Shown here: piece after piece, positions 1-64,000 of the stretch
Layout of the letters: each line of letters opens with the position of its first letter
How positions within the stretch are numbered: position 1 is the stretch's first letter
Assembly: GCF_963921235.1 (NCBI RefSeq)
Contig: NC_086097.1
Coordinates: 151,158,001-151,222,000, forward strand
Direction of reading: 5' to 3'
Origin: Mobula hypostoma
Lineage: Eukaryota
Length of the DNA: 64,000 nucleotides
The notes under the pieces: model-generated
What the model saw: the letters and a program-made list of their open reading frames with translations, nothing else
Told to the model about the DNA's origin: nothing
The model's database searches: none
Position numbers and translations under genes: made by a program

Positions 1-2910
1 TCTAACATATAAAGAGGCTTTGAGGAAAGAGAAACAGGATAAAGGGTGTAAAGGTAGTAAGGTAGAAGGGCTGAAGTGTGTGTACCTCAATGCAAGAAGC
101 ATCAGGAACAAAGGTGATGAACTGAGAGCTTGGATACATACATGGAATTATGAGGTAGTGGCCATTACAGAGACTTGGCTGGCACCAGGGCAGGAATAGA
201 TTCTCAATATTCCTGGATTTCAGTGCTTTAAAAGGGATAGAGAGGGCGGAAAAAGGGGAGGAGGCGTGGCATTACTGGTCAGGGATACTATTACAGCTAC
301 AGAAAGGGTGGGCAATGTAGCAGGATCCTCTTTTGAGTCAGTATGGGTAGAAGTCAGGAACAGGAAGGGAGCAGTTACTCTATTGGGAGTATTCTACAGG
401 CCCCCTGTTAGCAGCAGAGATACCGAGGAGCAGACTGGGAGGCAGATTTTGGAAAGGTGTAAAAATAACAGGGTTGTTGTCATGGGTGACTTTAACTTCC
501 CTAACATTGATTGGCACCTGATTAGTTCCAAGGGTTTAGATGTGGCAGGGTTTGTTAAGTGTGTCCAGCACAGATTCCTGTCACAGTATGTGGACAGGCC
601 AACTAGGGGGAATGCCATACTAGATCTAGTATTAGGTAACAAACCGGGTCAGGTCACAGATCTCTCAGTGGGTGAGCATCTGGGGGACAGTGACCACCGC
701 TCCCTTGCCTTTAACATTATCATGGAAAAACATAGAATCAGAGCGGACAGGAAAATTTTTAATTGGGGAAGGGCAATTTATGAGGCTATAAGGCTAGAAC
801 TTGCGGGTGTGAGTTGGGATGATGTTTTTGCAGGGAAATGTACTATGGACATGTGGTCAATGTTTAGGGATCTCTTGCAGGATGTAGGGATAAATTTGTC
901 CCAGTAAGGAAGATAAAGAATGGTATGGTGAAGGAACCATGGGTGACAAGTGAGGTGGAAAATCTAGTCAGATGGAAGAAGGCCGCATACATGAGATTAG
1001 GAAGCAAGGATCAGATGGGTCTATTGAGGAATATAGGGTAGCAAGAAAGGAGCTTAAGAAGGGGCTGAGAAGAGCAAGAAGGGGGCATGAGAAGCCCTTG
1101 GCGAGTAGGGTAAAGGAAAACCCCAAGGCATTCTTCAATTATGTGAAGAACAAAAGGTTGACAGGAGTGAAGATAGGACCGATTAGAGATAAAGGTGGGA
1201 AGTTGTGCCTGGAGGCTGTGGAAGTGAGCGAGGCCCTCAAAGAATACTTCGCTTCAGTATTCACCAATAAGAGAGAACTTGATGACGGTGAGGACACTAT
1301 GAGTGAGGTTGATGTTCTGGAGCATGTTGATATTAAGGGGGAAGAAGTGATGGAGTTGTTAAAAAACATTAGGAAAGATAAGTCCCCGAGGTCTGATGGA
1401 ATATTCCCTAGGCTGCTCCATGAGGTGAGAGAAGAGATTGCTGAGCCTCTGGCTAAGATCTTTATGTCCTTGTTGTCCACGGGAATGGTATCAGAGGACT
1501 GGAGGGAGGCCAATGTTGTCCCCTTGTTCAAAAAAGGTAGTAGGGATGGTTAGGGTAATTACAGACCAGTGAGCCTTATGTCTGTAGTGGGAAAGCTGTT
1601 GGAAAAGATTCTCAGAGATAGGATCTATGGGCATTTTGAGAATCATGGTCTGATCAGGGACAGTCAGTATGGTTTTGTGAAGGGCAGATCGTGTCTAACA
1701 AATCTGATAGGGTTCTTTGAGGAGGTGACCAGGCATATAGATGAGGGTAGTGCAGTGGATGTGATCTACATGGATTTTAGTAAGGCATTTGACAAGGTAC
1801 CACATGGTAGGCTTTTTCAGAAAGTCAGAAGGCATGGGATCCCGGGAAGTTTGGCCAGGTGGATTTAGAATTGGCTTGCCTGCAGAAGGCAGAGGGTGGT
1901 GGTGGAGGGAGTACATTCAGATTGGAGGATTGTGACTAGTGGTGTCCCCGGTTCTGGGACCTCTACTTTTCGTGATTTTTATTAACGACCTGGATGTGGG
2001 GGTAGAAGGGTGGGTTGGCAAGTTTGCAGATGACACAAAGGTTGGTGGTGTTGTGGATAGTGTAGAGGATGGTCGAAGATTGCAGTGAGACATTGATAGG
2101 ATGCAGAAGTGGGCTGAGAAGTGGCAGATGGAGTTCAACCCAGAGAAGTGTGAGATGGTACACTTTGGAAGGACAAACTCCAAAGCAGAGTACAAAGTAA
2201 ATGGCAGGATACTTGGTAGTGTGGAGGAGCAGAGGGATCTTGGGGTACATGTCCACAGATCCCTGAAAGTTGTCTCACAGGTAGATAGGGTAGTTAAGAG
2301 AGCTTATGGAGCGTTAGCTTTCATAAGTCGAGGGATAGAGTTTAAGAGTTGCGAGGTAATAATGCAGCTGTATAAAACTCTGGTTTGGCCACACTTGGAG
2401 TACTGTGTCCAGTTCTGGTTGCCTCACTATAGGAAGGATGTGAATGCATTGGAAAGGGTACAGAGGAGATTTACCAGGATGCTGTGTGGTTTAGAGAATA
2501 TGGATTATGATCAGAGATTAAGGGAGCTAGGGCTTTACTCTCTGGAGAGAAGAAGGATGAGAGGAGACATGATCGAGGTATACAAGATATTAAGAGGAAT
2601 AGATAGAGTGGATAGCCAGCACCTCTTTCCCAGGGCACCACTGCTCAATACAAGAGGACATGGCTTTAAGGTAAGGGGTGGGAAGTTCAAGGGGGATATT
2701 AGAGGAAGGTTTTTTACTCAGAGAGTGGCTGGTGCGTGGAATGCACTGCCTGAGTCAGTGGTGGAGGTAGATTCACTGGTGAAATTTAAGGGAGTACTAG
2801 ACAGGTATATGGAGAAATTTAAGGTGGGGAGTTCTATGGGAGGCAGGGTTTGAGGGTCGGCATAACATTGTGGGCCGAAGGGCCTTTACTGTGCTGTATT
2901 GTTCTATGTA
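1..2910 (+). mobile_element. CR1-clade LINE, near-complete ORF2 (APE endonuclease + RT) with several stops/frameshifts and 3' tail
   Basis: From ~70 LKCVYLNARSIRNK. ORFs 266-907 (GVFYRPP, MGDFN, SDH), 972-1553, 1569-1868 (DFSKAFDKVPH) and 2101-2853 (HLEYCVQFW..RGHGFK..FFTQRV). Tail gggccgaagggcc..tgtgctgtattgttctatg at ~2871-2909. Confidence 0.97.
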
Positions 2911-3636
2911 GGCCTGTATATTGTCTCCATATCAACAGTCATGTAAAGACATCAATGAACAATTTGTCAGTGTTATTGTGCATGCGACCTCACCAGTACA
3001 TTATTGCCAATTGAGTTCACAGCCCAAGGAACGTGCAGACAAACAGGGGTAGGCTGTGAGATGGGAAGAAGTGTCATAAATTCAGTCAGGAAAGCAGCAC
3101 TTTGTTGATTAAGTATGAGAATGTGGGGTGAGAGTTACAATCAACTACAGGCGATGAGGTTAGGGTTATGTCATTACTAAGACGGTTTGTGGTGCTGTAG
3201 GTTTAACAAGACCTGGATATAGCAGGGAGACCGATGGTAGCTTTAAGTACTAGAAAACTTACTGGAAAATTTTAAATGGTCCTGCCAGTAGGAAGATCTA
3301 CTGTGACAAGCAAGAGAAAACCTGCAGATGCTGGAAGCTGAACTAAGTGTTATCTACATTGTGCAGAGCTGCTTCTGCAGAGTGAGCCACAACACTGGAG
3401 TTGTTAGACAACTTCACTAGATACACATTATGACTCAGGTCTTGTTTACTTTCTAGCTAAGTGCACTAAAATCCAGAATTCATGATTCTTATATGCAGCT
3501 GCAAGAAAACGTTTGTGAAACCTTTGAAATTACCTGGTTTTCCACATTAATTACTCATAAAATATGATCTGATCTTCATCTAAGTCACAATAATAGACAG
3601 ACACAATCTGCCTAAACTAATTACACACAAACAAAA

Positions 3637-3728
3637 ACAAGAGAATACCTGCAGATGCTAGAAATCCAAGCAACACACACAAAATGTTGAAGGAACTCAG
3701 CACACCAGAGAGCATCTGTGGAAAAGAT
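3637..3728 (-). mobile_element. Penelope-like terminal-repeat fragment inserted in the left Tc1 TIR
   Basis: acaagagaatacctgcagatgctagaaatccaagcaacacacacaaaatg matches the reverse complement of the PLE terminus at 51240-51296; the TIR resumes after it. Confidence 0.8.
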
Positions 3729-5101
3729 ATATTGCACTTTTCATGTCCCTATTGAACATATTGGTTAATCACTCACAGTTCAGGCTGGAAGAAGAATGTG
3801 AACCGTTATATTTAATAATTGGTAGAACCTCCTCAGCAGCAATAACCTCCACCAAATGTTTCCTGAGCTGCTGATCAGACCATTCCTCCATACAAGACTG
3901 TTTTAGTTCATCTTTATTTCTGGGATACCTTGCATGCACAACCCTCTCCAGATCATGCCACAACATCTCAATTGGTTTAAGGTCTGGATTCTGATATGGC
4001 CATTTCAAAACATGAATTTTCTTCTTTTTAAACCATTCTGTTGTTGATTTACTCTTCTGTTTCTGATCATTATCTTGTTGCATCATTCAACTTCTATTAA
4101 GCTTCAGGTGATGGACCACTACCCTGACATTTTCCTGGAAAATGTCCTGATGCAATTTTGAATTCATTGTTATGTCAATGATTGCAAACTGTCCAGGCCC
4201 TGGGGCAACAAAGCAGTGCTAAACCATGATGTTCCTTCCACCATGCCTCAGAGTTGGGTTGAGGTTTTGGTGTTGGTGTGCAGTGCCCTTTTACCTCCAA
4301 ACAAAGCAGTGTGCATTTCTGCCAAAAAGTTCAACTTTGGTCTCATATGTCCACAGAACATTGTCCCAAAAGCATTGTGGAGCATCTAGATGGTGTTTTG
4401 AAAACTTGAGATGTGCAGCATGTAATGTTTTTTTTATGGTGAGCAGTGGTTTCCTCCATGGTGTCCTTCCATGAACATCATTCTTGTTCAGTGTTTTTCT
4501 TGTAGTGGACATGAACAGAGACTTTAGCAAGTTCTAGAGATTTCTACAAGTCTTTTGCTATGACTCTTGGGTTTTCTTTCACCTCCTTCAGCATTGCACA
4601 TTGTGCTGTTGGTGTGATCTTTGCAGGATGCCCACTCCTCGGGAGAATAGCAACAGAACTGAATTTTCTCCATTTATGGACAGCTTCTCTTACTGTGAAC
4701 TAATGAACACCCAGCTCTTTAGAAATACTTTTGAAAACCTTTTCCACCTACGTTCATCTCTACATTTCTTCTGAGGTCCTCTGAAAGCTATTTTGATCGA
4801 GGCATAGTGCACATAAACAGATCTTTCTTGAGAAGAGCAGGTTCTGTCAGTAATCTGACTTTGTGTGTCTTTTTTATGGGGCAGGACGCCTCTACAACCC
4901 ACACCTCCAATCTCAACTCATTGATTCGAGCACCTGATTCCAAATAGCTTTTGTAGAAGGCATTAGCCTAGAAGTTCACATACTTCTTTGAACCTAGACT
5001 GTGATTGTTTAAATGGTGTACTCAATACAGTATTGAAAAGAAGTACAATTGACTGTGTTTTATTAGTTTAAGCAGATGGTGTTTGTCTATTATTGTGACT
5101 T

Positions 5102-5929
5102 AGAAACATAGAAGGATTGAAATATAGAAAACCTACAGCACAAAACAGGCCCTTTGGCCCACAAAACTGTGCTGAACATTCCTTACCTTAGAAATTACCT
5201 AGGGTTACCCATAGCTCTCTATTTTTCTAAGCTCCATGTACCTATCCAGGAGTCTCTTAAAAGACCCTATCGTATCCACCTCCACCACCGTCACCAGCAG
5301 CCCATTCCACGTACTCACCACTCTCTGCGTAAAAAACTTACCCCTGACATCTCCTCTGTACCTGCTTCCAAGCACCTTAAAACTGTGCCCTCTCATGCTA
5401 GCCATTTCAGCCCTGGGAAAAAGCCTCTGACTATCCACACGATCAATGCCTCTCATCATGTTATACACCTCTATCAGGTCACCTCTCATCCTCTGTCGCT
5501 CCAAGGAGAAAAGGCCGAATTCACTCAACCTATTCTAATAATAGGCATGTATCCCAATGCAAGCAACATCCTTGTAACTCTCCTCTGCACCCTTTCTATG
5601 GTTTCCACATCCTTCCTGTAGTGAGGTGACTAGAACTGAGCACAGTACTCGAAGTGGGGTCTGACCAGGGTCCTATATAGCTGCAACATTACCTCTCGGC
5701 TCCTAAACTCCATCCCACAATTGATGAAGATCAATGAACCGTACGCCTTCTTAACCACAGAGTCAACCTACGCAGCTGCTTTGCGTATCCTATGGACTTG
5801 GACCCCAAGATCCCTTTGATCCTCCACACTACCAAGAGTCTTACCATTAATACTATATTCTGCCATCATATTTGACCTACCAAAATGAACCACCTCACAA
5901 TTATCTGGGTTGAACTCCATCTGCCACTC
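5102..5929 (-). mobile_element. 5'-truncated CR1 3' fragment inserted in the right Tc1 TIR
   Basis: ORF 5205-5528 FSLERQRMRGDLIEVY..RGHSFK..LLDRYMELRKIE. Tail (ttctatg-type) at 5102-5130. TIR sequence gtgacttag|atgatgattaga is split by it. Confidence 0.95.
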
Positions 5930-6039
5930 AGATGATGATTAGACAACATTTTTAAAGTAATTAAAGCAGAAAAGCAGGCATTTGCAAAGGGTTTATAAAC
6001 TTTTTCTTGCAACATATATATACATAAAAATATACTTTT

Positions 6040-6290
6040 CAACATTTCCCCTATAGCCTATTCTCTCTCACTTTGCTATCAATATCAACTACCTCCTTGT
6101 TCTTCTATCACTTACCTGTACTAAGAGATCAGTTGCAGCAGCCAATTAACCTATCAGCATGTTTTGAGATGTGAGGGAACACTGGAATACCTGGAGAATG
6201 TGCAAACTTCACACAGACAGCACCAAAGGGCTGAATCAAATCTAGGTCACTGAAGCTGTGAGGCATGAAGTGTCACTATGCTGCACCCCT
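6040..6290 (-). mobile_element. Old V-SINE/HE1-like tRNA-derived SINE
   Basis: ccaattaacctatcagcatgttttgagatgtgagggaacactggaatacctggag..aaacttcacacagacagcacc is the reverse of the V-domain also seen at 11590-11640 and 31000-31070. Confidence 0.7.
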
Positions 6291-7420
6291 TCCTCATTGC
6301 ACATGGTAATTGCGGATACCAAAGGGGCTGACAGAACGGAGCACTATTTCAACCGTCTGCCTTCCAATTCATTATTACAGAGCGCTGGATGCTGGAAGTA
6401 GCAGTAGCACCAGATATTTTACCTTATATGTCCTATTTATCCAGATGAACAAATCACATACAGTACACTCTAACATTAGTAGGCTAACACCTCCCCCCCC
6501 GCCCGCAAAAATGTGTCACTGAGAATGATTCCTGCAAGTGAGTCAGAAGTAAGCACTATTTGCATTTGCTCTAATGGCAGATGCAAGGTGGAAGCGTCCC
6601 CTGGGAGATATCAGATCATTTTCTTGTACAAGTTATACAACATAGCATGGTAAGTGCATGAGGAATTTTAAACAAGATCCTTTTCCTAAGTATAGTTTGC
6701 AATTTATTCTACTTGGTTATAGAAACCACCTTCTTTTCTTACCATTAGGATAGCTAAGGAATGACAATTGTTCATCTCAATTTCTGAAATCCTCAATATT
6801 CTAGATCAGAGAGAGGATATTAATGGAATGATTGAATTTAGTAATTTATTTACCTGAGGACTGCTTTATAGCCTAACTCAAATGCAAACTTATGCAACAA
6901 CACTGAACAGCTCACTGAATCTGATGCAAAACAGGGTAAGATAAAGTTGTCCTCTTGCCCTGAAAATCCATATCCATGCCTACTGCTTAAAACACAAGGT
7001 ATCGACAGTGAAATGTTGTACTCTGCCTCCAAAATTCATTGCATTTTGCAACAGGAAAATGACAGGAGATTTGTCAATATAAAACATTTATAATCTAATC
7101 ATAACTCAAACTACACCAGAAAGTAGGACACATGAAAACATTAAAATGCAAAAAAGAAAAAAAAATAGGCATTTCTCACAAGGTTTGAAGTGAAATGAAT
7201 TTATGGAAAGTTGAGTGCCCTCTTTCACAGGCTTGTGATGTCTTGCTAAGTTTTCTTCTATGAATTCTGGGAAATCTTTTGTGCTCATGTACTTAAAAGG
7301 AAGCTCTGCCCCTTCATGTTATCGTTCGAGGCCAACTAGGGTCTTTCAGCAGAAACAAAAAGGTGCAGAACTCTATTCAGCCCATTATAGTTTTGCCAAC
7401 TTTTTGAATGGTGACCAGAC

Positions 7421-7661
7421 TGTTGTGTAATTAATATTTCAGTAATATTTGAGTAATATTGTAAAAATATTGTTTGATTAATCATTCTTTGTTGTTTACA
7501 TAATTCATTATGGATTATATGCAGAAGTACATGAATGGCATGTCATTATGCCATCACATTACATGTGAGTGCCCTACTAAAGTGAAAACAAAATGTACAT
7601 ACGATATCTCCAGGCTCCAGTGTTTACCTTTCAATTAGTTTTGGAGTTATAAAACTTAACA
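7421..7661 (+). repeat. 5' LTR of Gypsy copy 1
   Basis: tgttgtgtaattaatatttcagtaatatttgag...ataaaacttaaca, TG..CA ends, direct repeat of 9598-9848. Confidence 0.92.
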
Positions 7662-8020
7662 GTGGTGACAAGTAAGGTTTAAAACGAATCCAAGGTGACT
7701 ATCTAGCTGTTGAATCACAGCACTTTTTTTTTCTTTGCAAGGGGGTGAGAGAGGGACGTTTGAATTTAAAAAAAAAGCAGCACTTTTTTAAAATTTGGAA
7801 GTGCAATGAGACATTCAAGTTTAAGAAAAGGCAGAAAATGGATGAAATTTATGGTTCATAAACAGTGAGTACAAGGTAATAATAATAATAATAATGTAAA
7901 AAAAGCAGAAATAGCTGGCCTTATCAATCAAACACACGTTTGATTGCACAACAGATAACTTGATATTGTATACTGAACAAACTGAGCAGTATTTTGAGGC
8001 AAATGAAATAGCCAATGCAG

Positions 8021-8383
8021 GTGTTGAAAGGACTGGATGGGGTAGATGTGGAGACATTGGTTTCTATGGTGGAGATATCCAGAACTAGAGGGCATAGCCT
8101 CAAAATTGAGGGGTGGCCTTTTAGAACTGAGGGAATTTCTTAGCCAGAGAGTAGTAAATCTGTGGAATGCTCTGTCACCAACTGCAGTGGAGGCCAAGTC
8201 TGTGGGTATATTTAAGGCAGAAGTTGATAATTTCCTGATTGGTCCGAGCATCAAAAGACATGGTGAGAAGGAAGGTGTATGGGGTTGAGTGGAATCTGGG
8301 GTCAGCCAAAATGGAATGATGGAGCAGACCGGGTGGGCTGAATGGCCTAATTCTGCTCCTATGTCTTATGGTCTTATGGTCTA
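8021..8383 (+). mobile_element. CR1 3' fragment inserted in Gypsy gag
   Basis: EFLSQRVVNLWNAL..IFKAEVD; tail tcctatgtcttatggtcttatggt. Confidence 0.92.
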
Positions 8384-9441
8384 AAGCACGTGCCAGTGCT
8401 ACTGAATGTAATAGGTGGGAAAATATGCAGTTTGCTTAGAAGTTTAAACCTCCAAAAAAAAACAACTAAAAGGAATTTTGCTGATATTATGAAAGTAATG
8501 TAGGAACATTTAGAACCAAAATCATTGTTGATTGCAGAACACTTTAAGTTTCAGAAGTGGAGTAAAAAGGAAGGGGAGTTCATTTCAACATGCATGGCTG
8601 AATTGAAGAAAATGTCCAAGCATTGTTAATTCAGTGATGGGGTTAATGATGCACAGGGAGATTGTTTAGTTTGTAGAAACTTACAAGAAAGTATTCAAAA
8701 ACATCTCCTAACAGAAGCACAACTCACATTAATAAGAGCAATTGAAATTGCTGTATCAATGGAAAGAGCAAACAGAGCCACAATTGATTTGCAATCAGGA
8801 ATAAAAGTAAGCATCAACATAACTGCAATATCTAAATAGAAATCTGCCTGCCCCACCAAATTATGACAGGGGCTCACATACACCAGACCAATGCAGGTTT
8901 AAAGGTGAAATTTGCAGAAAATGCAACGAAGTAGGACATACAAAGAGCATGTCAGGCAGACAAAAATACATAGTCTGCACAAGGTAGAGAAAAAGATTTT
9001 TTTAAATATGCAGTTTCAAAAAGAGCACTAGTCCACATGCTGTTGATGAAAGATCTTATAATGATGAGAGTGACACAGGACTAGGTAGTTTTGAGATTTA
9101 TAATATGAAAACTAGCAATAGATAGGATAAAGAGTATCTTTGCAAAACTTTCCAGAGTGGGCTTAGCTGAGGTCTACCTAGAGACGGAGATGAAAGAAGA
9201 ATCCAAAGTATCTCTCACCATAAACACTTACAAAGAGCTTTATTGCTACAATAGGCTTATTTTTGGAGTAGCATCTGCTCCTGCACTCTGGCAGAAAGCC
9301 ATGGACCAGCTGTTGAAAGGCTAGCCAGGCACTTATTGTTACCTGGATAACATCATTGTTTCCAGTCAGGATGACAAAGAACATCTCCAAATCTGGCTAC
9401 AGACTCAAGGTCTCTTCCTCAATCTGTGAGTAATTTTTCTC

Positions 9442-9442
<1 letters not shown>

Positions 9443-9500
<58 letters not shown>
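9443..9500. repeat. (CA)n followed by (TA)n microsatellite
   Basis: Read directly from the sequence. Confidence 0.99.
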
Positions 9501-9597
9501 TTACACACAGTATAACATGACTAGAGAACAATACATTACCTATTTGAGTTGAGATCCATTCCATATTGAGTTGGATTTTATTGCTAGGTGGGGGGAC

Positions 9598-9848
9598 TAT
9601 TGTGTATTTAATATTTCAGTAATATTTGAGCAATATTGTAAATATATTGTTTGATTACACATTCTTTGTTGTTTACATAATTTATTATGGGTTATATGTA
9701 ACAGTATGTGAATGGCATATGTCATTATGCCACCACATCATATGCCAGCACATCACCATCACTAAAATAAAAAAAATGAAATATCACACGTTATCTCCAG
9801 GTTCCCATGTTTTTCTTTTGATTAGTTTTGGTGTTGCAAAACATAAAA
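9598..9848 (+). repeat. 3' LTR of Gypsy copy 1
   Basis: tattgtgtatttaatatttcagtaatatttgag...gttgcaaaacataaaa, preceded by the PPT. Confidence 0.92.
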
Positions 9849-11149
9849 CAGATAGTTGGTTTCTCTTATCCTAGAGACCCTATTTTATTTCCTTTTCAAA
9901 TACAAAGCAAATTCCCGATTGAAAGTTATGATTGAATCTTCTGCTGCCAACCACACACTACGTGTATTATAAATCATAACAATATATTGGTTACTTTGGG
10001 GATTATCTCATAATTTTGAAAATATCTTTTAAATTTCTCTATAATCTTTTGTGCACTGAGGAAACAACTTCACGTTTTCCAGTGTTGTGCATAATTGTAG
10101 TCACTCATCCCTTGTATCGTCTTAGTTAATTTTAGTTACACTGGAAGGTGTTGTAATTTCTGACCTTACTGCAACAGTATTTGAAGGACTACAGCTAGAA
10201 GGTCAAATGATACATGCCGTTCATTTTGTTAATTTTCTATTTGTCCTGGAGGGTTTTTTTGGGCAGGTAAATTGAATCACACTTGGAATAGCAAGGGGTG
10301 ATTTCGACTACACGTTGGCAACTCATGTCAAAATTCTAGCTGGCTGAACAAACTGTTAATCTACACTCATGCCTGCAGCCAAATTATTGTTCCTGTTAAC
10401 AATGCCTTTTTCTGATAGAGTGTAGTTGAGATATTACTCACTGGAGTCAGTACTGAAAAAACTTAATACCCTGTCTGGCTTCTAAAGAAATATGATCCCA
10501 TCAGGTTAAGAAGTGCATCTAATTCATATGTCAGGACGTACAGCTACAAGGGAACAGGCAGCAATTAAAGATGCATCCTCTCCTTTTCTTTCCTTGCTGT
10601 CTGCTTCTTCATCATCAGCTTGCAGGTAAATGACATTGCCAGCTTGCAATTGGATCAAGCTACATCTGTGCTGTGAGCAGCATTTCATGAGGAAAAATCA
10701 ATATCTCTGTCACTGCTAAGTGATTGTGTCTAGCTGAAGTGAGTTGTAGGGGCTCCACACAGTGGATCAGTTACTTGTGGTTACCATTGGCACCTGGGCC
10801 AAAAAGGTTCAGTGCTCTTTTCTCTTTTCCCTGTTACCAAAGGGCATTTATCATTGCTGTTGGCTTGTTGTGTGTCTTGAAAGGCTCTTGATGTTATTAA
10901 GTGCAGGAAGTTCATCACAGGCAGTGGCACAAAATGGGATCTCTATCAGCTCGGTCACCCATTTAGCACAGCAACTAATATTTAATCCCACTGACTGAAG
11001 GGGAATTGAAAATGACGTACTGCCTATAGCAAAGAGGCCTTTCCAATGTTCCTGTTACACACTACTGCTTGAGATGGATTTCTGTCCTAGTTTTTAAAGG
11101 CTCTTTGCTTTGCCTCCAATGTGCAAGATATTTTAGCCCATTTTGGTGG

Positions 11150-11945
11150 TGATGTTGGAGGATCTGTCCTGGGCCCAGCACACTGATGCAATCACAAAGA
11201 AGGCATGGCAGATGCTTTACTTTGTTAGGAGTTTGAGGAGATTCGTTATGTCACCAAAAGCTCTTGCAAGTTTCTAGAGATGTACATGGAGTGCATTTTT
11301 ATTGGTTGCATCAACACCTGGTATGGGGGCTCCAATGGATAGGACTGCAAGAGGCTGCAGTGGGCTGCAGGCACTAAGCTCCTTATCATCCAGGACATTA
11401 TCAAGAGGTGGTCACTCAAGAAGGTAGCATCTATTACCAAAAATCCTCACTGTCTAGGGCTTGTCTTCTTCCCATTGCCACCATCAGGGAGGAGGTACAG
11501 CAACCTGAAGACCCACACTCAATAATTCAGAAACACCTTCTACCCCTCTGCCGTCAGATTTCTGAATGGTCCATGAAACCTGCAACTGGATGGATTTCCT
11601 CTCGGTGTTCCGGTTCCCTCCCACGTTCCAAAGATGTATGGGTGAGCAAGGTTTCGTAAGATGTGGGCATGTTATGTTGGTGCTGGAAGCATGGCGACAC
11701 CTGCGGACTGTCCTCAGCACTGTATCGGCCATTAATGCAAATGATATGCTTCACTGTATTTCGACGTACATGTGACAAATAAACTTAATCTAATCCTTGG
11801 ACACTACTTCATCATTCTTTCTTTTTTGCACAGATTATTTTGAAATTTATTGTAAATTTATATCTTTGCACTGTCCTGCTGTCATAAAACAACAAATTTC
11901 ACATCAACTAAGACGGTGATAATAAACCTGATTCTGATTCATATT
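11150..11945 (+). mobile_element. Rex1/Babar-type LINE 3' fragment, interrupted by a SINE
   Basis: EDLSWAQHTDAITKKAWQMLYFVRSLRRF; tail aataaacctgattctgattc. Confidence 0.85.
11577..11795 (+). mobile_element. 5'-truncated V-SINE with Rex/L2-like tail
   Basis: V-domain ggtgttccggttccctcccacgttccaaagatg; ends ttcactgtatttcgacgtacatgtgacaaataaacttaatctaatc. Confidence 0.75.
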
Positions 11946-12254
11946 CTGAGATTAGGGCCGTGAATCTAAATAAAGGAAACAACAATGGTATGAAGCAAGA
12001 AGCAAGACTTCGTTAAATAAACTGTGGAACATTGTTTGTGTGGATCAGAAATAATAAGCATTCAATACTGATATTGATTTTGGTTTTATTATCGTCACTT
12101 GTACAGAACTACAGTGAATAGCTTTTATCTGTGTGCCATCAAGTTGTACCATGCCATGCGTTAGTACATCAAGGCAATAGAGTGCAAAATAGAGTGTCAT
12201 AGCTCCAGAGAATGTGCAGTGCAGGTAAAAATCTAAGGGACTCATGGATGAACA

Positions 12255-12800
12255 GGCATTGGGCACAAAAAGAACACAGAAAGGGTACTTCAACCATGAT
12301 TAACAAGGGTAATTAGAGATAGTATTAGGTCTGAGGAGAAGCCATATAAATTAGCCTAAAAGAGCCCCAAACCTGAGGAAAGAAAACAGTTTACAACTCA
12401 GCAAAGGAAGACCATATAGGATTAAATAAGGGTAGAAAAACAGTATGAGATTAAGCTTGCAGGGAACTGACTGTAAAATCTTCTACAGATACATTGAGAA
12501 AAAGTCTAATGAAAAGAAATATAGACCTCATTTAGAAATAGGTAAAATTATAAAAAAAAAGTAGATTAAATTAATAAACAGTTTGCTTCCATATTCACAA
12601 AGGATTCAAGTAATCTGTCCAAGATGCAAGGAAACCCAATGTCTAGCGAGAAGCAGGAACTGAATAAAATCTGAATTATTGGTAGAAATATTATATTGGG
12701 AAGTGATGGGATTGAATCCAAATGGCCAATAATCTGCATCTCAGACTAGATATGGAAGTAATTCCAGAAATAATAGATACATTGGTGATCATTATCTTTG
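12255..12800 (+). mobile_element. Highly decayed CR1 ORF2 middle fragment
   Basis: cagtatgagattaagcttgcagggaac..gactgtaaaatcttctacagatac (YExKLAGN..DCKSFYRY), homologous to 61106-61300. Confidence 0.7.
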
Positions 12801-13794
12801 TGTAAAAGCACATCATGATCCCACACACAGCATTCTCAAACAACTGAATGAAGGTTCAGCTACTATTTGTCCACATCTGCACTTTTCTTCTACCTATCCA
12901 GACTATTTAATTCCAACTTGCTCTTGATGAACTTTCTGCAGAGGTCACAGCCTTCTTATCAGCTCTTCCAAACTCTTAGAAGGCTGGCTTTGACTTTGAC
13001 AGGGTTTCCAGAAATGGTGAGTATGTTCAAGCAGCAGTATTATTAGCTTCTGTTAATCTCTTTATGACTTGGTTGAACTGCCTCTGATTGACCTTTCAAC
13101 ATAAGGATAAGACTGCTCTTTACATCTCGTGGTACCTACGCTCAGAGACGTTCTGAGTTTAAAAGCTGTTTCCACCAATAATACCTGTAAGGGTCTGGAT
13201 TAGGTACCTTGCCTGCAGATCTCTGAGTACAAGTGAGCCAGAGGATAGAAGTGTCAGAATAACTTTCAGGCAGCATTGTCTGCCTATCATTGTTTCCCCA
13301 GTCTCTTTTCCCTCTAAGCATGAAGCTAATGTAATTTTGCACCTCCCTGTGATAATATATGGTGCTTAATGGAAAGTAAATAACTAAATGCAATTCCATC
13401 CAAATTTGGTGCAAACATAAGGAACCAATAGTTGGATGGGGAGGGGGAGTGAGAGGCAGGGGCATGTATGGTAGTTGCCAAGGAAACTGCAGAAATAAAA
13501 TTAGAGTCAGCAGCTCATGTTGAACAGCAAGTACTAGACAGCAGTCGTATGTAGGCCTTAGTCTGTGCCGTGATGATTATGATTCTGTAACTAACTTTAT
13601 GTTTCATTGGGCTGCATGGTCTGGAACATTCACTGATTCACAAGCAGGTAGAGAAATAGAATAATGGTTCTAAGGTGAATAAAGAGGGGCCACTTTTTGT
13701 TGTGTAATTAAAAGTCAAATTAATCCATTGCCCTCAAGTTATGGTGTGACAGAGGAAATCAACATTTGTTCATGAAGTGCAAGCTGATTTTTGA

Positions 13795-14435
13795 CCAGGA
13801 GGAAAACTGAGGTCTATGAGCCAGTCCTCATTGGGATATCTGAGGGGGATAGGGTCAGCAACTTTAAATTTCTTGTTGTTATTATTTCAGAGGCCCTCTC
13901 CTGGGCCCAGCACGCATGTGCAATTACGAAGAAAGCATGGCAGCACCTCTACTTCCTTAGGAGTTTATGAGTATTCTGTATGACATCTAAAACTTTGACA
14001 AACTTTGATAGATGTATGGCGGAGAGTATATTGACTGTCTGCATCACAACCTAGCATGGAAACACTAATACCCTTGAACAGAAAATCCTACAAAAAGTAT
14101 TGGATATGGCCCAGTCCATCCCGGGTAAAGCCCTCCCACCATTGAGCACATCTACACGAAGCATTATCACAGGAAAGCAGCATCCATCATCAATGACCCA
14201 CACCACCCAGCTCATACTCTATTCTCACTGCTGCCATCAGGAAGAAGGTACAGGAGCCTCAGGACTCAAACAACCAGGTTCAGAAACAGTTATTACCCCT
14301 CAACCATCAGGCTGCTGACCCAGAGGGGCTAACTTCACTCAACTTCACTGCAGTGTTCCCACAACCCATGTACTCGCATTCAAGGGTTCTTCATCTGATG
14401 TTTTCAATACTTATTGTTATTTATTTTTATTACTG
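13795..14435 (+). mobile_element. Rex1/Babar 3' fragment, 5' part (its 3' UTR resumes at 21826-22021)
   Basis: VSNFKFLVVIISEALSWAQH..KKAWQHLYFLRSL; same family as 38015-38561, which shows the uninterrupted 3' UTR. Confidence 0.88.
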
Positions 14436-14444
14436 TTTAATTTT

Positions 14445-14568
14445 AATTATCTCTCAGTTCAAGCTGGTAATACTGAGGTATGAGCATTGCAATGTGGGCC
14501 TAATTGTTTAACACTATTACATAGTGACTTTAGGATGATACTGGTTGTAGATATTACTATTGGGACAT
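14445..14568 (-). mobile_element. Short 3'-end fragment of an R4/Dong-like element
   Basis: Reverse complement gtcccaatagtaatatctacaaccagtatcatcctaaagtcactatgtaatagtgttaaacaattagg..accagcttgaactgagag matches 21594-21660 and 21783-21800. Confidence 0.85.
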
Positions 14569-14590
14569 TATTATTATTATTATTATTATT
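14569..14590. repeat. (TTA)n microsatellite, Dong-type target repeat
   Basis: ttattattattattattatt between two R4-like pieces. Confidence 0.95.
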
Positions 14591-14837
14591 TTAAGATGGT
14601 CGTATCTTGTATGGAACTTATATTTCCTTACCTTTTCACTTAACTTCCTTGCTCGAGTTATCCATTTTGTGCTCTATTAAACAGGCTATTTCTGATCCTA
14701 AGGTTTCAATTTTGTTTCTTAATCTCTTTTGCCATTTAGCTATTCTCAATTCATTACTCAGTTTTGAGTTTCTATTAATGAGTGCCTCTATTCTGGAGCC
14801 ATTGCACTGCATTGCTGTTAATGTTGTGAATTTTAAA

Positions 14838-17320
14838 TTTATTTAAATCTTACATCCATCCCACAACATACGGGAGTAAAAATCTTTGTGTTATGACTCC
14901 ATTGCAATGTACAGACATGTGAATTTATAAGTCTAATGGCTTGTAGAAAGAAGCTGTCCTGTAGACTGTTGGTCCTGGCTTTAACGCTGAGGTACCGCTT
15001 GCCAGATGGAAGCAGCTGAAACAGTTTCTTGTTGGAGTGACTGGTATCCCCACAATCTCCCAGGCCTTCTTATCCACCTTCTTCTGTAAATGTCCTTCGT
15101 GGCAGGAAGTTCATGTCCCCAGATGCACTAGGCTGTTCGTATCACTGTGCAGTGCCCAGCAATCAAGGTTGGTGCAGTTCAGGATGCTCTCAATGGTGCC
15201 CCTATAGAAGGACTTGAAGATTTGGGGGCTCATGCTGAACTTCTTCAGTCTCCTAAGGGGGAAGAGACGCTGTTGTGTTTTTTTTTACCACACAGACGGT
15301 CTGTACAGTCTAGGTGAGATCTTCGGTGATGTGTATACTGAGGTAATTGAAAATACTCACCATCTCAACACAGTCCCTTTGATGATGTTGATCAGGGCAA
15401 GCCTTTCTCTGTTTCTCCTGTAATCCACGATCAGCTCTTTTGATTTTTGGACATTAAGGGAAAGGGTGATTTCTTGGCACCACTGTGTTAGGGTGTTAAC
15501 CTCTGCTCTGTAGGTTGTCTTGTCACTGCTAGAAATAAGGCCGATCAATGTCGTGTCATCTGCAAATTTGATCAGCTGATTGGAGCTGTGTGTGGCAGCA
15601 CAGTCATAGGTGTAAAGGGAGTAGAGGAGGGGGCTCAGGTCACAACCCTGGGGGGCACCTGTGTTGAATGTCAGAGGGGCAGAGGTGAGGTGCTCATCCT
15701 TACCACCTGTTGGCGATCCGACAGGAAGTCTAGGATCCAGCTGCACAAGGTGTGGTGCAGGCCGAGATCTTTGAGCTTTCTGTCAAATCTGGAGGGAATT
15801 ATGGTGTTGAATGCTGAACTGTAGTCCAGAAACAGCATTCTAAAGTATGTATCCCTTTTCTCCAGGTGAATGAGGATGGTGCGTAGTGCTGTGGTTATGA
15901 TGTCATTGGTAGACCGGTTCCATCAGTAGGCATATTGTAGAGGGTTCAGTGTGGGTGGTAGCATCCTGTAGATGTAATCTTTAACCAGCCTCTCAAAGCA
16001 TTTGCTTATAATTGAGGTGAGTGCAACAGGGCGCCAATTGTTCAGGCATGCTACCTTGGTTTTCTTAGGCACAGGGACAAAGATGGATGATTTGAAACAG
16101 GAAGGCACTACATAATGGGAGAGGGAGAGATTAAAGATGTCCATAGATGCACCAGCCATCTGTTCAGCGCACACTTTGAGGACACTCTGGGATGCTATCT
16201 GGCCCTGCTGCCTTGCAGATGTTGGCATGCTGCAATGTCCTGTGTACCTCAGCCTTGGAGATGACCAAGGAGCAGGACTCCTTGGCGGCTTTCCTCAGGG
16301 GTTCAGTCTTATCAACCTCGAATTGAGCATCAAAAATATTTAGCTTGTCTGGAAGCAAGGCAGCAATGTTGGCTGTATTGTTGCGTTTCCTCTTGAAGTC
16401 CATGATGGTGTGCAGTCCTTGCGTATGCTGTGTGTGTCATTGTGGCTGAGTTGTGACTGGATTTTGTCCATGTGTTGCCATTTGGCCACCTTGATGGTTC
16501 TACGTAAATCATCATGGCAGCTCTGGAGCTCCTGTTGGTCTCTGGGGGCAAAGGCTTTATCCCTTGCACTGAGAGCAGCACACACTGAGCTGTTTATCCA
16601 AGGCTTCTGGTTTGGGTAGACCTGGACCGATTCTTGGGGAACAATGTCTTCAAAGCATTTCCGAATGAAGCTTGTGACCACTTCCACGTACTCGGTGATG
16701 TTCTCAGCTCAAAGTACCTCCCAGGTGACGCTATCAAAGTAGTCTTGTAACATTGAGTCTGATTGGTTGGACTAGCAGTGGATGATTTTCACTATGGCTA
16801 GAGAGGTCTTTAGACCTGTCCGCTCAGAACATAAAGAACCCAATGGGTTTGATGACTTGGGCTGCTATCTCCTTCGACAGCAAGGCTTCAGTAAAGCATA
16901 AGATATTACAGTGCTTTGTTTCCCTTTGGTAGGATATTCTGGTTCTCAGCTCACACAGCTTGTTGTCCAAGGATTGTACATTGGCCAGGAGGATACTAGG
17001 GAGTGGTGGCCAATTTGTGGGCCGTATAAACCTAACCAAGACGTCGGCTCTTCTTCCTTTCCTCCGATGCCACTTCTCGGTAATGCTGGCGTAGTGAATG
17101 AACCTCCTGTGGTTTACGGGAGCAGGGGGTCCCAGTGAAAGAAAGGCAGCACGATATGACTGAATGCCATCTTTCTGATGTTCAAAAGAGTCAGTTGCAC
17201 ATACCTGATGTGACTTTCAGCTTCTTGTTAGAGAAATGCAGAAAGTAGAGAGGTAAACAGAAGATTACAATGCTAATTCGAAGTACACAACACATTGCTG
17301 TACCTGGCACCATCTTGGAT
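14838..17320 (-). mobile_element. Rex1/Babar LINE spanning 5' end to 3' tail, with internal deletions
   Basis: 5' end ccaagatggtgcc at ~17317; PLPSILLANVQSLDNKL, YPNQKPWIN, WRPVALTSIISKCFERLVK, GAPQGCDLSPLLYSLYTYDC..KFADDT. Confidence 0.95.
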
Positions 17321-18106
17321 GTTTAGTATGTTATTGTCTGTAGTTCTTCAAATGTTTCAAGTTTTCCTAAATATTCTGGTAATATAAAATTGTTCAGAGT
17401 ACTAACAATATTTTTTCAAATTTTGATGACGTTTTGTTTTGTTATGTAAGGTTTTCTTGATATGTTGGGTCAGTGCCCCTGTATTCTGTTAGTGTGATGT
17501 TAAATGTTAGGATAATTTTATCTGTAAGCTCAGTTTCTTCATCAGCATTCTGTGGAGGCTCTACATCTGTGTGGTTACTCTTACCACTAGATTGTGGAGC
17601 AGTTATTGAAGAAATTCTATTTTCATAGGCGCTAAGGGGGTTGTCATCTTCATTATTTTCTTGTATAGCATTGTTGTGTACTTTAGTTTGGTTTCTTTCT
17701 AGCTCCTGTGCTACCTCATGTTTTATTTAGTTTAACATGTCTACAGGGATTAAGTTATTTATTGTTATTGCTCTACGTTTGATCTGGTATTTGTTGTGCA
17801 TTTACTTGCATGAAGGGATATTGAGCTATAAACTGTTGAGGAAGTTTGTCCCTGTATCCTATCATGTCAGTCTCAAGCTGTTACTCGATAATATACACAT
17901 ATTATGAATGTGTTTACTTCTCACGACCATTCCATGTGGTGTCGTTCTTATCTTAGCTGTTTGATGATCTGAGGCATAAATGGACTACTCCCCTGAGACA
18001 CACCTGCGGCAGTCACAGACTGTGGTATCGGTCCACTGATCTGAGTGCTGGCTATATCTTTTTTGAAGTTTCTTAGTACCTGCCCTCCTATTCAGCAGTG
18101 CACCAC

Positions 18107-18334
18107 CTCTCGTATCCCCTTTTGCCTATCACCTGTCCAGCTCTCGGCTCTATCCCTCCCCCTCCTGTCTTCTCCTATCATTTTGCATCTCCCCCTCCCC
18201 CTCCAGCTTTCAAATCCCTTACTCACTCTTCCTTCAGTTAGTCCTGACGAAGGGTCTCAGCCTGAAACGTCGACTGCACCTCTTCCTATAGATGCTGCTT
18301 GGCCTGCTGCGTTCACCAGCAACTTTGATGTATG
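18107..18334 (+). mobile_element. Penelope-like terminal fragment with hammerhead motif and 9-bp TSD
   Basis: Homologous to 44370-44585; flanked by gtgcaccac at 18098-18106 and 18335-18343. Confidence 0.9.
18239..18276 (+). ncRNA. Minimal type I hammerhead ribozyme motif (PLE-associated)
   Basis: tagtc-CTGACGA-agggtctcagcct-GAAAC-GTC-gactg: stem I tagtc/gactg, stem II, palindromic ACGT stem III. Confidence 0.75.
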
Positions 18335-18741
18335 GTGCACCACTAGCGGTTTGCTTACTGTCATGCCCTACACTAGTGTGGGACTTACCTTGGCAATCCC
18401 CAGGCAGCGACCCTATCACCCCATTTCATAGACATCTATCCATTTCAAAACTGAAAGGGTATTGATTTTCATACTTAGAGCCAGGCTTTAGTTTCAGCCA
18501 TCCCTAATGTGGAGAACAGAGCACCACTGACTAGAGCAGACCAGAGCACAGCCCAACCTGGGTTCAGGTGTGCCTGGATTTGGTTCGGGTTTTGGTCTGT
18601 GGGTAGTATTTTATTTCCCATCTTCCCTGTGTATCTGCAGGCCTTTTCCCAATCTGCCACCTGGGGACATGCCCGATGAGGAACAGAAAACCCCTCACAG
18701 GCTCATCACCAAGTGATGCATTGGGGAAAAGTATGGCAGAA

Positions 18742-21700
18742 TTGTGGAAAAGTACCAGCAGTGCTAATATTCATAATTATTGCTATAAAAATTAATTTGT
18801 CTTCATCCATACCTATTAATACTTTTCAACAAGTTTCTTAAAACTCCTGAAAAAGTGCTCAATTTTTTGACAGAAGGTAAAACATATTTCTTAACTAAAG
18901 GAGAAATCACAAATAACTCATCAAAATATCATCCTATTAGTTGTTTACAAACTATACATAAAATTGTAACATGAATCTGGCAACTAATCATCACTCACTT
19001 AGATAACCACAATATCCTCACCAAGGAGCAAAAAAGAAACCATACTGGTATGAAAGGATGTAAAGAACAACTGATAGTAGATTCTGTAATTCTAAATCAA
19101 ACAGAAATCTTTCATGTTGTTATATTGAACACCAAAATCATTTGATTCTGTCCCACACATGCAGTTCATACAAGTTCTTAGTAAATATGAACTCCACCCA
19201 ATATTTGTGAAATTCCTGCAACATCTGATTGAGCACTGGTGTACTATATTCACCCTGCCTCTTAACCAAAAAAGAATAACCACTGTAATCAAAATAAACT
19301 GAAGTATTTTTCAGGCAACGCTCTAGGCCCCCTATTGTTTTGTCTAGTTTCAAACCACTCTCTGATTGCTGAGTCCAATGAAAATAGGGTATTGAATCAG
19401 AAACAACCAAACAAATTATACTTTGACACACCTTCCATACATCAACAATTTGAAATGGTATGCTCCATCATCAGTAAAGCTAAAGCAATTAATTCAAATA
19501 GTAGAACTATTTTCCAAAGATATAAACATGAACTTTGGACTAGAAAGAAAGGTGGAATAGAGTTCACAGAATATAAAACAGAGCAGCAGGATACAATACA
19601 ACTGATGGATGAATATGAAGCATTTAAGCATTTGGACTATCAACAAGCAGAGGAAATACTGTAGATCATAGTGGGATAACAGGAAAACTTTTGACAGAAT
19701 TTACTTCAAGGCTTAAGAAAATCTGCCAAACAGAGCTCAATAGTAAAAATATAACAAAGGCAATAAACACTTTCACTGTTACCCATATTAATGTATACTT
19801 TTGGCATAATATCTTGGTCCAAAACTGATCTGGAAATTTACAAAAAAAAACTAAAATGTCAAATTTTAGAGAACACTATGCACAGTCCAATACACACAGA
19901 TTAACATGCCCAAGGACAGAAGGAGGAGGAGGAATAACACACATTTAAAAACTACACAACAGTCAGATAAAACTTCTAAGGGTATATTTTTGTCAATGAA
20001 AACTGGAATCAGCACTTCATGCAAGCATATGCAATTCTGATAAGAAGTACACACCACTAAACTTAAATGGGAGCACAACCCAGAAAAATGAAGAAATGAT
20101 CACTATTAAAGAAAAAGTTAACCAATGGAAGAGCATGATCCTCCTTGGAAGACATTCCCATGATCTGAGCAGACTAGATGCTTTCAAGAAAGCTTTGAAT
20201 CCCTGGCTCAGATTTGGAGACTTCTTCCCAGAAACAAAGGGCTTTCTTGTGACGATACTGGACCAGGTCGTTAACACAAAAATTATCAAAAATACATAAT
20301 AAAAGACCAAGAAATTCAAGATGATAAATGCAGAAAATTCCAAGAGAGACTAGAAACAATCCAACACATTACAGGATCCTGCAGCAATTTAACTCAACCT
20401 GATTCCTTACACAGGCACAATCAAGTGGCAAACATCATTCACCAAAATCTTGCTTTAAAATACAATCTCATAATAACACCATACCTTACAATGAATACAC
20501 ATCTGATCCAGTTTGAGAATCTGTTACGACCAATCCATTATTTCAGATAGGGCCAACCATAATAACTGACTAGATATAATATTACAGGATAAACAAGAAA
20601 GAAAACCTTGCTTAACAGATACAGCCATTCCCTACACACATGACATATTGAAATCAGGAAGTGAAAAACACTAGAAATATTCTGAATTATGCTTAAACTT
20701 CCAGTTTAAGATGTTGCTACCAAACGTGTGCAATAGCTCACTGATAGTTCAAAAGGCAAGAAATTTGACTAAAAACATTACTAATAACATCTTTTCTGAA
20801 GTAAGTTGTGGTAAATTGTCATAACAAAAAATGAAGAGGCACGTGAGGTGATGCTGGTTGGTTGCAAAATTGACCCAGATGGAATGAACCATTTGGAGAG
20901 GAGAAGTCAAGACAGAGGAGTCCTGATGCCCATATAACTGGCCTGCGTGCAAGATCGGATCGCTTTGGGCACCGAGCTGACTTGGAGAAATCCAGAGTGG
21001 CTTTGGGCTGGGTGGTGAAATCTGGGCCCAGAGCAAATCGCTGGATGGTGTGTTCTAGGCCTGGAGTTTTTCGCTGAAGTGGTGCTGGGTCCTAGTGCAA
21101 AGTACAATATGCTGTTTGGACAATTTAGGCAACATATTGGAAAGACAGGGCGTTGGATTGGAGATGAGAAATGATTTTGCTCACCGCCCACCCCCCACGA
21201 CGTTCACTCCTCTCTCCATGGTGTTGATTCTATGAAGACTGCCCCCAGCTGCTGTGCTTCATGCCCGTGAACATGAGGGACTGATACGGAGGCTTGGACT
21301 ACTCCGGGCTGCTCTGGGGTTCGGCTCTAGGACTAATTTTGGTTCAGAATGTTATTGCTTGCTTCTATTGTTTGCATGATTTGTGCTTTTTTTTATTCCC
21401 CCTTTCTCTGACTTTGGGTGTTGGTCTTCATTTTTTAAAATTGGATTATTTCGAGTTTCTTACTTTCTGGCTGCTCAAAAGTAAATGAATGTCAAGGTTG
21501 GGTAATTTATACAATCTTTGATAATAAATGTACTTTGAACTTTGAATAAAAGAGGAAATTGAATGACTATGGAACATGAGTAGGGTATACATTGTCCCCA
21601 TAGTAATATCTACAACTGGTATCATCCCAAAGACACTACATAATAGTATGAAACAATTAGGGCTACACAGCAATATCTATGTAAAGCTCCAGAAAGCCAC

Positions 21701-21825
21701 AATATAAACAAAACTAGAATACTCCAAAAGTTCCGACCAATTGACAAATGACTGTGTTTGGCTATTCCTGTACCTCAGGCTTTACCAGCTTGAGCAGAGA
21801 AGAAAAAATAACAATAATAATAATT
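18742..21825 (+). mobile_element. 3' half of an R4/Dong-like element (RT, CCHC, RLE endonuclease, (TAA)n tail), decayed and interrupted at 20690-21545
   Basis: WKSTSSANIHNYCYKK, YHPISCLQTIHK, KGCKEQLIVDS, PETKGFLVTILDQVVNT, CRKFQERLETIQHITGSC..HRHNQVANIIH, LDIILQD..TDTAIP, IVPIVISTTGIIPK; tail aataacaataataataat. Confidence 0.9.
20690..21545 (+). mobile_element. Non-coding non-autonomous retroposon with LINE-like 5' end and Rex-type 3' tail
   Basis: Starts acttccagtttaagatgttg (decayed cttccgg..aagatggcg), ends ataataaatgtactttgaactttgaa, and splits the R4 reading KYSEL|KEEIE. Confidence 0.75.
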
Positions 21826-22021
21826 TGTTTTCTTACTTTTTGCATTTGCAGTTTGTTATCCTTTACACACTGGCTGTCCACTCTGTTGGTGCAGTCTTTC
21901 ACTGATTCTGTTATGGCTATTTGATTTATTGAGTATGCCTGCAAGAAAATGAATTTCAGGGTTGTATATGGTGACATAAATGAACTTTGACAATAAATTT
22001 ACTTTGAAGTTTGAACTTTGA
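21826..22021 (+). mobile_element. Remainder of the Rex 3' UTR begun at 13795-14435
   Basis: ttttgcatttgcagtttgttatc..tcagggttgtatatggtgac..actttgaagtttgaactttg aligns with 38350-38561. Confidence 0.85.
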
Positions 22022-22242
22022 TAATGACAAAGAGCATTTTAGAGAATTGTTACTCAGTTCATTCCACCTTCATACATTACTTAAAAGACATATTTCAATA
22101 TAGTTATGACAGACTGGTCTGAACATGGACCGAGACGTCGACCTGTAATGATATAAATGACAGCAATTTCCATGCTATAGATTTTTGTGATTTGTAGAAA
22201 GTAAAATTTAACATTGGAATATGTACATCCTAAATGACCTCT

Positions 22243-22415
22243 GACGAGCAGCCAATCCAGGCATCAGAAGCTTGGAGAGGAGGGGTCTTCAATCAGGTCT
22301 GCTATCCAAGGATAAAAGGCAGGAGCAGGTTGTGGCAGAGAAACAGAGCTTTGACGAGCAACCAATCAGAAGTTTGGAGAGGAGGGGACTGACTGAGGAT
22401 AAAAGGCAGGAGAGG
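22243..22415 (+). repeat. Two imperfect tandem units in the CR1 5' UTR
   Basis: gacgagcagccaatc..agaagcttggagaggagggg..aggataaaaggcaggag repeated as gacgagcaaccaatcagaagtttggagaggagggg..aggataaaaggcaggag. Confidence 0.85.
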
Positions 22416-25400
22416 GTCAAGGCAGCATAATTGAACATGGCAGTGACCAATCGGCTTTTGGGATTGATCAGTAGGAGCAAATTAAAGGAAAGCAGGGGGC
22501 AAGAGCAGCAGCTGTGGTCTGAGAGTATGGAGTCAGAGTGGTGATCTTAAGGCTTTAGCTCTTCAAGGCTTCAGTGAAGAGAGTCTTCAGTCAGAGAAAG
22601 CAAAGGAAAGAAAAGCTCAAGTTTTTCCTTCTCTTCTTTATATCTGCTCAGGTGGGACAGTAGGGATGACAGGCAGGATAGTGAAATACTCCTCTTGTGG
22701 AATGTGGGAAGGTAGGGAGACTTCCAGTGTCCCTGACGACTACAACAGCAAGAAGTGCATCCAGCCACAAATTCTAATAAACTGCATTAAGGAGTTGGAG
22801 CTTGAACTGGTTGAACTCTGGATCATTCAGGAGGCGGAAGGAGTGATAGATAGGACATATAGAGAGGTAATTACACCCAAAGTGCAGGATACAGGAAACT
22901 GAGTGACAGTCAGGCAGGAGAAAGGGATTAAGGAGCCAGTGCAGAGTACCCCTGTGGCCATCCCCCTCAACGACAGGTATATCACTTTGGATACTATTGG
23001 GAGTGGGGTTGACCTAACAGAGGAAAGTCAAAGTTTTTGGGTCTCTGGCTCTGCGACTCAGAAGGGAAGCGGGGAGAAGAGGCACACAATGGTGATAGGA
23101 GACTCATTAGTTAGGGGAACTTTCAGGAGATTCTCTGGGCAAGAACGAGAATCCCAGATGGTATGTTGCTTCCTGGGTGCCAGGGTCCAGGATATCTTGG
23201 ATTGAGTCCTCAGTATTCTTAAGTGGGAGGATAAACAACTAGAAGTCATGGTCCATGTAGGTAGCATTGATATGGGTAGGAAGAATGCCGAGATTCTGCA
23301 TGGAGAGTTCAGGGAGTTAGGTGCTAAGTTAAAGGGTCGGACCTCCAGGGTTGTAACTCAGGATTGCTAATCATGCCACATGCTAGTGAGGCCAGAACTA
23401 GGAAGATTATACAGTTTAATATGTGGCTAAGGAGTTAGTGTAGGAGGGAGGGCATAAGATTTTTGGATCACTGGGCCTTCTTCCAGAGAAGGTGGGGCCT
23501 GTACAGAAGGGGCATTGGCACCTGAACTAGAGGGGTACTAATACCCTAGTGGTAAGCTTTGTTAATGCTACACGGTGGGGTTTATACTAGAGTTGCAGAG
23601 GGATGGGAACCAGAGTGCCAAACAAGTACTGGAGAGGTTGTAGAGGCAGATGTTGGTAAGACCTCGGACAAAGTTAGAAATTAAAAGGTTGAGCATCATT
23701 AGAAATAGTTGACGTAGGACTGGAAGGTGTTGAATCATTGTGGAAAGAGCTAAGGAACTGCAAGGATAAAAAGACTCTGATGGGAGTTGTTTACAGATCC
23801 CCAAACAGTAGTAAGGATGTGGCTTACAAATTACAATGGGAGATAGATAATGATTGCCAAAAGGGTAATGTTTCAATAGTCATGGGGGAATTCAATATGA
23901 AGGTAAAATCAGGTTGGTGCTGGATTACAGGAGGGGGAATTTCTAGAGTGTCTACAAGGTGGCTTTTTAAAGCAGCTCGTAGTTGAGCTCACTAGAGGAT
24001 CAGCTATTCTGGATTGGGTGTTGTGCAATGAACCAGAATTGATTCGAGAGCTGAAGGTAGGGGTAGGTGATCATACTATGATCGAATTCACCCTGGAATT
24101 TGAGAAGGAGAAGCTAAAGTCACATGTATCAGTATCAGGAGAAGCTAAACTCAGATGTATGAGTAAAGGGAATTGCAGAGGCATGAGAGAGGAATTGTCC
24201 AGAATTGATTGGAAAAGAACGTTGGCAGGCATGAAGGCAGAGCAGCAATAGCTGGAAATTCTGGAAGAAATTTGGAAGGCACAGGATATAACCCATGCCA
24301 AAGAGAAAGAAATATTCTAAAGGCAAGATGACACAACCAAGACTAACAACAGAAGTCAAAACCAAAATAAAAGCCAAAGAGAGGGCATATAACAGAGCAA
24401 AAATTAGTGAGAAGTTAAGGATTGGAAGCTTTTAAAAATCAACAGAACACAACTAAAAAAGTCATTAAGAAGGTAAAGATGAAATGAGAAAGTAAGCAAG
24501 CCAATAATATTAAAGAGGATACCAAAAGTTTCTTTAAATACATAAAGTGTAAAAGACAGGTGAGAGTGGCTATTGGATCATTGGAAAATGATGCTGGAGA
24601 GGCAGTAATGGGGGACAAGGAAATGGCAGATGAACTGAATAAGTGTTTTACATTATTCTTCCCTGTTAAAGACACTAGTAGTATGGTGGAAGTTCCAGGT
24701 GTCAAGGGGCATAAAGTGTGTGAAGTTACCATAACTAGTGAGAAGGCTCTTGGGAAACTTAAAGCCTGAAGATAGATAAATTATTTAGACTAGATGGTGT
24801 AAACCCCTCTGAAAGTGGTGGCTGAAGAGATTGTAGAGGAATTAGTCATGATCTTTGAAGAATCACTAGATTCTGGAATGGTTTCAGAAGACCAGAAAAT
24901 TGCAAATGTCACTCCACTCTTGAAAAATGGACAGAGGCAGAAGAGAGGAAACTATAAACCAGTTAGTTTGTCCACAGTGGTTGGGAAGATGTTGGAGTCG
25001 ATTGTTAAGGTTGAGGTCTCAAGGTACTTGGAAGCACATGGTAAAGTAGGCTGTAATCAGCATAGTTTCCTCAAAGGAAGATCTTGCCTAACAAGTCTGT
25101 TGGAATTCTTTGAAGATGTTACAAGCAGGATAGACAAAGAAGAATCAGTTGATGTTGTGTACTCAGATTTTCAGAAGGCCTTTGACAAGGTACCACACAT
25201 GAGGCTGCTTAACAAGCTATGAGCACATGGTATTACAGGAAAGATTCTAGTATGGATAAAGCAGTGGCTGATTGGCAGGAGGCAAAGAGTGGGAATCAAG
25301 GGGAGCCTTTTCTGACTGACTGCATGTGAGTACTGGTGTTCCACAGGGGTCTGTGTTGGGTAAAATTCTTTTTTACGTTTTATGTTAATGATTTAGATGA

Positions 25401-25980
25401 TTGAACTGATGGCTTTGTTCAAAGTTTGCTGATGATATGAAGATAGGTAGAGGGGCAGGTATTTTTGAGAAAGTGGAGAGGCTACAGAAGGACTTAGACA
25501 GATTAGGGGATTGGGCAAAGAAATGGCAGATGGAATACAGTGTCAGGAAGTGTATGGTCATGCACTTCGGTAGAAGAAATGAAAGGGTTGACTATTTTCT
25601 AAATGGAGTGAAAATACAAAAAGCTGAGACACAAAGGAACTTGGGAATCCTCATGCAGGATTCCTTAAAGATTAATTTGCACATTGAGTCTGTGGTGAGG
25701 AAGGTAAATGGAGAGTTAGCATTCTTTTCAAGAGGACTAGTATATAAAAACAAGGATGTAATGTTGAGACTTTATAAAGCACAGGTGAGGCCTCACCTAG
25801 AGTATTGTGAGCAGGTTTGGGCTCCTTATCTTAGAAAACGTGTGCTAAAACTGGAGAAAGTTCAGAGGAGGTTCATGAAAATAATTCCAGGTTTGAACAG
25901 CTTGTTATATGAAGAGTGTTTGATTGTTCTGGGCCTGTGTGCACTAAAATTCAGAAGAATGAAGGGTAACTTCATTAAAG

Positions 25981-28327
25981 CAGTATGTGAGCTGTACAAC
26001 CAGAGGGGAGAGGACTCTGGATTTGATGTACGCTAACGTTAAGGATGCATGCAGCTCCTCTCCCCTCCCCCCACTGGGAAGGTCAGATCACAACCTGGTG
26101 CATCTAAAACCCTGCTATGTTCCTCTGTTGAAGAATAAGCCTGCAACCTCGAGGACAGTGAGAAAATAGTCGGAGGAGGCTTATGAGGCGCTCCAGGGTT
26201 GTTTTGAGGTGACAGACTGGCAGGCACTCTGTGAGCCACATGGAGAGGATATTGATGGGCTCACAGAATGCATCACGGATTACATCAACTTCTGTGTGAA
26301 CTGCAATGTTCCGACAAGAACTGTCCTTTGTTATTCAAATAACAAGCCATGGGTGACAAAGGACATTAAGGACATCCTGAACGCTAAAAAGAGGGTGTTT
26401 AGAGATGGAAATAGGGAGGAGCCAAGGGCAATACAGAGGGACCTGAAAGCCAGGATCAGGGAGGATAAAGACAGGTACAGGAGGAAGCTTGAGTGGAAAC
26501 TCCAGCAGAACAACATGAGAGAGGTCTGGAGGGGGATGAGGACCATCACTGGGTTCCGGCAAACTAGCAACAGAGGAGCAGAAGGCAATGTGGACAGGGC
26601 CAATGAACTTAACTTGTTCTTTAACAGATTTGACATTGTGGCCCCTGCCCATCCCACACACGAGCCATCTGTTGTCGGCCCCCAACCAACACATATTCCA
26701 CTCTCCCCTCCTACCCCTCCTCACTGTCCCCCACCCTGCTCTCATGACTATACCCCTTCCCCACACGAAATCACCATGGTGGGCTTCACAGCTGAACAGG
26801 TGAGAAGACAGCTGAAACGTCTCAACCCAAGCAAGGCTGCAGGACCGGTTGGTGTCAGTACCAGGGTGCTCAAAGCCTGTGCCCCTCAGCTATGTGTACT
26901 TCACCATGTATTCAACCTGAGCCTGAGGCTCCGGAGGGTTCCTGTACTGTGGAAGACGTCCTGCCTCGTCCCTGTGCCGAAGACGCCGCGCCCCAGCGGT
27001 ATTGACCTCCCACATCATGAAGACCCTGGAGAGACTTGTTCTGGAGCTGCTCCAGCCTATGGTCAGGCCACACTTAGATCCTCTCCAGTTCGCCTACCAG
27101 CCCCGACTAGGAGTTGAGGATGCCATCGTCTACCTGCTGAACCGTGTTTATGCCCACCTGGACAAGCCAGCGAGCACTGTGAGGGTCATGTTTTTTGACT
27201 TCTCCAGTGCATTCAACACCATCCGCCCTGCTCTGCTGGGGGAGAAGCTGACAGCGATGCAGGTAGATGCTTTCCTGGTATCATGGACCCTTGATTACCT
27301 GACTGGCAGACCACAGTACGTGTGCTTGCAACACTGTGTGTCCGACAGAGTAATCAGCAGCACTGGGGCTCCACAGGGGACTGTCTTGTCTCCCTTTCTC
27401 TTCACCATTTACACCTCAGACTTCAACTACTGCACAGAGTCTTGTCATCTTCAGAAGTGTTCGGATGACTCTGCCATAGTTGGATGCATCAGCAAGGGAG
27501 ATGAGGCTGAGTACAGGGCTACGGTAGGAAACTTTGTCACATGGGGTGAGTAGAATTATCTGCAGCTTAATGTGAAAAAGACTGAGGAGCTGGTGGTAGA
27601 CCTGAGGAGAGCTAAGGTACCAGTGACCCCTGTTTGCATCCAGGGGGAAAGTGTGGACATGGTGGAGGATTACAAGTACCTGGGGATATGAATTGACAAT
27701 AAACTGGACTGATCAAAGAACACTGAGGCTGTCTACAAGAAGGGTCAGAGCCATCTCTATTTCCTGAGGAGACTGAGGTCCTTTAACATCTGCCGGACGA
27801 TGCTGAGGATGTTCTACGAGTCTGTGGTGGCCAGTGCTATCATGTTTGCTGTTGTGTGCTGGGGCAGCAGGCTGAGGGTAGCAGACACCAACAGAATCAA
27901 CAAACTCATCCATAAGGCCAGTGATGTTGTGGGGATGGAACTGGACTCTCTCACGGTGGTGTCTGAAAAGAGGATGCTGTCTAAGTTGCATGCCATCTTG
28001 GACAATGTCTCCCATCCACTACATAATGTACTGGGTGGCCACAGGAGTACATTCAGCCAGAGCCTCATTCCACTGAGATGCAGCACAGAGCGTCATAGGA
28101 AGTCATTCCTGCCTGTGACCATCAAACTTTACAACTCCTCCCTTGGAGGGTCAGACACCCTGAGCCAATAGGCTTGTCCTGGACTGATTTCATAATTTAC
28201 TGGCATAATTTACATATTACTATTTAACTATTTATGGTTCTATTACTACTTATTATTTATGGTACAACTGTAATGAAAACCAATTTCCCCCGGGATCAAT
28301 AAAGTATGACTATAACTATGACTATGA
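25981..28327 (+). mobile_element. Rex1-type LINE, 5'-truncated, relatively little decayed
   Basis: ORFs 26209-27117, 27002-27553 (DPLQFAY, FFDFSSAFNTI, GAPQGTVLSPFLF, SDDS) and 27800-28171; tail aataaagtatgactataactatgactatga; taaagc at both junctions. Confidence 0.96.
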
Positions 28328-28979
28328 TAAAGCCTATCAAATGGTGAAAGAGCTTGATAGTAGATGTGGAGATGTTTCCCATGGTGGGAGAATCTAGGAC
28401 TAGAGGACACAGCCTCAAAATAGAGGAGCGTTCTTTTGGAATGGAGAAGAGGAGGAATTTCTTTAGCCAAAGAGTGATGAATCTGTGGAATTCTTTACAC
28501 AGGCAGCTGTGGAGGCCAAGTCTTTATGTATATTTAAGGCAGAGGTAGATAGATTCTTGATTGGTTAGGGCATGAATGGATACAGAGAGGCCGGAGATTG
28601 AGGATGAGAGGAAAATTGGATCAGCTGTGATGAAAAGGTGGAACAGGCTTGATGGGCAAAATTGCCTATTCCTACTCTTATATCTCATGTTCTTAAATAT
28701 TAATCAAATTGTTCTATAAACTTCCATTTTCCTCTATTTACGTGACACTGCATTTTGATCTGTTCGCTACTCTATATTTTTATAAACCCCTAAAATTCTC
28801 AAAGCATTGAAAATAAAGAAAGAAAAACAGTAAGAAAATCACAAGAAAGGTTCAGATGACTGAAAGAGCAATGATAAATTGTGATGTCAATCTGGGTGGT
28901 AGACACGTCTGGATACACCCCTATGAATGTCATACTCTCTGCACAAGAATTGTGTGCTTACTCTCTGGAATAATTTGAG

Positions 28980-29320
28980 AAGGGATCAGAGGAAACAGCG
29001 GGGTGAATGCTGAGTCTAATGGGAAATGTAGAAGAGTTTAAAGGCTGCAACGGGTGAGAAGGGCAGTCTCAGGATGAAGGGTTCGGCTGTTTAGAACTGA
29101 GACGGGTGAGTGATTTGAAATAGAGGATTATGATCTTTGGAATTCTCCAGCAGGCTTTGGATATTCAATCACTAGATTCAAGGCTGAGATCAATTAGTCA
29201 CTAAAGGAATCAGAGAGTCAGCAAAAAAAGTGGTTTGGGTATGAGATCAATCATGAGTTTGAATGACAGAACAGCCCTGAGGGACTAAATGTTCAACTCT
29301 GCATCTGTCTCTAATGAGTT
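28980..29320 (+). mobile_element. Ancient CR1 3' fragment
   Basis: gggcagtctcaggatgaagggtt..tttagaactgag..ctttggaattctcc..ttcaaggctgagatcaat. Confidence 0.65.
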
Positions 29321-30899
29321 GCTAGTGTTCTCCAGTGTGTTAGTGAAAATACTTCCTCTTTCATCTTAAAGTGAAGTGTATGGCGAATATTAAAATCTGA
29401 GAAACTCTGGTTCTAGGTTAGAGACATAGTGAAAAACACACAATGACCTAACTTATGTTAATCAATAAAATATTGGAATGAAGAATAATATTCAAGAGAT
29501 TGATTGACGACCTTTAGTCCTTCATTTTTTACCTCTTTGTGTTTTAGAAAGTCAGGAACTATACCCTTTACTTCTTTAACTTGTTTACACAGTAATTGCT
29601 TGGAGTGTTTGAACAATTCCAGTACCTATCAATCAATCTAGACTGCCATTATGAGATGCACATCATGAATTTGATGGATAATATTTTGTAGTACAATTGT
29701 ATTTAATTTCTGGAGGTTCACATGATAGCTGAGTAGTTGGACAGAAACAGGGAGCTCTAAGGCTTGTCACAGGTCTGTGCAAGTTGACCTCAGCCGCAAT
29801 TACCATTAGTACTTCTTGCCAGGTCAAGAAAACAATCCAAACTCTTCACTTCCACTTAATCTATACCACAGCTGTGATGCCCAAACAAATGAACAGACGA
29901 AACTCCCTGACAAGACCCCACATGAATGCAAACAGTTGGCTGGAAAGAAGGTAGGGCAAACAATGTGGCACCGCTGTGCAACATGAGTTTAACACTGTGA
30001 AGTGAGGAAGGAGAGGAAAGCCAGAAAATTTGAATATAAGGAATAAGAATAATGACTTAGTACAAAACTAAGTGTTCATTATTACATAATGCAATTAAAA
30101 CTAGCAATATCAAAGAAATTCTTTTTAGGGGAATGATGCAGAGAGAGTTACATAGTAGAAAATCATAAGACAACAAGACTCAATGGAAAATTTGCAAAAC
30201 AAATATTTAATAAAATCATGAAGCAGGAAGAATACCTTGACTGAAAATGGTTATGGTGTATTCTGGTCAGGTAGTATTAAAGAATAGAGGAAGATAAGCA
30301 ATAGGAACAGGAGCAGGCTATTCGTCCCTCATTCCTGCTTCCCTAGTCAATCAGGTCACGGATGAGCTTTAATCTCAACACTACTTTGCTGTAATAATGC
30401 CACTTCCACTGATTCACTTAATATCAACAATAAAGTATGTCCTAATGGCCTACTAGAATTATTTTAAAGTCAAACTTTGGTCAATTCTTTCAGCTGTTGT
30501 TGGAAACAACATGGGACTTTTTGTATTACAAGGGAAGTAATTCAAGTACTATTAAAGACAAATGAAAAAGCAGTATTTTTGAGCAAATATAAGCTTACAA
30601 AAAGGTTATTCTTTCCAAACGAATTAAGTGAATGCACTAAGCATGTATCAAAATTGGTGGTTTTGTATAAGGTAAAGGGTATCACACATCTAAAACTTTT
30701 AGAAGATATTTGAAATCATGCTTCTCAGGAGATAAGTGGCTAAAATGAGAGCCCTTGGAGATAAAATAGGAAGAGATAAATAAGATAATAACTTCCAAAA
30801 ATACTAAGGAGGGTAGTGATCAATGTTTGCAATGTTTTGGAGACTTGGAGATCGTGGAGAACCTTAGGAGTTAATAAATAAAATAATATTTTAAAATTT

Positions 30900-31175
30900 A
30901 TTTTATTTATTTAGTGATACAGCACAGAGTTGGCCCTTCTGGCCCTTCGAGACACGTCATCCTAGCAACCCCACAACCCTGATAACCCTATCTTACAATG
31001 ACCAATTAACCTACCTGGTACGTCTTTGGACTGTGGAGGAAACTGGAGCACCAGGGGAAAACCCATAAATTCCACAGGGAGGGTGCACAGAATGGTGCCG
31101 GAATTGAACTCTGAACTCCGGTATGCCCCAAGCTGTAACAGCATTACACTAGCCACTACACTTCCATGGCACCCC
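30900..31175 (-). mobile_element. V-SINE with CR1-like tail
   Basis: Minus strand: tRNA-like head (gtgtagtggctag, gagttcaattcc), V-domain ctccagtttcctccacagtccaaagacgtac, tail gggccagaagggccaactctgtgctgtatc(taaa)n. Confidence 0.85.
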
Positions 31176-31990
31176 AAAATATTTATGAAGATTTAAATAA
31201 ATGTGTAAGTGATCTGAAAAACATATTAATACAGAATATTTAAACTTACAATTAATTCCTATATATCACAAGAGAAGCGCAGTTGAAGAAAACACTTAAG
31301 TCTATTCCCAGTACACAAACACAGAAATTTATTGTGTGGATCCAAACACAAAATGCACCTTCAAAGAAAGTTTAGTTATTAGGTGTGGGTAAAGCTGATA
31401 TATATATATATTTGGGAAATGGAAACGTTAAAATACATTAACAATGCATTTTTAAAACATGCACTCACTGGAACAGGAATGCTTGAGATAACTGGTTGCA
31501 AATGAGAACCCTGTAAGTAAAAGCAGGAGGTTCGGTGCCAAAAGTGGGTTTTGGCATGTGGGTATTAGATGGAGTCAATATGAACCACATGAGTCCCAGA
31601 ATAATGAGAGCATCCCAGCAGCTTTGTGCAGCTCTGGTAATTCATTGTTCCACTTGCCTTCCACTGTCTCTTGGAAACATTTGAAAGGATTTGTGCTTTA
31701 CATCATTTCCCTATCGCACTTCCAAGCTTCCAAGCTTCACCGACATGCTGTGTTATACAGAGAGCAGAACAGTGTGACTATTCAGGAGATAATGGCTAAT
31801 GCAAACTGAACAGTGCTTTAGAATCTGTCCATATATTTTGTTTTGTTATGCATATCTAGGATCCAGGCATTGCTGGCAAGGTGAGTATTTCCAAGTCAGG
31901 ATGTTGTGGGCCCTTGGAGGGAACCTGCAGGTGGGGCTGTTCCCAACTGCCTTGTTCTTTTTCGTGAAAGTGGTCACAAGTTTGAGATAC

Positions 31991-32110
31991 ACATATCAAA
32001 GTTGCTGGTGAACGCAACAGGCCAGGCAGCATCTCTAGGAAGAGGTACAGTCGACGTTTCGGGCCGAGACCCTTCGTCAGGACCTAACTGAAAGAAGAGC
32101 TAGTAAGAGA
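31991..32110 (-). mobile_element. Penelope-like terminal fragment containing a hammerhead motif (32048-32085)
   Basis: Reverse complement ggtc-CTGACGA-agggtctcggccc-GAAAC-GTC-gactgtacctc. Confidence 0.88.
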
Positions 32111-32869
32111 GGTAGAGCACCAGTAGAGCATTTTGCAAGTAGTGCTACTGTGTACCCCTGTGGAGACAATGGTTTTTTTTGGCATCTCCAGCAGGGGATA
32201 TATTGTTTGAATGAATATCAGGTTATCTCACACCAAGAATCATAGCACTCTTGGACCTCATACTTCAGGTTACTGAAGGGTGTTATCAGATATGCTTTGA
32301 ATATTTCTTGACACCAATAAGCTAAGAGATTGTTGAGTGCAGCATGCAACAGAATGAAAAAAAGCATCAAAACTATTTGAGAATTTTGAGCAGCGATATA
32401 TAAGCATCTTTTAGTTGCTATAGTAATGTATATACTGTAGCTGAAAAAATATTATGCTGACACCAAAAATGTACTCATCAGATTACTTCAAAAATAAATT
32501 TTCTCCTTAGGTTATGTATAGGTTGAGATAACACCCTAAGGTCAAATCCTGACCTCAATGGCCAATTACATGTGAAGTATTATGTGCCAAACAAACAGGG
32601 CAAGCAAACTTCCTAAAGACTGCTTCCTCTAATTTGCCATGAGATATCCTTTGCACACGTTCTATTAGATTTTAACTGATGTAATCATATCCCTGCAGCA
32701 AGCAAACAAAGCGACCTATGGCAACATCCTGCAGACAGCTCACGAAAATACTTCTTCGACTCTTTCTTTCAAATATGATTCTACTACTAAGCTGTGTGCG
32801 ATTGGAACCAGTGATATAGGTTTTGATGGTATGTTTTTGGGCCAAATGAGTGATCCGGCAGTTTGTTGT

Positions 32870-33519
32870 CTCCAAAGGAGTTTGGTGAGATTGGGAGTGG
32901 AGTGTGCAGCCTGGAGGCCTGATTGACTACAATACTTCTCGCCAATTCAGGTATTGAGCAAGGTTGAAGCCATTAAAGACGAGAGTAGAGGAAGGACAAG
33001 TGTTCGGCAGAGTCTTTCTGCATTTGTCCAGTCTTCCGCTCCTTCTCTCTAGCTGCTTTCAGAGGAAAGTGCTGAAGTTTTGGATTCTACATTGCAAATA
33101 TGATCAACAAGTTTCATGGACGTGGACTCATTTTAGGGGACTTTGAGGTCATGTTGCATGTGTTACTGGATTCAAGTTACTCCTTTTTGCTGTTTTAGAG
33201 CAGTTTGATCAGTGAGGACTGGGGCGTTTTGGTGAAGTCTGGTTCTGCGGCGTGCATTCGGCTAAGGCCACTGAGCAGAACTAAACTGAATACTCCTGAG
33301 TTTCTGGTGTGATGTTTGATATTCCATGTGTTGTTCACTCACTTTTTGCTGTATGTGCAATTTGTTCTTTTTTCGTGCATTGGGTCTTTGATGTTTTTCA
33401 AGGAACGGGTTCCATGGAGCTTTTTTGTTTTGTGGCTACCTGCTGGAAGACAAATCTCAGAGTTGTGTTCTGTCTACATACTTTGATAATACATGTACTT
33501 TGAACTTTGAACTTTGAAG
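32870..33519 (+). mobile_element. Non-coding retroposon with Rex-type tail (5' boundary uncertain)
   Basis: Ends aatctcagagttgtg..tttgataatacatgtactttgaactttgaactttgaa, like 21480-21545. Confidence 0.7.
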
Positions 33520-35289
33520 AAGGCAAATATCCTGGTAAACCAAAAATTGACTAAAAGTTAAAATGAAATTCCTTTCTCAAGGTGCTGCAGGGCCTGTGTG
33601 TCAGAGATAAATCTATGAAAAAAACTTTAAGCTAGAAAAGAAATCCTCAATTATTTGCTTACTTGAAAGACAAACATTTTATCTTGATCTATGTTATATA
33701 ACACAGTTATAAAACTGGCAAGCCATCACATAAATAGCAAGATGACTTCATTATGTCTAGCTCTGTCCTGAACTGCCTGCAGATGTGAATATTAGCAGAA
33801 ACATTCGTTAACAAGTTTATATAAGTTTGAAAACCTGAAAAAACTTTACTCCATGATAGTACCTTTGTTGTGGTAATGGGACCTCAGCTACCATCCTTTA
33901 TTGCATTCACCCATCACATCGAGCCGCTCGTTATTTCCACTCTTCTCACCTCCATCACCCCTCCGCCTGGCACTTGCCAGATCTTGCTCCATTTTTTTCC
34001 CTCATTTCTTTATACAGGCTTTTCTCCCTCTGCTCCAGATGAATGGTCTACTCAAAATGTTCTAGAAGTGAAGTGTGCTGAGAGAGAGGAGTTACTGCGA
34101 TTAAGGGTTTTGGTGTTGTGAGGGACTCCTAGTAAGAAGTCAGAGGAAGAATAACCTGAGTGGTCAGCGTTTTCATTTCTATCTAAAGTCATTTGAGTTG
34201 GAGAATAGTCCATATCTGAGTTAAAAAGAGTAGCTTGTAAGACAACTGTAAAAAGCATTGACTTCTGTCGGGAAAGATAGTCAGAAGTTGCAGTTCAGGA
34301 TGAAGAAATGGAAAGTACAGAATACAGAGACTCTATTAACGTACAATAGTTTGCAATAATTTATAACATCTGTTCAGTTATTCATGGAACATTATGTGTA
34401 ACATCATTTGCCATTTTTGTGTTTATCATATTTTACTTGTGGAATTTGTTTAGGTTTTAAATAAACTGTTTAAGACAGTTTTGAGTTCTGTTGCTCTGTA
34501 GGTCTTGACAGATTTTCTCCACCTGGATGGGCTCAAATAGAACTTCAGGAAATAGCTGTAGGAGAATTTACCTGCATCAGCAGAGCATCAAAAGTCATGT
34601 CTAGCTGCTGTAATACCTGTTGAAACACAGGACATTGGGTTGAACCTATTTAGGTTTGCAGTACATTAATGTCACAAGAGAGTTGTAGAATATTAAATTT
34701 AACCCTATTGATACAGTATCTGAGATTCCAAGTTGATTGTGAGGAGAATCAATTTGGACATCTTACAAAATGCTTTTCAAGTGTCAAGCAATGGTTTGGA
34801 TATAAATAAAGGCATGGAAAGCACAAGTCAGCTGGTCCATCGAGTTTTTGGTCAATGCTGAGTCAATTATATTGATGTTGGGGTTTCTGCAATAGTAGAA
34901 CAATTTAAATATTAGATTGATAGATTTCTCCTGCTGGGAATAGTCATAGTCTGGCAGTTGTGTGGTGTGAATGATGTTTGCTACTTAGTATTGCTTGAGT
35001 GTTGCCTTAGCCTTTCTTCATGCAGGTAAGAACTGCTTCAATTACTGAGAGGAACTTGTTGGATACAGCCAACAGTGAGCTCCCACACTTCTGAGCTTAT
35101 GATATAAGGAAAGTCAATGATGAAACATTTGTAGATAATTGGACCTAGGATTTGTTTCTGAGAAAGTCCTACAGAGGTATGGTATATCCTGGCCTACAAA
35201 TGATTGATCCCCTACCCCCCATCCAACCCAAACATAACATTTTCCATTGTGCGGAGTGTCATTCCAGCAAATGGAGAGCTTTTACTCCT

Positions 35290-37615
35290 CTGCTCTTCAA
35301 CCATCCTCCTCCTCTTGGACAACCTCCTCTGCTCTTCTGCCTGCTCTGAATTTTCTCATCCTTCCCTGCCGATGAGACAAAAACCACCTTGACTTTAACA
35401 CTCCCCTCTCTAACTTAAACCTCATACCCCCTGAACATGCTGCTCTCCACTCTCTCTGCACTAGTCCCAACCTCACCATCAAACCTGTAGATAAGGGGTT
35501 GCTGTAGTAGTCTGGTGGACTGACCTCAACCTTGCTAAGGCCAGATGGCAACTCTCAGACACCTCTTCTTACTTATCCCTCGAACAGGACCCACTAACGA
35601 ACACCAGGCCTTTGTCTCCCGCACCGTCACTGACCACATCAACTCTGGGGATCTCCCATCCACTGCCACCAACTTCATAATTCCCTTACCCTGCACCTCC
35701 AGTTTCTACCTCCTATTGAAGATCCACGAATCTGACTGTCACGTAGACCCATTGTTTCTGTCTATCTGGTCTCACTGAACTCATGTCCTCATACCTCAAC
35801 ACCATCCTATCACCCTTGGTTCAGTCCCTTCCTACCTATATCTGTGACACTCCACATGCACTCGATCTCTTCAATTACTTCAGGTTCCCTGGCCTCGATT
35901 GTCTTATTTTCACTATGAATATCCAGTCCCTGTACATTTCTATCCCCAATCCGAAGGGCCCTAAAGGTCTTCATTTCTTTCTGGACGCTAGACCCACCTA
36001 GTTCCCCTCCTGCATCTGGCAGAACTAGTCCTCACCCTCAACAATTTCTCCTTCAGCTTCTCTCACTTGCTTCAGCCTCAAGGTGTAGCCATAGGCATTT
36101 GGATGGGTCCCAGCCAAGCCTGCTTTTTTGTTAGCTACATGGAATAGTCCATGTTCCAAGCCTACACCAGCATTGCTCTCCAACTCTTTCTACGCTACAT
36201 TGATGACTGTTGGTGCTGCTTCCTGCACCCAAGCTGAGCTAGTCAATTTCATCAATCTTGCCTCCACCTTCCACCCCACCCTACCCTCATACCTTACTTG
36301 ATCCATTTCCAAAAACTCTCTCCCCTTTCTTGATCTCTCTGTCTCCATCTCTAGAGATGGTCTATCTAGTGATACCTTTTATACACCTAATGACTCTCAC
36401 AGCTATCTTGATTATACCTCCTCCTACCCTGTCACTTGTAAAAAATGTCATTCCCTTTACTCCATTCCTTTGTCTCTGTCACATCTGCTCTCAGGTTGAG
36501 GTTTTCATTCCTGAACAACTGAAATGTCCTCCTTCTTCAAAGAAAGGGGCTTCCCTTTATCCACTATCAACACTGACCTCACTTGAATCTCTTTCATTTT
36601 GCGTACATTGGTCCTCACCCCATCCTCCCACCACCACTCCAGGGCTAGGGTTCCTCTTGTCCTCCCCACAAGCCTAACACATAATTCTCCATAAATTCCA
36701 CCATCTCCAATGGGATCCCACCACCAAGCACATCTTTCCCTCACCCAACTTTCCACTTTCCATAGGGATCACTCGCTATGTGACTCCCTTGTCCACTCAT
36801 CCTTTACCACTGATCTCCCTCCCAGCACTTATCCTTGTAAACAGAACAAGAGCCACATCTGGCCCTATACCTGCTCCCTCACTACCATTCAGGGCCCCAA
36901 ACAGTTCTTTCAGGTGAGGCAACAATTCACCTGCAAGTCTGTTTTGGTTATCTACTGTATCTGGTGCTCCCAGTGTGGCTTCCTGTATATTAGTGCGACC
37001 CGACGTAGATAAGGAGACTACTTCGTCGAACACCTATGCTCCGTCCGCCAGAAAAAGCGGGAACTGGTGGCCACCCATTTTAATTCCACTTCCCATTCAC
37101 ATTCCAACTTGTCAGTCCATGGCCCCCTCTACTGCCATTATGAGGCCACACCCAGGTTGGAGGAGCAACACGTTATATTCCTTCTGGGTACCCTCCAACC
37201 TAATGGCATGAACATCGATTTCTCAAACTTCCAGTAATTATGCCCCTCCTCTCCTTCACCATTCCCCATTCCCATTTCCCGCTCTCTCCTTATCAATACC
37301 TCCCTTTGGTGTTCCTCTCCCTTACCTTTCTTCCATGGCCTTCTGTCCTCACCTATCAAATTCCCCCTTTTCCAGCCCTTTATCTCTTCGACCAATCAAC
37401 TTCCCAGCTCTTTACTTCACCCCTCCCCCCTCCCAGTTTCACTTATCACCTGCCACCTTGAACTTTTCCACCCATCTCCTTACCTACTTGTTCGGACTTC
37501 CTCCCCCTTCTTTTCCAGTTGTGACAAAGTGTCTCGGCTCGAAACATCCACTGTTTATTCCCATCCATAGATGCTGCCTGAGCTGCTGAGCTCCTCCAGC
37601 ACATTGTGTGTATTA
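35290..37615 (+). mobile_element. Penelope-like element (RT + GIY-YIG endonuclease), decayed
   Basis: TIKPVDKG, FYLLLKIH, FTMNIQSLY, GVAIGIWMGPS, RYIDD, QFTCKSVLVIYCIWCSQCGFLYISAT, LGTLQPNGMNIDF; degenerate hammerhead gtgacaaagtgtctcggctcgaaacatc at ~37521. Confidence 0.93.
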
Positions 37616-38014
37616 CAATGAAGAGTTTCATTTGATTCCCATTTTTTCCTGTTTTGCCAAGATCACTGGTGCCACATTCACTCAAATGCTTCCTTGATGT
37701 CAGGTGAACACCTCTGGAGCTTAACTCTCATAAAACATTCGAATCAAAAATTAGCAGATAAATTACTGAATTAAATTGACTTAATTACTTACATCCCTCA
37801 TATACACGTGGAGTAAAAACCTTTATGTTATCTCTCCGTCTAAAAGTGCAATGTGTAATTTATAGGAATAAATAAATTATAGAAGATATTCTAAGAGACC
37901 AGATATTTAAGTATTTTGACGGGGAGGGCCTGATTAAAAGATGGTTAATGTGGCTTTATGCATGAAATAAAGAATATCCTCATAATCTAATAATCTAATG
38001 ATCTAATAAAAATT

Positions 38015-38561
38015 ACTTGGTGTTTATTTTTCAGAGGACCTGCCTTGGGCCCAGCATGTAAGAGCAATTACGAAAAAAAATGTGGCAGCACCTCTACTTC
38101 ATTAAAGTTTGCACAGTTTCAGCATGACATCTAAAACTCTGACAAACTTCTATAGGTGTGTGCTGGAGAGTACATTGACTGGTTACATCACAGCCTGGTA
38201 TGGAAGCATCAATGCCCTTGAATGAAAAATCCTACAGAATGTAGTTTCCCATCATAGAGATATAACCACAACCTATGGACTCACTTTCAGGAACTCTTCA
38301 TTTCATATTCTTGATATTTATTGCTTATTTATTTATTACCATTATTTCTTTCTTTTTGTATTTGCGAAGTTTGTTATCTTTTGCACAAAGGTTGAATGGC
38401 CAAGTTGGTCTGGTTTTTAATTAATTCTATAATGGTTATTATTCTATTATAGATTTATTGAGTATGAATAAATGAATAAACGTGAAGACAATGAAACTCA
38501 AGGTTGCATGTGGTGACCTACACGTACTTTGATAATAAATTGACTTTGAACTTTGAACTTT
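38015..38561 (+). mobile_element. Rex1/Babar 3' fragment
   Basis: EDLPWAQH..QHLYFI..ESTLTGYITAWYG; tail actttgaactttgaacttt. Confidence 0.88.
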
Positions 38562-39061
38562 GGTAGGTCATGTCTCATCAGGTAGATGTAAAGTAGTTTA
38601 ATGCAGACAAAGTGTTGCACTTTGGGAGGACAAATCAGGGTAGGCCTTACACAGTGAGTAATAGGGCACTGAGGAGTATATTAGAACAAAGGGATCTGGG
38701 AATATGGACCATTAATTCCTTCAAAGTAGGGTCACAAGTAGATATAGTCATTATGAGAGCTTTTGACACAATGGCCTTCATATTGAGTACAGGAGTTGGG
38801 ATGTTATGTTGAACTTGTACAAGATGTTGATGAGGCTTAATTTGGAGTATTGTGTGCAGTTCTGATCACCTACCTACAGGAAAGATATTAATAAGATTGA
38901 CAGAGTACAGAAAAAGTATACAAGGATGCTGCTGGCACTTGAGTACCTGAGTTATAGGTTAGGACTTCATCTCCTGGAGCGCAGAAATTGAAGGAAGATT
39001 TGATAGAGGTATGCAAAATATTATGAGGGGTACAGGTAGGGTAGTTGCAAGCAGGCTTTTC

Positions 39062-40547
39062 TGATTACATCCACAGTGAAGAAGCGTTTTAAGAGGCTTG
39101 TGTTGAAGCATATCAGCTCCTGCCTGAGTGGCGATTTGGATCTGCTCCAGTTTGCCTACCGTAGCAACAGGTCTATAGAAGATGCCATCTCATTGGGTCT
39201 TCACTCAAACCTGGAACATCTGGACAGCAAAGCTGCATACATGAGGGTGCTCTGTATCAGTTACAGCTCAGCATTTAATACCATCATCCCCTCAAAAATA
39301 ATCAGCAAACTCCGAGACCTAGGCCTCAATATCCCCTTGTACAATTGGATCCTAGATTTCCTCACTAGCAAACTCCAGTCAGTTCAGACTGGCAAAAGCA
39401 TCTCCTCCACGATCTCCATCAGCACAGGAGAATAGCAGGAATGTGTGTTTAGCCTCCTGCTCTACTCGCTTTATCCTGTGACTTTGTGGCTAAGGACAGC
39501 TCCAACATCATGTACAAGTTTGCTGATGACACCACTGTTGTGGGCTGTATCAAAGGTGGTGATGAATTAACCTACAGGAGGGAAATTGAAAATCTGGCTG
39601 AGTGGTGTAAGAACAACACCCTCTCACTCAGTGTCAATAAGACCAAGAAACTGTTTGTAGACTTCAGGAGAGGGAAACCAGAAGTCCATGAGCCAGTCGT
39701 CATCAGAGGATCAGAGATGGGGAGGGTTAGTAACTTTAAATTCATGGGTGTAACTATCACAGAGGACCTGTCCCGGACCCACCAATTAAATATAATTGCA
39801 AAGAAAGCATGACAGCTCCTCTACTTCCTTACGATTCTGCGGAGATCGGGCATGTCATCAAAAAAGTAGACAAACGTCTATAGATGTGCGGTGGACAGTA
39901 TGCTGACTGGCTGCATTACAGCCCGGTATGGGAACACAAATGCCTTCGAGCAAAAAATCCTACAAAAGGGAGTGGATTCAACGGGTACATCATGTGTAAA
40001 ACCACTCACCCCGCGCCCCCCCCCAAACCATTGAGCACACCTACATGAAACGGTGTCTTAGAAATGCAGCACCCGTCATCAAAGGATCTCACCACCCAGG
40101 CCATACACTTTTCTCGCTGCTGCCTTTGGGTAGAATATACAGGTGCCTCAGGACTTGCACCACTAGGTTTGAGATCTGCCCCTCAACCATCAGGATCTTG
40201 AACAGAAGTAGATAACTACACTCATCCTACTTCTGCTGTTCCCACAACGGACAGTCTTACTTGATGGACTCTTTATATTGTTCTCTTGTGATTTCATGCT
40301 TTTGTTATTTATTTGCTATCTGCAGACAGTCTTACTTGGTGGACTCTTTATATTGTTCTCTTGTGATTTCATGCTTTTGTTATTTATTGCTATTTATTTA
40401 CATTTGCACTGCACAGTTTGTTGTTTATTGATCCTGTTTATAGTTACTGTTCTCTAAATTTGCTAAGTATGCCCACAGAAAAAGAATCTCAGGGTTGAAT
40501 GTGGTGACATGTACATACGCTAATAATAAATTTTACTTTGAACTTTG
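39062..40547 (+). mobile_element. Rex1/Babar LINE RT-to-tail fragment
   Basis: [38 protein letters not shown]; tail ttttactttgaactttg. Confidence 0.93.
40250..40393 (+). repeat. Tandem duplication of ~74 bp in the Rex 3' UTR
   Basis: gacagtcttacttg(a/g)tggactctttatattgttctcttgtgatttcatgcttttgttatttatt occurs twice. Confidence 0.95.
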
Positions 40548-40883
40548 AGACTAAAACTAGAGGTCATGGGTTAAGGGTGAAAGTTGAAATGTTTAAAGGG
40601 AATCTGAGGTGGAACTGCTTCACTCAGAAGATGGTGGTAGTGTGCAACGAGCTGCCAGCAGAAGTGATGGATATGGATTTGATTTCAACATTTAAGAGAA
40701 ATGTGGGTAAGTACATGGATGGGAAGGTTATGGAGAGCTATGGTCCAGGTGCAGGTTGATGGGACTAGGCAAAATTAATAGTTTGGCACAAACTAGGTGG
40801 GCCACAGGCCTGTTTCTGTGCTGTAGTGCTCTATTACTCAATGTTTGCAGCTTAAACTGAGCATTTGCATTTTATAGCACTTG

Positions 40884-41420
40884 CGGTACTGTGCAAAAGT
40901 CTTAGACATATATATATAACTAGGGTGCCTATCACTTTTACATAGTACTGTAGTAATTTAATGTATTGCACTGTATTGCTGCAAAAAGAATCATGACATA
41001 TGTGGGTGATGATAAACCTGATTCTGATATGGGTCTCTGTTGTGGATTGAAAGCAGGAAGGAAACAGGGAGAGGGGAGTCATGGTTGGGAAAAGGGGAAG
41101 GGAGAGGTGAGGGAACGGGAAGCAACAGAGAGACAATCTGCAATGATCAATAACCAATTTTTTTGGAATCAAATGACCTTGCCTGGTGTCTCAGGGTTGG
41201 GTGTGTCTGCAGCTGTGCCACACCTCTGCCCCGGGCACTCCTTCTCTGCCACCTGTCTGACACTCCTCCCACAGTGCTCCACCCTTGCTACTCCCTACAT
41301 CCTTTGCTCTTGCCAGATTTACAAACATGCTCTCCACTCCATGTTGACAAATACGGTACTGCGCAAAAATCTTAGGCAGGTATATACAGCTAGTATGTCA
41401 GAGACTTTTGCACAGTACGA
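40884..41420. mobile_element. Composite Tc1/mariner-type MITE: two palindromic ~67-bp mini-units bracketing ~400 bp of passenger DNA
   Basis: 40884-40950 cggtactgtgcaaaagtcttag..cttttacatagtactg|ta and 41354-41420 ta|cggtactgcgcaaaaatcttagg..gacttttgcacagtacga|ta. Confidence 0.8.
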
Positions 41421-42250
41421 TACAACAACATATTCCATCATTTTCTCTTGTTTGAGAGCAGTTTAATCACACAGTAGATTGGATTTGTCTTTCTTTTAGA
41501 AGATGAAACATACTGTACTATAATTTTTCACATCGGATATGTGCTAGTGCTGTAACTACTTCACTCAAATATATTAGAGATCCAGATCTCAAAAATAAAT
41601 TAATCTAATAATTTCACCATCACTATGAGTTAAACTAGTTACACTTTTAAACTCTAGATTAATGAGTTAACTGAATTTAAATATCCCAGATTCATCAAAA
41701 TACCTTTTTAAATGTAATTCCATAACTTGCCTTTCAGTTCATTTGTTCATGCTATGACATGTACCCAACCATACCAGCTTCTGGATTTTAGACTCTCTAA
41801 CTCTCCAGAATATGGATAGCTGGCTCAGCCCCTTTAAAGGTTCAGGACCATCTGCCTAATTGGCAGTCATGTTTCTGGTCACCAAGAATTGAGTATTTGA
41901 AGAGCACCTGAACGGAGCCTCAGTGCTCGGTCATAAGCCCAACCAAAGTAATCATCCAGCATTTGTTTTGGGCTCAGTTCTTGCTCCAGTTTTATTCTGT
42001 GTCTCGATCCTAGCCTCGGGTACTCCAGCATTTTGGCCCAAATCATCCTCGTCAAGGAATCCCGTCACAGTTCAGGTCTCTTGATTACTAATGCAGTAAT
42101 TTAACCAGTACTGTATGTCACCATAGTTATGGAAAAAAAGAGGAAAGTTTGTAGTGGGATAGAGAGCAGGACTAAAGAAATAATAGAAAAGGTAAAGGCA
42201 GAAGGAAGATCAATATGAATAATATTATTCCAATAATATATTAATTGCTA

Positions 42251-42351
42251 TCATACTCATTAATATACTATGATCAATAGTATATCAGCAATATATTAGT
42301 CATACTCATTAATATACTATGATCAATAGTATATCAGCAATATATTAGTCA
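42251..42351 (+). repeat. Perfect tandem duplication of ~49 bp (AT-rich)
   Basis: tcatactcattaatatactatgatcaatagtatatcagcaatatattag x2. Confidence 0.95.
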
Positions 42352-42689
42352 TTACTATATTAGTAACATAGTAATATTGGACCTATACCAGCTACTGATA
42401 TGAAGGTGTCATGTTTGGTCACAGCAGTCTCTCCAGGTCCAAACAAAAGTGTAATTGTTCATTCTTTATTTGTTTTTTTATGAACATCAGATACTGCAGG
42501 TCTACTCCACTAGTGAGTTGCTCAATAGTGATGGAGCTGGACTTGCTGTGGGTTGTGTTCCAGCCTGCTACAGGAATGCTTGAGAGGCAATGCGTGGTCC
42601 AAATGATCGCCTTGGACGTTTTCCCAGTGTTTGCAAGACCCTGTTGCACATTGGCAATGTAGAATACTGCAAGTCCAGTTTACTGCTTT

Positions 42690-43168
42690 ATAGGTGAGAC
42701 TGATGGCAGGGGAGCTGCGTGATTTTGCCTGTGGCGCGGACCAGGCCCTATGCCTCGCAGTCTCCTGTTGCAACCGCCCATGGGGGGTGGGGAGAGACAC
42801 CGGTGGCAGTGTGCCATGCTGCATTCGGGTCTCGCCCCTCCAGTCATTGCTGCTCTCCAGTTTTTGCTTGGTGGAAGACAAGCTGGAATGCCTTCATCTG
42901 CGGTTACACTAGCACGCGATGATAGGACTGCTGCAGGCTTGCTCTTGACGACAACATCCGATGAACCATAAATCTACTCAGGGACTTGGGCTATAATGCT
43001 GTTATTTTATGTGACTGTATGTTTACAGCTCTCGTAATTATATGTGCCACTTGTGCATTGTGCTGTGTATGACTGTTGGGACTCTTTTGCACCTTGGCCT
43101 CGGAAATATATTTAGCTGTATTCATGGGTATTCATGACTGGTTTGAATGACAATTAAACTTGAACTTA
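42690..43168 (+). mobile_element. Internally deleted Rex derivative (ORF start joined to 3' tail)
   Basis: SPLQSLLLSSFCLVEDKLECL resembles the Rex N-terminus PLPSILLANVQSLDNKL at 16824-17039; tail tgaatgacaattaaacttgaactt. Confidence 0.65.
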
Positions 43169-43567
43169 AAGAAATGGATATAGGACCCAGATCCAAGAGG
43201 AAGAACACTACACTGTAAATGGTGACTACAGAGTTATAGGTGAGTATAGAAAGTCCTGCAAAGTGGAGAACAAGTGGGCCATAGGCAGGGAATATGACAA
43301 GGAGAGGTGGGTAGCTCCCAAGAGCCTGGGCCATTCCAACAGGCGTGTATCAAAGGTGATCTGATCTCCACTTTAAGTAGAAAGGGGCACCTGTGTTGTG
43401 TCTGCAAAGGCAACTCTGAGCTTTCAGTTTTCTGCCAGTTTAGTTACCTATCTTAGTTCCAGTCTCACATGTGGTCTCCTGCATTGTGTTATGTGGCCCA
43501 ATACAAGCTTGAGGAAACACAACTTGGTGGCTGTGAGCATATTGAAGCCCTCTGACTCAATTTTGAG

Positions 43568-44590
43568 TGTGGCCACTGGGAGATCCTGCTTTCTCTGGCG
43601 GACAGAGTGGCCTCCGGGTCCAGCATATAATTCTCCGTAACTTCCGCCACCTCCAACGGGATCCCACCACCAAGCACATCTTTCCCTCCCCCGCCCTTTC
43701 TGCTTTCCACAGGGATCACTCCCTAAGCGACTCCCTTATCCATTCACCACCCCCCCATCCCTTCCCACCAATCTCCCTCCCGGCACTTATCCTTGTAAAC
43801 GGAACAAGTGCTACACATGCCCTTACACTTCCTCCTTCACCATCATTCAGCCCCCAGACAGTCCTTCCAGGTGAGGCGACATTTCACCTGTGAGTCAGCT
43901 GGGGTGATATACTGCGTCCGGTGCTTCCAGTGCGGCCTTCTATATATTGGCGAGACCAGACGCAGACTTGGAATCATTTCACTGAATACCTACGCTCTGT
44001 CCGCCAGAGAAAGCAGGATCTCCCAGTGACCACACATTTTAATTCCACGTCCCATTCCCATTCTGATATGTCCATCCATGGCCTCCTCTACTGCCAAGAT
44101 GAAGCCACACTCAGATTGGAGGAACAACACCTTATATTCCATCTGGGTAGCCTCCAAACTGATGGCATGAACATTGACTTCTCTAATTTCCATTAATGCC
44201 CTTCCTCCCCTTCTTACCCCATCCCTTATTTATTTACTTTCTCCCCTTTCTTTCTCTCTCTTTTTTTCTTCCTCTGTCCCTCTCACTATATCTTCCTCTG
44301 ATGCTCCCCTCCCCCTTTCTTTCTCCTTAGGCATCTCGCCCCATGATCCTCTCCCTTCTCCAGCCTGGTAGCCCTTTGCCAATCAACTTTCCAGCTCTCG
44401 GCTCCATCCCTCCCCGTCCTGTCTTCTCCTATCATTTCAGATCTCCCCCTCCCCCTCCCACTTTCAAATCTTTTACTATCTCTTCTTTCAGTTACTCCTG
44501 ACGAAGGGTCTTGGCCCGAAACGTCGACTGTACCTCTTCCTATAGATGCTGTCTGGCCTGCTGCGTTCACCAGCATTTTGTGTGTGTGGC
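43568..44590 (+). mobile_element. Penelope-like 3' portion (GIY-YIG + terminus) with a short inverted 5' segment
   Basis: RHFTCESAGVIYCVRCFQCGLLYIGETRRRLG and EEQHLIFHLGSLQTDGMNIDF; 43568-43607 is the reverse complement of ~43994-44033. Confidence 0.93.
44492..44530 (+). ncRNA. Minimal hammerhead ribozyme motif in the PLE terminus
   Basis: tactc-CTGACGA-agggtcttggccc-GAAAC-GTC-gactg. Confidence 0.72.
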
Positions 44591-45340
44591 TAACACATTG
44601 CTCTGTTTGTAGCAGGACCAGCCCCCATTTGTAAGACTAACAAGTGTTTTCTATCTCTCTCTGCTAAAACAGTAAAATTGTCTGATTTGCTAGGTACTTC
44701 TTACTCCTCAGTTCTGTGTTTTGAAGATTCTACATCTTTTTTTCCTGTTTCTCTCTCCCCCCCCTCCTCTCTCCCTCTCTCTCTCTTTCTATTATGTTTT
44801 GTAACTCCAAATCATAAAACTAATTGAAGGAAAACAAAGGGTCAGGAATTTGAGTCTTCACTTTTACTTTATGTGAGGTAATTTATTTTATGCAATTTAC
44901 ATATTTTTACATATAACCCATAATGAATTATTTAAACAACAAAGAATGCTTAATCAAACAATACATAATATTACTCAAATATTGCTGAAATATTAAAATA
45001 CAAGACTCCTCCCTGCTTAGCTACAAACTTCAGCTCTATAGAGTGCATTTTAATTCATATACATACACTATATATATGGTATACCTTATAATACAATTTC
45101 TATATAGACATCCAAAGCATAGTAAATTTTAAATGATCCCTTTCAGGCCTAAAGATTTAATTGCCATGGAGGATTTCTTACTCATGTGGGATAATATCTT
45201 TCCTGACAAACTTCACTGCTTGGTAAGTGAAGCTTGTGTCTGTGAAAACAGTATCAGGAACTGGGGCCTCCTTCATGGTGGTTGTAAGAGTTGACTCTGA
45301 GACTGCAGGAGGTAGTTCTGACAGCTCTGTACACTTTTCT

Positions 45341-45958
45341 TCTACTTTTCTCTCTGGATCTTCTATCCTTGTTTCTCCCCCAGTCCCAGCTTCTCTTGCT
45401 TACTTTTATCCACTATTTTTTCTCTCACGTTCCTTCTCTTTTTCACACCTTTCTCTTTTTTGCTCATTTTTTTCTCTGTCTCCACTCTTCTTTTCAACTT
45501 CTTTCTTTTCTTTGCCTTCCTTTTTCTTCTTCTAGTTATTTATTGGTATCTCTGGATTTGCTAATTTCTCAAGCAATCAGGCCTCATCTATCCTCTTTCA
45601 TTTCCATAGTGCCTCTGTCATCATTCTTTTTCTTCAGCCTTTTTCTCTTTCTAGGAGGTACATCCTGATCTTGGAAAGGTGCACTTGGTTCACAAGAATA
45701 TTCTCTTATTAATCCTTCTATTTCTCCCTTTATGATCTGAGCTCTCCGCTTAGTTTCCTTACCAACAACATCATCTGACACATCCTCTGTTCTCATATCT
45801 CCATTGACTACTTTCTTTTTGGCCTTCCATTCATCCAGCTGGGCGTTAGTCTTTGCAACTGTTTTTACAAGCAGCTTTTTGACTCCCACTTGAAGTTCAT
45901 GCGATAACAATGCATGCAGAGTAGATTCTGGTTCTTTATACTCACAAAATTTGAATGC
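45341..45958 (-). pseudogene. RBM25: Processed (intronless) pseudogene fragment of RNA-binding protein 25: end of the RRM through the ER-rich region
   Basis: AFKFCEYKEPESTLHAL..LQVGVKKLLVKTVAKTNAQLDEWKAKKK..ETKRRAQIIKGEIEGLIREYS..PRKRKR..MEMKEDR*GLIA*EISKSRDTNK*LEEEK..RNKDRRSREKSR matches vertebrate RBM25 (AFGFCEYKEPESTLRALRLL..LDEWKAKKK..MEEDKRDLISREISKFRDTHKKLEEEK). Multiple stops, no introns. Confidence 0.93.
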
Positions 45959-46596
45959 CCTCGATTTTTCTAAGCTCCACGTAGCCATCCAGGAGTCTCT
46001 TAAAAGACCCTATTGTTCCGCCTCCACCTCCGCCGCCGGGAGTCCATTCCACGCACTCACCACTCTCTGTGTAAAAACTTACCCCTGCCATCTCCTCTGT
46101 ACCTGCTTCCAAGCACCTTAAAACTATGCCCTCTCGTGCTAGCCATTTCAGCCCTGGGGAAAAGCCTCTGACTATCCACACAATCAATGCCTCTCATCAT
46201 CTTATACACCTCTATCAGGTCACCTCTCATCCTCCGTCGCTCCAAGGAGAAAAGGTCAAGTTCACTCAACCTATTCTCATAAGGCATGCTCCCCAATCCA
46301 GACAACATCCTTGTAAATCTCCTCTGCACCCTTTCTATTGTTTCCACGTCCATCCTGCAGTGAGGCGACCAGAATTGAGCACAGTACTCCAAGTGGGGTC
46401 TGACCAGGGTCCTATATAACTGCAACTTTACCTCTTAGCTCTTAAGCGCAATCCCATGTTTGATGAAGGCCAATGCACTGTACGCCTGCTTAACCACAGA
46501 GTCAACCTGCGCAGCAGCTTTGAGTGTCCTGTGGACTCAGACTCCAAGATCCCTCTGATCCTCCACACTGCCAAGAGTCTTACCATTAATGCTATA
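45957..46596 (-). mobile_element. CR1 fragment (same family as 5102-5929) lacking its 3' UTR and tail
   Basis: LVRPHLEYCAQFWSPH..RGHSFK..LLDGYVELRKIEG then directly RBM25; the tailed counterpart at 5205 continues ..ctatgggtaaccctag. Confidence 0.93.
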
Positions 46597-46598
46597 CG

Positions 46599-49555
46599 TT
46601 AATACAGCCCAAGAGCTGCCAGACATTCCTCACATGGTAACCCTTTCATTCCTGGAATCATTCTCGTGAATCTTTTCTGAACCCTCTCCAATGTCAGTAC
46701 ATCCTCTCTGAAATAAGAAGCCCAAAACCTGTGTGGTCTCACGAGTGCCTTGCAGAGCATTGCATCCTTGCTTTTATACTCTATACCTCTAGAAATGAAT
46801 GCCAACATTGCATTTGCCTTCTTCACCACTGACTCATCCTGGAGGTTAACCTTTAGGGTATCCTGCACAAGGACTCCCAAGTCCCTTTGCATCTCTGCAT
46901 TTTGAATTCTCTCCCCATCCAAATAATAGTCTGCCCGTATATATCTTCCACCGAAGTGCATGACCATACATTTTCCAACATTGTATTTCACTTGCCACTT
47001 CTTTGCCCATTCCCCTAAACTATCTAAGTCTCTCTGCAGGCACTCTGTTTCCTCAAAACTACCTGCTCCTCCACCTATCTTTGTATCATCGGCAAATTTA
47101 GCCACAAATCCATTAATTCCATAGTCCAAATTAGAATCAGAATCAGATTTATTATCACCGGTATGTGACGTGAAGTTTGTTAACTTAGCAGCAGCAGTTT
47201 AATGCAATACATAATCTAGCAGAGAGAAAAATAATAATAAATAAAATAATAATAATAATAAACAAGTAAATCAATTATGTATATTGAATAGATTAAAACA
47301 TGCAAAAACAGAAATACTGTTTATTAAAAAATAGTGAGGTAGTGTCCAAAGATTCAATGTCCATTTAGGAATCAGATGGCGGAGTGGAAGAAGCTGTTCC
47401 TGAATCGCTGAGTGTGTACCTTCAGACTTCTGTATCTCCTACCTGATGGCAACAGTGAGAAAAGGGCATGCCCTGGGTGCTGGAAGTCCTCAATAATGGA
47501 CGCTGCCCTTCTGAGACACCGCTCCCTGAAGATGGCCTAGGTACTTTGTAGGTAAGTACCCAAGATGGAGCTGACATATATCATTGGCATACATTGTAAA
47601 AAGCAGCAGTCCCAACACCAATCGCTGTGGAATTCCACTAACAACTGGAAACTAGTCAGAATAGGATCCCTTTATTCCCACTCCCTGTTTACTGCCGATC
47701 AGCCAATGCTCCACCCATGCTAGTAACTCCCTTGTAATTCCATGGGCTCTTATCTTGCTAAGCAGCCTCATGTACGACACCTTGTCAAAGGCTTTCTGAA
47801 AATCGATGTACACCACATATATTGCATCTCCTTTGTCTACCCTTCTTGTAATTTCCTCAAAGAATTGCAGTAGGTTAGTCAGGCAGGATTTTCCTTTTCG
47901 GAAACCGTGCCGGCTTTGGCCTATTTTGTCATTTGCCTCCAGGTATTCCGTAATCTCATCCCTAACAATTGATTCCAATAACTTCCTACTAACGTCAGGC
48001 TAACAGGTCTATAGTTTCCTTTCTGCTGCCTCCCACCCTTCTCAAATACCAGAGTAACATTTGCAATTTTCCAGTCATCTGGTACAATGCCAGAATCTAT
48101 TGATTCTTGAAAGATCATTGTTAATGCCTCCATAATCTCTCCAGCTACTTCTTTCAGAACCCCAGGGTGCATTCCATCAGGTCCAGGAGATTTATCCACC
48201 CTCAGACCTCAGACCATTAAGCTTCCTGAGCACCTTCTCAGTCGTAAAGTTCACTGCACATACTTCACTTCCCTGACACTCTTGAATGTCCAGTATACTG
48301 CAGAAGTCTTCCACTATGAAGACTAATGTAAAATACGCATTCAGTTCCTCTGCCATCTCTGCATCTCTCATTACAATATCATCAGCATCATTTTCTATTG
48401 GTCCTATATCTACCCTCAACTCTCTTTTACCCTTTATATACTTTAAAAATCTTTTAGTATCTTCTTTGATATCAGTTGCCAGCTTCCTTTCATAATTCAT
48501 CTTTTCCTTCCTAATGACCTTCTTAGTTTCCTTCTGCAAGTTTTTAAAAGCTTTCTATCTTCTCATGAACTTTGGCTTCCTTGTATGCCCTCTCTTTTGC
48601 TTTTACTTTGGCTCTGACTTCACTTGTCAGTCACAGTAGTGTCCTTCTTCCAAACAAAAATTTCTTCTTATTTGTCTTACACTTCACTCATTTTATGCAG
48701 AAACTCCAACCATTGCTGCTCTGCTGTCCTTCCTGCTGGTGTCCCTTTCCAGTCAACCTTGGCCAGTTCCCATCTCATGCCATTGTAATTTCCTTTATCC
48801 ACTGAAATACCAACACATTAGAATTTAGTTTCTCCTTCTCAAATATCGCAGTGAACTCGATTATATTGTGATCACTCTTCCCTAATGGCTCCTTAACCTT
48901 AAGCTCTCTTATCACTTCTGGATCATTGCACAACACCCAATCCAGCACATCCAATCCCCTAGTGGGCTCAACAATGAGCTGTTCTAAAAAGCCATCCCTT
49001 AGACATTCTACAAATTCTGTCCCTTGAGGTCCAGTGCTGACCTGGTTTTCCCAATCCACTTTCATGTTAAAATCCCCAATGATTATCATTGCATTACCCT
49101 TCTGACACGATTTTTCTATCTCTTGCTGTAATTTGTAATCCACATCCAAGCTGCTGTTTGGAAACCTGTTATACAACTGCCATTAGGGTCCTTTTACCCT
49201 TGTCATTTCTTAACTCAACCCATAGGGACTCTACACCTTCCGATCCTATGTTATCACTTTCTAATTATTTAATATTATTTCTTATACACAGGGCCACACC
49301 ACCCCTTCTACCTACTAACCTATCTTTCCGATACACTGTATATCCTTGGATATTCAACTCCGAATGTCAGCCATCCTTCAGCCAATTTTAGAGATGTCCA
49401 CAACGTCATTCTTGCCAATTTGTAGCTGAATTTCAAGATTGTCCATTTTATTTCTTACATTCAAATATAACACTTTCAGTCCAGTATTTGTTGCTTTCTG
49501 CCTTATCTGCACCATGCCTCTATTGCCCCGTAACTCATCTCACTGGCTGTGGAAT
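46599..49555 (-). mobile_element. CR1 ORF2 (endonuclease through RT), 3'-truncated at LGLY
   Basis: TGLKVLYLN, IIGDFNMKVDW, KSDHNII, DKSPGPDGMHP, DFQKAFDKV, KFADDTKIGG. Confidence 0.95.
47131..47575 (-). mobile_element. Rex-type 3' fragment nested in CR1
   Basis: Tail (gattct)n and aataaa at 47131-47152; SIIEDFQHPGHALFSLLPSGRRYRSL..RFRNSFF. Confidence 0.88.
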
Positions 49556-50475
49556 ATTGTGGAATGACTGAAACAGCTGAGCCAGTGTTCAATTCTATTT
49601 TAATTAATTTGCTGTTTACTTTTGGTGTAAGCCATATCACTTGTCTATTGTTAGTTTTTAGATTATAAATCTCAAAGCTACCCAATCCTGCATCACTCTC
49701 ATCATTATCAACAATTTGCAGATTAGTGCTCTTTTTGAAACTGCACTTTGAATTTTTATCCTTTTCTCTTCGCTGTACAGTGTATTTCCCTGCCTGACAT
49801 GCTAATTGTATGTGACCCACTTTGTTGCATTTTCTGCAAGTTTCACCTTCAAACCTGCATTGGTCTGGTGTATGTGAGGCCCTGCCACAACAATAGCACA
49901 AATTGTTCAGCCAGGCCAGCTTCGATTTATAAATTACAATTTTGTTCTTGCTCATTTTCATTCCTGACCGCAACTCAATTGCACCTCTGGCTGCTGTTTC
50001 TATTGATACAGCAATTTCAACTGTTCTTTTCAATATGAGTTGTGTTTCAGTTTGGAGCTGATTTTGAGTGTTTTCTTGTAAGATTCCACAAAGTAAACTA
50101 TCTCTCAATTCATTGTTAAACTCATTACTGAATTGACAATGCTCAAACAACTTCTTCAATTTAGCCACGTACACTGAAATGGACTCTCCTTTTTGATTCC
50201 GTTTATGAAACCTAAAGTGTTCTGCAATCAACAACGGTTTTGGTTTTAAATATTCCTGCATTACTTTCACAATATCAGAAAAGCTCATTTCAGTTGAGCA
50301 GTCAAACTTCAAGCGAACTGTATGTCTTTAAATCCAATGCACTCAGCAAAATTGGCATTTGTTTCTCATTAGCTATTCCATTTATTTTAAAATACTGCAC
50401 AATTCACTAAGTATACAAAATCCAGTAATCTCTTGTGCAATCGATCACGTCAATCTTTTCAATGTAGCAAGCCAT
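49556..50475 (-). pseudogene. Gypsy gag (two CCHC knuckles) and start of aspartic protease, frameshifted near the 5' end
   Basis: ORF 49503-50312: RFHKRNQKGESISVYVAKL, CYCCGRASHTPDQC..CRKCNKVGHIQLAC, ELNTGSAVSVIP (DTG changed to NTG); likely original start gcagaaATGgct at ~50475. Confidence 0.92.
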
Positions 50476-51092
50476 TTCTGCTCTTTTTTGTATTTTCTAA
50501 TTATTATCAACTGGTACTCACAGTTTATGAACCCAAGAATTTGTCCATTTTCTGCCTTTTTAAAGAATGTGTCCACTCTCCCTTCTGAAGTGAAATGCAC
50601 TGCGATTGTTTTTTTTAAACTCAAACATTTCATTGCGCTTTTTTTAAACTGGAACATCAACAGAAGAGGAAATCGTTCCAGGTTTGTTTAAAACTTCCTC
50701 ATCACTGCTGTTAGGTTTTATAACTTCAAAACATAAAACTAATTGGAAGGAAACAAAGGACTCAGGAATGCGAGTCTAACTTCATTTTTACTTTAAGCGA
50801 GGTCCACACGCATGGCAAGATTTATGCATTTAATATATTTTTACATATCTATAACACACATTAAATCATTTAAACAACAAAGAATGCTTAATCAAACAAT
50901 ATATTTACAATATTACTCAAATATTGCCAAAATATTACATCCACAACACTATCTATATCTATCTTCATTAAACTATCAACCAGATGGTTTCACCTGCAGT
51001 TATCACCTGAGCAATCCTGGCCTCACCTGATTGCACTTTTTCCCTTTGTCCTATCCATCCATCCATCTCTTCCGCCTCTACAACTTAAAATT

Positions 51093-51296
51093 TCACAAAA
51101 AATGCTGGTGAACGCAGCAGGCCAGGCAGCATCTGTAGGAAGAGATACAGTCGACGTTTGAGGCTGAGATCTTTCGTTTCGGTCTGAAACGTCGACTGTA
51201 CCTCTTCCTATAGATGCTGCCTGGCCTGCTGCATTTACCGGCATTTTTTGTGTGTGTTGCTTGAATTTCCAGCATCTGCAGATTTCCTCGTGTTTG
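51093..51296. mobile_element. Palindromic (5'-inverted) Penelope terminal insertion with 12-bp TSD
   Basis: Arms ~51094-51168 and ~51177-51252 are inverted copies; flanks caacttaaaatt (51081-51092) and caacttcaaatt (51297-51308). Confidence 0.88.
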
Positions 51297-52689
51297 CAAC
51301 TTCAAATTAATTTGTTTTCACTCAGAGTATTTAACCTGAAATAATTACTTTGTTCCTATTTCTGCAGATGCTGCCTGACCTGCTGGTGTGAGATGCACTA
51401 TCAGTCTAACTGATCAGGCTGAGCTTAATTCTGCCCTCATTCAACAACTACCTGTGATCACCACCATCCAGTTCACAGCACAGAACAGAATGATATAACT
51501 AAAACAAAACACAGAAGGAAGCTGGTGGCCAATTAGTCCGCCGCCTGTCACATTTTCCACATGGCATTGAAAAGAATAATCTCTTTTAAAGGACAGGTCC
51601 AATTCCCATTTGAAAGTTGGTACAAAATCTGATTTCACTACATTTTCATGCAATGCAGCTCATGGCATAACAACAGACTATGTATAAAAAATAGAATAAA
51701 AGACAGAATATGGATAAGAGGTTTCATCTCCCGAAGCAAAGCAAGCAAGCCCCATTGCTGCCCCAGTGGTTTCAGTACTAACTTCATATGACTTTGGAAT
51801 TATGTTGTTTGAATGGTTTGGTCTCACATCCATCAAGCAAGGAAGCAATGCAAGGAAGATAATGTCTGGGTTTCTTTTTCTCCCATCCAATGAACTGCGA
51901 AAGAAGACAAAATGCATTTCAACAAGTTAAAGGGATACAAATTCTTGCTTCCTGTTCTTGCAAGTGACCTCCATGCTAAACCTGCCCTGACCTCCACAAG
52001 CAGCCATCTTGATCTGATGGTGAAGGGCTTTCCAGTTATAAATCCCACTGAAACATTTTGATAGTCAGTTAAACCAGGCTCCAAGGAACTGTGTGACCTT
52101 GAGAACATGGGAAAACTAAATGCAGCAGTAATTTGTTAATAAATTAATTTTAAATATAAAATACAAATAAAGGCTCTTTTAAAAATGTAGAAATCATTGA
52201 AAATTAAAAGCACAGTCTGATGAAAGGTCTTTGATCTACTGCATTAAAATTTTCTCTTCCTAAATGTTGTTTGTCAGCTAAATGTTGATTACTGCTGAGT
52301 ATTCCCACATTTTAAGTATTTAAGTCCTCACAGATAATCAATAAATAAAAATTACCTTATGCGTATTCTTCTCACAGTAACTATTAGCCTCTTTTTAAAT
52401 GAATAGGTTTGCTATTATAATGTTTCATATGTTCAGCAACTAGTTCCAGAGTAGATGCTGGGTAACTACTGAAGTTGCTGCTTCAGTATGGAACTCAATA
52501 GAGAAATGAGATTCAGCACACTGTGGCCTGGCAGTAGCAATCAGCTCAATGGAAGCTCTTTTGTGTTTACCTTGCCTATTTGGGGTGGGGGGGGCAGGGT
52601 GGTCTCACACTTCCTCACAGCTTACAAAAGTAAATGGGATCAGAAGAGATGCCATAACCATTGGGTGAATTTCTTTCCTCAGTGTGTTG

Positions 52690-53990
52690 GATATACATGA
52701 CTACCATATATGCGTGATGTATGTAAACATGCACAGTAGAGTAAGAGAGAGTGAAATAAACAGGATGTATGATTTTAGCTAGTTCTTCTCGTCTCTTACT
52801 CTTATAGATGGTTGTTGGTTGGAATGATAAAGATAGGCTGAAAGTCCTGTATAGGAATTTCTTAGGCTGAAAGATGTTTTTTCCATGCTAGATGAATTTC
52901 TGTCCATTTGATCAGAAAAGTTACAACAACAAAGAGAGCTTCATCTGTTTGTAGTTAATTGTACTAATTGACCAAAGTGCTGGGAGAGTTGAAACCAGAA
53001 GAGATTTGCATCATAGATACTTCAACATTGCACTCAGATGCACAAACGAAAAATCATTCTAGCTCTTACGTAATGCCCACAGAAATTACCAGTTATGATA
53101 GCCATTATTGTATCAAATTAATCCAAGTAAGTCAGAATTTATCTCGTATGCGTGGCAAAATAGTACTAACTGTATGCTTATTTCAAATATCATCCAACTT
53201 CAAATGGTGTAGCAAAGAGATCAGTGGGAATTGTTCAAGAGCACTGAAGAAACAATGAGATATTCATCAATAAACTTATTTCCTAAATCACAGATTGACA
53301 ACACATACCACAAATGATTACTTCTGCTGTGTTACTCACACTGTAAGACTCGAACCACATTTGAGGATAATTCAGCCAAATCTTTAGGGGAGAGATTAGG
53401 AAAGAAACAGATGAGAGGGAAACAAAATAATGTCTCTAGCCATGAAGAGAAATATTTTAAACAACTTGATATATTTCATGTCTTACTACCGCTTAATAAG
53501 TCTGATATTTCAAGTTGGAATGCTAGAGTGATAGTTGAAGTATATGGCACAAAGAGATATCATGTGGAAATAGAAGTCTGAGATGTACACTTAAATAACT
53601 TAATTCCTGTGAGAGATATGCAAGAGAATATTGAAGAGCTACATGATATTGACAGTGTTCTGGCAGTCAGTTTGCTGGAGATAGTGGAAGAGCTAGCCCA
53701 AGATTGTACTGAATTAAGGAATTATGCCTTCCTCCAGTCAAGAAATGGATACAACACAAATAAAACAAATTCCTTTAAGAAGATAAAACGGTTAGAAAAC
53801 CTGTAGAGGAACTGAGCTCATAAATAATGTAAACATGTGAATCACAGTTTTCAGAAAAGGAAAAACACATTGAAGTGTATGTAAGGGTGTGATATACTTG
53901 TATGATTTCTATGATTTCAAGGAAGAGTTGGCAAAAATGGAATAAACAAGACACTTGTGCTTAAATAGTTTACCATAGCTCTTCATGATT
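52690..53990 (+). mobile_element. Ancient Gypsy remnant (integrase region; boundaries uncertain)
   Basis: KYHPTSNGVAKRSVGIV at ~53185-53235 (YHPxSNGxAER motif) and WNARVIVEVYGTKRYHVE at ~53516-53570 (GPY/F-like module). Confidence 0.65.
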
Positions 53991-54029
53991 CAATACTTTG
54001 GTAGCACTACATGCAGTCAGAAGAGGACC

Positions 54030-54265
54030 CCCACTATTTACATTATTCTTAGGGTTGTGAATCTTTGGAATATTCTACCCTAGGGAGCGATAAATGCTGT
54101 GGTTACTATATGTTCAATGATGAGATAGATTTTTTGGGGCTACAGGAGAATCAATGTTAATGGGAATGGGATAGGACAGTGAAATTGAAGCCAAGGATAA
54201 GTTTAGCTGTGGACCTGTTGAATGGTGGATAAGGTTTGAGGAGTCTGAAGTCTGCTATTTCTCCC
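54030..54265 (+). mobile_element. Ancient CR1 3' fragment
   Basis: agggttgtgaatctttggaatattctacc..ttcaatgatgagatagat..ttgaatggtgga. Confidence 0.7.
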
Positions 54266-55611
54266 TTACCTCAGTTTCCACACATTTTAATTTTGTAAAG
54301 GATATGAGTGAAATTGTTTGATAATTGATTTTCCATGGGCTTCTTTAGCCTTGCTAGGAGGGAGAAGTTAAAACTAAAGAGCATTTCCTCAATTACTTCC
54401 AATCATTTTTAGTGATGTAAGTGAATGAGATATTACAGTCAGAATGCTGACTTCTCATATCATCAAAAGCTCCTTTATAATTTTGCTTTGATACTATCTA
54501 GTGCTTTCATATTTTGTTTAGGCTGGCACTCTATAAATTGTATTCTCAAACTTGCTTTAGTAAGTTACATCCTGTAATATGTCCTCTATTCCTCCCCATC
54601 CCCAACAACGGAAAGAACTATTGCCTATCCAAATCCCGGCTGCATCAAATTAAACCTAGATCCATGAATGATGGACCTTATCCTGCAATAGACGTAAATC
54701 AGGAGTACGAAGGCATTTTCATCAACACACCACTTCTCCCAGTCTGTCTAAATAACTATTACTCATATTAAATGGATCTGAAATTTTCTCGAATCTCTTC
54801 CCTTTATCAATACTAAAATGAGCATATTCACCTGGTCTTTCTAAACTAGGGCTGTCAAAGCAAATCAGAGAATGAACTCTTGACAAAGATTGGCTCTTCT
54901 CTTGCTTTTCTAAATACCTACATTATTCACAGAGCACAAGTCCTTGATTTGATTAAGTGTTCTGCCTCACACATGAAGCAGCTTCAGGAAGGACAAGAAA
55001 ATGAAGAACCACCTGCAGATGCCAAAAACTTAAAATTTCATTTCTGACAATGGGTCCTGAACCTCAAGTGTTAATGACTTCTCTTTCTAGGTTTTGGCAA
55101 AGCTGATGAGTTTGTCCAGAATTTTCAGAACTTATTTTATAAGGGGCAAGTCTCCTCTTACATATACATCTACTGCCCTTCTATGTTACCAAGTGCAGTG
55201 ATTTACCCGGAATTCTTTGCTGGGTCTCTCTCAAGAGTACAACCTCCACGATCTAGAAGTGCCAGGGCTTTTGAATGCTACCACCTTCAATTCTTCCTCC
55301 TAATCATAGAATATACATGTACCTGTAGTTTTTGTTACTTCCTTTTCGTTATAATTTTTACCAGTATTGTGGAAAATTTATCACATGGATTGTAGTGTTT
55401 CAAAATGATCTTAATGGCTGTTTGTAGTGGAGAATAAATGCAGGCTTTGTCTTCAATGACCTCATCCAAAGAATGAGTTTGAGAAAAAATTGTAAGTTAT
55501 TGCTGGTTTCTTACAATCTACTGTGCAAATGTTAAACAATTAAACTTATTCTTTCATTAACTTTGGAACACATTAATGTTTTCACATGTATTTTAATGGC
55601 TGTACACACAA

Positions 55612-57240
55612 GAATGCAAGAAAATCGGAGTGGGAGTAGGTCTCCAGCCCCTTCAGGCCTGCCCTACCTTTCAATATGATGTATGCTGGCCTCAGCTCTT
55701 CTTTAGTATCAGCTCCCCAGAACACTCAATTCCTCAATTGAATTGAATTGACTTTAATACTTACGTCCTTCAAATGCATGAGGAGTAAATATCTTTATGT
55801 TACATCTCCATTCAAATGTGCAATGTGCAATTATAGTAATTTATAATGAATATTATGTACAACAGGATATAAAGTAGAAATACAGCAGCGTCAGCATGAA
55901 TTAATCAGTCTGATGGCCTGGAGAAAGAAACTGTTCCGGAGTCTGTTGGTCCTGGCTTTTGTCCTGCAGTACCTTTTCTCGGATGATAGCAGCTGGAACA
56001 GTTTGTGGTTGGGATGACTCGGTTCTCCAATGATCCTTCGGGCCCTTTTTACACACCTGTCTTTGTAAATGTCCTGAATAGTGGGAAGTTCATATCTACA
56101 GATGCACTGGGCTGTCCGCACCAACCTCTGCAGAATCCTGCAATTGAGGAAAGTACAGTACCCATACCAGGCAGTGATGCAGCCAGTCAGGATGCTCTCA
56201 ATGATGCCCCTAGAGAAAGTTCTTAGAATTTGGGTGGGACATACCAAGCTTCTTCAACCGTCTGAAGTGAAAGAGAGGCTGTTGTGCCTTTTTCACCAAA
56301 CAGCTGGTATGTACAGACCACGTGAGATCCTCGGTGATGTTTATGCCAAGAAACTTAAAGCTATTCACCCCCTCAACCCCAGTTCCATTGATGTCTATAG
56401 GAGTTAGCCTGTCTCCATTCCTCCTGTCATCCACAACCAGCTCCTTTACTTTTGCGACGTTGAGGGAGAGGTTGTTTTCTTGACACAACTGTGTCAGGGT
56501 GATGACTTCCTCTCTGTTGTCTGCCTCATTATTACTTGAGATTAGGCCAACCAGTGTAGTGTCATCAGCAAATTTAATTAGCAGATTAGAGCTGTGAGTG
56601 GTGACACAGTCATGGGTATACAGAGAGTAAAGGAGGGGGCTTAGTACACAGCACTGAAGGGCTTCTGAGTTGAGAGTCAAAGGGGCAGACGCGAGGGAGC
56701 CTGCACTTACCACCTGCTAACGATCTAACAGGAAGTCCAGGATCCAGCTGAACAAGGCAGGGTGAAGACCAAGGTCTCTGAGCTTCTTGTCAAATCTATC
56801 AAATTATCAAATCTTTAACTAGTCCCACCTTAGATTATATCTTCAGGTCTTGCCTCCACCACCCTCAGGGCCAGCAATTTCCAAATGCTCATTACCCACA
56901 GAGAGAAGAAATTTTAGATGATTAGACAATTATTTTATAGCCATGTTCCCTTGTTCATTACTTTCCTATTAGTGAAAACGTCCTAACCTTACCCCCTCGA
57001 GCGGCTTCGGGATTTTATACGTTTGGTTTAGGTAATACATTGTTCTTCTAAACTTTAAAAAAAATACAAACTCAAACTGACTACCCTTTCTTTATAGGAC
57101 AGCTTCTGAACCTGGGAATTAGCCTGATGAATGTGTGTTGAACTTCCTCCATTCCTACTTATTCCGTTTTTTAGTTAACAAGAACAAAACTGTGCAGTTT
57201 TTTCTGTGTGGCCTCGCCAGCACTTTGTACAATAGTAACA
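55612..57240 (-). mobile_element. Old CR1 3' fragment split by the Rex insertion 55737-56795
   Basis: Tail aagaatgcaagaaaatcggagtgggagtagg at 55612; decayed CR1 resumes at ~56800-57240 (acaaaactgtgcag..ggcctcgccagcactttgtacaa). Confidence 0.7.
55737..56795 (-). mobile_element. Rex1/Babar RT-to-tail fragment
   Basis: VLSPLLYSLYTHDC..KFADDTTLVG, KKAQQPLFHFRRLKK, ESILTGCITAWYG; tail (caatt)n. Confidence 0.93.
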
Positions 57241-57244
57241 AAAT

Positions 57245-57412
57245 CTTTTTTTTGTGTAATTTATTTTTTATTGAATTTCATCATCAAACAAACATTTCCA
57301 TAAGATGTATTTCAGATACTGTACATATATATCATATAATCATATTTGTCACAAATCTCCACATAATATTTATCTGAGGTATACACTTATAGAAAGGAGA
57401 GGAAAGAAAGAA
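57245..57412 (-). mobile_element. Poly(A)-tailed retroposon 3' end, probably L1/Tx1-like
   Basis: Minus strand ..gaaattcAATAAAaaataaattacacaaaaaaa; no coding sequence seen. Confidence 0.5.
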
Positions 57413-57749
57413 AACCTGCTTTTTGAGAGTTCTCTCTTTCCAATGCTTTTCCATTTTCTTTGCAGTTCAAGGCTTTGGAAGCATCCTCAGTCTATTAAGG
57501 TTGCTATACAAATGCAAATCATGACTTTTTTTTATTAACCTCAGTACTACCAATAACACATATATGGCCTCAATCCATCAGCCAGGGTAAAACATCCTTA
57601 CATGCTTCTGATTGCCTGTATGTTTCAGTGTAGACCCTAATACTTTTCTTACAGTTTATATAGCAAACTGGCAATGATTATGCTCAATTCTTTTACTTCA
57701 TTGTTGAAACTTTGCATGCTCCAACATAAGAATATAAGAATGCTAAGAA

Positions 57750-58932
57750 AATACTTCCATCCCCTATCTGGAGTGCCTTAAACCTCTGCTTCTTTCTGGA
57801 CAACAGACCCAACTAGTTTCCCTCCACCACCACTCTCCTCCATCTGGCAGACCTGGTCATCACCTTCAACAATTTCTTCTTTGGCTCCTCCACTTCCTTC
57901 AAACCAAAGGTGTAGCCATGGGCACTCACATAGGTCCCAGCTATCCTTGCCTTTTTGTCGGGTACGAGGAACAGTCAATGTTCCAAGCCTACATCGCATC
58001 GCTCCCCAACTCTTCCTATGCTACATCAACAACTGCATTGGTGCTGCTTCCTGCACCCGTACGGGGCGTGTTGACTTCATCAACTTTGCCTCCAGCTTCC
58101 ACCTTGCCCTTAAAGTTACTTGGTCTATTTCGGACATTTCTCTCCCCTTTCTTGATCTCTCTGTCTCTACCTTTGATACCTTTTATAAGTCCGTTGATTC
58201 TCACAGCTACCTCTTCCCACCCTTTCACTTGTCAAAATACCATTCCCTTTTCTCAGTTCCTCCCTTTCCATTGCTTATTCTTTCAAGTTGAGGCTTTTTA
58301 TTCCAGAATGTTGGAGATGTCCTCTTTCTTCAAAGAAAGGGGTTTTCCTTCCTCCACCACCAATGCCGCCCTCACCTTCCATTTTGTACAAGTCTGCCCT
58401 CACCCTATCCTCCCACCACCCCACCAGGGATAAGGTTTCTCTTGCCATTCCACTCCTACCACTCCACCAGCCTCCGCGTCCAGCACATAATTCTCAATAA
58501 CTTCCACCATGTCGAATGGGATCCCACACCAAGCACATCTTTCCCTCACACCATCGCCCCCTCCCCACCACTTTCCGCTTTCTGCCAGAATCACTCCCTA
58601 TGTGACTCCCTTGTCCATTCAACTCTCCCCACCGATCTCCCTGCTAGTACTCATGCTTGCAAGTGGAGCAAGTGCGACATCTTCCCCTACGCTCTGCCTC
58701 ATTACCATTCTGGGTCCCAAACAGTCCTTCTAGGTGAGGCAACACTTCACCTGCGAGTCTGTTGGGGTCATCTACTGTATCCGGTGCTCCTGCTATGGCC
58801 TCCTGTATATCAGTGAGTCCCAATCTAGACTGGTAGCCAGCTTTGTCGAGCACCTCTGCTCTGTCCACCACATAAAACAGATTTTCCGGTGGCCACCTAT
58901 TTCAATTCTATTTCCCATTCCCATCCGAACAT
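57750..58932 (+). mobile_element. Penelope-like RT to GIY-YIG fragment, cut by CR1 at 58933
   Basis: QTKGVAMGTHIGPSYPCLFVGYEEQ; QHFTCESVGVIYCIRCSCYGLLYISES. Confidence 0.92.
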
Positions 58933-61900
58933 GTCATAAGAACATAAGAAATAGGAGCAGGAGTAGGCCATCCGGACCATTGAGTCTGCCCTGTCATTCA
59001 ATAAGATCATAGCTGATCTGTCCGTAAACTCAGCTCCATCTACCTGCCTTTTCCCCCTTAATTCCCTTACTGTGTAAAAACCTATCTAACTGTTTCTTAA
59101 ATATATTTAGTGAAGAAGCCTCAACTGCTTCCCTGGGCAGAGAATTCCACAGATTCACCACTCTCTGGGAAAAACAGTTTCTCCTCATCTCCGTCCTAAA
59201 TCTTCCCCCCTGAATCTTGAGGCAATGTCCCCTAGTTCTAGTCTCACCTACCAATGGAAACAACTTTCCTACTTCTATCTTATCTATCCCTTTCAAAATT
59301 TTGTATGTTTTGATAAGATCCCCTCTCATTCTTCTGAACTCCAGAGAGTATAGAAACATAGAAAATAGGTGCAGGAGTAGGCCATTCGGCCCTTTGTGCC
59401 TGCACCGCCATTCAGTATGATCATGGCTGATCATCCAACTCAGGACCCTGTACCTGCCATCTCTCCATACCCCCTGATCCCTTTAGCCACAAGGGCCATA
59501 TCTAACTCCCTCTTAGATATAGCCAATGAACTGGCCTCAACTGTTTCCTGTGGCAAAGAATTCCACAGATTCACCACTCTCTGTGTGAAGAAGTTTTTCC
59601 TCATCTCGGTCCTAAAAGGCCTCCCCTTTATCCTTAAACTGTGACCCCTCGTTCTGGACTTCCCCAACATCGGGAACAATCTTCCTGCATCTAGCCTGTC
59701 CAATCCTTTTAGGATTTTATACGTTTCAATAAGATCCCCCCTCAATCTTCTAAATTCCAACATATATAAGCCTAGTCGATCCAGTCTTTCATCATATGAA
59801 AGTCCTGCCATCCCAGGAATCAATCTGGTGAACCTTCTTTGTACTCCCTCTATGGCAAGAATGTCTTTCCTCAGATTAGGGGACCAAAACTGCACACAAT
59901 ACTGCAGGTGTGGTCTCACCAAGGCCTTGTACAACTGCAGTAGTACCTCCCTGCTCCTGTACTTGAATTCTCTTGCTATGAATGCCAGCATACCATTCGC
60001 CTTTTTCACCGCCTGCTGTACCTGCATGCCCACTTTCAATGACTGGTGTATAATGACACCCAGGTCTCGTTGCACCTCCCCTTTTCCTAATCGGCCACCA
60101 TTCAGATAATAATCTGTTTTCCTGTTATTGCCACCAAAGTGGATAACCTCACATTTATCCACATTAAATTGCATCTGCCACGAATTTGCCCACTCACCTA
60201 ACCTATCCAAGTCACTCTGCATCCTCTTAGCATCCTCCTCACAGCTAACACTGCCACTCAGCTTTGTGTCTTCCGCAAACTTGGAGATGCTGCATTTAAT
60301 TCCCTCATCTAGGTCATTAATATATATTGTAAACAACTGGGGTCCCAGCACTGAGCCTTGAGGTACCCCACTAGTCACTGCCTGCCATTTTGAAAAGGTC
60401 CCGTTTATTCTCACTCTTTGCTTCCTGTCTGCCAACCAATTCTCTATCCACATCAATATCTTGCCCCAATACCATGTGCTTTAAGTTTGCACACTAATCT
60501 CCTGTGTGGGACCTTGTCAAAAGCCTTTTGAAAATCCAAGTATACCACATCCACTGGTTCTCCCCTATCCACTCTACTAGTTACATCCTCAAAAAATTCT
60601 ATGAGATACGTCAGACATGATTTTCTTTTCACAAATCCATGTTGACTTTGTCCGATGATTTCACCGCTTTCCAAATGTGCTGTTATCACATCTTTGATAA
60701 CTGACTCTAGCATTTTCCCCACCACCAATGTTAGGCTAACCGGTCTATAATTCCCCGGTTTCTCTCTCCCTCCTTTTTTAAAAAGTGTGGTTACATTAGC
60801 CATCCCCAATCCTTAGGAACTAGTCCATAATCTAAAGAGTTTTGAAAAATTATCACTAATGCATCCATTATTTCTTGGGCTACTTCCTTAAGCACTCTGG
60901 GATGCAGACCATCTGGCCTTATCTGCCTTTAATCCCTTCAATTTACCTTATCTGCCTTTAATCCCTTCAATTTACCTAACGCCACTTCCCTGCTAACATG
61001 TATTTCCCTCCGTTCCTCCATCTCACTAGACCCTCTGTCACCTACTATTTCCAGAAGATTATTTATGTCCTCCTTAGTGAAGACACAACTAAAGTAGTTA
61101 TTCAATTAGTCTGCCATGTCCTTGTTCCCCATGGTCAATTCACCTGTTTCTGACTGTAAGGGACCTACATTTGTCTTAACCAATCTTTTTCTTTTCACAT
61201 ATCTATAAAAGCTTTTACAGTCAGTTCTTATGTTCCCTGCCAGTTTTCTTTCATAGTCTTTTTTCTCTTTCTTAATTAAGTCCTTTGTCCTCCTCTGCTG
61301 GACTCTGAATTTCTCCCAGTCCTCAGGTGGGCCGCTTTTTCTGGCTAATTTGTATGTTTCTTCTTTGGAATTGATACTATCCCTAACTTCCCTTGTCAGC
61401 CACGGGTGCACTACCTTCCCTGGTTTATTCTTTTGCCAAGCTGGGATGAACAATTGTTGTAGTTCATCCATGTGATCTTTAAATGCTTGCCATTGCATAT
61501 CCACCGTCAACCCTTTAAGTATCATTTGCCAGTCTATCTTAGCTAATTCACGTATCAAACCTTCAAATTTACCCTTCTTTAAGTTCAGAACCTTTGTTTC
61601 TGAATTAACTATGTCACTCCCCATCTTAATGAATAGTTCCACCATATTATGGTCACTCTCACCCAAGGGGCCTCTCACGACAAGGTTGCTAATTAACCCT
61701 TCCTCATTGCTCAAAACCCAGTCTAGAATAGCCTGCTCTCTAGTTGGTTCCTCGACATGTTGGTTCGGAAAACCATCCCACATACATTCCAAGAAATCCT
61801 CTTCCTCAGCACCAGGCAACTCAATCGCTCCTCATAGGTTAACCCCTTCATCTCTGGAATCAACCTGGTGAACCTCCTCTGCACCTCCTCCAAAGCCAGT

Positions 61901-64000
61901 ATATCCTTCCTCAAGTATGGAGACCAGAACTGCACACAGTGCTCCAGGTGCGGCCTCACCAGTACCCTGTATAGTTGCAGCATGACCTCCGTGCTCTTGA
62001 ATTCAATCCCTCTAGCAATGAAGGCCAATGTTCCGTTTGCCTTCTTAATAACCTGTTGTACCTGCAAGTCAACTTTTTGTGATTCATGCACAAGCATTCC
62101 CAAGTCTCTCTGCACATCAGCATGCTGCAATCTTTCACCATTTAAATTATAATCTGCTCTTCTATTATTCCTTCCAAAGTGGATGATCTCGCATTTACCA
62201 ACATTGTATTCCATCTGCCAGACCTTGGCCCACTCACTTAACCTATCAACATCCCTCTGCAGACTCTCCACAACCTCTGTACAATTTGTTTTTCCACTCA
62301 GTTTAGTGTCATCAGCAAATTTTGCTACGCTACACTCAGTCCCCTCTTCCAAATCATCAATGTAAATGGTAAACAGCTGTGGGCCCAGTACTGATCCCGG
62401 TGGCACCCCACTCACCACAGATTGCCAACCGGAGAAACACCCATTTATACCAACTCTCTGCCTTCTATTGGTTAACCAACCCACTATCAATGCCAATATA
62501 CTTCCTCCAACTCCATGCATCCGTATCTTATTTATAAGTCCCTTGTGCAGCACCTTATTGAACACCTTCTGGAAATCCAAGTATACAACATCCACCTGTT
62601 CCCCTCTTTCCACTGCACTTATTATATCCTCAAAGAACTCCAATAAGTTTGTCAAATAGGACCTGCCCTTTCTGAATCTCCTTTCTAAATGTTACGCTAT
62701 TTCTTCTTTAATGACAGCTTTAAGCTTTTTCCCAACTACAGATGTTAAGCTAACTGGCCTATAGTTGCCTGTCTTTTGCCTACATCCTTTTTTAAAAAGG
62801 GGCATGACATTTGCTCTCTTCCAATCCGCCAGGACCTGCCCAGAGTCTAGAGCGTTTTGAGAAATGATTACCAACATATCTACTACAACCTCCGCTAATT
62901 CCTTCAGCACCTTGGGATACATCCTATCAGGACCAGGGGACTTATCTACCTTCAGGTCCTGTAGTTTGCTCATCACTATCTCTGTAGTGACAGTGATTTT
63001 ATCAAGGTCCTCAACTCCCATTTTGTCCATAACATCCTTCTCTGGCATATTAGACGTGTCCTCCACCGTGAAGACCGACACAAATAGTCTTTTAATGCCT
63101 CAGTCATTTCCTTATCACCCAATATCAATTTCCTCTATTCGTCTTCCAAGGGACCTACGTTGACTTTAGCCACCCTCTTCCACTTTATATATTTATAAAA
63201 ACTTTTGCTATCTGTTTTTATATTTTGTGCTAATTTACTTTCATACTCTATCTTCCTTTCCTTATTTCTTGTTTAGTTGTTCTCTTTTGCTTTTTAAAGT
63301 TTGCCCAATCCTCCAGTCTCCCACTACTCTTTGCGACTTTGTATGTACACATGAGCTTTTAATTTGATACTACCTTTTATTTCCTTAGTTATCCAAGGCT
63401 GGCTCCCCACACTTACTGTCCTTACTTTTGACTGAAATACACTTTTGTCGAGCATTGTGAAAAATCTCTCTGAAAGTATTCCACTGTTCCTCAACTGTCC
63501 TACCAATCCACATTAGCCAACTCCTCCCTCATCCTGTTGTAGTCGCCCTTGTTCAAGCATAATACACTAGTTTTAGATCTAACTATTTCATCTTCCATCT
63601 GAATGTGAAATTCAGTCATACTATGATCACTCTTTGCAAGAGGATCCCTGACTACAAGATCGTTAATCTTGCCTGTCTCATTGCACAGGACTAGATCTAA
63701 GATAACATTTTCCCTTGTAGGTTCACTAACATGCTGCTCAAGAAAGCCATCACAGATGCATTCTATGAAGTCCTCCTCAAGACTTCCTTGACCAACCTGA
63801 TACACCCAATCTATGTGGAAGTTAAAATCCCCCATGACAACTGCCGTTCTGTTCTTACAAGCCTCAGTTATTTCTTGATAAATGGCCTCTGCCACTGCAA
63901 TATTTTTATTAGGTGGCCTGTAGACAACATCCACCAGTGATTTTTTTCCCTTTACTCTTCTTAATCTTTACCCAGATGGACTCAACATTCGGATCCATCG
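58933..64000 (-). mobile_element. CR1 LINE (outer copy; 5' end lies beyond the window), split by a nested CR1 at 59350-61815
   Basis: 3' end 58933-59352 (YSLEFRRMRGDL.., tail tttcttatgttcttatg); body 61815-64000 (VVYRPPN, MGDFN, KSDH, FADDTKL, LTYEERLSCL). Confidence 0.95.
59350..61815 (-). mobile_element. 5'-truncated CR1 nested in another CR1
   Basis: ORFs 61106-61819, 60453-60809 and 59440-60456 (GVPQGSVLGPQLF..FAEDTKL); own tail ttttctatgtttcta at 59350-59365. Confidence 0.95.

Follow-up and report, generated by a model that had tools for sequence, protein, structure and literature searches.

How did a spliced piece of the mRNA for the splicing factor RBM25 come to lie inside an LTR retrotransposon? 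The element is on the minus strand of the window (the whole 64,000-nt stretch of Mobula hypostoma DNA analysed here), and we conclude that it is very probably a defunct copy from a non-autonomous Gypsy subfamily whose RT, RNaseH and integrase core are replaced by the RBM25 piece, likely via two RT template switches. The original prediction had already read the locus as capture by template switch, and this part stands; that the locus belongs to a high-copy subfamily, that its true 5' junction has been deleted and that the capture occurred at another place had been missed.

The element starts with a 5' LTR of 240 nt (50709-50948, TG...CA) and finishes with a 3' LTR of 216 nt ending in TA (44790-45005), the two differing at 33 of 216 aligned sites (K2P 0.173). 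Beside them the plus strand reads ctatc (50949-50953, at the 5' LTR) and ctttc (44785-44789, at the 3' LTR), that is GATAG and GAAAG on the minus strand, in agreement with the 5-bp TSD with one mismatch proposed earlier. From 5' to 3', the interior contains a decayed PBS-like sequence (50692-50708) where other copies have TGG; gag with a zinc knuckle running into the protease start (49555-50475, the start being approximate), with stops and frameshifts and a gag-to-protease frame spanning 50327-49503; several LINE pieces; the spliced RBM25 piece (45336-45958), which covers the end of the RRM, the linker and part of the RE-rich region in five joined parent exons; and the C-terminal tail of pol followed by a 3' untranslated stretch and the polypurine tract (PPT) (45006-45335, PPT at 45018-45006). 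This tail follows the integrase core in pol-bearing copies. The gag region and LTR are 72% alike to the natural copy L144 over 1442 nt. Thus, a spliced RBM25 piece does sit, as claimed, in a Gypsy element with LTRs, PBS, gag, tail and PPT, and it crosses exon joints, but the description of that element as a complete provirus has to be given up, since the window copy lacks RT, RNaseH and the integrase core. Pfam gave nothing significant for the window gag, RBM25 frame or tail, and a PDB search with the RBM25 frame gave 0 matches. SINE-like repeats at 51094-51256 and 44501-44588 flank the element, the former containing an inverted pair (51094-51252, 11 nt apart). A second member of this Gypsy family lies on the plus strand at 7420-9846 of the window; it has both LTRs and gag, a large deletion in its interior and no RBM25.

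The parent RBM25 gene, with its introns, was located by tblastn with gar RBM25 at G000:C1:99,791,418-99,840,645, on the same contig as the window; a PWI search of the genome gave 4 matches, one being the RBM25 exon. Among 215 candidate proteins, 90 of RBM25 type matched the window piece at E<=0.001 (best 62% identity, E 1e-34), and the named ones are mostly RBM25. Positions 45958-45336 of the window correspond to 327-1112 of the model mRNA, with gaps in the RE repeat, and cross exon-exon joints of the parent; the predicted start of the piece (45958) was right, while its end is 45336 rather than 45341. The full cargo opens with the final 10 nt of coding exon 2, continues through an in-frame cassette exon of 48 nt and six further exons, and reaches the start of the seventh; all joins are exact relative to the parent gene. 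It stops in the coding region and has no poly(A), as predicted, and the downstream exons are single-copy.

The intron between coding exons 2 and 3 (G000:C1) holds two alternative in-frame exons, one of 30 nt (L118:8676-8705) and one of 48 nt (L118:3787-3834). GT-AG joints of both the 48-nt cassette and the 30-nt microexon were found in public contigs from two to four organisms, and the joint between microexon and cassette in two organisms. Given that the retrocopies lack the microexon and cannot yield this last joint, the cassette is a real exon. None of the 15 joints listed of 113 connects exon 2 directly to the cassette, those listed running through the microexon, and a simple length screen of the fetched bony-vertebrate homologues revealed no insert like the two alternative exons. 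The captured isoform includes the cassette and lacks the microexon, so that the cargo preserves, like a fossil, an old splice form of RBM25.

The window copy has changed since its insertion. Two LINE pieces, which we take to be CR1, lie between gag and RBM25. The first (46600-49554), in the protease region, keeps an endonuclease (PF14529, E 1e-9) and an RT (PF00078, E 1e-9) and has lost its 3' end; the second (45959-46599) is 5'-truncated and has lost its 3' tail at the RBM25 join. Nested in the first is a short 5'-truncated piece of ~440 nt with a short tandem-repeat tail (47133-47575), presumably Rex1/Babar-like, which is absent from the CR1 at locus L037. The best relatives of the first CR1 piece are 85-87% alike and relatives of the second 85-89%, compared to only 75-84% for the Gypsy and RBM25 parts, which indicates that the LINEs arrived later. 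We infer this order of insertions at the locus: the element would have come first, and the two CR1 pieces and the third LINE piece after it. Most fetched loci have gag-protease upstream and the pol tail and LTR downstream. Other copies also carry ~290 nt more RBM25 at the 5' side than the window copy and retain the ~570 nt that it lacks, which hold the remainder of the protease and the beginning of the RRM. The CR1-RBM25 join of the window, where two letters are shared, is therefore a later deletion and not the capture point. Since this secondary deletion of ~570 nt removed the 5' hybrid junction, the window copy is assigned to the subfamily by its 3' junction, its LTRs and its gag, and the capture event took place elsewhere.

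In those other copies, the 5' junction lies at the 7-nt word TGCCACA, in the protease-RT linker. First, pol-bearing copies continue from it into GCAGTG whereas chimeric copies continue into ACTGTC, the end of RBM25 coding exon 2 followed by the cassette; beyond the word, pol and RBM25 agree in 7 of the 12 following letters (pattern distance 5). The junction is in frame with Gag-protease (D-D-A-T then T-V-S-M). Second, the 3' junction lies at a 9-nt word, GAGAAGAAA, common to RBM25 and the pol tail (45336-45344, with one mismatch in the window copy) and exact in three of the five copies whose sequence runs through the integrase end into the tail; here the reading frame of RBM25 is shifted by one base relative to that of pol as it passes into the tail. 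This is the shared stretch through which RBM25 had been predicted to run into Gypsy, and the two words fit the proposed template-switch transduction of a splicing-factor mRNA. When breaks were paired at random (mRNA against three natural pol copies, 300,000 draws each), at least 7 shared letters were obtained in ~7e-4 of the draws (0.07%) and at least 9 in ~7e-5 (0.007%). A longer 12-nt match to RBM25 in the parent Gypsy was rejected, with only 2 such places in the genome.

We also asked where the loci lead on either side of the junctions. From the protease end (30 loci), 18 continue into pol, 10 into RBM25 and 1 into other DNA, and 1 was unplaced. None of the 34 loci found without the 5' junction in the query extends upstream of it: 26 show the junction and 8 are cut by other DNA. 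Downstream, the pol tail is present in 30 of 39 copies selected by the 5' junction. The distance from junction to tail is ~3.0-3.2 kb in the pol-bearing copies L144, L151 and L154, compared to a cargo of at most 1.07 kb. The cargo is thus a replacement of part of the internal ORF (~3 kb of RT-RNaseH-integrase) and not an interruption.

A few loci are arranged differently. At G000:C2:75092181 and C22:50083573 (L077), the sequence is RBM25-like for three letters past the 5' word and then pol-like, and these may be recombinants of hybrid and native RNA. In L019, a native protease-RT stretch precedes another protease end, which carries the RBM25 junction; this arrangement could be an internal duplication, a recombinant or a nested copy. 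In the cargo-free deletion derivatives L032, L035, L043 and L047, the integrase zinc-finger region is joined to AGAAGAAA before the pol tail, so that AGAAGAAA is a recurrent break site in the family.

The hybrid is abundant. Searching with 24 letters and at most 2 mismatches, we found the 5' hybrid junction at 994 places in the genome and the native junction at 2095 (reversed controls, 0), in line with the check proposed originally, which asked whether several loci share the junction. With 16 of 33 fetched hybrid and 11 of 18 fetched native copies passing this filter, the counts scale to ~2,000 and ~3,400, values that are likely low because the fetched copies are the better preserved ones; the hybrid represents about a third of the family. 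The RBM25 piece itself yielded 2594 first-look candidates in its own genome, the best non-self ones being 74-81% alike among 40 scored. The family fits Gypsy (Ty3) by its two direct LTRs with TG...CA, PBS, PPT and short TSD. Both ends could be located in 11 other chimeric copies: four of these have a 5-bp TSD with 0-1 mismatch, and the remaining seven have no clear one at those ends. In the pol-bearing sister L144, RNaseH (PF17917, E 7e-7) precedes integrase (PF00665, E 1e-8); these are the 2 of its 12 ORF pieces that matched Pfam, RT itself giving no match. Cargo length falls into classes with shared deletions (14 short, 5 medium and 7 other among 26 copies), which points to secondary master copies. 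The short subfamily keeps the RRM and has lost the RE repeat. Other short deletion derivatives, devoid of cargo, spread too.

The gag-protease sequences suggest a single burst. Mean distances are 0.218 between chimeric copies, 0.219 between native copies and 0.221 between the two types, and the tree (FastTree, 48 of 60 sequences, 12 with fewer than 600 aligned letters being dropped) is a star, with internal branches of 0.006 against terminal ones of 0.153 and chimeric copies ungrouped. Only 2 columns distinguish chimeric from native copies, against 0-1 in 10 permutations. Therefore, single origin of the hybrid rests on the shared junctions and not on phylogeny. The 5' junction is bridged by at least 31 letters on both sides in contigs of four organisms from four studies (2, 3, 3 and 2 among the 31 records listed; these are RNA runs by our guess, and introns are covered). 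As RBM25 introns of these organisms differ from the Mobula hypostoma genome by ~0, 1, 5 and 8%, less than the decay of the copies, the burst would predate their split.

Capture and burst were of the same age. LTR pairs have a mean K of 0.227 (SD 0.034; half, 0.113) in the 9 chimeric copies with both LTRs bounded, and of 0.19 and 0.23 in two pol-bearing copies. Between cargo and parent, K is 0.155 (39 copies), and 22 of 611 columns differ from the parent in at least 70% of copies, 19 of them at third positions. Once these columns are excluded, private substitutions amount to 11.4, 11.0 and 11.3% at codon positions 1, 2 and 3, about K 0.12. This value equals half the LTR divergence, as a contemporaneous capture and burst would have it and in line with the age comparison suggested originally. 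For the window copy (cargo K 0.155 on 326 sites, half LTR K 0.086), the cargo is likewise not younger. Equal rates at the three codon positions indicate neutral decay without coding constraint; frameshifting indels occur in 35 of the 39 cargo copies, which as a set lack the open frame under purifying selection of a functional retrogene. The 19 shared third-position differences compare with 15-19 expected from neutral drift at silent sites of the parent. An acceleration of silent sites in RBM25 relative to the copies found no support, as 20 candidate silent changes were counted where 15-19 are expected (P 0.12-0.48).

We propose the following scenario. RBM25 mRNA would have been co-packaged with Gypsy RNA, and minus-strand synthesis would have left the pol tail for RBM25 at GAGAAGAAA, proceeded along it for ~1.07 kb and returned to Gypsy at TGCCACA. 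The hybrid would have retained both LTRs, PBS, gag and PPT, so that pol-bearing sisters could copy it in trans, presumably in the same burst. Later rounds would have shortened the purine-rich cargo into subfamilies, and all copies would then have decayed neutrally. The features of LTR-mediated retrocopies are found together here: an intronless partial mRNA, ORF replacement, two-sided microsimilarity and signs of further non-autonomous cycles.

Was the cargo merely carried, or was it kept and amplified because a Gag-protease-RRM fusion or an RBM25-like RNA helped the element or the host? Such selection, which does not exclude other readings, is unlikely in our view. The in-frame 5' junction, the capture of a whole RRM that the short subfamily kept while shedding the RE repeat, and the share of the hybrid in the family would all suit it. 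However, substitutions are spread evenly across codon positions in mostly frameshifted copies, RE loss can be explained by slippage, the cargo-free derivatives spread as well, and the 22 shared columns match neutral drift in the parent. In a weak search limited to longer proteins, the junction-spanning 97-aa frame of L036 found no match, none of 51 candidates giving a score. We hold as similarly improbable the stronger proposal that the RBM25 RNA-binding domain, in frame with Gag-protease, drove the hybrid to thousands of copies, either as a shield from piRNA silencing or through Gag-RRM packaging, and that the copies now feed small RNAs tuning RBM25; the shield would work because silencing the hybrid would also strike RBM25.

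Template switching in a Gypsy particle must also be weighed against a LINE origin, in which CR1 made a poly(A)-primed RBM25 retrocopy within Gypsy pol and both ends were trimmed before the spread. CR1 adjoins RBM25 in the window copy and is plentiful around the family, and non-mammalian retrocopies have been linked to CR1/Tx1 in the part of a 2026 preprint considered here (10.64898/2026.06.26.734816). Yet, CR1 as the carrier of RBM25 had to be rejected: the other copies have no CR1 at the join and run on into protease, and the CR1 pieces are younger than the element. Moreover, the downstream exon and the PWI exon were not found outside the parent, and a 311-nt stretch with the RBM25 exon downstream of the capture gave 1 candidate, the parent, compared to 2594 for the cargo. 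By this measure the genome has no 3'-anchored retrocopies of the LINE kind, and no poly(A)-type retrocopy of downstream exons, proposed as a refutation, was encountered. There is neither poly(A) nor an inner TSD, and both flanks of the cargo are Gypsy sequences lying far apart in pol. Finally, three events would be required, two of them ending on words shared by Gypsy and RBM25. Together, these data largely refute a LINE origin, to which we give very little credence. Repair or recombination of RBM25 cDNA with genomic or extrachromosomal Gypsy DNA at microhomologies, followed by non-autonomous spread, would be expected to give identical junction words and identical amplification afterwards, but it is highly improbable, as the sense orientation and the retention of every cis signal fit RT switching and the 3' word was reused as the end point of pol deletions (L032, L035, L043 and L047), as expected of an RT slippage site.

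Under RT template switching, the locus provides a clean vertebrate example of a retrotransposon engaged in oncogene-style transduction, in which the parent gene, the pol-bearing sisters and both switch points can be read. The case shows how a single LTR family can account for thousands of "processed pseudogenes" of one gene, a point that bears on gene annotation and on surveys that credit retrocopies to LINEs. The preprint cited above, covering 244 vertebrate genomes, credits retrocopies to non-LTR elements in the part considered; RBM25 is not mentioned in its main text, although its supplements may list it. Among cartilaginous fishes, the leading retrocopy parents that it reports are MIPOL1, SUDS3, SDF2L1, SLU7 and ZNF276. 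The hybrid also offers a natural vertebrate test of the silencing conflict between transposon and host, with captured and uncaptured exons of one essential gene. We found no report of an RBM25-Gypsy family in the openly accessible literature searched.

While the capture mechanism is known, the scale is unusual. In the sections considered here, Tan et al. 2016 (PMC5131818) describe LTR-mediated retrocopies made by RT template switch in flies, mosquito, fish, chicken and mammals, two of which have more than one site. As in the RBM25 hybrid, part of the internal ORF is replaced by a partial mRNA in sense orientation without poly(A), both LTRs are kept and there are signs of further non-autonomous cycles; microsimilarity at the fusion points has a median of 6 bp, compared to 7 and 9 here. 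Maize Bs1 and human HERV-K/FAM8A1, as cited there, likewise have a host mRNA piece within an LTR element, Bs1 with pieces of three genes. According to the portion used of a maize capture study (10.1101/777037), transposons with host exons could cause cross-silencing of the donor or be sheltered themselves; in that system (plants, siRNA), capturing elements show no rise in copy number, unlike the RBM25 hybrid. The Pxyfem retrocopies of PxyMasc in Plutella xylostella, as far as the sections considered describe them (PMC9674220), are also multi-copy partial host cDNAs with LTR-element flanks and microsimilarity at the switch point. However, Pxyfem consists of 11 tandem W-linked copies that yield silencing RNAs, whereas the RBM25 hybrid is dispersed, sense-oriented and about a hundred times more numerous, and its copy number stands roughly a hundredfold above that of the animal cases compared here.
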